Shown: positions 1 to 64,000 of the stretch, in pieces
Numbering within the stretch: position 1 is the first letter of the stretch
Layout: each line of letters opens with the position of its first letter
Source: an uncultured Rickettsiales bacterium
GTDB lineage: Bacteria > Pseudomonadota > Alphaproteobacteria > Rickettsiales > UBA1997
Direction of reading: 5' to 3'
Length of the DNA: 64,000 bases
NCBI GenBank assembly: GCA_934747265.1
Contig: CAKVGI010000006.1
Coordinates: 10,606-74,605 of the forward strand
Program-made: the position numbers and the translations under genes
Notes under the pieces: generated by a model
What the model was told of the DNA's origin: nothing
Databases searched by the model: none
The model's input: only the letters and a program-made list of their open reading frames with translations

Positions 1-86
1 AACATCTTATTTGATAAAAACGAGACTATTGAGGAAAAAATAATGAATCAACAATTTTATTGTAATTAATAATAACAAAAAATGAA

Positions 87-1526
87 ATGCTTGATATTTT
101 TTTATATGTTGCAAAATTTTTAAATGCTATATTTTCTTTTGAAATATTTGGTTTTCCTTTGCTTATATCTTTAATAATTATTGGTACATTATACTTTTCT
201 TTTAAATTAAAATTCCCAAATGTAAAATATTTTAAACATGGAATTGATATCGCTATACATAATAAATATTATTCACCAAGCGATCCCGGTGAAATAACAC
301 CAAAACAAGCATTATTTACATCTATATCTGGTTCAATAGGATTAGGTAGTATAGCTGGTGTAGCAATTGCAATTTCAATAGGCGGTGCTGGATCTATCAT
401 ATGGATGATTATTATTGCATTTTTTAGTATGAATACCGTGTTTGCCGAAACAGTTTTATCTCAAACATACAAAAAAGTTGAAGTTGATGGAAAAATAAAT
501 GGCGGACCTTTCAGATATTTAAGGTACGGTTTAGAAGATATAGGTTATAGAAAATTTGGAACAATTTTGTCTCAATTTTTTAGTTTTATGTTAATTTTTG
601 GCTCAATTGGTAGCGGAATGTTTCAAATAAATCAAGCTATAACAACAATGACAGACTACAAAGTACTTAACAATTTTAAAGTATTTTTTGGTGTGATAAT
701 TAGTTTATTTGTTTTATATGCTTTATTTAATGGTGTAAAAATAATATCTAAAATAGTTGCAAAATTAGTACCAATGATGGCAATTTTGTATACTTTATGT
801 TCCTTAATTATAATTTCTTTTAATTATGAAAATATCATACCATCAATTATTGCAATGATAGATGGAATTTTTACTTTTAAATCGGCAACTGGCGGATTAT
901 TTGGTGCTTTAATTATTGGAACAAAGAGGTCAATTTTTTCAACCGAAGCTGGACTTGGTACCTCGTCAATTGCTCATGCTGTAGCAAAAACAAAAGAACC
1001 AGTTAGACAAGCCTCAATAGCAAGCTTAACACCTATGATAACTATGTTTTTTTGTTTATTAACAGCTTTAATCATACTTACAACAAAAGCTTATGATACA
1101 AAATCAGAAGGTGTAATAATGACAAAAGAAGCATTTTTAACTGTATCAAGTTGGTTCCCTATCTTTTTATCTATATGTATTGTATTATTTGCATTATCAA
1201 ATGTATTATCTTATTCTTTTTATGGACAATCAGCTTGGAGGAGTTTTTTTAAGAATAAGTGGACTTTAATTTTTAATATTCTTTACGCGATTACAATCGC
1301 ATTGTCAAGCGTAGCTGATTTGCAATCCATAGTTTTTATAGCTGACACTTTTGTTTTAAGTATGGCTATTCCAAATTTCATTGGATTATTCATGTTAAGC
1401 AATTTAATAAAAAGAAAAGTGGAACACTACGATGAACAATTAAAAAATGGTGATTTTGATAAAAGTAGTTTAAGCAAATTTTTTAAAAAAACTTTTACTT
1501 TTAAATTTAAAAAAAATAATCATTAA
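87..1526 (+). CDS. sodium:alanine symporter family (AGCS) transporter
   Basis: 479-aa polytopic ORF. Motifs GGAGSIIWMIIIAFFSM..FAE, GGPFRYL and STEAGLGTSSIAHAVAKTKEPVRQ resemble AGCS-family signatures. Confidence 0.8.
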   Translation: MLDIFLYVAKFLNAIFSFEIFGFPLLISLIIIGTLYFSFKLKFPNVKYFKHGIDIAIHNKYYSPSDPGEITPKQALFTSISGSIGLGSIAGVAIAISIGGAGSIIWMIIIAFFSMNTVFAETVLSQTYKKVEVDGKINGGPFRYLRYGLEDIGYRKFGTILSQFFSFMLIFGSIGSGMFQINQAITTMTDYKVLNNFKVFFGVIISLFVLYALFNGVKIISKIVAKLVPMMAILYTLCSLIIISFNYENIIPSIIAMIDGIFTFKSATGGLFGALIIGTKRSIFSTEAGLGTSSIAHAVAKTKEPVRQASIASLTPMITMFFCLLTALIILTTKAYDTKSEGVIMTKEAFLTVSSWFPIFLSICIVLFALSNVLSYSFYGQSAWRSFFKNKWTLIFNILYAITIALSSVADLQSIVFIADTFVLSMAIPNFIGLFMLSNLIKRKVEHYDEQLKNGDFDKSSLSKFFKKTFTFKFKKNNH

Positions 1527-1627
1527 TATTATATATTTCAAAAAAAACTTGAAAATAATATATTTGATTTTATTATTTTGATAAATGTGTCGCATTATTA
1601 TATTATTAAAAATTTTGTTAGTGAAAA

Positions 1628-1900
1628 ATGGCAAATATAAAATCGTCTAAAAAAGCTATTAGAGTTATAGAAAGAAAGACAGAAATTAATAAATCAAGAA
1701 GAAGTAGAATTAGAACATATTTAAGAAAATTAAATGATGTTATAGCTACTGGTGTTGTTGAAGATGCAAAAAAAGCTTTCGTTGAATTTGAATCTGAATT
1801 AATGAAAGGTGTTAAAGATGGTATTTTCAAAAAAAATACAGCAAGCAGAAAGCTTACAAGAATGGCTTCCCATATTAGAAAAATGGCTAATAAAGCTTAA
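1628..1900 (+). CDS. rpsT: 30S ribosomal protein S20
   Basis: 90-aa basic ORF starting MANIKSSKKAIRVIERKTEINKSRRSRIRTYLRK, a typical S20 N-terminus. Confidence 0.9.
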   Translation: MANIKSSKKAIRVIERKTEINKSRRSRIRTYLRKLNDVIATGVVEDAKKAFVEFESELMKGVKDGIFKKNTASRKLTRMASHIRKMANKA

Positions 1901-1908
1901 TTAATTTT

Positions 1909-1939
1909 AGCTGGTGATATATTGTATTACCAGCTTTTT
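1909..1939 (+). terminator. rho-independent terminator after rpsT
   Basis: Stem AGCTGGT...ACCAGCT followed by a T-run (TTTTT). Confidence 0.6.
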
Positions 1940-1962
1940 ATTTAAAATAATACTGTATCACT

Positions 1963-2877
1963 ATGTTTAATTTTTTAAAAAAATCTGATGATTATTATCA
2001 TTTTATGAAATTTCATAAAATATGCTTTACAATATCAATTATTGCGATAGTTATGTCAATTTTAAGTTTTTTTATTAGAGGATTGAACTTTGGCGTTGAT
2101 TTTACTGGTGGTTTGTTATTTGATATTACAGTTAAGGATAATAATGATATTGCAACTTTAAGAAACGATTTCTTAAAAAATAACATAGAAGATTTTAATA
2201 TTCAGAGTTATGGAAAAGATGGCTTTATAATTAGAATTTCAGAAAATTCTATTTCTAAAAAAGCAAATAAAAAACTAACCTCAAACGAAGAAATACAAAT
2301 AGTAAAAGATGTTATAAATACTTTCTCTAATACAGATGTTGTATATAATAAAATAGATTTTGTTGGACCACAAGTTGGTAAAGAGTTAATAATTAAAGGA
2401 TTGGTAGCGTTAATTTTATCATTTTTAGCAATGTTAATCTACATCGGAGTTAGATTTCAATGGGAATTTGGTTTTGGTGCCGTTATAGCTTTAATTCATG
2501 ATGCTATTTTAACTTTTGGTGTTTATTCTATTTTTTATATTGATTTTGATTTAACCGCCATTGCAGCTATATTAACTGTTATTGGTTATTCTGTTAATGA
2601 TAAAGTTGTTATATATGATAGAATTAGAGAATTTTTATTAAAATACAAGCATGACAGCTTAGTTGAAATAATAGATAAAAGTTTGACTACAACGCTTAGA
2701 AGAACCTTACTTACATCATCTACAACATTAGCTAGCTTATTAATTTTAGCTTTTATGGGTGGTGAGACATTAAAATATTTTAGCTTAGTTGTGATTTACG
2801 GTATTATAGTTGGTACATATTCATCTATTTTTGTTTCAACTCCATTATTAATCTACATTAAAAAAGACAAAAAGTAG
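1963..2877 (+). CDS. secF: protein translocase subunit SecF
   Basis: 304 aa. Motifs GVDFTGG and GYSVNDKVVIYDRIRE, with a six-TM layout. No adjacent secD. Confidence 0.9.
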   Translation: MFNFLKKSDDYYHFMKFHKICFTISIIAIVMSILSFFIRGLNFGVDFTGGLLFDITVKDNNDIATLRNDFLKNNIEDFNIQSYGKDGFIIRISENSISKKANKKLTSNEEIQIVKDVINTFSNTDVVYNKIDFVGPQVGKELIIKGLVALILSFLAMLIYIGVRFQWEFGFGAVIALIHDAILTFGVYSIFYIDFDLTAIAAILTVIGYSVNDKVVIYDRIREFLLKYKHDSLVEIIDKSLTTTLRRTLLTSSTTLASLLILAFMGGETLKYFSLVVIYGIIVGTYSSIFVSTPLLIYIKKDKK

Positions 2878-2943
2878 TTTAAATTTATTACTCCTTTTAG
2901 TCTCAAATATGGTTATTTTTTTACTTAATTTTAGTGTAAAAAA

Positions 2944-5250
2944 TTATCTACTAATTCCACCGTTTCCTTTGGAATTACCACTATTTGTCTGACTACTATT
3001 TATTTGACTACTCTTTATATTTTCATTATTGCTATTTTCTATATTTCTCATATCTTGAATAATATGTTGTGTTGCACGTTTTTCTTTAATAGTTTCAGTA
3101 AAAGATTTAAGTGATTGGGAAATTGTTTCTTGTATTTCTTGGTTTAAAGGATTTTCTTTTTTAAGCGAATTTTCATTATTAACTACACTGTTTTCATTTA
3201 CTTTATTATTTTCTCTTTCTTGTTTTAAATCTTTTTTGCAATTTTGTAATTCTAAATATGTTAAGCTATGTTCTCTAAAATCTTTAGCCATATCAACTTG
3301 TTGCTCTTCTGGAAATTTTTTTACTATATTCATTACAACACCCTCAAATTCTTTATCATTCATCGATTTTGTTATGGGTATTCCTTGTTTTATCATTTCT
3401 TTTTCCAATAATTGTTGGCAATCTTGACCATATCTATCTTTAAATTCCTGCGCTTCTTGCTTAAAATCTTTTTCTGCATTTTGTACTTTTGTTGATAGAT
3501 AAAATTCATATCCAATATTTTCACCATCTTTTTTTGCCCATTCATTATAATGTTTTAAGTCTCTTAAATCTTCTTGCCCTGCCCTAATATCTCCAACATT
3601 TATTCCTGCTTTTATTTTTTCATCTTGTGTTAGACTATCCCAATTTTTATTTTGGCTTTTTAGAATTTCTCTTGCTGGATATTTTATACCATTATCTCTT
3701 AATTCTTTGTATTGCGATGATAAAGTTATTGGATTTTCATAGCCCAAATTTGATAAATTATTTTCAGCATTTTTAATATTATCTATTTTCTCCTTAGTTT
3801 CTTCTTTTAAATCATTATTAATTTTATTGATATTTGTAGATATATTTTTATTTTCATCTTGTGATATTAACATATCGCTAACTCTATCTCTAACATCATT
3901 AAAAACCAAATTGCCAATTTCTGTCATTAAAGATGACTCCATAGCTATATTAGAAAGATTGAGACTTGCTGGTATATTTTGCATATCAGAATTAAGTCCT
4001 AATTTTTCAATTCTAGTATTTATATTCTCTTGCTCTTTTGAATTTATATTATTTATTTCGTTTCTTGTATTTTCTTCTTGTGGTTTCTTATCATTACTTT
4101 GAGTTTCTTGTTCTTTTTCAAATATTCTTTCTATATCTCTTTGGATACCTCTATTTTTATCAGCTTTACTCCTCTTTTGTCTTCTTTGCTGTACCAATTT
4201 TCTTTTATAACTTATACCACCAAAAACTTTTCCATTATTAATACTTATTCCTTTCTCAAAATTAGTCCCTTTACCAGATGTCAATGCATTATTTTTTATA
4301 TTACTTAATAATAAATCTGATGGTGATTTGAAAATATTACTAATTGTTCTTGTGGTTTTTGCAATAAAATTACCAATAAGTTTATTAATTTTGTTAATTG
4401 AATCTATTGGAATCATAAAACCTTTTATACAAAGATATAAAATCCCATTAATAAACAATACTGAATATAAAAGATTAGAAAATAAAAATCTTTTAAAGAA
4501 TCCGCCACTATTTTTATTAAAATTAATTCTTTTTTTAATATTTTTTGAAAAAATAATTAAAGTTTTTTCGCAACGTTTAAATAATCCCAATAAAACTTTA
4601 ATTATAATACTTATTTGCCATATAAAAAACAATACAAGTAATAAAGCAAGCCCCATCATTCCGCTTATAAGCGCCGGCAACATGATAAATAATAAAATTA
4701 AAAATTTTTCAATAATTGAAGCTTTTTTTATAAATTGAAAAGAATTAATAAAATTACCAAAACCTTTTATTGATTTTTGATATTCTTCTTTATATAAATC
4801 AGAAACCTCACGAAAAAATGGCTTTTTTTCAATTATTTCAAGCATTTGTTCTTCTTTGATTGTATTTTGCTGATTTTTTAAGTTATTAAATACTTTTTCT
4901 TTCGTTTCATCTACTTCTTCGTCTTCATCCTCTAAGCAATTTTTTCTAAATTCTTCTTCTATAAATTTTTCATCTTCTGCAAATTGTCTTTTTTCTTCTT
5001 TTTTGTTATTATCTCTTTTTTTATTAAAAAAGTCATTAATTTTAGATTGAATTTTATTTTTTAACTCCTCACTTGTTATTTTTGTTGGAGATTTTTTTAC
5101 TTCAACCAATACCTCACTTGTAATTTTTTTAACTATTTCATTTTTATCAATATTTTCCATTAAAACAACAAATAATTGCCATATATGAATATAATAATAC
5201 TTCTTAATAGAAAAACAAGTAAATATTAATTGCTTTTTTAAAAAAATCAT
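2944..5250 (-). CDS. hypothetical large charged protein with central TM segments
   Basis: 768-aa ORF. K/E/N-rich with coiled-coil-like regions and two or three hydrophobic helices around residues 180-290. No recognisable domain. An alternative start MENIDKNE lies at 5160. Plus-strand ORFs inside it are low-complexity shadows. Confidence 0.5.
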   Translation of the reverse strand: MIFLKKQLIFTCFSIKKYYYIHIWQLFVVLMENIDKNEIVKKITSEVLVEVKKSPTKITSEELKNKIQSKINDFFNKKRDNNKKEEKRQFAEDEKFIEEEFRKNCLEDEDEEVDETKEKVFNNLKNQQNTIKEEQMLEIIEKKPFFREVSDLYKEEYQKSIKGFGNFINSFQFIKKASIIEKFLILLFIMLPALISGMMGLALLLVLFFIWQISIIIKVLLGLFKRCEKTLIIFSKNIKKRINFNKNSGGFFKRFLFSNLLYSVLFINGILYLCIKGFMIPIDSINKINKLIGNFIAKTTRTISNIFKSPSDLLLSNIKNNALTSGKGTNFEKGISINNGKVFGGISYKRKLVQQRRQKRSKADKNRGIQRDIERIFEKEQETQSNDKKPQEENTRNEINNINSKEQENINTRIEKLGLNSDMQNIPASLNLSNIAMESSLMTEIGNLVFNDVRDRVSDMLISQDENKNISTNINKINNDLKEETKEKIDNIKNAENNLSNLGYENPITLSSQYKELRDNGIKYPAREILKSQNKNWDSLTQDEKIKAGINVGDIRAGQEDLRDLKHYNEWAKKDGENIGYEFYLSTKVQNAEKDFKQEAQEFKDRYGQDCQQLLEKEMIKQGIPITKSMNDKEFEGVVMNIVKKFPEEQQVDMAKDFREHSLTYLELQNCKKDLKQERENNKVNENSVVNNENSLKKENPLNQEIQETISQSLKSFTETIKEKRATQHIIQDMRNIENSNNENIKSSQINSSQTNSGNSKGNGGISR

Positions 5251-5325
5251 ATAATATTAGTCTTGATGAAATTTCACATATTTTTTATAATTGCAATTAT
5301 TTATTAATAATTAGGGATATATAAT

Positions 5326-5478
5326 ATGAAAAAATCTTTATTAGTTTTGGGCTTGTTGTTAACATTAGCAGCATGCACAGGTTCAAGAGGAACAATTGGA
5401 AACCAAAAAGTTTGCACAAATGATTATTTATTAGGTGTTCTTTCTATTAGTGAAATGGTTAGCCCATGCAATAAATAA
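5326..5478 (+). CDS. small putative lipoprotein (50 aa)
   Basis: Not in the ORF track because it is under 60 aa. MKKSLLVLGLLLTLAAC has a signal peptide and an LAAC lipobox. A hairpin terminator follows. Confidence 0.5.
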   Translation: MKKSLLVLGLLLTLAACTGSRGTIGNQKVCTNDYLLGVLSISEMVSPCNK

Positions 5479-5504
5479 TAATTGTTTCTAAGAACTTTTA
5501 TTAT

Positions 5505-5531
5505 AGAGTGAAAGTAAAAAACTTTCACTCT
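5505..5531. terminator. bidirectional hairpin between the small lipoprotein gene and dprA
   Basis: AGAGTGAAAGT-AAAAA-ACTTTCACTCT, an 11-bp perfect stem flanked by A/T runs. Confidence 0.6.
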
Positions 5532-6687
5532 ATTTTATATATACACTACCGTTTTCAACAACCAATTTACCTTCCATTTCCAACTCTATTAACTTTGAAT
5601 TTAATACATTAATTGGTATTTTTAAATCAAGACTAAAATCCTCAATACTTATTGGCGTATGATTTAATCTTGAAATAATTTTCTCATTCAAAGGTAAGTT
5701 TTCGTCATCATCACTCAATTCATTGTCATTTTGATTAAAATTATTTTCTTCTTCCTTATCATGATAAGAATTTTCTTTATCATTCAAAAAAATATCACTA
5801 TTCTTTTTAATAGAAAAATTTTCAAGCAAATATAATATATCTTCTGTATTTGTTATTGGGTTTGCGCCATCCTTTATTAATTTATTAGACCCTTCACATC
5901 TGTAATCATAAGGATTACCAGGTGCTACCATTAACTCCCTACCCTGCTCAACTGCTTGTCTTGCGGTATGCAATGTTCCAGATCTAGAACTAGCTTCAAT
6001 AACAACCACACCATCAGATAAACCCGAAACTATTCTATTTCTAGATGGAAAATTCTCAGCTTTTGGTGCTGAATTAAAAGGATTTTCAGAAATAATTAAT
6101 CCTTTATTTTTTATCTCATAATATAAATCTTCATTACCTTTTGGATATATATCATCAACACCACCCCCAAGTACAGCTATTGTTCCAGTATTTAAAGCTC
6201 CCCAATGAGATGCTGTATCTATACCACTAGCAAACCCAGAAGTAATCACATAACCAGCTTCACCTAATTCTTCCGCTATTTTCTTTGCAAAAGCTCTACC
6301 ATTTGAAGATGCATTTCTAGAACCAACTATTGATATTGAATGTTTTTTAAACAGTTCAACATTACCAATGACCGTAAGTACTGGTGGAAATGTATAAATA
6401 TTCTTCAATATTTTTGGATATAATGAATTTTTATATGTAATAATCTTTGCTCCAACAGTTGAGCAACCAACAATTTCTTTATCAATAATTTCCTTACTAG
6501 CTAAAACTATTGGATTTTTATTTTTAAATTTTTTGTTAAATTCATCTATATTTTCAATAGCATTTTCACAACTACCAAAAAAATTCAACAATTTAAAAAA
6601 GGTTGATGCTCCAACATTTTTACTTCTAATCAGCCTCAAAATATTATAATCGGTCTTTGACAACATATAAAAAATAAAAATTGACAA
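5530..6687 (-). CDS. dprA: DNA-processing protein DprA (Smf)
   Basis: IVGSRNASSNGRAFAKKIAEEL..ITSGFASGIDTASHWGAL..SRNRIVSGLS matches the DprA Rossmann-like core. Confidence 0.9.
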   Translation of the reverse strand: MSIFIFYMLSKTDYNILRLIRSKNVGASTFFKLLNFFGSCENAIENIDEFNKKFKNKNPIVLASKEIIDKEIVGCSTVGAKIITYKNSLYPKILKNIYTFPPVLTVIGNVELFKKHSISIVGSRNASSNGRAFAKKIAEELGEAGYVITSGFASGIDTASHWGALNTGTIAVLGGGVDDIYPKGNEDLYYEIKNKGLIISENPFNSAPKAENFPSRNRIVSGLSDGVVVIEASSRSGTLHTARQAVEQGRELMVAPGNPYDYRCEGSNKLIKDGANPITNTEDILYLLENFSIKKNSDIFLNDKENSYHDKEEENNFNQNDNELSDDDENLPLNEKIISRLNHTPISIEDFSLDLKIPINVLNSKLIELEMEGKLVVENGSVYIK

Positions 6688-6875
6688 ACATTATATTATT
6701 GCAACAATTATAAAAAACAACAAAAAGGTTAAATTATAATTTTATTCAACCAAGAATATATATTTATTTTGTATAAAAAAATATACAACTTATGATATAT
6801 AAATATTGAATAAACCCTTGATTATTTAATTTTTAAAAATACAATTTTAAGTATGTATAATAATTTTTATAAAAT

Positions 6876-7478
6876 ATGTCAGTTTTGGTTGGAAAAATGG
6901 CGCCAGATTTTACAGCATCAGCCGTAATGCCAGATAATACAATTAACGATAAATTTAATTTTACCACATATACAAAAGGTAAAGTTGGAATATTATTTTT
7001 CTGGCCAGCCGATTTTTCTTTTGTATGTCCATCAGAAATAATAGCCTTTAATAATAAATTAGAAGATTTTGAAGCTCTTGGTGCAACATTGGTTGGATGC
7101 TCCGTTGACAGCAAATTTGTTCATTTAGCTTGGAAAAATATTCCGCAAGACAAAGGCGGTATTGGAAAAATAAATTTTCCATTAGTAGCAGATGTTGGTG
7201 GCGAAATAGCCAAAAAATACGATGTTTTAACAGAAGGCAATATAGCTTTAAGAGGCACGTTTTTGATTGATCAAGCTGGCAAAGTTGTACATCAAATTGT
7301 TAATGACTTGCCGTTAGGTAGAAATATTGAAGAAGTTATGAGAATAACTAATGCTTTACTATTTACACAAAAAAATGGTGAAGTTTGTCCCGCTAATTGG
7401 CACAAAGGACAAGAAGGAATGAAAGCAAATTCAGAAAGCGTTGTTGAATATTTAGCAAAATACGGAAACAATCTATAA
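6876..7478 (+). CDS. ahpC: 2-Cys peroxiredoxin (AhpC/Tsa family)
   Basis: FFWPADFSFVCPSEI carries the peroxidatic Cys and EVCPANW the resolving Cys. Confidence 0.9.
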   Translation: MSVLVGKMAPDFTASAVMPDNTINDKFNFTTYTKGKVGILFFWPADFSFVCPSEIIAFNNKLEDFEALGATLVGCSVDSKFVHLAWKNIPQDKGGIGKINFPLVADVGGEIAKKYDVLTEGNIALRGTFLIDQAGKVVHQIVNDLPLGRNIEEVMRITNALLFTQKNGEVCPANWHKGQEGMKANSESVVEYLAKYGNNL

Positions 7479-7585
7479 ATATAAAATGTAGTATTTAACA
7501 AACTACGGAATTAGTGAACAACAATAAATTAGCATATTTAGCAACAGCTCAACTTTATTAATTGTTCACTAACTTAGTATAATTT

Positions 7586-9511
7586 TTACATTAATTTCAA
7601 TAAAGTATTTAATCTTTTTGCGAACTCACCCGGATTAGCCACCGGCTCACCTTCCAAGATGCAAGCTTCATCAAATAATATTTCAACCAACTCTTTCATT
7701 TTTGCGATTTGCTCTGGTTTTGCTATATTTTCTTGAATTTCTTTTATGATTGGATGTTTTATATTTATTTCTATATTTTTCAACATACCTTTTTGTATCT
7801 GATTTTGATCCAACAAATATCTTTCAAGTCTAATATCCATAGCCTTTTTATCCGCAACCAAACATACTGGACTAGATGTTAATTTTTTTGAAATTTTTAC
7901 ATCATTGATTTTATTTTTTAGAGTATCTTTAATAAAGGTTATTAAACCATCGTATTTACTATTTGTAATATCTTTTGGTAATTTTTTCTCTTCATTTTTT
8001 TCATCATCAAACTTTATTTCATCATCACTATTATTTGTATCATTATCCTCGTTTTCATTAAGGTTTTCAATGTCAATATCACCTTTTGTAATTGATTTCA
8101 ATTCTTTGCCTTTATATTCATTTTGAACTGTTACCCAAAAATTATCAACAGTATCAATTAAATAAAGAACTTCAATACCTTTATCTTTAAAACCTTCCAT
8201 TTGAGGAGAATTTTCAAGAGCTTGAACAGAATCGCCAGTAATATAGAATATATTTTCTTGTTTTGGCAACATTCTATCAATATATTCACTTAAAGTTGTT
8301 AATTTGTCTGGTGATTTACTTGAATAAAACTTGCATATGCTTAATATTTCCGTATTATAAATACTTCCTTCACATAAACCTTCTTTTATAACTGGTCCAA
8401 AATTTTCCCAAAATTTTTTGTACTCCTCTGGATCACTATTCATTTTTTTCTCTAACTCACTCAAAATTCTTTTTGTTAAGGATTTTTTTATTTTTTCAAC
8501 CAAATTATTATATTGTAAACTTTCTCTATTAATATTTAAAGGTAAATCTTCGGAATCGACTATACCTCTTGCAAATCTTAAAAAAGGAGGCAATAATTGT
8601 ACTGCGTCATCAGTAATAAATACTCTTTTAACATATAACTTAATTCTAGATTCTCTTTCCGGTAAGTATAAATCCATAGGTTTTCTATCTGGTATAAAAA
8701 TTAAATTTGTAAATTCAACTATACCTTCTGCTTTATTGTGTAAAATCAAAAATGGTTCACCAGGCATATGAGAAACATGAGTATAAAATTCTTGATATTG
8801 TTCCTTTGTAATTTCATTTTTAGGTCTAGTCCATAAAGCGGAACCCTTATTCATAACCTTAAAATGACCATCATCCATTTGTAATTCAACCGGAACATTA
8901 ATATGATCCGAATATAATTTTATTATATTTCCCAAATATATTTTATCCAAAAAATCATCTTGATCTTTTTTCAAATATAAAATAACCCTTGTACCTCTTG
9001 GATATTCCTCGTTTACTTCTTCAACTGTATAGCTTCCATCACCATCAGAAATCCATTTATTAACTTTTTTCTTGCCAGCTTTTCTTGAAATAACTTCAAC
9101 TTTATCTGCAATCATAAAGGCAGAATAAAAACCAACACCAAACTGACCAATTAATTGCACATTTTTAGCATCATCGTTTCCTAATTTTTTAAGAAAAGTT
9201 TCTGTTCCTGATTTTGCTATTGTTCCTAATTGAGAGATTAACTCTGCCCTGTCCATACCAATACCATTATCAATAATTGAAATTGTTCTCTTTTCTTTAT
9301 CTATTTCAATTTTAATTTTTAATTCTTTATCGTCGCCCAAAAGACTGTCATCCTGTATCGCTTTATATCTCAATTTATCACAAGCATCAGATGCATTTGA
9401 TATAAGTTCTCTAACTGCAACGTCTTTATTTGTATACAATGAATGTATCATTAATTTTAAAATTTTTTTTATTTCAACACCAAACTCAAATTTTTCTTTA
9501 TTTTCTGACAT
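7586..9511 (-). CDS. htpG: molecular chaperone HtpG (Hsp90)
   Basis: ELISNASDACDKLRY, IGQFGVGFYSAFM and LNINRESLQ motifs; 641 aa. Confidence 0.95.
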   Translation of the reverse strand: MSENKEKFEFGVEIKKILKLMIHSLYTNKDVAVRELISNASDACDKLRYKAIQDDSLLGDDKELKIKIEIDKEKRTISIIDNGIGMDRAELISQLGTIAKSGTETFLKKLGNDDAKNVQLIGQFGVGFYSAFMIADKVEVISRKAGKKKVNKWISDGDGSYTVEEVNEEYPRGTRVILYLKKDQDDFLDKIYLGNIIKLYSDHINVPVELQMDDGHFKVMNKGSALWTRPKNEITKEQYQEFYTHVSHMPGEPFLILHNKAEGIVEFTNLIFIPDRKPMDLYLPERESRIKLYVKRVFITDDAVQLLPPFLRFARGIVDSEDLPLNINRESLQYNNLVEKIKKSLTKRILSELEKKMNSDPEEYKKFWENFGPVIKEGLCEGSIYNTEILSICKFYSSKSPDKLTTLSEYIDRMLPKQENIFYITGDSVQALENSPQMEGFKDKGIEVLYLIDTVDNFWVTVQNEYKGKELKSITKGDIDIENLNENEDNDTNNSDDEIKFDDEKNEEKKLPKDITNSKYDGLITFIKDTLKNKINDVKISKKLTSSPVCLVADKKAMDIRLERYLLDQNQIQKGMLKNIEINIKHPIIKEIQENIAKPEQIAKMKELVEILFDEACILEGEPVANPGEFAKRLNTLLKLM

Positions 9512-9641
9512 TTTAATTGGATTTTTTACACATATTTTATATATAGATATTTTTTATAGAAAAACAAGATAACAATATATTTTTCTTGATATTATAATTA
9601 AGTTATTTTTAAATTATTTCTAGTAAATTAATTTTAATAAA

Positions 9642-10934
9642 ATGAAAAAAGTATATTCAAAAAGCTTTGGTTGCCAGATGAATGTTTACGATTCATCTAG
9701 AATGGTTGATATAATGAAAAATGAAGGCTATGAAGAAACAGATAAAATTGAAGACGCTGATTTAATAATTGTAAATACATGTAGTATCAGAGAAAAAGCA
9801 AAAGAAAAACTTTTTTCGGAATTGGGTAGAATGAATTTGATTAGAAAACCTAATTCTATTATTGTTGTTGCTGGTTGCGTAGCTCAAAGTGCTAGTGAAG
9901 AAATTAAAAAAAGGATGAAGATGGTTGACATTGTTGTAGGACCATCCAGCTATCATAAATTGCCAGAATTAGTAAAGTCAAATGGTGGTGTTAAACTTGA
10001 TTTTTTAGCAGAAGAAAAATTCGCAACATTACCGCAAAATAGAGGTGTAAAAGGTGTTAGTGAAATGATAGCAGTTCAAGAAGGTTGCGATAAATTTTGT
10101 TCTTACTGTATTGTTCCATTTACAAGGGGTAGAGAATATTCAAGGGATTTTAATCAAATAATAAATGAAGCAAAAGTTTTGAGTGATGAAGGTGTAAAAG
10201 AGATTACACTTTTAGGACAAAATGTTGACAATTATCATTTTGATGGAAAAGATTTAGCTGATTTAATATATGAAGTATCAAAAATTGATGGTATAGAAAG
10301 AATTAGATATATGACAAGCTATCCAAGTCAAGTAAATCAAGCTTTAATTGATGCACATAGAGATATAGCTAAATTGATGCCGTTTATTCATTTACCTATT
10401 CAAAGCGGTTCAAATAAAATATTGAAGGCTATGAATAGGAAATATACCGCAGAACAATATTTGGATGTTGTTGACAAATTAAGAAAATCAAGACCAGATA
10501 TTGCAATATCAAGTGATTTTATAGTTGGTTTTGCTGGTGAAACCGATAAAGATTTTGAAGAAACACTTGAAATATGTAAAAAAGTAAACTATGCAACAGC
10601 TTTTTCTTTTAAATATAGTATTAGACCCGGTACAGCTGGTGAAAAAATGCCAAACCAGATACCAGAAGAAATCAAGGCTCAAAGACTTGATATTTTACAA
10701 GATTTATTGGAAAAACAGCAGGCGGACTTTAATAAAAATAAAAACGGACAGGAACTTGATGTTTTAGTTGAAAGTCTTTCTGATAGAAATGATGGAACAT
10801 ATTTTGGACGAAGTCCATATTTGCAAACTGTTTTGATAAATACAGATAAACAAGATTTAATTGGAAAGATTATTAAGGTAAAAATCAATAAAGCAAATAT
10901 GAAATTATTAGAAGGAGAACTTATTAAAATATAA
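9642..10934 (+). CDS. miaB: tRNA-i6A37 methylthiotransferase MiaB
   Basis: N-terminal GCQMNVYDS, radical-SAM CDKFCSYCIVPFTRG, and a C-terminal TRAM-like region. Confidence 0.9.
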   Translation: MKKVYSKSFGCQMNVYDSSRMVDIMKNEGYEETDKIEDADLIIVNTCSIREKAKEKLFSELGRMNLIRKPNSIIVVAGCVAQSASEEIKKRMKMVDIVVGPSSYHKLPELVKSNGGVKLDFLAEEKFATLPQNRGVKGVSEMIAVQEGCDKFCSYCIVPFTRGREYSRDFNQIINEAKVLSDEGVKEITLLGQNVDNYHFDGKDLADLIYEVSKIDGIERIRYMTSYPSQVNQALIDAHRDIAKLMPFIHLPIQSGSNKILKAMNRKYTAEQYLDVVDKLRKSRPDIAISSDFIVGFAGETDKDFEETLEICKKVNYATAFSFKYSIRPGTAGEKMPNQIPEEIKAQRLDILQDLLEKQQADFNKNKNGQELDVLVESLSDRNDGTYFGRSPYLQTVLINTDKQDLIGKIIKVKINKANMKLLEGELIKI

Positions 10935-11043
10935 TTAGTTTTATTTTTTATTTCGCTAATTTCATAATTTGAATAATAAACTTTTTATTGAATTATATTT
11001 TTTTATTTATATTCTTATATTAATAAGAAAAATATTTATCATA

Positions 11044-12771
11044 ATGAAAACTTTTTATATTACAACTCCAATTTATTATGTAAATTCCGATCCACATGTT
11101 GGTAGTGCTTATACAACACTTCATGCTGATTTTTTGTCTAAATTTTATAAATTAAATGGTTATGATGCTAAATTTTTAACAGGAACCGATGAGCATGGTC
11201 AAAAAATTCAACAATCAGCAGAAAAAAATAATGAAGATCCACAACAGTTTGTTGACAGAATTTCGTCAAAATTCAGAGATTTAATTAATATAATGGATTT
11301 TAAACCAGATTACTTTGAGGCGTTAAATGATAATTTTATAAGAACAACAATGCCATATCATAAAAAATTTATTCAGAATGTATGGCGAAAAATGGTACAA
11401 AATGGATGGATTTACAAAGGTAAATATTCTGGATGGTATTGTGTTAGTGATGAAGCTTATTATAGTGAAGATGAATTGATAAAAGATGAAAACGGAAAAA
11501 TGAGAACCGAACTCGGTAAAGAAGCCGAATGGAAAGAGGAAGAAAGCTATTTTTTTAGATTAAGTGAATTTCAAGATATACTTTTAAAAGTTTATAAAAA
11601 GTATCCAAATCTTATACGGCCATATGGCAAAAAAACTGAGGTAATTTCATTTGTAAGTGGATTAACAATTAAAGATTACGAAAGTGGCAAAATGCCAAAA
11701 AAAGATTATTTAAGAGATTTATCAGTTTCAAGAAACACTTTTGAATGGGGAATAAAAATTGCTTGCGATGAAGATAAAAATAACCTTTTAGACGAGAATG
11801 ATCAATGGAAAACAAATATTACACAAAAAGAAAAACATATAATTTATGTATGGTTTGATGCTTTATTTAACTATATTTCAGCCTTAGGTTGTCCATCTAG
11901 TGAAGATTATAAAAAATATTGGATTGATGCAACTAAAAAAATTCATTTAGTTGGAAAAGATATTTTAAGACCTCATGCTGTTTATTGGCCAGCTTTTCTG
12001 ATTGCCTTTAATTATACAAGAGAAGAAGTAAAAAATATGGCAGAACTACCAGAAAATATTGCAAAAATATTACCAACGAATATTTTTGCACATGGTTGGC
12101 TGACAAATGAAGGACTTAAAATCTCTAAATCTTTGGGTAATGCAATTATTCCATTAAACGAATTAAATTGGTTAAGTGAGACGTATAAAATAAATTACGA
12201 GACGGCAAGAGATTATTTTAAATATTATTTAATTACATTTATTACTTTTGGTAATGATGGTGATTATTCAAGAGGTAAATTGATAGAAAAAATCAATTCC
12301 GACTTAGCAAATAAAGTTGGAAATCTCGCGAAAAGAACGCTTGATATGATTTATAAAAATTGTAATTGCGAAATACCAAAAGTTGAAAACTTTGATATAA
12401 TTTCCAAAAAAATATCAAGTGCTGATTATGAAAAATATATTAACGATTTTGATTTTAATAAATATGTTTCTTCTGTCATAGAACTTGCTGAGGATGCAAA
12501 TAAATATATGGATGAAAAAGCTCCTTGGACATTAAAAAAAGAAGAAAAATTCACTGAAATGAATGAGGCTTTATACTCCATTATTAATACGGTAAAAAAT
12601 ATTGCTATTTTATTACAACCAGTTTGCCCATATTTATCAAAGAAAATATTAAAGGAAATTGGTATTGATTTTGAGGAAACTGTTCCTTTTAGTGAATTAG
12701 ATAAAAATATAGAATTTGGTTTAAAAATACAGCAACCAAGCATTATTATTCCAAGATTACAGGCAAAATAA
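11044..12771 (+). CDS. metG: methionine--tRNA ligase
   Basis: TTPIYYVNSDPHVGSAYT (HIGH-type) and KISKSLGN (KMSKS). The start is placed at ATG 11044; the track ORF begins at an upstream TTG. Confidence 0.9.
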   Translation: MKTFYITTPIYYVNSDPHVGSAYTTLHADFLSKFYKLNGYDAKFLTGTDEHGQKIQQSAEKNNEDPQQFVDRISSKFRDLINIMDFKPDYFEALNDNFIRTTMPYHKKFIQNVWRKMVQNGWIYKGKYSGWYCVSDEAYYSEDELIKDENGKMRTELGKEAEWKEEESYFFRLSEFQDILLKVYKKYPNLIRPYGKKTEVISFVSGLTIKDYESGKMPKKDYLRDLSVSRNTFEWGIKIACDEDKNNLLDENDQWKTNITQKEKHIIYVWFDALFNYISALGCPSSEDYKKYWIDATKKIHLVGKDILRPHAVYWPAFLIAFNYTREEVKNMAELPENIAKILPTNIFAHGWLTNEGLKISKSLGNAIIPLNELNWLSETYKINYETARDYFKYYLITFITFGNDGDYSRGKLIEKINSDLANKVGNLAKRTLDMIYKNCNCEIPKVENFDIISKKISSADYEKYINDFDFNKYVSSVIELAEDANKYMDEKAPWTLKKEEKFTEMNEALYSIINTVKNIAILLQPVCPYLSKKILKEIGIDFEETVPFSELDKNIEFGLKIQQPSIIIPRLQAK

Positions 12772-12773
12772 TT

Positions 12774-13844
12774 ATGAAAGTATTAGGGATAGAAAGTAGT
12801 TGTGATGAGACGGCGGTTGCAATAGTTGATGAGAATAAAAATATTCTATCAAATGTGGTTGTGTCTCAAATTGATATACATAAAGAATTTGGTGGAGTTG
12901 TTCCAGAAGTTGCTTCTAGAAATCACTTGGATGTTATAGAAAAGACTGTTTTAAAAGCATTACAAGATGCAAACAGTAATTTTAATGATATAGATGCGAT
13001 TTCAGCAACTTGCGGTCCAGGCTTAATGGGGGGGTTAATAGTCGGCGCATTAACAGCGCAAACTTTATCAAGTGTATTAAATAAACCATTTGTACCAGTA
13101 AATCATTTAGAAGGTCATATTTTAACATCAAGACTAACACACGACTTAGATTTTCCTTTTCTTATATTTTTAATATCAGGAGGACATTCTCAAATATTAC
13201 TTGCAAAGGATGTCGGAGAATATGAAAAAATTGGTGATACAATAGATGATAGTTTAGGCGAATGTTTTGACAAAGTGGCACAGATGCTTGGATTAGAATA
13301 TCCAGGTGGGCCAAAAATAGAACAATTAGCAAAAGAAGGTGATGAGACAAGATTTAAGTTTGTAAAACCGTTAATTGATGCCGTTGGAAAAGGAAGAAGT
13401 AAAGAGAATAACTTAAACTTTTCTTTTTCTGGGCTAAAAACCGCTGTAAGACGAGAAATAGAAAAATTAACATCCGAACCTTATGATTATAGAAATACTT
13501 ATAAAAAACTAACAAAAAAAGAAAAAATGGATATTTCTGCAAGTTTTCAAAAAACAATAGTTGATATTTTGAAAGATAGATTCAAAAATACTGTAGAATA
13601 TTTAGAAAATAAAAATATAAGGTTAAATAAATTAATATTTGCTGGCGGAGTTTCTGCAAACCAGTATATTAAAAATAATATGATAGATTTTTGTAAAAAT
13701 TATGAATATAAAATAATAACACCACCTCTAAAATTATGCACGGATAATGGCGCAATGATAGCTTGGGCTGGACTTGAAAAATACAGAATAAACAAATATG
13801 ATAATAGTAAGATTTTATCAATTAAATCAAGATGGGAATTATAG
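12774..13844 (+). CDS. tsaD: tRNA N6-adenosine threonylcarbamoyltransferase TsaD
   Basis: GIESSCDETAVAIV, HLEGH and CTDNGAMIAW motifs. Confidence 0.95.
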   Translation: MKVLGIESSCDETAVAIVDENKNILSNVVVSQIDIHKEFGGVVPEVASRNHLDVIEKTVLKALQDANSNFNDIDAISATCGPGLMGGLIVGALTAQTLSSVLNKPFVPVNHLEGHILTSRLTHDLDFPFLIFLISGGHSQILLAKDVGEYEKIGDTIDDSLGECFDKVAQMLGLEYPGGPKIEQLAKEGDETRFKFVKPLIDAVGKGRSKENNLNFSFSGLKTAVRREIEKLTSEPYDYRNTYKKLTKKEKMDISASFQKTIVDILKDRFKNTVEYLENKNIRLNKLIFAGGVSANQYIKNNMIDFCKNYEYKIITPPLKLCTDNGAMIAWAGLEKYRINKYDNSKILSIKSRWEL

Positions 13845-13855
13845 AAAATATACAT

Positions 13856-14473
13856 ATGAAAAAATATGAAGAAATAAAACCTTTATATGATAAGATTTTT
13901 AAAGATATAAACGGTTATGGTATTAGTCTATTAGAAAGAGAAAATAAAAAAGATAATAAAATTTTTAGAGATATTTTGTATGGTGAAGTATCCTTGGAAC
14001 TCCTTTATGCTCTATATGTTTTACCTCCACTGAGTGATTATATCTCAGCAAAAAAAATATTTTACGATTTAGGTTCAGGTATTGGAAATGCTGTTATTAG
14101 TAGCTATTTAACTGGAAATTTTGATAAATGTGTTGGCGTTGAATTATTGGATAGTTTATACGAAACATCAATAGTAGCAAAAAACAGATTATGCAATATA
14201 GATAAACAAGCAGAAAATAAAGTTAATTTTATCCATGATAATATTTTAAATATTGATTTTAGCGATGCGGATCTAATATTATTTTGCTGTCCAACAAAAA
14301 ATGAAGAAATTAGGAGACAAATTGAACATAAATTTGATAATTTAAAGAAAGATACAATTATTTTATCATTGATACATAAATTTGATAATTCTGATAGTTT
14401 TGAATTATTAAATGCAAAACTGGTAAAAGTGGCTTGGGGAGAAACTCCGCTATTTATATATATAAAAAAGTGA
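13856..14473 (+). CDS. class I SAM-dependent methyltransferase-like protein
   Basis: Motif I-like FYDLGSGIGNAV followed by VGVELL. Start chosen at MKKYEE (13856). Specificity unknown. Confidence 0.5.
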   Translation: MKKYEEIKPLYDKIFKDINGYGISLLERENKKDNKIFRDILYGEVSLELLYALYVLPPLSDYISAKKIFYDLGSGIGNAVISSYLTGNFDKCVGVELLDSLYETSIVAKNRLCNIDKQAENKVNFIHDNILNIDFSDADLILFCCPTKNEEIRRQIEHKFDNLKKDTIILSLIHKFDNSDSFELLNAKLVKVAWGETPLFIYIKK

Positions 14474-14476
14474 AAT

Positions 14477-15382
14477 ATGCAAAATTTAATTAGTGATTTT
14501 TTATTATATTTAAGCGTAGAAAAAGGAGACTCAAAAAATACAATAATCTCTTATAGAAACGATTTAAGCGATTTTTTATTTTTTGTTGAAAATAAGCTAA
14601 AAATTGAACCAACGCTAGAAAATCTAGCTAAATTAAAACATAGCGATTTTAGATCTTGGTTAAGTTATAAAAAAGCAAAAAATTACGAAAATTCCTCAAT
14701 GTCAAGAGAATTATCGGCCGTAAAAAGCTTTTATAAATATTTATCTAAGGTAAAAAAGAAAAACAATACAATTATTGGTATTATGAAAAATCCAAAGGTA
14801 AAAAAATCAATTCCTCGCGCAATAGATAAAGTGAATATAGATAAAATAATGGATTGTATTTATGATATGCATAAAGATAATTGGCAAGCCGAAAGAGACA
14901 TAGCGATTTGTACCTTAATATACGGGTGTGGTCTTAGAATTTCGGAAGCTTTTAATTTAACTAGAAGGCAATTTTTTCAAAATAAAGATTCCATAACAAT
15001 AATTGGTAAAGGAAATAAAATGAGAAATTTACCATTATTGCCAATTATTATCAATCGTGTAAATATTTACATAAAGGATTGTCCTTATACAATTATGCCA
15101 GATGACTATTTATTTAAATCTGCAAGAGGATTGAAATATTCAACTACATTATTTCAAAAATTAATACAAAATATAAGAACAATGCTTGATTTATCTAACG
15201 AAATTACACCACATGCTTTAAGGCATTCATTTGCAACACATCTCTTAGAAAACGGTGCTGATTTAAGAAGTATACAAGAATTATTAGGACATAAAAGTCT
15301 ATCAACAACGCAAATATACACAAAAATTGATAAGAATAGATTGTTAAAAGATTACAACAAATTCCATCCAAGAAATAATTGA
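14477..15382 (+). CDS. tyrosine recombinase XerC/XerD family
   Basis: GLRISEAFNL and HALRHSFATHLLENGADLRSIQELLGHKSLSTTQIYT (R..HxxR..Y catalytic signature). Confidence 0.9.
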   Translation: MQNLISDFLLYLSVEKGDSKNTIISYRNDLSDFLFFVENKLKIEPTLENLAKLKHSDFRSWLSYKKAKNYENSSMSRELSAVKSFYKYLSKVKKKNNTIIGIMKNPKVKKSIPRAIDKVNIDKIMDCIYDMHKDNWQAERDIAICTLIYGCGLRISEAFNLTRRQFFQNKDSITIIGKGNKMRNLPLLPIIINRVNIYIKDCPYTIMPDDYLFKSARGLKYSTTLFQKLIQNIRTMLDLSNEITPHALRHSFATHLLENGADLRSIQELLGHKSLSTTQIYTKIDKNRLLKDYNKFHPRNN

Positions 15383-15415
15383 TAATTTTAAAAAAATTAT
15401 ACCTTATATCTTTAA

Positions 15416-17104
15416 TTAATATGATGATGTCAGCATTTTTTCTGCAACTTTTAGGGCATCATCAGTAATTATCTCACCAGAAAACATTCTTGCGATTTCA
15501 TTAATTCTGTTTTTATCAGTCAATACTTCAACTAATGTATTTGTTTTACTGTCTTTTTGCTCTTTTCTTACTTTTAAATGATAATTACCTTTCGATGCAA
15601 CTTGTGCATGATGAGTCACAACTAAAACCTGTAATGATTGTCCAAGCTTCTTTAATCTTTCACCAACAGCTTCCGCAACAGCGCCGCTTATTCCAGTATC
15701 TATTTCATCAAAAATCATTGTTGGAACTGAATTGACTTTCGATAAAACAACTTTTAAAGCAAGCATAAATCTTGACAATTCACCGCCAGAAGCTATTTTT
15801 GACAATTCATTCATAGGCATTCCGGGGTTTGTAGTTGCAATAAATCTCACTCCATCAATTCCATATTTATTCCAATTATTTTCATCTAATTCTTTAAATT
15901 CAACATCAAAAACGGTTTTTTCCATTTTTAAAGGAATTAATTCATTAATCAATTCTTTTGATAACTTTTTAGCCGTCTCTTTTCTTAATTCACTTAGTTC
16001 TTTTGCTTTTGATAAAAAATTATTTTTTAATTCTCTGACTTCTTTTTCTAAATCTCCAATAATAACCTCTTGATTCTCCAAATTAGATAATTTCTCGTCT
16101 AGTTCAACTTTTAAATCCAATATTAGATCTGGTTGAATATTTAATTTTCTAGCTAAACCTCTTATAGCAAATAATCTTTCCTCAACAGATTCAAGCGTAT
16201 TATTATCAAACCCAAGATTATTATAAATTTCATCAATTTTTGATAATGCTTCATTAATATTAATACTTGCTTGTTCTAGATTTTCTATAATATCCTCAAA
16301 AGCATTTTTTCCATTTTCAAGCAAATTTTCACCAAGTGCTACGCCTCTTGATATTGTGTGTTGAGCGGATGAAATTCCTTTTTCTATATTATATTGCCCA
16401 TCAAGGCTTTCTTTAATATCATTTAATAAATTAAGAACTTTTTCCTTGTTCATCATTAATATTCTTTTTTCTGTCAGTTCTTGTTCTTCATTTGCATGCA
16501 AATTTAAAGATTCAATTTCGTTTATTATATGCTTTAAATAATCTTGTTCTTTTTCTATATTGTCTTTTTGTTCTAATAAATCTTTCAATTTATTTTCAGA
16601 CGTCTTCATTTTCTCAAAAATCTCAGAAACGACACTTCTTTTTTGTATTAAATTGCCAAAATTATCAAGTATTTCTCTATGATTTGAAGAATTTAATAAG
16701 CCTATCTGTTCATTTTGTCCATGTATTTCAATCAATGTTTCACCAAAATGTTGTAAAAAATTCTGTGTTACTTGAACATCGTCAATAAAAGCTTTGCTCC
16801 TTCCATCACTATACAAAATCCTTCTAATTATTATCTCATCATCAAATTCAATATCCATTTCTTTTAATAAATTTTTGCAAGCTTTGTTATTTTTTATATT
16901 AAATGTAGCTACAACAGAGCCAGAGTTTTCGCCATTTCTTAATAATCTACTATTTGACCTATAACCAATAGCTAAACCGAGAGCATCCAATAAAATTGAT
17001 TTTCCAGAACCAGTTTCACCAGTTAAAACACACAACCCATTACTTAATTGAACATTAAGTTTATCTATTAAAACAATGTTATTTATACTTAAATTTTCTA
17101 ACAA
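15416..17104 (-). CDS. recN: DNA repair protein RecN
   Basis: Walker A LTGETGSGKSILLDAL, a long coiled coil, the SGGELSRFMLALK signature and Walker B MIFDEIDTG. Confidence 0.9.
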   Translation of the reverse strand: MLENLSINNIVLIDKLNVQLSNGLCVLTGETGSGKSILLDALGLAIGYRSNSRLLRNGENSGSVVATFNIKNNKACKNLLKEMDIEFDDEIIIRRILYSDGRSKAFIDDVQVTQNFLQHFGETLIEIHGQNEQIGLLNSSNHREILDNFGNLIQKRSVVSEIFEKMKTSENKLKDLLEQKDNIEKEQDYLKHIINEIESLNLHANEEQELTEKRILMMNKEKVLNLLNDIKESLDGQYNIEKGISSAQHTISRGVALGENLLENGKNAFEDIIENLEQASININEALSKIDEIYNNLGFDNNTLESVEERLFAIRGLARKLNIQPDLILDLKVELDEKLSNLENQEVIIGDLEKEVRELKNNFLSKAKELSELRKETAKKLSKELINELIPLKMEKTVFDVEFKELDENNWNKYGIDGVRFIATTNPGMPMNELSKIASGGELSRFMLALKVVLSKVNSVPTMIFDEIDTGISGAVAEAVGERLKKLGQSLQVLVVTHHAQVASKGNYHLKVRKEQKDSKTNTLVEVLTDKNRINEIARMFSGEIITDDALKVAEKMLTSSY

Positions 17105-17224
17105 AATAATAAAAATTAATGAACTAACTAATAAAATATAATTTAATTTTATTTTTACAATATTTTCTTTGATTTTTTAATAAATATGTTATATAATTAA
17201 TATAGATTAATAATTGTTTTAGGT

Positions 17225-17872
17225 ATGGAAGAAAATAATAAAAAAGAAAATAAGTTTAAAACAGCAATGGTTAAATTTGGTAAAGGTTTATCTTGGTCCT
17301 TCGATAAAATAGCAAAAGCAACTAATAAGTTTGCTGAAATGAATGATAATTTTGCAAAAAATAAAAAAGCTGATATTAATGAAGAAATAAATATAAAAGA
17401 AAATATAAAAGAAAAGGAAAAGGCGTTAAAAGAAAGAGAGGAAAAGATTAAAGTTTTAGAAGAAAATAATTCCGATAATCCAAAGGATAAAAAAGATATA
17501 GAAAATGAAAAAATTAAAATAAGTAGTGAAAAAATGGCTACAAATACAGCAATAGTTTTAAATGGTCTTTTATGGGCTGGTTCTACTTTATTAAAACACA
17601 CAAGTAAATTAGTAAGCGCAACATCAGAGCTTGCAAAAAAAGGATTAGAAAAAGGAATAGAAAAAACTGAAAAAAAACAAAGCGAACATCAAAAACCAGA
17701 AAATTTAGAAACATTAAGCGATATATCGACCAATGATGAATCACTAGATAATAAAAAACAAAATAATAAGCAAAAGGCAACATTACATAATTTATCATCA
17801 ATAACAACACCAGATGATACAACGCCTATTGTTGCAAGAAAAACTGAACAAGAACAAACAAATTCCAGATAA
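17225..17872 (+). CDS. hypothetical K/E/N-rich protein
   Basis: 215-aa ORF with no recognisable motif. The antisense ORFs are shadows. Confidence 0.4.
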   Translation: MEENNKKENKFKTAMVKFGKGLSWSFDKIAKATNKFAEMNDNFAKNKKADINEEINIKENIKEKEKALKEREEKIKVLEENNSDNPKDKKDIENEKIKISSEKMATNTAIVLNGLLWAGSTLLKHTSKLVSATSELAKKGLEKGIEKTEKKQSEHQKPENLETLSDISTNDESLDNKKQNNKQKATLHNLSSITTPDDTTPIVARKTEQEQTNSR

Positions 17873-18058
17873 ATATATTGTTTATTAGCTTATATATTTG
17901 TATTTATTTTATATTATATTTGTTTATTGGATTTGTCAATTTAATTTCCAGTCAGTTATATATTTTTTTTACACTTTCCAATAACAGAAGATTGTAAGAG
18001 TTTACAGGAATGATAAAAAGAAATGTTCTTTAAAAAACAGTAATACTCAAAATAACTC

Positions 18059-18087
18059 TTGACAGATTAAAAAACATTTATTACTAT
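18059..18087 (+). promoter_or_regulatory. sigma70-like promoter
   Basis: TTGACA, a 17-nt spacer, then TACTAT, about 45 nt upstream of ATG 18131. Confidence 0.45.
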
Positions 18088-18130
18088 ACTTTTGGTGGTA
18101 TTTATTATAAATAATATAATGGTAGTTGTT

Positions 18131-18322
18131 ATGTCAAAAAATACAATATATGCTATTGCTATGATTTTACTCATTATTGGTGGTTTAAATTGGGGACTTA
18201 TTGGTTTATTGAATTTCAACTTAGTATCATTCTGTTTTGGTGCTACAATATTTTCAAAAATTATTTATATTTTAGTTGGCGCTTCCGCTATTTTGGTTGC
18301 TATAACAAAATTTAAAAAATAG
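18131..18322 (+). CDS. DUF378 family small membrane protein
   Basis: IAMILLIIGGLNWGLIGLLNFNLV...IIYILVGASAI matches the DUF378 pattern. Start placed at MSKN. Confidence 0.75.
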   Translation: MSKNTIYAIAMILLIIGGLNWGLIGLLNFNLVSFCFGATIFSKIIYILVGASAILVAITKFKK

Positions 18323-18409
18323 TATAAATATTAATTTTATTGTTTATTTGCTTGATTTTTTATTTTTAAATTCAATAATGATATTGTTTTATTAATAAAA
18401 AATTTTGCA

Positions 18410-19909
18410 ATGGAAAATATAGTTGATTATACAAAAGTTTCTAGCACGGCAGACGAACAAAAACTTAATAAATTAAAAGCATTAATGGATGCTGGTATTG
18501 AGCCATATCCACATAATTATAAGAAAGATATAAATTCAAAAAAACTAAAAGAAACTTATGATTATTTGCAAGCTGGCGAAAAGTTAGAAGATAAAGTATA
18601 TAAAATAGCTGGCAGATTAATGCTTAGAAGAGATATGGGTAAAGCCATGTTTCTCGATGTTTATGATGAAGATGGAAAAATACAAATTTATTTATCCAAA
18701 CCAGAATTAAGTGAAACTGATCAAAAATTATTACCATTGCTTGATATTGGTGATTTTATAGGTATTGAAGGATATGTTTTTAGAACTCATAAAGGCGAAT
18801 TAAGTCTACATTGCAAAAGCGTAAAATTATTATCAAAATCAATAGCAAATTTACCAGAAAAATTTCATGGATTGACTGATACAGAGTTAAAATATAGGCA
18901 AAGATTCATTGATTTGGCTATGGATTTAGAAACTCGGGAAAATTTTAAAAAGAGAAGTTTAATTATTTCAACTATTAGGCAATTTTTGGATGAAAAAGGA
19001 TTTTTAGAAGTTGAAACGCCTATTCTACAACCAATTTATGGTGGCGCAAGCGCTGAACCATTTACAACTCATCATAATGCATTAGATATGACATTATATT
19101 TAAGAATAAGTGTTGAAACGTATTTAAAAAGACTTATTGTTGGCGGTTATGAAAAAGTTTATGAAATTGGCAGAAATTTCAGAAATGAAGGTATAGATAC
19201 AACTCACAATCCAGAGTTTACAATGATTGAGTGGTATGAAGCTTACAGCGATTACAATGATCAGATGAAAAATATAGAAGAACTACTTGAAACAATTGTA
19301 AAGAAAGTAAATAATGGATCAACAGTAATTAAATACAAAGATATGGAGGTTGATTTTAAGGCTCCATTTAAAAGATTAAGCGTTTATGACGGTTTGAGAG
19401 AGTATGCAAAAATAGATCCAGAAATAATAACCAAAAACGATTTAATTAAAGAAATACGAAAATATGGAGAAGAAATAGAAGAAAAGAAAAGCAAGGGTGA
19501 ATTATTACTGCAATTATTTGAAATAACATGCGAACAGCATTTAATTCAACCAACATTTGTAATAGACTATCCATTAGAATCTTCACCTCTAACAAAAACA
19601 CACAGAAAAAATAGTGAATTGGTAGAAAGATTTGAATTATTTGCTGGATGTGTTGAGCTTGCAAATTCTTATTCTGAATTAAATGATCCAATAGATCAAT
19701 ATAATAGATTAAAAAAACAAGAGGAAAATAGAGGATTTGATGCAGAAGCAATGCCTATGGATGAAAATTTTGTCCATGCATTAGAAATCGGTATGCCACC
19801 ATTGGGAGGCGTTGGAATTGGTATTGATAGATTGGTAATGTTTATGACATCAACACCAAATATTAAAGACGTATTATTTTTCCCAACTTTAAAAAAAATA
19901 AATAAATAA
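18410..19909 (+). CDS. lysS: lysine--tRNA ligase, class II
   Basis: OB-fold N-terminus plus class II motifs FRNEGIDTTHNPEFT, ELANSYSELNDP and GGVGIGIDRL. Confidence 0.95.
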   Translation: MENIVDYTKVSSTADEQKLNKLKALMDAGIEPYPHNYKKDINSKKLKETYDYLQAGEKLEDKVYKIAGRLMLRRDMGKAMFLDVYDEDGKIQIYLSKPELSETDQKLLPLLDIGDFIGIEGYVFRTHKGELSLHCKSVKLLSKSIANLPEKFHGLTDTELKYRQRFIDLAMDLETRENFKKRSLIISTIRQFLDEKGFLEVETPILQPIYGGASAEPFTTHHNALDMTLYLRISVETYLKRLIVGGYEKVYEIGRNFRNEGIDTTHNPEFTMIEWYEAYSDYNDQMKNIEELLETIVKKVNNGSTVIKYKDMEVDFKAPFKRLSVYDGLREYAKIDPEIITKNDLIKEIRKYGEEIEEKKSKGELLLQLFEITCEQHLIQPTFVIDYPLESSPLTKTHRKNSELVERFELFAGCVELANSYSELNDPIDQYNRLKKQEENRGFDAEAMPMDENFVHALEIGMPPLGGVGIGIDRLVMFMTSTPNIKDVLFFPTLKKINK

Positions 19910-20180
19910 TGATTGGGCGTAAAGCCCTTTCATTTTATTCATTAACTATTTTATTTATATTATACAATTTATTTTTATAATGGAAAAATCTAAAAATAGT
20001 ATTTATAATACAAAAAACATTAGTATTAAAATTCTTACTTTATTTTATATATTATATTTATATTAAAGATTACAATGTATTAAATGCCAAAATAACAACA
20101 CAATATTTTCAATAATATAATTTAATGACATAATAAACAGATAGACACCACTCAATAAAAAATAAAGATTTCTAAGACAC

Positions 20181-20256
20181 TGGTGAGTCCGGCGGGAATC
20201 GAACCCGCGACAACATGATTAAAAGTCATGTGCTCTACCTACTGAGCTACGAACTC
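20181..20256 (-). tRNA. tRNA-Lys (anticodon UUU)
   Basis: A 76-nt cloverleaf folded by hand. Acceptor GAGTTCG/CGGACTC, anticodon arm CATGA-CTTTTAA-TCATG, T arm GCGGG-TTCGATT-CCCGC, encoded CCA. Confidence 0.9.
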
Positions 20257-20534
20257 AAAAAGAATATACATCTTCAATCAAACAATACAGATATCAGATT
20301 GCATATTTAAAATGATAAGTACTAATTATTTTAAAGTCAAGATTTTTATTTACAAAAAACAAAAATTTTTATAAATAATACTGCCTATTATATATTTTTC
20401 TAAATTAAATCAAAAAAATATTTATTGTCAAATCTCTTTTATTTTTTCTGTTTGGTTTGTTTTCCCGTTGTCTTTATTGTAAATCCTAATCAACTCTTTT
20501 TAAATAATAATAAAATTAAAAATATATCCTCTTT

Positions 20535-20988
20535 GTTCATTTTAATAAGAGAGAGTTAATGAAGTCATTACTTCTCTCTATCACTCCTTATAGAAGAGTT
20601 GATGCTAAATAACCTCTCTCCTACCACATTGTAAAGAGAAAATCAGTCGTAGAACACCATCTTCTTGCCCCACTTTGTAATGGGTCGGTCGTAGAACATC
20701 TTTTCTTTCGTCCCCCTTTGTAAAGGGGAAGCTGGCGAAGTCAATACCTACCCCGCCCCCTTCGTAAGGTGGGAGTCAGTCGTAGAGCGCTTCTCATCTG
20801 CCCTCCTTTGTAAGGTGGAGCTGATGTAGTCAATGTATCCCCTCCCTGCCCTCCTTCGTAAGGGGGGGCTGATGTAGTCAATGTATCCCCTCCCTGCCCT
20901 CCTTCGTAAGGGGGGAGCTGATGTAGTCAATGTATCCCCTCCCCGCCCCCCTGATAAGGGGGGAGTCAGTCGTAGACTGACAGGGGGG
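20535..20988 (+). repeat. composite element A, long-unit arm
   Basis: About 10 tandem units of 44-49 nt. Near-identical units start at 20820, 20868 and 20917 (GCTGATGTAGTCAATGTATCCCCTCCCTG plus hairpin CCCTCCTTCGTAAGGGGG). Units become AT-rich toward 20535. The arm ends in hairpin AGTCAGTCGTAGACTGAC plus GGGGGGTTGATA. Confidence 0.85.
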
Positions 20989-21204
20989 TTGATAACATTC
21001 ATTTTGTTTTATAATAAAACAAATGAATAATTGAAAATTAAAAATGAAAATTAAAAATGAAAATTGAAAATGAATATAAAGTTTGGAATCTTAAATTAAG
21101 AATTAAGAATTAAGAATAATAAAGTATATTACATATTAAACAATGTTATTTATTTTATTTATAATATAAATAATAATTGTAATTTAATGTAATCAGATAA
21201 TTTA
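20989..21204 (+). repeat. composite element A, AT-rich core
   Basis: AT palindrome CATTTTGTTTTATAATAAAACAAATG, a ~13-nt repeat (GAAAATTAAAAAT)n, a 7-nt repeat (GAATTAA)3, and the conserved end TGTAATTTAATGTAATCAGATAATTTAAA. Confidence 0.8.
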
Positions 21205-21540
21205 AACCCCCCTTACCCCCCTTATCAGGGGGGGGGATGAGAGGAGAAACTTTAAGAGCTATAATTTATGAAAGCCCCCTTACCCCCCTTATCAGGGGGG
21301 ATGAGAGGACTTTATCAGGGGGGGATGGAGGGTATCCTTATCAAGGGTGATAGAATTGCACCCCTTAACAGAGGCATCCTTATCAGGAGGTGGGAGGAAT
21401 ATCTCTTATCAGGGAGGACAGAGAGTATCCTTATCATGGTAGGGGTCTTAGAGAAACTTAGCATAGGGGAAATATAGAGACACCCCTTATCATGGTGGAT
21501 GAAGGAGTACACATTAGCATAAAATGATGTAGGGTATCAC
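21205..21540 (+). repeat. composite element A, short-unit arm
   Basis: CCCCCCTTACCCCCCTTATCAGGGGGGG, duplicated at ~21206 and ~21274. About 10 units of ~25 nt follow (CTTATCAGGGGGGATGGAGGGTATC) and decay outward. Confidence 0.85.
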
Positions 21541-21689
21541 CAAGCATAGATTAGAACAAGATATTATCAATAACTTATTTATAAAAATGTAAGCACATTA
21601 AAGGCTAACAATACCAAATAAAATTATAAATATTTATTGATTTTAAAGTAGGATTTTTTATTATTATATAAACTTTGAAAAATAATATT

Positions 21690-24074
21690 ATGAAATTTAA
21701 AAACAGCAAACTTACTACTTTTTTAAGAACCAAAAATTATTTATTTGGAATATTTTGGATACTGGTTTCAATTACTATTTTTGTTTCTGTATTTTCATAT
21801 AGTGAAAACGATCCATCTTTCAATAATATTTCAACGCATAAAGAAATACATAATTATCTAGGCGTATTTGGTTCGTATTTTGCCGATCTACTAGTTCAAT
21901 TAATTGGTATGGTATCTGTATTGATTGGATTAGTATTTTTTATTTTGGGAATTAAAATTATTTTAAACAAAATAATATATAATAAATTACAAAAATTTTT
22001 GTCATTTTTTGGCATCTTAATATCGTCATCAATTATTTTTGATAATTTGCTTGCTTGTAAATATTGTGAATTTGGTAAGTGTGGTGGTATTTTGGGAAAG
22101 TTTTTCTCTGAATCTGTATATTATGATGCTCCACAGTATTCCATAATAACTCTATGTTTAATAATTTTTCTTATATCTTTATCATATTTTATAGATATTA
22201 GAAAAAATTGGTGGTTGGTTAAAACGGCAAAAATATACAGATTATGCAAAAGTATTATAAAATTTATTTTAAATGGCATTAAATTTTTCTTTAAATTATT
22301 CACTACTAAATCTTTCAGACTTTCGTTAAGAAATATATTTACAAAAAATAAAGGTGAATATGTTTTAGTTGAAGAGGAAGATGAAGAAGATAAGGAAACA
22401 ATTGGAGAAGATAGCACTTCAAACGATATTTTACCACAAAAAGAAGAAAAAAAATTATTTAGTCTTTTTATTAAAAATGAAAATAAAAAGGAAGAAAAGA
22501 AAAAAAATAAAGAAAATATAGAGAAAATCAAAACAAAAACAGAAAAACAAGATAAATACATATTACCAAATATTTCCTTGTTAAATAAAAATAACAATAA
22601 AAACAAAATTTCTATTTCAAGAGATGAATTATTGGAACAATCAAAAAAATTAATTAGCGTATTAAAAGATTTTGGTGTGAAGGGTGAAATGATTAGTGTA
22701 AAAGCTGGTCCAATTATCACTTTGCATGAGTTTGAGCCATCAGCAGGAACAAAATCTTCAAGAGTAATCGGGCTTGCCGATGATATAGCTAGATCAATGA
22801 GTGCTACATCTGCTAGAATTTCAGTTATACCAGGAAAAAATGCTATGGGTGTTGAATTACCTAATAAACAAAGAGAAACAATTTTTATAAGAGATTTATT
22901 GGAGTCAAATGAGTATAGAAATAGCAAAGCACAATTACCAATAATTATAGGTAGTGATATTGCTGGCGAGGCTGTAATTGCAGATTTAGCAAAAATGCCA
23001 CATTTATTAGTAGCTGGTACAACTGGTTCTGGAAAATCTGTTGCTATAAATACTATGATTACGTCTTTACTCTATAAAATGACACCCGATCAATGCAAAT
23101 TCATAATGATTGATCCCAAAATGCTTGAATTGTCCGTTTATGAGGGAATACCGCACCTCTTAACACCAGTTGTTACGGAACCTTTAAAAGCTATAACAGC
23201 CTTAAAGTGGGTATGCAGAGAAATGGAAGATAGATATAGAATTATGGCCAGTTTAGGTGTTAGAAATATTGCTGGTTATAACGAAAAGCTAAATAATGCA
23301 ATTAAAAATGGAACAAAATTAACAAGAAGAGTGCAAGTTGGTTTTGATAGTGAAACGGATGAACCAATTTATGAAGAGAAAGAAATTGAAGAAAAAGAAA
23401 TGCCTTACATTGTTGTAATCGTTGATGAGATGGCGGATTTAATGATTACAGCAGGAAAAGAAATTGAAGCTTCTATTCAAAGAATTGCACAAAAAGCTAG
23501 GGCGGCAGGTATTCATATAATTATGGCAACACAAAGACCATCGGTTGATGTTATTACTGGTGTTATTAAAGCTAATTTCCCAACTCGTATGAGTTTTCAG
23601 GTTGTTTCAAAAATTGATAGTAGAACCATTTTAGGAGAACAAGGGGCTGAACAATTATTGGGTATGGGTGATATGCTATTTATGGCAGGCGGTGGAAAGA
23701 TTATTAGAGCGCATGGTCCATTTGTCTCTGATGATGAAGTTGAAAAAATCGTCAATTTTATTAAATCACAAGAATTTAAGCCAAATTATGTTGATGAAGT
23801 CCTTAAAAATGATGATGAATTTAGTAGCGATGATGTAAGTAGTGGTTCTAATAGTGGTTTAGATGAAATTGATGGCGAAAAAAATTTATACCAACAAGCA
23901 TTAAATATAATCAAAAGAGATAGAAAATGTAGCATTAGCTATATTCAAAGACAATTAAGAATTGGATACAATAAAGCAGCAAATATTATTGAAGAAATGG
24001 AACGCGATGGAATTTTAAGTAGCCCTGGTAATACCGGAAAAAGAGAAATTTTAATTAAAGATGATGGTAAATAA
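21690..24074 (+). CDS. ftsK: DNA translocase FtsK
   Basis: N-terminal TM domain, charged linker, Walker A AGTTGSGKSV, Walker B VVIVDEMADL, and a gamma winged helix SISYIQRQLRIGYNKAANIIEEME. Start at ATG 21690. Confidence 0.95.
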   Translation: MKFKNSKLTTFLRTKNYLFGIFWILVSITIFVSVFSYSENDPSFNNISTHKEIHNYLGVFGSYFADLLVQLIGMVSVLIGLVFFILGIKIILNKIIYNKLQKFLSFFGILISSSIIFDNLLACKYCEFGKCGGILGKFFSESVYYDAPQYSIITLCLIIFLISLSYFIDIRKNWWLVKTAKIYRLCKSIIKFILNGIKFFFKLFTTKSFRLSLRNIFTKNKGEYVLVEEEDEEDKETIGEDSTSNDILPQKEEKKLFSLFIKNENKKEEKKKNKENIEKIKTKTEKQDKYILPNISLLNKNNNKNKISISRDELLEQSKKLISVLKDFGVKGEMISVKAGPIITLHEFEPSAGTKSSRVIGLADDIARSMSATSARISVIPGKNAMGVELPNKQRETIFIRDLLESNEYRNSKAQLPIIIGSDIAGEAVIADLAKMPHLLVAGTTGSGKSVAINTMITSLLYKMTPDQCKFIMIDPKMLELSVYEGIPHLLTPVVTEPLKAITALKWVCREMEDRYRIMASLGVRNIAGYNEKLNNAIKNGTKLTRRVQVGFDSETDEPIYEEKEIEEKEMPYIVVIVDEMADLMITAGKEIEASIQRIAQKARAAGIHIIMATQRPSVDVITGVIKANFPTRMSFQVVSKIDSRTILGEQGAEQLLGMGDMLFMAGGGKIIRAHGPFVSDDEVEKIVNFIKSQEFKPNYVDEVLKNDDEFSSDDVSSGSNSGLDEIDGEKNLYQQALNIIKRDRKCSISYIQRQLRIGYNKAANIIEEMERDGILSSPGNTGKREILIKDDGK

Positions 24075-24136
24075 GAATATATTCACTGCCCTACTCTATT
24101 AAAAAATCCATAAATTTTTAAACCATATCTACTCTT

Positions 24137-24751
24137 TTAATATGGTTTTACAATGTCAAATATTGTCTCTCTAATTTGACTTATACCCAAATTCTCCTTA
24201 CTACTTGCAAATAATACTTCATTAAACAAAGCTGGATGTTTTTTAAAAGTGTCATTCATATTTTCAACTTTAACTTGTAGTTCAGTTGGTTTAATTTCGT
24301 CTATCTTTGTTAAAATAATTTGATACAATATTCCGCGACTATCCAAAATATTCATCATTTCCTCATCGTTTTCTTTAAGACCATGTCTACTATCTATTAG
24401 CAAAAAAACCCTTTCTAAATTTCTCCGACTTAATAAATAATTAAAAATTAAATTATTCCAATTTTCAACTTCATTTCTACTAGCTTTTGCATATCCATAT
24501 CCAGGCATATCAACTATTGTCAATTTGTCTTTTATTTGAAAAAAATTTAATTGTTTTGTTCTGCCAGGCGTTTTTGAAACTATCGCTATTTTAGAATTTG
24601 TAATTGCATTTATTAGACTAGATTTTCCAACATTTGACCTTCCTATAAAAGCAATTTCTTTTATATTATTTATTGGTAAATCTTTTTCTGATATCGCACC
24701 AGCTTTAAAAACTGGCGGATTTTTTATAAAAAATTCATCAATTTTATTCAT
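24137..24751 (-). CDS. engB: ribosome biogenesis GTPase EngB/YihA
   Basis: G1 GRSNVGKSSLINAI, G3 DMPGYG and G4 TKIDE. Confidence 0.9.
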   Translation of the reverse strand: MNKIDEFFIKNPPVFKAGAISEKDLPINNIKEIAFIGRSNVGKSSLINAITNSKIAIVSKTPGRTKQLNFFQIKDKLTIVDMPGYGYAKASRNEVENWNNLIFNYLLSRRNLERVFLLIDSRHGLKENDEEMMNILDSRGILYQIILTKIDEIKPTELQVKVENMNDTFKKHPALFNEVLFASSKENLGISQIRETIFDIVKPY

Positions 24752-24752
24752 A

Positions 24753-26039
24753 TTATTCCTTCCATTTTAGAGAATCTAGACTTCCACAATTATTACATTC
24801 TGGTTGCCATTTTATATATTCCCTATTACAAATACTACACTTCCAGCAAGAATCTTTTAGTTTTAAAAGTTTTTGTTTGATATTACTAATGATAGCGGAA
24901 CTACCGCCATCTTCCTGTTCTATTTGAAGTATAAATTCATACAATGTCTTCGTTTCATTTATTTCGCCAGCTAATTTTGCATATTTTCTAGCTTTTGAAT
25001 ATATTTTTTCTTTCAAATAACCCATTGCCATAAATAAATTGCCCTCAAAACTTTTTGTATTTAAACTATATAAGATTTTATAAGGTTTAATTGAATCAGC
25101 TTCTTTTGTTGATAGCAATGAAAAATAAAGCGTTGCTAATTTTGGATTAGGATTATTTTTCCAAGTTTTTTTAATTAAATCTATCGCCTTCAATCTTTTA
25201 CCAAGAGTTATATAAGTTTCAATCAACAAAATAGTTGCTTGAATATAGTATGCATCAATCTTATAAGCTTTTCTCAATACTGTCTTTGCTTTAAAAAATT
25301 CTTGATTATCATAATAATATTTTCCCAATGCAGTGTACAAAAATAATACATGTTCTTTTGATTTTGTTTCTGTAATTAGTCCAATTTTTAAAGAAATATC
25401 TAGAATCTTATTTGCTTTTTCCCATTCTTTTTGCTTTGTATATGAATATAAAAGAGAATTTAAAGCATCGCTATTTGTTGGTTCCATTTTGATTATTTTT
25501 TCAGCATATTCTTGAATTTTTTCTAAATCATTATTATTTTTTGCTGATTTAAGTTTTTCTGTCAACGTAATAAAATCAAGATTTATAGCTTTATTTTTTA
25601 TTTCTTTAAATTTTTTTTCAGATTTATCAAAATCACCTTTCATATAAAAAATCTGAGATTCTAATAATTTTGACAAATTCGTTTCCTGAAATATTTTATT
25701 GGCTTTTTTTAGCCTAGAAAATGCTTCTTTCGTATTTTTTGTAGCTTTAAATATAAATCCTTCTGTTATTAAATTTATATATTCATTAAATTTCTGCTCA
25801 CATTTAGCTTGTTTTTTCTTATATTTATTCAAATTTGGATAAAATATAGTATTTAAAATATAAAAACAAAAATAGCACAATAAGATTATACTTGCTGTTA
25901 AAAATAATAAAAAGCCAATACTAGTGATTATTTCATAATCTGTTGTTTTTATAATCACTTCACTATCAAAACTTAATATTTTATCAATAGAAATTGATAT
26001 AAATAATATAAATGCTATAAATAATATTTTCTTAATCAT
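24753..26039 (-). CDS. HemY-N-domain/TPR inner-membrane protein (HemY-like)
   Basis: Two N-terminal TM helices, TPR-like repeats and a C-terminal zinc ribbon CWKCSIC...W..CNNCG. Lies directly downstream of the Mic60-like gene. Confidence 0.7.
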   Translation of the reverse strand: MIKKILFIAFILFISISIDKILSFDSEVIIKTTDYEIITSIGFLLFLTASIILLCYFCFYILNTIFYPNLNKYKKKQAKCEQKFNEYINLITEGFIFKATKNTKEAFSRLKKANKIFQETNLSKLLESQIFYMKGDFDKSEKKFKEIKNKAINLDFITLTEKLKSAKNNNDLEKIQEYAEKIIKMEPTNSDALNSLLYSYTKQKEWEKANKILDISLKIGLITETKSKEHVLFLYTALGKYYYDNQEFFKAKTVLRKAYKIDAYYIQATILLIETYITLGKRLKAIDLIKKTWKNNPNPKLATLYFSLLSTKEADSIKPYKILYSLNTKSFEGNLFMAMGYLKEKIYSKARKYAKLAGEINETKTLYEFILQIEQEDGGSSAIISNIKQKLLKLKDSCWKCSICNREYIKWQPECNNCGSLDSLKWKE

Positions 26040-26973
26040 ACTCTCTATTTGCTAAATTATTAATCATTTTATTTATAGTATTATTTACTAATACATAAAT
26101 TTTTACATCCTCCACGGTTTGTCTAAAATATTTTATATAATCCGTATTTTCCTCAAGTAATTGCAAAGCCTCATTATAATTTTTAATATTTAACAAATTT
26201 TCAGCATCAAATATAAATTTATCTGGCGAATTTTCTGACGGATTATTGATTTTTCTAATTGCAACAAAATTAGAAACAAACTTAGCAAATATATTATTAC
26301 TTTTTTTCAATATATTATAATCTTTTAGAAAAATCTTTGATTCTTCACTAAATGTCTTTGATATATTTGTAATATTTACTATATTTTGTTCATATTTTTT
26401 TAGAACATCAATATCATTATTCATAATATCAATTCCATTAATATTTTCTAAATCAGCCAATAAACCGCTATAATTCTTACCATTTTCAATACTATTTTGT
26501 ATATCAATTAATATTTTTACAGCATTCACAATTTTAATATTCACCTTATTATTTTGCTCCTCAACAAGATTTTCCAACCCTTTAATTTTTGTTTCAAGAG
26601 ACCTTATATATTCATTATCATAAGACAACTTTTGTTCCAAATCATATATATTGTCTTGAAGATTTTTAACCTCCAAACTATTATTCTTATAATCTCTTGT
26701 GTTTGTATTAATATCCTTTACGTCCTTATCTTTCTTATTACCAAAATTATAAAATTTAATAAAAAGCACAATCGCTAAAATTATAACAGCAAATACAACT
26801 GAAAATTTAGAATAATTTAAAACAAATTTCTTTTTTTGCTCTTCTGCATTTTTATTTTCAACTTTATTAACATCATTTTTTAATTCACTTGATGCTATAT
26901 TTTTACTAGTAGTATTCTGTTTTTTTGTCTTATTATTGTTCATTTCAAACATACATATTACATTAGCTATCAA
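26032..26973 (-). CDS. Mic60/mitofilin-like (HemX-like) membrane protein
   Basis: One TM (FSVVFAVIILAIVLFIKF), then a coiled coil. The C-terminal segment FVAIRKINNPSENSPDKFIFDAENLLNIKNYNEALQLLEE fits the bacterial mitofilin-domain pattern. Synteny with the HemY-like gene supports the call. Confidence 0.5.
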   Translation of the reverse strand: MIANVICMFEMNNNKTKKQNTTSKNIASSELKNDVNKVENKNAEEQKKKFVLNYSKFSVVFAVIILAIVLFIKFYNFGNKKDKDVKDINTNTRDYKNNSLEVKNLQDNIYDLEQKLSYDNEYIRSLETKIKGLENLVEEQNNKVNIKIVNAVKILIDIQNSIENGKNYSGLLADLENINGIDIMNNDIDVLKKYEQNIVNITNISKTFSEESKIFLKDYNILKKSNNIFAKFVSNFVAIRKINNPSENSPDKFIFDAENLLNIKNYNEALQLLEENTDYIKYFRQTVEDVKIYVLVNNTINKMINNLANREYD

Positions 26974-27069
26974 AATAATAATAAATATTTTTATTTTTTA
27001 CAAGTTTTATTATTGATATTATGTGTACTGATAATTTTTTGTTTAATTTTAATTATTGTAGTGCTAAAA

Positions 27070-27385
27070 AATTGACTAAAATATTTTTTATCACTCTTTG
27101 TAAGGTGATTGATAACCATTTATTTGTTTTATTATAAAATAAAACAAATAAATAATTAAAATTGAAAATATAAAGTTTAAATTTAAAATTAATAATTTAG
27201 AATTAAGAATAATAATATATTAAATATAATTTAAAAACAATTAATATTTAACTCCTTCACCTTTCTTATCAGAAGTGGTGATGTGGGTTCTTTATTAACA
27301 AGAGGGAATAGAGAGTATCCCTAATATGCCCTTGATATAGTGGATAAAGGTTATTCTTAGTGTAGGAAATAAGGAAAATATATTT
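27070..27385 (+). repeat. composite element B (strongly AT-decayed copy, same orientation as A)
   Basis: Retains ATTGAC..CTCTTTGTAAGGTGATTGATAAC, the AT palindrome TTTGTTTTATTATAAAATAAAACAAA, ATTGAAAAT, GAATTAAGAAT, and about four decayed CTTATCAG-type units. Confidence 0.65.
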
Positions 27386-27635
27386 CGTAGAAATCTAGAT
27401 ATTTTATATCCGAAATTTACTAAAAATAACAAAAGATATAATAAAGTAATATATGGATTAGAATATGGTTTATATTTGATAAAATATATATATTGGAAAT
27501 ATGATAATTAAGTTCTATATAAAAAACGATACAATATTTAAATATTATTAACGTATATATAAAGAAATAACACTTTAATAAAAAGAAACAAAAAAACTAA
27601 GCATTCCATTATTAAGCTCATACAGCCAAACTACA

Positions 27636-28247
27636 TTATTTGCAATAATTTTTTAATATAAAATCAATTCCAGATTTTTCATTTTGCAATTTTGCTTTAA
27701 GTGAATTAAAATATTTAGCTGAATAGATTGGATCTTCTGAATTAAATAATGCAGAATGCAATAGTTTAAAGTCATCAAAATGACAATGAACATGCAAAGG
27801 TAAACAATTATCTTTTGTTGTTTTGCCTCCACGTGCGAATGGTTGTATATGATGTCCAGTTAAAGTATGAATGTTTGTAATATCTAGTGGTTTAAAACAC
27901 ATTGGACATATATAATTAAATTCTTCACAGCTTCTTAATATTTGATTTTTACTGAAACATCTAGCATTTATATTTTCTGTAAAATTAGATAAAAGTTGAG
28001 AATAACATCTATGTTTTGTAGCAATTTTTTTAATATGTTCGCTTGGAACATTGAAATATTTTACCATAAATTTTAATGATACAGAATATTTTATTAAAAA
28101 TAAAATTTCCTTTTCGTATTCGTATTCAGTTGTATCCTTGCAATTATTTTCACATTTTTGTAAGAAATAATCCTTAACCTGTTCTATATTTCTTATTACT
28201 CGTTCTTTTTGTTCTTCTTTTAGAAATTTTACGGTTAAATCTCTCAT
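27636..28247 (-). CDS. HNH endonuclease domain protein
   Basis: CPMCFKPL...TGHHIQPFARGGKTTKDNCLPLHVHCH is a CxxC...HH..P..GG...N...L..CH HNH core. The N-terminal ~120 aa are unassigned. Confidence 0.7.
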   Translation of the reverse strand: MRDLTVKFLKEEQKERVIRNIEQVKDYFLQKCENNCKDTTEYEYEKEILFLIKYSVSLKFMVKYFNVPSEHIKKIATKHRCYSQLLSNFTENINARCFSKNQILRSCEEFNYICPMCFKPLDITNIHTLTGHHIQPFARGGKTTKDNCLPLHVHCHFDDFKLLHSALFNSEDPIYSAKYFNSLKAKLQNEKSGIDFILKNYCK

Positions 28248-28297
28248 GACAACTTAAAAAGATAAAATTATTAGATTTTTACTATATTGAAATTAAA

Positions 28298-28374
28298 TGG
28301 TGGAGACTAAGAGATTCGAACTCTCGACCCTCTGCGTGCAAGGCAGATGCTCTAGCCAACTGAGCTAAGTCCCC
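28298..28374 (-). tRNA. tRNA-Ala (anticodon UGC)
   Basis: A 77-nt cloverleaf. Acceptor GGGGACT/AGTCTCC with a G3:U70 pair, anticodon arm TCTGC-CTTGCAC-GCAGA, encoded CCA. Confidence 0.9.
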
Positions 28375-28458
28375 ATATAGAAATTATATTATCGGCTTTT
28401 TTAATTGTCAATAGATTTTAATATCAAAAATTAAAAAAATTTATATCATTTTAAAATA

Positions 28459-29151
28459 TTAAAAACCTGCCTGCAAAGCTATCGCTGTTAATTTTTCCAT
28501 TTTTCCATATTCGTCTTCTGTATGTTTATCATTAACATTGGAAGCTATTATTTTACCACTCAATGGTTTACCATCATCAAATTTTTTATCAATATTATAG
28601 CCATCTTTCGCATAAAATGGTATAGTTTTTTTACCAACGCCTCTGTGCATTCTTATAAAATGCTGCCCATAATCAAAATTATTATATTCAATTTTAGTTT
28701 GATTATTAAAATAAACCTCAAAACCTAAATGCTTAAAATTCTTACTTGGTAACATACCATACGACCATTCTATAACTCCGCCACCACAGTCAGGTGTTTG
28801 TGGCTTAAAATCGGTAATTTTGGCGAGATATAGTTCAACTTGCGGACCATGTCTAGTCATTGGTAAACCACATTTATTAGTTGTAAAATCACCACCAAAT
28901 GTATTATTATCATATATTTGATCAGCATGTAAACCAATTTGATTATTATTTTTTAAATCACCAGGTAATCTATTTTTTAAAGCTTTAAATGCAAATATTC
29001 CTTGTTTAAAATTTTGAATTTCTGTCATAGTGCCATTTATTTTTGCATTATAAATCAAACTCTGTCCACCAGTAATACCAGCCACCAATAATCCAATTAT
29101 TATAAGAACAATAGATAATTCTATAAGTGAAAAAGCTTTATTATTGTTCAT
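28459..29151 (-). CDS. prepilin-type N-terminal domain protein (type IV pilin / T2SS pseudopilin-like)
   Basis: MNNNKAFSLIELSIVLIIIGLLVAGITGG is a class III signal with FSLIE and the hydrophobic alpha1 helix. Position -1 is Ala rather than Gly. Start chosen at 29151. Confidence 0.7.
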   Translation of the reverse strand: MNNNKAFSLIELSIVLIIIGLLVAGITGGQSLIYNAKINGTMTEIQNFKQGIFAFKALKNRLPGDLKNNNQIGLHADQIYDNNTFGGDFTTNKCGLPMTRHGPQVELYLAKITDFKPQTPDCGGGVIEWSYGMLPSKNFKHLGFEVYFNNQTKIEYNNFDYGQHFIRMHRGVGKKTIPFYAKDGYNIDKKFDDGKPLSGKIIASNVNDKHTEDEYGKMEKLTAIALQAGF

Positions 29152-29317
29152 TTTTATTATTATCATTATAAAATACTAAAAAATGATTAATACATATGAT
29201 ATAATTGTAAACTATAATATTATATTTTTCAAGTTGATTATGTTATATGAGAATATTAGTATTGTTAGTTTTATATATATTGTTTAATTTTTATTTTAAT
29301 ATAATTTATTAAAGACT

Positions 29318-29935
29318 CATTATTTTTTCCTCACTGATAAGGATATATTCCCTCTATTCCATTTCCTGTTAATGGATACCCTCCAATCCCCCCTGATAAG
29401 GGGGGTAAGGGGGGTTTTAAATTACCTGATTACATTAAATTACATTTATTTATATCATAATTGTTTAATATGCAATATATTTATTATTTTTTGTTATATT
29501 TTATTATTCTTTGTTCTTTATTTTAAATTATTAATTTTAAATTTAATATACTTGATTTAATGTTTTTAATTTTAAATCTTAAATCCTTAATTTTATATTT
29601 TTTAATTTTTAATTTTCAATTATCCATTTGTTTTATTATAAAACAAATACCATCAACCCCCCTGTCAGTCTACGACTGACTCCCCCCTTATCAGGGGGGG
29701 CGGGGAGGGGATACATTGACTTCGTCAGCTCCCCCCTTACGAAGGGGGGCGAAGAGAGAGAATATTCTACGATTAACTTCCCTCTTACAAGGAGGCAAAG
29801 ATGGAATATATTGACTTTGTTAGCCTTTCCCCTTACAAAATTTGGTAAAGAAGGGGTATTCCACGACTAGTTTTTTCCTTACAAAGTGGAATAAGGAAAG
29901 GTTCTTTACGTTAACTTCATTTTATTATTGACTTC
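29318..29935 (-). repeat. composite element C (inverted relative to A)
   Basis: Short-unit arm 29318-29416 (..CCCCCCTGATAAGGGGGGTAAGGGGGG), core 29417-29655 with conserved ends, long-unit arm 29656-29935 (CCCCCCTGTCAGTCTACGACTGAC..GGGGATACATTGACTTCGTCAGC..) decaying outward. Confidence 0.85.
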
Positions 29936-30177
29936 ATTATATTTTACCTAACAAATAAAGAATAAATGAATCATTTCATAACTACCGTAATATTTATATT
30001 TTAATTGGTATATTATAATTTAATATTTAAAAGTCCATTAAAGTTAGTAATACTCACACATATTAGTATTTTTTTAGTTTATATTAAAAGTTTTATGAAT
30101 TATAACAAAATCTACGTACTTTAAACCTTCTTTTTATCAAAAATAGCTATTTCTTATAAAGAAATATATGTTAAAGA

Positions 30178-30870
30178 CTACAAATTTTCAATCAAATAAT
30201 TTAATTTTTCCATTTGTTCTTTTTCGTATCCAGAATTATTTTCTTCTTTATTATTTTTTTTCTGTTCTTCTTCATTAAGATTATTCTGTTCATTATATCT
30301 TCGTAAATCATCAACATTTTGTATGTGTTTTTTATCTTCTAAATTATTATAATGTTGTTCCATTTTATCAAATAATATATCATTAATTGGAGATATTAAA
30401 TACGCCCCAAAACTTAACATATTATACATTTTTGCATTTTCTAACCATTTTGGTTTATTACTATCTTTAAGCTCCTCAAAATCATTAACAAATAATTTCA
30501 TTATTACTAAAAATATCAGAGATGATATTAAAAAACCTTTTAAAAATCCAAAAAATATTCCTAGTGTTGCATTAATAGAATATGGAAATTTAGTCGTTAT
30601 TTTACCACTAATTTTTGTTGTTAATATTGATATCATAATGACCGATACAACAAAAATTATACCTCCACCCAAAAAATTAGAAATTGTATAACTGTGAATT
30701 TTTTCGTATATAACCGAACTTAAACTTTGTTGAAATATTGCGGTTATAATACTAGCACTAACCCAACTAATTAAAGAGGATAACTCACCAATAAATCCTC
30801 TAACAAAACCCAATAATGTAAAAAATAACATTATTAACAAAGTTAAATAATCAAGTCCAGTTAATGCCAC
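30178..30870 (-). CDS. cvpA: CvpA family membrane protein
   Basis: N-terminus LDYLTLLIMLFFTLLGFVRGFIGELSSLISWV and a four-TM layout typical of CvpA, plus a charged C-terminal tail. Confidence 0.75.
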   Translation of the reverse strand: MALTGLDYLTLLIMLFFTLLGFVRGFIGELSSLISWVSASIITAIFQQSLSSVIYEKIHSYTISNFLGGGIIFVVSVIMISILTTKISGKITTKFPYSINATLGIFFGFLKGFLISSLIFLVIMKLFVNDFEELKDSNKPKWLENAKMYNMLSFGAYLISPINDILFDKMEQHYNNLEDKKHIQNVDDLRRYNEQNNLNEEEQKKNNKEENNSGYEKEQMEKLNYLIENL

Positions 30871-31117
30871 TCTTTTTGTTTATAATTTTATACATCTACT
30901 AATTGTATTATATTTTTTACAAAATGCAACAAAAATATAGAAATTATCTTGTATTATTATAAAGATTAATAAATTCTGATTTTTTCATGATAAAAATAAT
31001 AGAAACTTCTATCTGTGATTGTATTAAAAAATATTTATAAATTTTTCTTTTTTTCTTGATTTTTTTAGAAAATATTTTTTACTATTTTAATTAGTACTAA
31101 ATAAAAATAACTAAAAT

Positions 31118-32263
31118 ATGAAAAGATTAAATCTGTCTAAGGAGCAGATGTTTCTAATGATGTCTATGTTTGCTTATTCAATAGTTATAAGTATGACATC
31201 AATCTTAACCCAATCATTGTTTAAAGCTAATGATATTAGTAGTTCTTTGGTTGGTTATATGGATAATGTAAAAATATTAGTTGGAATGGTTATTCTTTGT
31301 TCTTTGCCAAGTATAACTAAAAAAATTGGTATTGTATTATCCGCTATAATGATATTATTTTTCTATGGTTTACCGCTTTTGTTCTTCAAAACAGTAAGCT
31401 CAACTTTTGGCTTTTTTGTTTGCATGGGTTCTTACGGTATAGGAATAGTTGCGTTCAGAGCTGTTCTTGAATCTGTAATCAACATGATAACAACGGATGC
31501 TCAACGTTCTAGAATAATATCTTTATTGGCTTTGTCTTATATTGCAGGTATAAGTTGCGGTTCATTACTTGTTGATATATTTGGAATAGAAAGCTATTTA
31601 TCTTTTATTCTTGATTTTTCTTTTGTATTAATTAGCGCTGGGTTCTTTTGGAAATTTAGAAACTATAAATTAAAAATAGAAAAGAAAGCTAGATTAAATT
31701 TAATGAGACATTTTGTGGTTTTGCCTATGGTTAATGTATCATATTTTATAATGAATTTTTTAAGACAAGCTTTGTTTGTTTTTGGAATTTTTTATGCATT
31801 ATCCAATGGTTATACAACGGCTCAAAGTGCCCTTTTTATAACTTTTTTCTCAATATCTGGTTATTTTATTAACTATCCAGTCGGTTTTATTCTTGATAAA
31901 ACAAAAAAACATTACCTAGTTATGATATCATCCGTATTTGTTTGTATAATTTCTTGGTTATCACTTAAATTCGCAATTTCAAATAGAGCAATATCATATA
32001 TGCTTTTATTTATATTGGGATCTGGAATTTCTACAATTAATATTTCTTGTTCATCAATTTTAAATAACCATTATAAAAAAAGTGGAATGTTATCAGCTAA
32101 TTCGTCCTTGTGGGTATTTGGTTCCGCTGGAATGTTCTTATCCTCATTGTTAATTGGAATTTCTATGCAAAAATTTGGTAATGATGGATTCTTTATTCCA
32201 ATATTAGGAGTTCTAATTTTGTATATTGGTATATTAATAAGATATAGAAAAAAAATCAGATAA
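31118..32263 (+). CDS. MFS-type transporter (substrate unknown)
   Basis: 381-aa ORF with about 11-12 hydrophobic helices in two halves. No specific signature recognised. Confidence 0.5.
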   Translation: MKRLNLSKEQMFLMMSMFAYSIVISMTSILTQSLFKANDISSSLVGYMDNVKILVGMVILCSLPSITKKIGIVLSAIMILFFYGLPLLFFKTVSSTFGFFVCMGSYGIGIVAFRAVLESVINMITTDAQRSRIISLLALSYIAGISCGSLLVDIFGIESYLSFILDFSFVLISAGFFWKFRNYKLKIEKKARLNLMRHFVVLPMVNVSYFIMNFLRQALFVFGIFYALSNGYTTAQSALFITFFSISGYFINYPVGFILDKTKKHYLVMISSVFVCIISWLSLKFAISNRAISYMLLFILGSGISTINISCSSILNNHYKKSGMLSANSSLWVFGSAGMFLSSLLIGISMQKFGNDGFFIPILGVLILYIGILIRYRKKIR

Positions 32264-32292
32264 AAAAATTGGTAATCTTTTGATTACCTTTT

Positions 32293-33909
32293 TTATCTTG
32301 TTAAACAAGCTCTATTTGTATTTCCATTGGATCTTGTTGCTAATATATTTTTGATTACATTAGAAATTTCTTTTGGTTTACTTACTTCTTTTGACTTACT
32401 TGTTTCTTCTTGCTCTGAATACGTTGCATTTAATTTTGATTGTAATAATGAAGAAGATTTTGGCGTTTGCATTTGCGATGATGAGAAATAATTATCTTTT
32501 TCTATTGCTTGATTATTTACATAAATTGAGTCAATTTTTTCAGCTTTATAATCTCTTTGCATTAAAGATTCAATGCTGAACATCTGTTTTAATTTTTGTT
32601 CGTCTATTTTCTTGGTATATTTTTTACCAAATATTGTTAACATTGGTTCAGTTTTTAAAATTTCTTTTAAAGATTCAACTAAATCTTGTGGCTTTAATCC
32701 TTCATATCTAGATCGTAAATAATCATTTTTTAATATACCTTTATAATCAGTCTTTTGTATTCTATATATAAAATCATCATGTTTTGCACACACATTCCTA
32801 GAATCACTTATACATTTATAATCTTCTTTTATTGTCTCTAAGAACAACTTAAATTTCTTTTCAGATATTCCCTTTTGTAATATTTTTGCAAATACATCTG
32901 CTACGCAATTTAAGAATTTTTCAATATTTTCTTCTTTAATTGTTGATTTAATTACAAAAAAATCATTTTCTAGTATTTTTTTTCTATAGCTTTCTACATA
33001 GTATGTAATTTTTTCTTTCTCTCTTATTTTTTTACGAAGCTTTCTATTTAATAACTCTTTTAAAACATTTAAACTAGCAAATTTTTCATCAAAAAAATCA
33101 ATTCCACCAGAAATAAGTTCAATATCAACAGCATCTTTTTTTGCGTTTTCGTTTTTATAAAAATAAACCTTAGCTCGCCGATCTATTTTGAAATTCTTTT
33201 TTATAGATGATACAGCACTGTTAAATCTTTGTAAAGTTTCCTTATTACTTCTTTGCAAAAATCTACCATCAAAACATTGTTTTACAAGCTTTTCAGCCTC
33301 TTTGAGTGTTATATTTCCAGTTATGATAATATTCATGTTTTCTGGAATAAAAAATTTTTCATAATGCTCTTTTAAATCTTTTAATTTTATATTATTTATG
33401 GTTTCATATTCTCCAACAATATTCTTCTCAAAAGGGGTTTTGGCAAAAATAGTCTTTCTTTTTTTTAAAAATAATGCATTACTCCAACTTGTTTCTTCTA
33501 ATCTTTTTTCTTCGGTTATTATTTTTCTTTGTTTTTCTAGTGATTCTAAATTTTTTTTATTTTCAATAAAACTTAGATGTTCTACAAAATGACCAAAAAG
33601 AGCAAATAATTCTTTAAATTTATATTTCCTTGCAACATTTACAAATTTAATATCAAGATCACTAGTATAGGCATTTTTATAAGCTATTAGCTCACAGACC
33701 TTTTTATTAATTTCTTCAGCACTGATGCTTGGGTCTAATTCAAAAAACATATGTTCTAAAAAATGTGATAGTCCACTTTTTTCTGGTGTTTCATAAACAG
33801 AACCACATTTAAAAATCACACTGGAATAAATCTTTTTTGCATCCGGTACGGTATTTACAAAAAGTTTTATTCCACTTGGTAATATTTTACAACTTTCATT
33901 CTTTCTCAT
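32293..33909 (-). CDS. M16 (pitrilysin/insulinase) family zinc peptidase
   Basis: Inverted zinc motif GLSHFLEHMFFE (HxxEH) near the N-terminus. Carries a C-terminal S/K/E-rich extension. Confidence 0.8.
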   Translation of the reverse strand: MRKNESCKILPSGIKLFVNTVPDAKKIYSSVIFKCGSVYETPEKSGLSHFLEHMFFELDPSISAEEINKKVCELIAYKNAYTSDLDIKFVNVARKYKFKELFALFGHFVEHLSFIENKKNLESLEKQRKIITEEKRLEETSWSNALFLKKRKTIFAKTPFEKNIVGEYETINNIKLKDLKEHYEKFFIPENMNIIITGNITLKEAEKLVKQCFDGRFLQRSNKETLQRFNSAVSSIKKNFKIDRRAKVYFYKNENAKKDAVDIELISGGIDFFDEKFASLNVLKELLNRKLRKKIREKEKITYYVESYRKKILENDFFVIKSTIKEENIEKFLNCVADVFAKILQKGISEKKFKLFLETIKEDYKCISDSRNVCAKHDDFIYRIQKTDYKGILKNDYLRSRYEGLKPQDLVESLKEILKTEPMLTIFGKKYTKKIDEQKLKQMFSIESLMQRDYKAEKIDSIYVNNQAIEKDNYFSSSQMQTPKSSSLLQSKLNATYSEQEETSKSKEVSKPKEISNVIKNILATRSNGNTNRACLTR

Positions 33910-34108
33910 AAAAACTCAAAACGTCATATATCAATATTATATCACTTTTTTAATAAAAAGTAAAGAATTATTATAAAAATAATTAAAAATGAAGTTTTTA
34001 ATATAATAAAAAAATAAGTTTTAACAAAAATATATTGAATTATTTTATTTTTTTCTTGAATATTTGTTTATTTAATATATATTTTTCTTGTTAAAACAAA
34101 AAAATATT

Positions 34109-34747
34109 ATGATTGGCAAGCTAAAAGGTATTATTGATTCAGTGTATGAAGAATATTTAATTCTTGATGTAAATGGTGTTGGTTATAGGGTATTTTGTTC
34201 CAATAAAACTTTATCTGGCTTGGAGGTTGGAAGTTCCATTTCTCTTGTTATAGAAACAATCGTAAGAGAAGATGCTATTACTTTATTTGGCTTTTTAAAT
34301 GATTATGAAAAAAGCTGGTTTGAAATATTATGTAAAGTAAATGGAATAGGAAATAAAATGGCATTAAAAATTATGGGTACATTAAATACTGATGAAATGC
34401 TTATTGCCATAGAAAGCGAAGATTCAAAGGCTTTTTGTAGAGCGCCTGGTGTCGGACAAAAAATAGCATCAAGAATTATAATTGAGTTGAAAAATATAAG
34501 AAAAATGCTTGGAAATACTGATATTGGTAGTGTAAATATAAATTTGACCAACAATAATAAGGTAGGTATTTCTACAAATGGTAATAATAAGGATTTAAGA
34601 CTTAAAGATGCTTTATCTGCACTTGAAAATTTAGGATATCAAAAAAATGTTGCCTATAATATTATTGTAAGTATTCTTAATGAAAGAGAAGATATTGTAA
34701 TAGAAAGTTTGATTACAGAAGCTTTAAAGAGAATTAATAATTTTTAG
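34109..34747 (+). CDS. ruvA: Holliday junction DNA helicase RuvA
   Basis: MIGKLKGIIDSV..VNGVGYRV and the HhH region VNGIGNKMALKIM..APGVGQKIASRI. Start at ATG 34109. Confidence 0.9.
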   Translation: MIGKLKGIIDSVYEEYLILDVNGVGYRVFCSNKTLSGLEVGSSISLVIETIVREDAITLFGFLNDYEKSWFEILCKVNGIGNKMALKIMGTLNTDEMLIAIESEDSKAFCRAPGVGQKIASRIIIELKNIRKMLGNTDIGSVNINLTNNNKVGISTNGNNKDLRLKDALSALENLGYQKNVAYNIIVSILNEREDIVIESLITEALKRINNF

Positions 34748-34757
34748 AAGGTTATTT

Positions 34758-35132
34758 ATGACAAGCAGAGAACTCACTAATTTTATGGCGGAAGCAAATA
34801 TAAAAAAGGAAATTCTTAATGACAGAGAAATTAATCTTAAAGATGTATCAATATTTAACATTAGACGAAATGAGAACGGCTTGTATTTTAATATAAAAAT
34901 CTATGGAGAAGAAGAAAAAGAAGTAAATAATTTATTTATTCCAGCAAGGTTTTATAAAAATAATCCAAGAGCAACGCAAGCAAATGATAAAATAGTTATA
35001 AATAAAAGCAAAATATTTAATATTATTTTTATATATCCAGCTGCAATTTTAAGTCTTGCTGTGATTTTTGCCACAATTTTCAAATATTTACCTGTATTAC
35101 AAAGATTTTTTAATTTTTCCGTAATTTATTAA
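34758..35132 (+). CDS. hypothetical protein with C-terminal TM helix
   Basis: 124-aa ORF tightly packed between ruvA and ruvB. No motif recognised. Confidence 0.4.
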
Positions 35133-35143
35133 AAAGGAAGGAA

Positions 35144-36157
35144 ATGAACGAAATAATAAAAAATAAAGAAAAAAATGAAGGTGATTCGCTAGAAAATACT
35201 TTAAGGCCGTTGCATTTAAATGATTTTATAGGGCAACATGAAATTAAAGAAAACCTAAAAGTATTTATAGAATCAGCAAAAATTAGGCAAGAGACATTAG
35301 ATCATACATTGTTTTATGGTCCGCCGGGGCTAGGAAAAACAACTTTATCTCAAATTATAGCTCATGAAATGGGTGTTGGCTTTAAAGGTACATCTGGTCC
35401 AATTATATCAAAAGCTGGCGATTTGGCCGCAATATTAACAAACTTGCAACCGAATGATATTTTATTTATAGACGAAATACACAGATTACATACATCAGTT
35501 GAAGAGGTTTTGTATTCAGCAATGGAAGATTATAAACTTGATATAATTATTGGTGAAGGTCCAGCCGCTAGAACAATTAAAATAGATTTACCAAAATTTA
35601 CATTAGTTGGCGCAACAACTAGATTGGGATTGTTATCCAACCCATTAAGAGATAGATTTGGCATCCCTTTAAAACTTAATTTTTACTCATATGATGAATT
35701 ACAAAAAATAGTAGAAAGAGACTGTAGCATTTTAAATATTTCAATATCAAAAGAAGGAAGCTATGAAATAGCTAGAAGATCAAGAGGTACACCAAGAATA
35801 GCGATTAGATTACTAAAAAGAGTTAGAGATTTTGCAATAGTAGCGAAAAAACAAGAAATAGATTTAGAAATTGTAAAACTAGCATTAAAAAGATTAAATG
35901 TTGATGAAATAGGCTTAGATAGTTCCGATATTAGATATTTAAGATTTATAATAGAAAATTACAATGGTGGTCCCGTTGGTATTGATACAATTTCCGCTGG
36001 ATTATCAGAAGAGAGAGATTCAATAGAAGATACTATTGAGCCATTTTTAATACAACAAGGCTTTATAAATAAAACGCCAAGAGGTAGAATTGCTACACAA
36101 AATGCATATAAACATTTAAAAATAGATTTTAAACAAAGTAGTGGTGGGTTATTATAA
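35144..36157 (+). CDS. ruvB: Holliday junction DNA helicase RuvB
   Basis: Walker [10 protein letters not shown], Walker [10 protein letters not shown], sensor and arginine-finger regions. Confidence 0.95.
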
Positions 36158-36175
36158 AAAATAAATTTATTTATT

Positions 36176-37510
36176 ATGGTAAAAATAATTTCTTTTATAA
36201 TTTTATTTTTTGCATATCAAAATGCATTTGCAAATATGATTATTACTAATTTTAATGAAAAAATTAATTTTACTGATTATGGTAGAGAAGTTGAGACTAG
36301 TATAAAGATTAGAATTAGCCTTGAAAGTAATAATCAATATTATAAAGAATGGAGATATATTTTTGATAAAAGATTAAAAGTTAATATTTTAGAAGCTAAG
36401 GTAATTGGAAAAAAATATAAAACATCTTTTAATAATAATGAATTAATATTTCAATTTGGCAATGCAGTAAACGGCGATTTATTTGAATTTAGATTTAAAT
36501 ATAGAATATATAATGAAAATACAATAAAATATATTAGAGACGAATTTGTATCAATTCCTTATTTTGCGAGTGGAGCCAATGGTAATATAGTTGTAAATAT
36601 ACCAAATAATCTGGCGGTTTATTCTTTAAATAGAAAATTTACACAAAATGGCAGTACTTATACTTGGAGAGGTACTGTACCAAAAAATGGATTTTCTGAC
36701 TTTTTCTTTTTGACTTTAAAAAAAGCTAAATGGCAAGTAGAAATTTTAAGTGAAATAAGTTCAAACAAAAATATATCAAGCTTTGATATGATTATTCCAT
36801 TATATTTTAAAAATGGTAATAATAAAATTGAAAAATATATAGTAGAAGCTAATTATAATAATAATTTTGCAAAAATAATAGAGAGTCAAGATTCAATAAT
36901 TACAACTTTCAGAAATGCTGATAATTCATTATTTCAGGTAAAAGTTGATGCCATTTTAAGTAATGATTATGATAACAAAATATGGATTAAATTAAATCCA
37001 CAAAATTATTTAAAAATAGATAGAAGTTTATCTAATTATTTACAGAACATTATTTACCAAATAAGACAAAATACAAAAGAAGACGAATTATTATATGTTA
37101 TATTAGCTCAATGGGTAAATAAAAATGTTGAATATGACACAAATTACGTTGGAAAAGATTTAACTACAAAGGAAATTTTAGAAAAAAAGAAAGGCGTTTG
37201 TATACATTATGCACAATTATATAATGATTTATTAAGATCAGTTGGAATACCATCGGTAATAGTTTCTGGAATTAGTTATAATACAACGAATAATAAATTT
37301 GAAAATCACGCTTGGAATTTAGTCTACACAAACGGCGATTGGAGAGCAATAGACCCAACTTGGGGTTTATATTCTGGAATTTTACCAGTTTCTCATATAT
37401 TTTTATATTTTGAAAATAGACCAGTAATTAATTATACAACTTACTCTAATTCTTCAATTCATTTTAAAAGCAATATTCAAAAAAATATAAACTTTATCAA
37501 TGAGTATTAG
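36176..37510 (+). CDS. secreted transglutaminase-like cysteine protease domain protein
   Basis: Signal peptide ..AYQNAFA. C-terminal Cys-His-Asp core: GVCIHYAQLY, ENHAWNLVY, AIDPTWG. Confidence 0.75.
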   Translation: MVKIISFIILFFAYQNAFANMIITNFNEKINFTDYGREVETSIKIRISLESNNQYYKEWRYIFDKRLKVNILEAKVIGKKYKTSFNNNELIFQFGNAVNGDLFEFRFKYRIYNENTIKYIRDEFVSIPYFASGANGNIVVNIPNNLAVYSLNRKFTQNGSTYTWRGTVPKNGFSDFFFLTLKKAKWQVEILSEISSNKNISSFDMIIPLYFKNGNNKIEKYIVEANYNNNFAKIIESQDSIITTFRNADNSLFQVKVDAILSNDYDNKIWIKLNPQNYLKIDRSLSNYLQNIIYQIRQNTKEDELLYVILAQWVNKNVEYDTNYVGKDLTTKEILEKKKGVCIHYAQLYNDLLRSVGIPSVIVSGISYNTTNNKFENHAWNLVYTNGDWRAIDPTWGLYSGILPVSHIFLYFENRPVINYTTYSNSSIHFKSNIQKNINFINEY

Positions 37511-38960
37511 ATGAAATAAAATCAATTATCATACTTCTAAAAGAAAATAAAGTATAGAAAACAGAAATTAATGTCATTTGTATCTTATAGTTAGATACTA
37601 TACCACCGCCCTGTTGTAATTTTTTTATAATTTGTTTTTCTTCCTCTATGTTATTAGTTTTTTTTCTTATGGTAATTATGATATGGGTAATATAAACACC
37701 CAATAAGACAAATAATTCTAACATATTAATAAAATATAACACATTAAAATTGTTAAAATCCAAACTTAAAAATGAATAAAAATTCATAAATATAGGTAAA
37801 AACTCAGCTATAAAAAACAAATTAACTTTTAATTTTGAATATTTGTAAATTGTTCCAATACTTGTAGTATTTAACTTTAATAATTCAAATAACACTGCCG
37901 AATAGGAAAGAATACTAATTGTAATTCCAAAAACTAATAATAAGAAATTAACGTATAATTTTGCTAATTCTTCTGCTGTATTAAGAAATAAAAATTGAGA
38001 GAAAAATATTATAAAATTTAAAAATCCAAACAGTAAAATAAATTTTACACCATTTTTTATATATTTAAAATTCAAAAACAATAACAATAAGAATATAACT
38101 ATAAGGAAAAATCCAGAGTAGTAAAAATATAAACCAACATTACTAATATTATTATAAAAAACATAATACAAAACTTTTGTGAATAAAAATGTATTAAAAA
38201 TAATAAAAGGAAATATTAATATTACAAGCATTGGTAATAAATCTTCATAATAAAATTTTTCTTTAAATACAAAGTATATTGGCCCCGATAAATTAATTAA
38301 AATTAATAAAAACAAAATAACCAACAGCCAATATATCTCAATATTTTCTAATTTTGATATATTTTGAAATGTAAATAAATTGTTTTCATTATAAATAAAA
38401 TAAAATCCAAGAATGCAAAGAAAAATCATACTTGAAATAAAACTAATTGTTAAAACAATAGAATAATCTTTTCTAAAATCCTTTAAATCTGGATTTGTTA
38501 TTAAGAAGTAAGAATAAATTAGCACCAAAGTATACAATAACAAACTAACAACAATATCGTGAGAAAAAGACAAAAATATATATAATATATACAAACAAGC
38601 AATTTGTTGGTTATATAAAACGTACTTATCAGATAAGTTTAATAAATTGAAAGAATCTTGAAATAAATAATTTAAGTAAAAAATCATAACCGCCATAGTT
38701 ATACCAAAAGATAAATTAAACGGTTCAGAGGAAAAAATTATAGGTATATTTCTAGAAATTGAAAATAATCTTATATAATTTATACCATTAAAAGAATAAA
38801 GAATTACAAGTAATACACAAAACGCAAGAATAGTCCCATAAGTAAAATTATTTATTTTTTTTTGTAGTCCAAAATTTTCATTGGTGAAAAAACTATTTAA
38901 TAATCCAATAAAAGGAACTATTAAAATCATTGCGAATATAAAATTATAAACAAACTGCAT
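37497..38960 (-). CDS. polytopic membrane protein, possible divergent MrpD/NuoLMN-like antiporter subunit
   Basis: 487 aa with about 13-14 TM helices. Last gene of a five-gene co-directional cluster. The family assignment rests on weak by-eye resemblance only. Confidence 0.35.
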   Translation of the reverse strand: MQFVYNFIFAMILIVPFIGLLNSFFTNENFGLQKKINNFTYGTILAFCVLLVILYSFNGINYIRLFSISRNIPIIFSSEPFNLSFGITMAVMIFYLNYLFQDSFNLLNLSDKYVLYNQQIACLYILYIFLSFSHDIVVSLLLYTLVLIYSYFLITNPDLKDFRKDYSIVLTISFISSMIFLCILGFYFIYNENNLFTFQNISKLENIEIYWLLVILFLLILINLSGPIYFVFKEKFYYEDLLPMLVILIFPFIIFNTFLFTKVLYYVFYNNISNVGLYFYYSGFFLIVIFLLLLFLNFKYIKNGVKFILLFGFLNFIIFFSQFLFLNTAEELAKLYVNFLLLVFGITISILSYSAVLFELLKLNTTSIGTIYKYSKLKVNLFFIAEFLPIFMNFYSFLSLDFNNFNVLYFINMLELFVLLGVYITHIIITIRKKTNNIEEEKQIIKKLQQGGGIVSNYKIQMTLISVFYTLFSFRSMIIDFISSNTH

Positions 38961-38965
38961 ACCAA

Positions 38966-40432
38966 TTACCTTACATTAGATAAAAAATCAAATAAAATAT
39001 TACTTATAATACCCTCAGAAAACGAGACAAAAAGTATTAATAAAAATATAATTAAAATAGCCAACATATAATTTGTCTTCATAGAAATTTTATTATCCAA
39101 AGATAAATATATATGCTCATCATGAACTTCTTTATAAAAAACAAAATAATATCTATTAAACAGCAATATTATGCTTACTTTTTCCACTAAAAATGGTATA
39201 AATAAAAAATAATTTTTGCTAATAATTGTTGATAAAATATAATTCCAAGAAGAATTAAATCCAAAAGCTATTGGAAAACCAAGCTTTGATAAAAGTATAA
39301 AATATATTATATATCTGTAATTATAGAAGGAATATAATACAGGCACATCTGATTTTTTAAACACATATATTAGCAAAGCAACTATTATATAAAATAAAAA
39401 ATCTATCAATGTATGATTTATTAAAAATGAAAAAATACCAATAAAGCTATATTGATTATTCAAGCCGATTAATATTAGAATATAACCAAGCATTATCAAC
39501 GAAAAACTATAAATCGTAGGCAAAAGATTTTTTCTTTCATATACTTTATAAGCATTATAAATAACCAGAGCCGAGCCAATAAAATAAAATAAAAAATCCA
39601 CATGAAAAATATTAAAAATGGTATTTATATCAAATAATGTAAAAATAAATCTATACAATAAATATATTCCTATAATAATATCTGAAAATAAAATATTTAT
39701 AAATAATAAATTAGCTATCTCAGACGCTTTTGATACGCCAGAAAAATAAAAATTAAACGAAAAAAATTTAAGCGATAAAGCGATTAAAAATACAAAAATT
39801 GATGCATTATATATATAATTATTTTCAACAACAGAAAGATTTTGCATTATAAAATCTATATCAGCAGAGCCAAACGTAAAAAACACTATAAAAATAAAAA
39901 ACATAAAAAATATAGATCCCAAAACGCCATAATTATAGTACTTATAAGCAACTTTGGTATAACTAATTTGTTTATAATCAGACATTAAATTATATAAGCT
40001 GAAAGAATATAGTTCAGTATAAATGTATATATTGAATATATTATTACTTGTTAAAATACCGCAAATAGCAAAATAATTTATTAAATATATAGCAAAAAAG
40101 AAATTTAGTTTTTTAGTATAAATCATGCTATCATCAAAAAACATAAACAATATCAACTTTGTGAAAAAAATCAATATTATAAACAATAGAGTTGATAGAT
40201 CTATCCTAAACTCACCCATCAAAAACAATATATTATTGTCAATTTTATTTTGTATAACAGCGTTTGGAAGAATTTCTGGTATTAAATAAAAACTCAACAT
40301 TAATATAAAAGATACAGCTGATATACTTATAATTGTATTTGTAGCCTTATAATTTTGTAATATATTTATACCAGAAAATATCAATGGAATAAATAAAAAA
40401 CAATATGGCAAGTTAATTAGATCCGTTATCAT
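38966..40432 (-). CDS. polytopic membrane protein, possible divergent MrpD/NuoN-like antiporter subunit
   Basis: 488 aa. ALSLKFFSFNFYFSGVSKASEIANLLF..IGIYLLYRF loosely parallels the conserved FL.K...P...WLP.A.....LS....K.G.Y.L.R block. LSKLGFPIAFGF resembles LS.aG.PPl.GF. Confidence 0.4.
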   Translation of the reverse strand: MITDLINLPYCFLFIPLIFSGINILQNYKATNTIISISAVSFILMLSFYLIPEILPNAVIQNKIDNNILFLMGEFRIDLSTLLFIILIFFTKLILFMFFDDSMIYTKKLNFFFAIYLINYFAICGILTSNNIFNIYIYTELYSFSLYNLMSDYKQISYTKVAYKYYNYGVLGSIFFMFFIFIVFFTFGSADIDFIMQNLSVVENNYIYNASIFVFLIALSLKFFSFNFYFSGVSKASEIANLLFINILFSDIIIGIYLLYRFIFTLFDINTIFNIFHVDFLFYFIGSALVIYNAYKVYERKNLLPTIYSFSLIMLGYILILIGLNNQYSFIGIFSFLINHTLIDFLFYIIVALLIYVFKKSDVPVLYSFYNYRYIIYFILLSKLGFPIAFGFNSSWNYILSTIISKNYFLFIPFLVEKVSIILLFNRYYFVFYKEVHDEHIYLSLDNKISMKTNYMLAILIIFLLILFVSFSEGIISNILFDFLSNVR

Positions 40433-49655: not shown

Positions 49656-50183
49656 CTATTGTTTATCAGACATTTTTGAGTCATAATAAACAAGTAATTT
49701 AGAAAACTCTGCCAAAGAAATTTTAGCAGTAATTTCCTTTATCCCGCTTGCAACTTTTAAATCACGAACGGTAAACCTAATATACATATTTTGTCCATTT
49801 TTTAATTGATTTAGCATCATTTTTTGTTCTGTTGGTGAAAATGGAATAACTCCATAATTAGCTCTTTTTTCTATTATATCGGAAATAATAAGTGGATTTT
49901 TATCTATTCTAACCTTAACATTCGTTGTTTCAAGGGCCGATGGTATCATAATTACCACTTGATTTGCCACCCTATTATTTGGTTGTATATAAACCGAAGA
50001 TGTATCGCTATAAAATGTTGTAAAAACCTTACAACTACTATTTTCAAGCATAACATCCTCTTCGCACAAAATTGTCCAATCTCCAAATTTCTTTTCATCT
50101 ACTATAATATTATCTATTATTTCAGCATGTACTGAAAAACAAACAAGACAATAAAATAAAATAGAGAGACAAAATTTATTCAT
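49656..50183 (-). CDS. secreted protein, invasion-associated locus B (IalB)-like
   Basis: Signal peptide ..FSVHA. The pattern GDWTILCEE...SCKVFT, ..VVIMIPSAL...VKVRIDKNP, ..LKNGQNMYIRF and ..ISLAEFSKL fits the IalB family layout by eye. Confidence 0.5.
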   Translation of the reverse strand: MNKFCLSILFYCLVCFSVHAEIIDNIIVDEKKFGDWTILCEEDVMLENSSCKVFTTFYSDTSSVYIQPNNRVANQVVIMIPSALETTNVKVRIDKNPLIISDIIEKRANYGVIPFSPTEQKMMLNQLKNGQNMYIRFTVRDLKVASGIKEITAKISLAEFSKLLVYYDSKMSDKQ

Positions 50184-50352
50184 ATTTGCTAAATTAAATC
50201 ACTTATAACAACTAATATCTTATTTATTTAAAAAGTAAAGTTTTTTTAAAACAATATAATAAATTTTTATTTTTTTTCATATTATAAATAATTTATCTTG
50301 ATTTTTATTTCAATTTTTATACACATAAAATATATATAAATAAATACTTAAC

Positions 50353-51084
50353 ATGCTTAAAATCATATTTTTAATATTTATTATTTTTATTAGTTCTTGT
50401 AAAAAATACGATAAAAATACTGAAATTTTTATGACTTTACTATCAAGAGAAGAATATTTAAAAGAAAAAGATCCCAAAAGAGTATTTAACCCAAATTCTG
50501 CAATGCTAATTGCTACACTACCAAATAAAATTGGCAATATGTTTTCAACTTATGAGGTTAGTGATTTTGAAATTATGAAAAATGGACTAGGTTATTCCAA
50601 AAGATATAAAAATAATTTAGTTAGAAAAGGATATTGGATAGATGTTTTTGCTTATAATAATGCAATAGATAAAATTCCAGATGATATTGATAATAATATT
50701 ATAAAAAAGATATATAATCAGGAAAGACAATTTATTTTAACAACTTATCAAAATTCAAGAATATTGGAAAATAATATTATTATTTTTAATTCACCATCTA
50801 ATAAAAATTTTACTATGTATGAAACCATTTTTGAATATTTTGATATACAAAATAAAGAAAAATTAAAAATGTTTTTATATTTTACAGTAGTTCAAGATTC
50901 TTTTTTAAAAATAAGAATTACATATAAAATAGGCTCAAATGAACCTTTTATTTTCAAAGATAAAGAACTTTTTCTAAAAGATTTTGGATATTATTTTGCA
51001 GAAGGTATGTCTCTCAAAGATTTTAATAATTTTAAAAAATTAAAAACAGACAATTCAACAACAATGCAAAGAATAAGAAAATAA
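50353..51084 (+). CDS. putative lipoprotein
   Basis: MLKIIFLIFIIFISSC has a signal peptide plus a lipobox-like ISSC. No other motif. Confidence 0.5.
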   Translation: MLKIIFLIFIIFISSCKKYDKNTEIFMTLLSREEYLKEKDPKRVFNPNSAMLIATLPNKIGNMFSTYEVSDFEIMKNGLGYSKRYKNNLVRKGYWIDVFAYNNAIDKIPDDIDNNIIKKIYNQERQFILTTYQNSRILENNIIIFNSPSNKNFTMYETIFEYFDIQNKEKLKMFLYFTVVQDSFLKIRITYKIGSNEPFIFKDKELFLKDFGYYFAEGMSLKDFNNFKKLKTDNSTTMQRIRK

Positions 51085-51148
51085 ATTATATCCTTCCACT
51101 ACTCATAAAAATAATATAGTATTAGAAAAGTTAAACTGTTATTTATAT

Positions 51149-51532
51149 ATGTTTAAATTTTCTACAAAAAGTGAACAGTTGCTTAATACTGTTTATAAGG
51201 AACTTAATATATTAGCACATGAAGTAATTAAAATTTCACCAATAGATTTTTCTATAACGGAAGGTTTTAGGGACAGAATGAAGCAAAAAGAATTATATAA
51301 TGAAGGCAAGAGTAAAACACTTAAAAGTAAACATTGTGAATGCAAGGCCATTGATATTATGTGTTGTAAAGAAGGATACAAAGAACCATTAAGAGATATT
51401 TATATTGTGATAGGTTTATTTTTAGCAAAAGCAAAAGAACTAAATATAAATATAAGAGTTGGAGCATTATGGGATAATAATTCAACAAAAAATAACAATT
51501 TTATTGATGCTTTTCATATAGAATTAATATAA
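51149..51532 (+). CDS. peptidase M15 family (VanY / phage endolysin-like) protein
   Basis: 127 aa. DFSITEGFRDRMKQKELY, SKHCECKAIDI (H...D zinc ligands) and DAFHIE match the small M15 cell-wall peptidase pattern. Confidence 0.65.
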   Translation: MFKFSTKSEQLLNTVYKELNILAHEVIKISPIDFSITEGFRDRMKQKELYNEGKSKTLKSKHCECKAIDIMCCKEGYKEPLRDIYIVIGLFLAKAKELNINIRVGALWDNNSTKNNNFIDAFHIELI

Positions 51533-51681
51533 GAATTAATAAAAATTATCAAAGATTTTTATAATAATTATTATGCAATCACAAGAAATATAGCTATAAT
51601 ACAATCATAAAAACACAGCTATAAACATCAAAATTATAAAAGAAAGCTAAAAATTACAGAAATTTCATTAATTTGATTATC

Positions 51682-51756
51682 TGGCTCCACGAGCAGGGAT
51701 CGAACCTGCGACCAATTGATTAACAGTCAACTGCTCTACCGCTGAGCTATCGTGGA
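51682..51756 (-). tRNA. tRNA-Asn (anticodon GUU)
   Basis: A 75-nt cloverleaf. Acceptor TCCACGA/TCGTGGA, anticodon arm GTTGA-CTGTTAA-TCAAT, T arm GCAGG-TTCGATC-CCTGC, encoded CCA. Confidence 0.9.
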
Positions 51757-52015
51757 ATACCCTTAACCATTTTAAAGAAAGTTTTTTTATTTGCAAGCAT
51801 TTTTTAAAAAATTTTATTAATTGTTTTTATCAATTACAAAGCAGTCTAAAATTATTAAATATTTTAGCATTTTTTATTCCAATAAATACAAAATGAAAAT
51901 ATATTTAATGATAATTTACTCCCAAAAAATCATTATGTTAATATAAAATTATTTTTTGTATTTACTTTTTATTTTGGCTTTTTATAATTCTTAGTGTAGT
52001 AAAAATTTTTAAATA

Positions 52016-53254
52016 ATGGAAAAGCAATATCAAGTTTTAGCAAGAAAATATAGACCTCAAAATTTTTCCGAGTTAGTAGGTCAACCTGCATTAGTTCAGA
52101 CTTTAAGTAATGAAATAAAAAATAATAAAATACATCATGCTTTTATATTAACTGGTATTAGAGGTATTGGAAAAACTACAACAGCTAGATTAATTGCAAA
52201 ATCTTTAAATTGCTCACACAGCGATGGAGCAACAATTAACGCTTGCGGTGAATGTGAACATTGCAAAGCTATTGCAAACTCTTGTGATCAAGATGTTATA
52301 GAATTTGATGCTGCAAGCCATACAGGTGTTGATGATATTAGACAAATAATTGAAAGTACCGCCTATGGTCCAGTTAATTCCAGATATAAAATTTTTATAA
52401 TAGACGAAGTTCACATGCTTTCTAAAAGTGCTTTTAATGCTTTATTAAAAACGCTTGAAGAACCACCTGCATATATTAAATTTATTTTCGCTACTACAGA
52501 AATTAGGAAAGTTCCAATTACGATTTTATCTAGATGCCAAAGATTTGATTTAAGAAGATTAAGCTTTGATGAAATAAAAGAACATATTTCTAATATTTGC
52601 AAAAAAGAAGGTTATGAGGCAGAAGATGGTGCTTTATCAATTTTAGCTAGTTTTTCCGAAGGTTCAGCAAGAGATAGCTTGTCATTATTGGATAGAGCTT
52701 TAAGTCATAATAATTACGAGAAACTCCTAACGGAAAAAAGCGTTTCAGAAATGTTAGGTTTAAGCAGTAAGAAAAATATATATGACCTATTCATAAGCAT
52801 GCTTGAAGGTGATGTAAATAAAGCTCTAACTCAATTTGAAAATATTTATTCATATTCTCTTGATATTGGTGCATTAATGCAAGATTTGCTTAATGTAAAT
52901 CACAATATGATTATGGCAAAAACTTTAAATAATTTTTTTGAAACCGTACACTTACCAAGTGATCAAGTGGAAATTATAAAAAATACTTCACAAAAATTAA
53001 ATATAAGTTCATTACTAAGAGTTTGGAAATTGCTACTAAAAGGTGAATCAGAATTAAAAAATAATTTTGATGCGAAGAAAATTATGGATATGATAATAGT
53101 TAATGTATGTTATGGAAGTAGATTACCTACACTCAGCGAGGTATTAAATAAACAGAATTTAGAAAATCAAATAATTGAAAATAAATCGCAAGAAAATAAT
53201 GCTGAACTTATTGAAAATATTACAAATTTATTTGACGGAGCAAAGGTTTTATAG
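52016..53254 (+). CDS. dnaX: DNA polymerase III subunit gamma/tau (short form)
   Basis: GIRGIGKTTTARL, zinc module CGECEHCKAI, FIIDEVHMLS and SRCQRFDL. Only 412 aa, so there is no long tau C-terminus. Confidence 0.9.
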   Translation: MEKQYQVLARKYRPQNFSELVGQPALVQTLSNEIKNNKIHHAFILTGIRGIGKTTTARLIAKSLNCSHSDGATINACGECEHCKAIANSCDQDVIEFDAASHTGVDDIRQIIESTAYGPVNSRYKIFIIDEVHMLSKSAFNALLKTLEEPPAYIKFIFATTEIRKVPITILSRCQRFDLRRLSFDEIKEHISNICKKEGYEAEDGALSILASFSEGSARDSLSLLDRALSHNNYEKLLTEKSVSEMLGLSSKKNIYDLFISMLEGDVNKALTQFENIYSYSLDIGALMQDLLNVNHNMIMAKTLNNFFETVHLPSDQVEIIKNTSQKLNISSLLRVWKLLLKGESELKNNFDAKKIMDMIIVNVCYGSRLPTLSEVLNKQNLENQIIENKSQENNAELIENITNLFDGAKVL

Positions 53255-53257
53255 TAT

Positions 53258-53791
53258 ATGAAAAGAGTATTAGAATTTTTAAAAAATAAAAAAATATTGT
53301 TCTTGGCAATGTTTTTCATTTTATTATTGGTTGCTTTTGATATTTATACAAAAAGATTAGCTTTCAGCAAGGTTGACAATATTATAGAGAAGACTTCTGG
53401 CATCCATACATACATTAGGATTAATGAATATATAAATATAGTCAAAGTAATAAATTATGGTGTTAGTTTTGGTATATTTAATAAATTACAATATGGACAA
53501 ATAATTCTTTCTATCGCTACGGGTCTAATTATTTCATATGTTTTTTATTTAATGTACAAAAGTAAAAATAATACTGATATTTTTATTTACGCAACAATCG
53601 TAGCCGGCGGTCTTGGAAATTTATATGATAGATTGGTTTTTGGTGGTGTATTTGATTTTCTAGATTTTCATCTTGGAAAATATCATTGGCCGGCATTTAA
53701 CGTAGCTGATTCCTTAATTTGTATTGGTATTGGTTTGATAATATTGAAAGATTTTGTAATTTTTATAAAAAGAAAAACAAATAACAAATAA
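53258..53791 (+). CDS. lspA: lipoprotein signal peptidase (signal peptidase II)
   Basis: NYGVSFG, GGLGNLYDRL, DFLDFH and WPAFNVADSLICIG. Confidence 0.95.
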   Translation: MKRVLEFLKNKKILFLAMFFILLLVAFDIYTKRLAFSKVDNIIEKTSGIHTYIRINEYINIVKVINYGVSFGIFNKLQYGQIILSIATGLIISYVFYLMYKSKNNTDIFIYATIVAGGLGNLYDRLVFGGVFDFLDFHLGKYHWPAFNVADSLICIGIGLIILKDFVIFIKRKTNNK

Positions 53792-53799
53792 TTGTAATT

Positions 53800-55110
53800 A
53801 TGAAAATAAAAAAATATTTTCCAAAAAAATTATTTTCTAGATTCATATTAATAATAGTCTTACCAGTCTTTATAGTTCAACTGGTTTCAACTTATGTTTT
53901 TTATCAAACACACTTGCAGAATGTTATAAAAAAACTTTCAAATATAACTATACAAAATATAGTTTTTGTTAATGATAATTATAAAAACAAAGAAAAATAC
54001 GAAAATAAGAACCTAAGAGTGTATTTTAAAAAAGATCAAAAAATAAAGTATAGAGATATTATTAAAAAAACAAACAATTTTTTATTTTTCGATCAACAAC
54101 AATTTTTTATTGCAAACCTTCTAAATTTAATAAAAGATCCAATATCAGTCAAAGAGAAAAATGATGATTTTATAATATCAATTCAAAAAGAAAAAGGTGT
54201 ATTAGAAATTCACGTAAACAAAAAAGAATTAATTGTTAAAACAGCAAAAATATTTATGATATGGAACATAGCAATATCATTTTTAACTTTATTAATAGCA
54301 ATTATTTTTATGAAAAATCAACTTAAACCAATAAAATTGCTAAAAAAACATATAGCTAATTTTTCATTAAATCAAAAAAATTCAAAATTTAAACCAACAG
54401 GAGCGAAAGAAATTAGAGAATTAAGTACATCTTTCATAGAAATGGAAAAAAGACTTAAAAAATTTGTTAATCAAAGAACCATAATGTTAGCTGGAATCTC
54501 CCATGATTTGCGAACTCCATTAACTAGAATGAAATTAGAATTGGAAATGATGGATGAACCTTCCAAAATATATTTAGAAGAAGATATTAATTACATGCAA
54601 AGCATTATTAATCAATACTTAGTATTTACAAAAAATATAAATGATGAAGATAAGTCAATCATAAACATATACAACTACATAAATAAATTTCTTAAAGAAT
54701 ACAAAAAAATAAATAAAAATATAACTCTAAAAACAAAAGATATAAATGAAAATGAATTGGTTTTAATTCAACCATTAGCGTTCAAAAGAGTTTTGCAAAA
54801 CATAACAGATAATGCTTTAAAATTCGGAAATAAAGCATTAATAAAACTCATAAAAACAAATGATAAAAAAATAATGATTAGCATAGATGATAATGGTCCT
54901 GGTGTTGAAAGAAAATTATTGCAAAAATTATGCGAACCATTTTTTAAAGCTGATAAATCAAGAAATATAGACAATAAAGGAGTTGGTCTTGGACTTTCCA
55001 TTGCAAAAGATATAATTTTGGCAAATAATGGGATCATTAATTTTAGCAAATCAAAATCACTTGGTGGACTAAATGTTCAAATAACATTAAGATTGTATGA
55101 TAGATTTTAA
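53800..55110 (+). CDS. EnvZ-like sensor histidine kinase
   Basis: Two TM helices, a HAMP-like linker, H-box SHDLRTPLTRM, N-box QNITDNALKFG, G1 DDNGPGV and G2 GVGLGLSI. No response regulator nearby. Confidence 0.85.
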   Translation: MKIKKYFPKKLFSRFILIIVLPVFIVQLVSTYVFYQTHLQNVIKKLSNITIQNIVFVNDNYKNKEKYENKNLRVYFKKDQKIKYRDIIKKTNNFLFFDQQQFFIANLLNLIKDPISVKEKNDDFIISIQKEKGVLEIHVNKKELIVKTAKIFMIWNIAISFLTLLIAIIFMKNQLKPIKLLKKHIANFSLNQKNSKFKPTGAKEIRELSTSFIEMEKRLKKFVNQRTIMLAGISHDLRTPLTRMKLELEMMDEPSKIYLEEDINYMQSIINQYLVFTKNINDEDKSIINIYNYINKFLKEYKKINKNITLKTKDINENELVLIQPLAFKRVLQNITDNALKFGNKALIKLIKTNDKKIMISIDDNGPGVERKLLQKLCEPFFKADKSRNIDNKGVGLGLSIAKDIILANNGIINFSKSKSLGGLNVQITLRLYDRF

Positions 55111-55308
55111 ATAAATTTACAACAAATTTTTTGTTTATTTTATTAGAAAGTGCCCCATTCTACTAAAATACTTGCGCAACATTGTTTCGTTAGAATCACC
55201 ACATTCTATCTAAATATTTATACAACAAATATAGTTTCGCTCCATTAAGGTTTTATTTTTTATTCGCTAAACCTCAACCATAACACATTATATACTCTTA
55301 AACTTTGC

Positions 55309-55671
55309 TTATAAAGATCTTCCTACTGTTCCTGTGTCTTCTTCAACCCTTTTTATAAATCTTCGCATTTTCTCTTCTTGAGATAATTCTTTTTTACTTT
55401 TTGTATTATCTGGCGTTGTTTGCTTATCATAAGAAGTTTCACTCGACGACGATTTTAAACTATCAGTAGAAAGAGATCTACTTCTAGGTAAAGAATTAAT
55501 GTCTATAATTTTATTACCCGTTATGCAATCCAAAAATTCATCACTAATTATTATTTTTGATTTTTTTGAAGTGGTAATATTATTCTTAGATTTCATTTCT
55601 ATTCCTACAGTTGCTTCTTGGTTTGAGTTTTTTATTACCCTTCTTATTTGTTTTTTCTTTGGCATTTTCAA
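55309..55671 (-). CDS. hypothetical basic Ser/Lys-rich protein
   Basis: 120-aa ORF with no motif. Coding status is uncertain. Confidence 0.3.
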   Translation of the reverse strand: MKMPKKKQIRRVIKNSNQEATVGIEMKSKNNITTSKKSKIIISDEFLDCITGNKIIDINSLPRSRSLSTDSLKSSSSETSYDKQTTPDNTKSKKELSQEEKMRRFIKRVEEDTGTVGRSL

Positions 55672-55680
55672 ATAAAGTTA

Positions 55681-56442
55681 TTAATTAATTTTATTAAGCT
55701 CTTGTGATTTTGTTTCAATTTCTTTCTCTATCACTTCAAGCAATTCCTCTTTTGACATATTTTTTATTTCTTCGTATTTTATTGGTCTCATAAATTCCAT
55801 CGTAATTGTACCGGAATGCTTCAAAAATTGCTTTTTTGTCCATAATTTTCCAGAATTTAATGCCATAGGAATTATATCTGCGCCCATAGATTTTATCAAA
55901 GCAATAAATCCAGTCTTATATGGATATTGTTCAATACTTGATTCTGGTGGAACTCTTGTACCTTGTGGAAAAATTATGATATTATGACCTTCTTTTATAT
56001 ATCCTTTTCCCTCTTTCAATATTTTTTTTATAGAGCCAGCACCACCACCCCTATCTATTGCTATTTTGCTTGCCAACGCTAAACACCAACCAAAAAATGG
56101 CACCATCAATAATTCTTTCTTTAATATGAAAACAGGAGCTGGTTTCATAATTGTATGCATAATTAATGTATCCCAAGTTGATTCATGTTTTCCCACTATT
56201 ATATAAGCCTTATCTTTTTTAATATTTTCCAGTCCAATAATATTACTTTTTATTCCAACAGTATATTTTAATATAAAAAGCATAAATCTACACCAAGTAG
56301 CCGAAACTAAATCAAAATTTCGTCTTCTATTTGGAAAAAATGGGCACCAAAAAATAATAAAAGCAAAACTTAAAGGTATACTTGTTGCAAGTGTACATAA
56401 TGAAAATAATAAGGATCTGATAAATGTTATTGCATTCTTCAT
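55681..56442 (-). CDS. plsC: 1-acyl-sn-glycerol-3-phosphate acyltransferase
   Basis: HxxxxD block GKHESTWDT and the FPQGTR block. Confidence 0.85.
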   Translation of the reverse strand: MKNAITFIRSLLFSLCTLATSIPLSFAFIIFWCPFFPNRRRNFDLVSATWCRFMLFILKYTVGIKSNIIGLENIKKDKAYIIVGKHESTWDTLIMHTIMKPAPVFILKKELLMVPFFGWCLALASKIAIDRGGGAGSIKKILKEGKGYIKEGHNIIIFPQGTRVPPESSIEQYPYKTGFIALIKSMGADIIPMALNSGKLWTKKQFLKHSGTITMEFMRPIKYEEIKNMSKEELLEVIEKEIETKSQELNKIN

Positions 56443-56597
56443 TTCTCAATCTAATAATTTTTGTATTATTTAAATAATATTTCTTATTTTTAAAAAATAA
56501 AGATAAAAAAAATAATTTATTTTTTATCTTGACTTAATTTTATGACTTTGTATTTTTGTTAGTAGTTATACATTGATAAAATTGACATGAGGATAAA

Positions 56598-57827
56598 ATG
56601 ACTTTAAAACAACAACAAATAGTTGCAAGTTTAGATATAGGAAGCAATAAAATTGTTTGTTTAATAGGTTATATTAACGCTGTTGGAAAAATCTTTATAA
56701 AAGGCGTTGGACATCAACAATCCAGAGGAATATATGCTGGTAAGATTATCAATAAAAAAGAAGCTGAAAAAAGTATTCTTTCCACTGTATCAATAGCTGA
56801 AAGAATGGCTGGTTTTAATATTCAAAGTATAACCGTAAATATAAATACATCAGAAATTTTATCTTCAACTATAAATAGCGATTTAAAGTTAAATAGTAGA
56901 GAGGTAAAAGGTAAAGATATTTTTATGCTTTCAAGAGACATCAAAAATATATTAAAAAAAGGTGGAAAAGAGATCATTCATTTAATTCCATTACAATATA
57001 TGTTAGATGGAAATATTGTTGAAATACCATATAATATAATTGCTGATGATTTAAAAATAACCTTTCATCTTTTATCAACAGAAAAATCAAATATTAATAA
57101 AATAAATGATTGCATCAATAGCATAATGCTTCAAATAAATAATTATGTCTCAAACGGATATGCTACATCTTTATCGGTTTTAGAAGATAATGAAAAAGAA
57201 TTGGGTGTATTATTGCTTGATATTGGTTATAGTGGCACAAATATGAGTCTTGTTTATAATGATAAATATTTATTTGAAAGCAATATTCCAATTGGTGGTG
57301 AACACATCACCAAAGATATTTCCGCCATTTTAAAGACAACTCAAACTATCGCTGAAAAAATTAAAGTTATGAATGCAAATTTCTCATTATCAAAAAAGGA
57401 TGAGGACGAATTAATTAAGATTGATATTGATAATGATGATGAATTTAATGTAGCAAACAATAGCATTAGGCTTATTAATGATATTACAAAAGCAAGAATT
57501 GCAGAAATTGCTCAAATAGCAATGTCAAAATTAAAAGAAAATAATTTAGAAAATACCGCCAAATATATTGTTTTAACCGGTGGAACATCATTAATACCTG
57601 GAATAGATATGTTTATAAACAATATCACAAATATAGAAACAAGAATCGGATATAATGAACAATTTACAATACAAGATAAAAATCTAGCAGTAGAACTTAA
57701 AAATCCAATATATTCTGTAAGTATGGGAATAATGAAGTTTATACAAAATAAATACAATAATAATTCTTATAAAGAAGAAAATAACTCATTATTTTTTGGT
57801 TTTTTGGGTAAAATATTTGGAATTTAA
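56598..57827 (+). CDS. ftsA: cell division protein FtsA
   Basis: Actin-fold phosphate motifs LDIGSNKIVCLIG, LLDIGYSGTNMSLV and VLTGGTSLIPGI, plus a C-terminal amphipathic tail FFGFLGKIFGI. Confidence 0.9.
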   Translation: MTLKQQQIVASLDIGSNKIVCLIGYINAVGKIFIKGVGHQQSRGIYAGKIINKKEAEKSILSTVSIAERMAGFNIQSITVNINTSEILSSTINSDLKLNSREVKGKDIFMLSRDIKNILKKGGKEIIHLIPLQYMLDGNIVEIPYNIIADDLKITFHLLSTEKSNINKINDCINSIMLQINNYVSNGYATSLSVLEDNEKELGVLLLDIGYSGTNMSLVYNDKYLFESNIPIGGEHITKDISAILKTTQTIAEKIKVMNANFSLSKKDEDELIKIDIDNDDEFNVANNSIRLINDITKARIAEIAQIAMSKLKENNLENTAKYIVLTGGTSLIPGIDMFINNITNIETRIGYNEQFTIQDKNLAVELKNPIYSVSMGIMKFIQNKYNNNSYKEENNSLFFGFLGKIFGI

Positions 57828-57908
57828 TATTATTATTTTTACATAATATCAATATTCTCAATATTGTATTAGCATTAAGAAAAATTTTATTTTTGTTTGT
57901 GAAAAAGC

Positions 57909-57936
57909 TTGAAATATAAAAAATATATTTTACAAT
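57909..57936 (+). promoter_or_regulatory. sigma70-like promoter upstream of rpmH
   Basis: TTGAAA, a 16-nt spacer, then TACAAT, 30 nt upstream of ATG 57966. Confidence 0.45.
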
Positions 57937-57965
57937 TTGTACATTAAGTAAATTTTATTTAGAGA

Positions 57966-58106
57966 ATGACAACAAAGAGAACATATCAACCTAGTAAGGT
58001 TAAGAGACAAAATAAACACGGTTTTAGAGCTAGAATGGCTACCGCTAGTGGAAGAAAAGTTATAAATGCTAGAAGAGCAAAAGGCAGAAAAAGATTAAGT
58101 GTTTAG
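57966..58106 (+). CDS. rpmH: 50S ribosomal protein L34
   Basis: Not in the ORF track (46 aa). [46 protein letters not shown] is a canonical L34. Confidence 0.9.
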
Positions 58107-58112
58107 TTTTCA

Positions 58113-58189
58113 CGGAGTGTAGCGCAGCCTGGTAGCGCAACTGGCTTGGGACCAGTGGGTCGTAGGTTCAAATCCTATCACTCCGACCA
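58113..58189 (+). tRNA. tRNA-Pro (anticodon UGG)
   Basis: A 77-nt cloverleaf. Acceptor CGGAGTG/CACTCCG, anticodon arm ACTGG-CTTGGGA-CCAGT, T arm GTAGG-TTCAAAT-CCTAT, encoded CCA. Begins 7 nt after the rpmH stop. Confidence 0.9.
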
Positions 58190-58197
58190 TTTCAATA

Positions 58198-58222
58198 ATA
58201 GAAGCAAATGCTTCTATTTTTT
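58198..58222 (+). terminator. rho-independent terminator after tRNA-Pro
   Basis: ATAGAAGC-AAAT-GCTTCTAT followed by TTTTT. Confidence 0.6.
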
Positions 58223-58468
58223 GTACCGTAAATTTTTCTAACAAAAGATATTCTAAAATTATTTACTGATAGAAAATATTGCAAGTATCTACAATCGTAA
58301 GTCTAATTTAAAATTCAGAAATGTAATAAAAATTATCAAATAAAACTAGTTTGGGAAAATATTAAATGAATTTGCTAGTTATTAGTGCTACAATAAATTT
58401 AATAGACACATATCGCAAACAATTCAGCAAATCTTTATTAAGTATCGCATGATAAGCTTGTAATTATT

Positions 58469-58703
58469 GCATCTTTGCCCGTAAGTCATCCAATTAGAAT
58501 GCAAGCATTCCATATTGTCTGACATTTAGGGTTCGTTGTTCCTCTGGCAAACTGCGGGCATAAGTTGTAAACCCAACATTTAGCCCTTGTTGCTCCTTCG
58601 GCAAACTGCGGGCATAAGTTGTCAAACTTTGATGCAAGCATCAAGTTTTCCAACGTTTAGCCCTTGTTGTTCCTTCGACAAACTTCACCTGTAAGTCGTC
58701 AAA
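58469..58703 (-). repeat. hairpin-repeat block HR1 (about 3.5 tandem units of ~50-77 nt)
   Basis: Repeated (A)CATTTAGCCCTTGTTGCTCCTTCGGCAAACTGCGGGCATAAGTTGTCAAA, with or without hairpin TTGATGCAAGCATCAA or GAATGCAAGCATTC. Relatively G/C-rich. Abuts the distal end of element E. Confidence 0.7.
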
Positions 58704-58739
58704 TAAAAATAAGCAAACTTCTTTTTACAACTAAACAAT

Positions 58740-64000: not shown

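Follow-up and report, generated by a model that had tools for sequence, protein, structure and literature searches.

A dispersed composite hairpin repeat with an AT-rich core in a Rickettsiales-labelled bacterium, with end modules that recur around DUF559 genes of other phyla

Introduction

REP elements are imperfect palindromes of 20-40 nt with a conserved 5' GTAG, and they occur as inverted doublets. In REPIN/RAYT systems, short GC-rich hairpins lie inverted around a spacer and are dispersed between genes, more complex clusters and arrays exist, and the RAYT gene, which encodes a Y1/HUH transposase, is itself flanked by REPs; the pairs are mostly vertically inherited (PMC3337134, PMC6006769). 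The repeat described here, from a 64-kb stretch of DNA of an uncultured Rickettsiales-labelled bacterium (the window), is built and dispersed in a similar way, and in other phyla DUF559 genes are flanked by inverted modules as RAYT genes are by REPs. It differs in that the gene is a Vsr-fold PD-(D/E)XK endonuclease, that the modules follow a grammar of two C-runs, a loop and a G-run, that the window copies carry an AT core of 200-430 nt and long decaying arrays, and that the modules are common to many phyla and are frequently embedded in genes in frame. The window does contain inverted hairpin doublets, with GTAG in the loop of the second hairpin (H2) and not at the foot of the main one.

Mitochondria offer a second comparison. 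In Allomyces, mitochondrial hairpin elements are linked with a mobile endonuclease ORF, and Paquin et al. reportedly described mitochondrial GC clusters and double-hairpin elements in 2000. The GC clusters, ori/rep and hairpin elements of yeast, fungal and sponge mitochondria are, like the present repeat, islands of GC-rich palindromes in AT-rich genomes that turn over rapidly between strains, merge and shuffle, and act as recombination hotspots (PMC4478555, PMC2800124). An earlier note on this DNA compared the repeat with the yeast clusters, which is a fair functional analogy. Here, however, the host is a bacterial chromosome, the sequences show no similarity, the window plan is defined (inverted ends, conserved core, ordered decaying arms) and the candidate enzyme belongs to a specific family.

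Three further systems share single traits with the repeat. Like classical MITEs it has a short non-coding centre between inverted repeats (of ~29 nt here), folds back, and is polymorphic for presence and absence, and its insertion may have duplicated a short target (TTGTCAA/TTATCAA at one copy); unlike them it has no known parent IS with a DDE transposase, the endonuclease encoded by its coding relative has a fold with no known role in DNA transposition, and its ends are reiterated outward in tandem. Rickettsia palindromic elements (RPEs) share the Rickettsiales-labelled host and, with our modules in other phyla only, the in-frame position in genes; they are set apart by their description as 100-150-bp elements lacking C6/G6 hairpins, arrays and an AT core, and the window copies are exclusively intergenic. 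Homing endonuclease genes, whether free-standing or intron-borne, are likewise small nuclease genes of the same superfamily that behave as selfish cassettes (the Vsr-like homing endonuclease I-Bth0305I, PDB 3R3P, is grouped with DUF559; PMC3424549), with an inferred spread by copy-to-copy conversion. Such genes normally lack hairpin inverted repeats and have no non-coding derivatives, and the activity of DUF559 itself is putative.

Results

A composite repeat at seven loci

We found the same composite repeat at seven loci of the window, four of them complete (A to D), one represented by its right arm (E) and two by left arms (F and G). The earlier note had placed at least seven copies in 64 kb, and its account of B to G is confirmed.

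About 20396-21536, + strand: copy A, full extent of the insertion when compared with the empty allele in strain L081
About 27070-27385, + strand: copy B, complete but decayed; one left unit, palindrome, short core, right arm
29318-29935, - strand: copy C, complete; 5-7 left units, H2, 247-nt core, right module and 3-4 right units
46533-46760, + strand: copy E, right module and ~7 right-arm units only, starting 34 nt past the stop codon of ORF 44313-46499
58740-59636, - strand: copy D, complete; ~4 left units, degenerate H2, core of ~430 nt, then a TTG-variant right module with 8 right units
61895-62180, + strand: copy F, decayed left arm without core; 5-6 units, ending in CCCCCCACCCCCCTTACCAGG
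63712-64000, - strand: copy G, left-arm units joined to the right-module-like ACCCCCTTACCCCCCCTTATCA, cut by the window end
58480-58720 and 62340-62480: a second repeat family, above 55% GC over 40 nt

All copies are intergenic (A between divergent genes; B, C and D between co-oriented genes), and their description as a non-coding, dispersed composite repeat is supported. They are not the only G/C-rich islands of this 25% GC genome, as had been supposed: tRNAs, a few coding stretches and the second repeat family also exceed 55% GC over 40 nt. The motif CTTATCAGGGG matches 17 times in the window with at most one mismatch, compared to 0.34 expected from dinucleotide shuffles, and CCTTYGTAAGGRG 15 times with at most two mismatches, compared to 1.9. 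Since 7.5 kb of sequence is 100% identical across three independent assemblies, an assembly artefact is excluded. The seven loci form a real family of dispersed, non-coding and fast-changing composite repeats, probably selfish.

An Rfam search, advised in the earlier note, left the element without a family: Rfam 15 matched four tRNAs only over the window and nothing in the modules at 18 loci of other phyla, which rules out a known RNA family. The composite repeat is nowhere described in the literature that we searched (motif strings, cyanobacterial small dispersed repeats). A metagenome scan with the junction-hairpin pattern returned a single 1.1-kb contig and a scan of viral contigs nothing; a 25-mer scan of genome contigs returned other phyla, the host species being absent from the matches.

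Inverted terminal modules and decaying arms

The working unit of each copy consists of a left double-hairpin module, a dyad-symmetric AT core and a right hairpin module. Copy A (+ strand throughout) is laid out as follows.

20396-20667: outer left arm, units heavily AT-decayed, with ttgtaa loop and gaagtca second-hairpin remnants
20668-20945: left arm, six recognisable double-hairpin units of 43-48 nt
20936-20996: left inner module, the left terminal inverted repeat
20965-20981: junction hairpin H2, GTCAGTCGTAGACTGAC
20983-20996: GGGGGGTTGATAAC, directly after the junction hairpin
About 20997-21204: AT core, 14% GC
21205-21236: right inner module, the right terminal inverted repeat, AACCCCCCTTACCCCCCTTATCAGGGGGGG
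21237-21536: right arm, with a second right module at 21275-21300 and then ~25-nt units

The left inner module runs CCCCTCCCCG, H1 CCCCCCTGATAAGGGGGG (20946-20963), H2 and the segment after it; the right one is spelled AACCCCCC-TTA-CCCCCC-TTATCA-GGGGGGG. The two (left CCCCCCTGATAAGGGGGG…GGGGGGTT with H2 between, right AACCCCCCTTACCCCCCTTATCAGGGGGG) are ~29-nt inverted terminal repeats that enclose the AT core. The centre of the element is therefore MITE-like, with the arrays outside it, contrary to the view that terminal inverted repeats are missing. As single-stranded DNA, the modules pair across the core (-61 kcal/mol, z = -8.6), and in the left one a CCCC/GGGG stem closes a pair of hairpins (-19.2 kcal/mol, z = -4.0). 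Strain L099 has a copy without H2, and its left module, CCCCCCTGATAAGGGGGGTAAGGGGGGTT, equals the right module read as the reverse complement, with no difference. Copies A, C and D share the right module AACCCCCCTT[A/G]CCCCCCTTATCAGGGGGG and the left CCCCCCTGATAAGGGGGG…GGGGGGTT, both composed of a C-run, 3 nt, a C-run, a 6-nt loop and a G-run; the right module of copy B is degenerate (ctccttcacctttcttatcagaagtgg). In the window copies, such a module and its reverse complement thus stand inverted around a cargo.

Each left unit combines H1 (CCCYCC-TTYGTAA-GGGGGG) with AGCTGATGTAGTCAAT or AGTCAGTCGTAGA, decayed forms of H2. The former had been taken for a spacer; it is a decayed copy of the second hairpin, which reads GCTGAC-GAA-GTCAGC in strain L083, and this makes every left unit a double hairpin. 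A CRISPR array is excluded, as the earlier note had held, because the 'spacers' are themselves repeats, namely decayed hairpins; the window also has no cas genes.

The H1-type hairpins of copy A start at 20668, 20711, 20755, 20801, 20849, 20897 and 20945, a spacing of 43-48 nt, with more decayed units further left. The three core-proximal left units are 91-100% alike and identity drops outward; Tandem Repeats Finder recognises the youngest 3.5 left units only (20798-20965, period 48, 91% matches). Relative to the empty allele the left arm begins at ~20396, about 140 nt before the start at 20535 given previously. Its outer part is orthologous to the outer arm of L083 (window 18042-20574 corresponds to L083 6993-9448). 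The right arm has about nine units (CTTATCA-GGGGGG-AT-GGAGGG-TATC), at least eight of them traceable as far as ~21510, that also decay outward, those from 21485 on being orthologous to L083. Such reiterated, outward-decaying end modules are found in the window arms and also at loci L036, L050, L014, L023 and L028.

The core of copy A consists of an AT palindrome (20997-21028), AT-rich microsatellites and a conserved 3' end, tgtaatttaatgtaatcagataatttaaa. A per-copy stem search finds the palindrome in 10 of 12 copies although its letters differ between them: it is maintained via paired changes.

Turnover between closely related strains

Comparison of orthologous regions, which the earlier note had recommended, reveals differences at the same locus, in both presence and unit number, among strains that are 94-99% identical. 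L081 has a clean empty site at the copy A locus with intact neighbouring genes. This is the only such site known, and a secondary deletion may have produced it, given that L083, a more distant strain, carries an element there. In L081 and L082 the empty site reads ...tttttctaa followed directly by ttgtcaataactt. The BLAST breakpoints of copy A fall at window 20425 and 21563, and its edges carry TTGTCAA near the left and TTATCAA at the right, a possible 7-bp target duplication for which the left junction requires an extra 21-nt indel.

At the same locus, L083 has two left hairpins and one right unit compared to eight and nine in the window, and the outer arms are shared. At the 3' end, its core resembles window copies D and B at 93-96% and copy A, which occupies that very position, at only 78%, in low-complexity AT-rich alignments whose baseline is already ~70-80%. 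Strain L091 lacks two left units (a 96-nt indel) with no difference on the right side, carries an 18-nt patch that turns TTCGTAA into TGATAA, and varies in core microsatellite copy number.

The other loci change in similar ways. For example, the copy B locus of L083 has four left units and H2 with the right half missing, and L081 loses synteny there within a hairpin, directly after atcactcttt. At the copy D locus, L099 has two elements in tandem, the second beginning directly after the right module of the first, and its copy F allele runs on into right-module units repeated three times in tandem, followed by a right arm and another element. For L100-L102, homology sets in at 59636, where the left arm of copy D has its outer edge, and L103 diverges from the window at 61801, the copy F locus.

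Synteny breaks at element edges in L081, L100-L102 and L103. The copies are recombination and rearrangement hotspots that break metagenome assemblies. Because their surroundings are unrelated and strains differ in them, the reading as local segmental duplications alone, named in the earlier note as an outcome that would undo its proposal, does not apply. Elements are absent from LysRS-homologue loci at 92%, 84% and 68% identity, where synteny is not conserved.

The same modules around DUF559 genes in other phyla

The earlier note implied an archetype specific to this lineage. The 25-mer scan instead found the right inner module identical to a 25-29-mer at 71 genome loci of unrelated phyla (Poribacteria, Entotheonella, CPR bacteria, Firmicutes, Bacteroidota, deltaproteobacteria and cyanobacteria). 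At around 25 of these 71 loci, an intact ORF for a DUF559 (Vsr-fold) endonuclease abuts the motif (tblastn E-values 1e-55 to 1e-95; Pfam PF04480, E = 7e-32). DUF559 is very common among bacterial domains and its structure has been solved (3HRL), but to our knowledge it has no known function.

The cassettes consist of agtCCCCCTGATAAGGGGGATTTAGGGGGTT, an antisense DUF559 gene and AACCCCCCTTGCCCCCCTTATCAGGGGGG, which matches the window order of left module, core and right module. Their ends in L004-L058 are identical to the window right module, and several carry end arrays: 47-nt units in L036, 101-nt end stubs in L014, and ~31-nt units on both sides in inverted orientation in L050. Homology between window and cassettes is confined to the ~29-nt end modules, the AT core having no counterpart there. 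Distant DUF559 genes, only 35-45% identical, have flanks that keep the same grammar in different letters; they occur in cultured cyanobacteria, Sphingomonas, Deinococcus, Neisseria and Azospirillum. DUF559 genes are enriched among genes flanked by inverted repeats (PMC9881135). The association of hairpin ends with DUF559 is nowhere described in the literature on DUF559 and mobility that we searched.

Modules also lie in frame within housekeeping genes of other phyla, as in a CysRS-like gene (L062) and a DNA methylase (L008), where the module reads PPDKGGKGG…PPYQGG. In four phyla, orthologous methylase genes carry a DUF559 cassette at one and the same linker; instead of instances of homing, these methylase-borne cassettes could be functional domain insertions that travel with their host genes. 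Compact doublets of right module, spacer and left module are found in other phyla too, and one of them (L070) folds at -31.9 kcal/mol (z = -6.8). The window ends are members of an undescribed superfamily of C-run/loop/G-run hairpin modules that is widely distributed among bacteria.

Search for an enzyme

In the window, tblastn and domain scans of the ORFs found no DUF559, transposase or nuclease gene attached to the modules, and a six-frame profile search of 362 kb of the host species and relatives found no DUF559. The cargo of the window copies is an AT-rich non-coding core instead of the DUF559 (PF04480) ORF that defines the autonomous form, so the copies can only be non-autonomous relatives. 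The core is not a decayed DUF559 gene, since it gives no tblastn or HMM signal. With no nuclease gene found in the host lineage, we infer the engine from other phyla.

An HNH gene beside copy B (27636-28247) was rejected as a candidate: it gives only a generic HNH match and is conserved in place across strains, it has no PHROG or NCBIfam match, and nothing ties it to the elements. Y1_Tnp/RAYT (PF01797) and other transposases are absent from the scanned window ORFs and from the Pfam lists of ~25 related loci, which cover a fraction of the genome. An integron attC array, dismissed already in the earlier note, is excluded by the lack of intI and of gene cassettes between units; the sole tyrosine recombinase is XerC/D-like.

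14477-15382: XerC/D-like tyrosine recombinase gene, in conserved synteny

Cas9 is present elsewhere in a relative.

Discussion

We consider it somewhat probable that the repeat is a non-autonomous member of a DUF559-associated hairpin-module superfamily that spreads by break-induced copying, with arms that are fossil ends. A site-specific nuclease would nick or cut at or near the hairpin modules; by analogy it would be of the DUF559 type, encoded elsewhere in the genome or formerly present, and the likely recognition feature would be the recurring TTRTCA loop/target motif. Another copy of the element would serve as the template for repair of the break, in the manner of homing or ectopic gene conversion, and this step would carry the centre to new TTRTCA sites and keep the cores and inner modules of a strain alike. 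The arms would consist of non-functional end modules reiterated through out-of-register repair, slippage or insertion beside an existing end, and their outward decay gradient would arise as unrefreshed units erode under the AT mutation pressure of the genome. Strict nested ('Russian doll') self-insertion predicts equal unit numbers in both arms. It fails because the numbers are unequal (~4 left and 8 right in copy D, 5-7 and 3-4 in copy C), and the change of L091 in two left units only also argues against it.

It is unlikely, though worth weighing, that the copies are relics of an old invasion with no dedicated enzyme today, altered by slippage, hairpin-stimulated deletion and homologous recombination between copies. 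Searches of the window and of 362 kb from the species and its relatives gave no nuclease gene, many of the changes look like slippage or unequal exchange (the 96-nt two-unit indel of L091, the core microsatellites), breakpoints at copies are expected of passive dispersed repeats, and E, F and G are half elements. Nevertheless, GC-rich modules of 29 nt have stayed perfect although the genome is 25% GC and units only a few hundred bases from them have eroded almost to background, which requires recent creation or active refreshment. Also at odds with passive relics are the core types that differ between strains at the same locus and resemble copies elsewhere, and, in L099, the second complete element that follows directly on the right module of the first. 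Close relatives (74-92% protein identity) have no elements in their sequenced stretches, which suggests a recent, strain-level expansion.

We doubt that a Y1/HUH REP-associated transposase or an IS200/IS605-type TnpA moves the elements in the manner of REPINs or PATEs, the DUF559 link being incidental. The inverted hairpin doublets around a spacer resemble those of REPINs (PMC3337134), the REP-typical GTAG occupies the H2 loop of most left units (GTCGTAGAC, GATGTAGTC), and the REPIN-like compact doublets of other phyla fold strongly, as in L070. However, the domains of such enzymes are missing from the window ORFs and the ~25 related loci, a fraction of the genome, and the gene that modules enclose in other phyla is consistently DUF559 across module types, the very relationship of RAYT to REP.

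A host function, as terminators or insulators, nucleoid or replication sites (DnaA-box-like TTATCA arrays) or a source of structured RNA, is very improbable: the architecture is conserved, the core keeps its dyad symmetry through paired changes, ~25-nt-spaced TTATCA units beside an easily melted AT core give an origin-like layout and all copies are intergenic, but they vary in presence and two- to four-fold in unit number among 94-99% identical strains, the strain with the empty site keeps intact neighbouring genes, position and orientation relative to flanking genes are inconsistent, the element sequences that we read contain no hairpin plus T-run (intrinsic terminator), Rfam gives no match, the same modules lie inside coding genes of other phyla, and seven origin-like sites in 64 kb are implausible.

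The consistent association of DUF559 with inverted hairpin modules yields a concrete hypothesis, namely that DUF559 nicks or cuts the hairpins and drives their spread. More tentatively, DUF559 proteins may drive an unrecognised pan-bacterial class of selfish elements in which inverted hairpin modules enclose the nuclease gene and co-vary with the nuclease, with compact double-hairpin derivatives that lie in frame within genes and large AT-core derivatives such as the window copies. If true, the class would be a nuclease-based counterpart of REPIN/RAYT, and DUF559 would gain a function. The window lineage is a natural laboratory for the decay of dead copies, visible in its 25% GC genome: fresh, ageing and fossil ends can be read from the sequence and compared across strains a few per cent apart. 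In this gut-associated, Rickettsiales-labelled lineage, the elements also mark rearrangement breakpoints and the places where metagenome assemblies break. Finally, the GC-rich modules yield spurious 'PPxxGG' peptides in annotated genes of other phyla.

Composite elements and half elements in the window

The window, a stretch of bacterial chromosome with ~25% GC, is densely coding, with four tRNAs and housekeeping genes including those for LysRS, FtsK, FtsA, GreA, RlmE and the DNA polymerase III tau subunit. Identical sequence is found in several gut metagenome assemblies that are independent of one another. Its proteins have their nearest named relatives in MAGs labelled Rickettsiales (60-80% identity), and the lineage is Gram-negative because relatives encode LpxB and LptD.

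An earlier note, made from the sequence alone, had described a composite repeat with two arms of tandem units around an AT-rich core. Direct reading of copy A found every part, and the same plan is seen in copies B, C and D. The partial versions are half elements, consisting of a right arm only (E) or a left arm only (F and G). Allowing up to one mismatch, CTTATCAGGGG has 17 matches in the window compared to 0.34 expected; with at most two mismatches, CCTTYGTAAGGRG has 15 compared to 1.9. Tandem Repeats Finder detects only the youngest units. The finding is thereby confirmed, and it is extended below. Contrary to the earlier claim, the repeats are not the only G/C-rich islands; others are formed by tRNAs, by a few coding stretches and by a second, unrelated repeat family.

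Features of the window (half element G is cut by the window end)
20396-21536, +, copy A
27070-27385, +, copy B
27636-28247, -, HNH protein of 203 aa, generic HNH nuclease motif only
29318-29935, -, copy C
44313-46499, +, lysine/glutamate-rich ORF of 728 aa, ending 34 nt short of the lone right arm E (46533)
46533-46760, +, half element E
58480-58720 and 62340-62480, unrelated second repeat family, ~65-70-nt units with hairpins such as CTTGATGCTTGCATCAAG and ATGATTGTGCAAGCACATCAT
58740-59636, -, copy D
61895-62180, +, half element F
62500-63700 (~1.2 kb), extreme AT-rich tandem repeats, periods of 8, 15, 20, 54 and 176 nt
63712-64000, -, half element G

The second repeat family sits just outside the composites, abutting the right arm of D and starting ~160 nt past F; it is also present in two compared loci (L099 and L104). 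The AT-rich repeats separate the left arms F and G, which face each other, and may represent a massively expanded core or an independent satellite. Since the 728-aa ORF, which has no Pfam match, ends so close to E, the left half of E may have been replaced by it or lost beside it. The HNH gene lies between copies B and C, a position conserved in two strains (L083 and L091). Its protein has no PHROG or NCBIfam match, and no link to the elements could be shown.

Inverted ends and double hairpins

The core is directly flanked by two modules that form an inverted repeat pair. The left one reads CCCCCCTGATAAGGGGGG, an inserted hairpin GTCAGTCGTAGACTGAC, then GGGGGGTT; the right one reads AACCCCCC-TTA-CCCCCC-TTATCA-GGGGGG. 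In another strain, a copy without the inserted hairpin, CCCCCCTGATAAGGGGGGTAAGGGGGGTT, matches the right module exactly in reverse complement. For the inner 316 nt as single-stranded DNA, folding predicts a panhandle with both modules paired (-61 kcal/mol, z = -8.6), and for the left inner module two hairpins inside a closing outer stem.

The apparent spacer of the left unit is a second, decayed hairpin, which is retained in perfect form (GCTGAC-GAA-GTCAGC) in strain L083; left units are therefore double hairpins. The right-arm unit corresponds to the left unit's C-rich half in reverse complement, and the loops TGATAA (left) and TTATCA (right) are exact complements. This points to arms in opposite orientation, a weaker conclusion given that palindromic sequence aligns almost equally well in direct orientation. 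The AT palindrome adjoining the left junction is retained in 10 of 12 copies with differing letters (arm pairs TTCATTTG/CAAATGAA, TCCATTTG/CAAATGGA and TTTATTTG/CAAATAAA, for example), so the symmetry itself is maintained.

Variation between strains

The strains compared share 94-99% gene sequence identity with the window. Locus A is a clean empty site in L081 and L082 (…tttttctaa|ttgtcaataactt). The site is occupied in L083, which has the outermost decayed units in common with the window. The middle is 356 nt compared to 910 nt in the window, with 2 left hairpins instead of 8 and 1 right unit instead of 9, and decayed units give way to perfect ones at an abrupt junction. The 3′ end of its core is 93-96% like copies D and B of the window and 78% like copy A. 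L091, which is 98-99% identical, lacks two left units, differs in microsatellite count and carries an 18-nt patch, CCCCCCTGATAAGGGGGG, where the window has cccccttcgtaaggtggg.

Locus B has one left unit and a right arm in the window compared to four left units and no right half in L083, and synteny with L081 (15400) is lost inside a hairpin. At locus D, L099 has two complete tandem elements, the second starting directly after the right module of the first. In L100-L102 the gene upstream of GreA differs, and homology to the window starts at the outer edge of the left arm. Locus F has more arrays and another element in L099, and L103 (2413) diverges just before the arm.

The elements are dispersed, polymorphic and internally bounded by inverted repeats. 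They change by gain and loss of units, patch conversion, exchange of core type and insertion beside another element. Synteny between strains breaks down precisely at the edges of elements or within a hairpin unit (L081, L100-L102, L103), and the elements appear to mark rearrangement breakpoints. Many contig ends of this species fall at element loci; many RlmE contigs are only 1-3 kb, which suggests that the elements break assemblies too.

The elements are absent from ~20-kb stretches of relatives with 74-92% protein identity. In a sister species (L085-L087, FtsK 74% identical), a type II CRISPR-Cas system (Cas9 of 1180 aa, Cas1, Cas2) lies directly downstream of ftsK, with no hairpin elements in the 10-22 kb seen. 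In another metagenome copy (L080, 700-900, -), a CA-rich array of ccaacaccacac… units, with cccactcttatcagcacac at its end, takes the place of the G-rich right arm after the junction hairpin and core; either the right arm has diverged here or the contig is chimeric.

The modules flank DUF559 genes in other phyla

An exact search for CCCCCTTRCCCCCCTTATCAGGGGG, with one genome per species, found 71 loci from Poribacteria, Entotheonella, Binatia, deltaproteobacteria, Firmicutes UBA4053, Paludibacter, Helicobacteraceae, Nodosilinea and three CPR phyla. At one of them (L008), a DNA methylase ORF carries a 139-codon insert with the motif at one end and its reverse complement at the other. This insert encodes a DUF559 domain (PF04480, E = 7e-32), with 3HRL, a protein of unknown function, as closest solved structure. 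Around 25 of the 71 loci have an intact DUF559 homologue directly abutting the motif, with 60-80% amino-acid identity. In the orientation of the window, the cassette reads agtCCCCCTGATAAGGGGGATTTAGGGGGTT, antisense DUF559 gene, AACCCCCCTTGCCCCCCTTATCAGGGGGG, and the gene takes the exact position of the AT core. The inverted repeats thus relate the window elements to DUF559 cassettes.

Cassettes can also carry end arrays, with 47-nt units in L036 and ~31-nt units with inverted loops on both sides in L050. In Poribacteria (L014, OY764061.1, 4300-7200), four tandem DUF559 gene copies are found with five 5′ stubs and two 3′ stubs. Their 101-nt period comprises the first 22 codons, a right-type hairpin module and flank; this array is a coding equivalent of the window's end arrays. 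Compact doublets of ~70 nt (right module, spacer, left module) fold strongly (L070, z = -6.8) and sit in frame within genes or within other repeats. Where DUF559 genes are only 35-45% identical, the flanking modules keep this same grammar with lineage-specific letters. Such divergent flanked genes are found in Pseudanabaena, Picosynechococcus PCC 7002, Synechocystis B12, Sphingomonas, Deinococcus, Neisseria and Azospirillum.

In four loci (L004, L008, L036 and L050), orthologous DNA methylase genes have the cassette in one and the same linker, following …VVFHDVAFIEV…; the hosts come from four phyla (Bacteroidota, Poribacteria, Gammaproteobacteria, Poriferihabitaceae). This placement fits homing, but co-transfer with the methylase gene would fit as well. 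The L008 cassette is read through in frame as PPDKGGKGGY…NPPRPPYQGG. On cyanobacterial plasmids, DUF559 genes adjoin DUF1156 or BREX PglX methylase genes.

In a published survey of inverted repeats, 'DUF559 domain-containing protein' is one of the gene families with the strongest enrichment of such repeats in their flanks, a result that the survey leaves uninterpreted (PMC9881135). We found no published description of the association between hairpin modules and DUF559 in the literature searched. What is new is less the local composite than the apparently undescribed superfamily of DUF559-tied hairpin modules that it reveals.

Possible mechanism and relation to known systems

A strictly nested insertion model is ruled out by the unequal unit counts of the arms. 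We propose that a nuclease would act at the modules and that the breaks would be repaired from other copies. Such repair would refresh the centre and leave the outer end copies to decay under AT pressure. TTRTCA is a candidate for the motif recognised or targeted; every right unit begins with it, and it recurs in the loops and, as TTGTCAA, at the single empty site. Neither the window nor 362 kb of related sequence yielded a nuclease gene tied to the modules.

We rate the elements as hairpin-type selfish repeats; that they represent a new class of nuclease-driven element is possible but somewhat doubtful. REPIN/RAYT works most like this system, with a different enzyme family, and the element is not a member. 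The analogy to the mobile GC clusters of yeast mitochondria proved apt: they are closest in behaviour (rapid turnover, merger, shuffling, GC islands in AT-rich DNA; PMC4478555), again without membership. As the earlier note argued, the element is neither a CRISPR nor an attC array; nor does it belong to an Rfam family. The note also set aside classical MITEs; a non-coding unit with bounding inverted repeats is loosely a MITE, but no parent IS is known.

Finally, single right-type modules were seen inside two apparently intact genes: a cysteinyl-tRNA-synthetase-like gene of a Parcubacteria MAG (L062, ~3365-3390) and a membrane-protein gene of a gammaproteobacterial MAG (L029, ~1140-1165). Their location inside coding sequences is reminiscent of Rickettsia palindromic elements.
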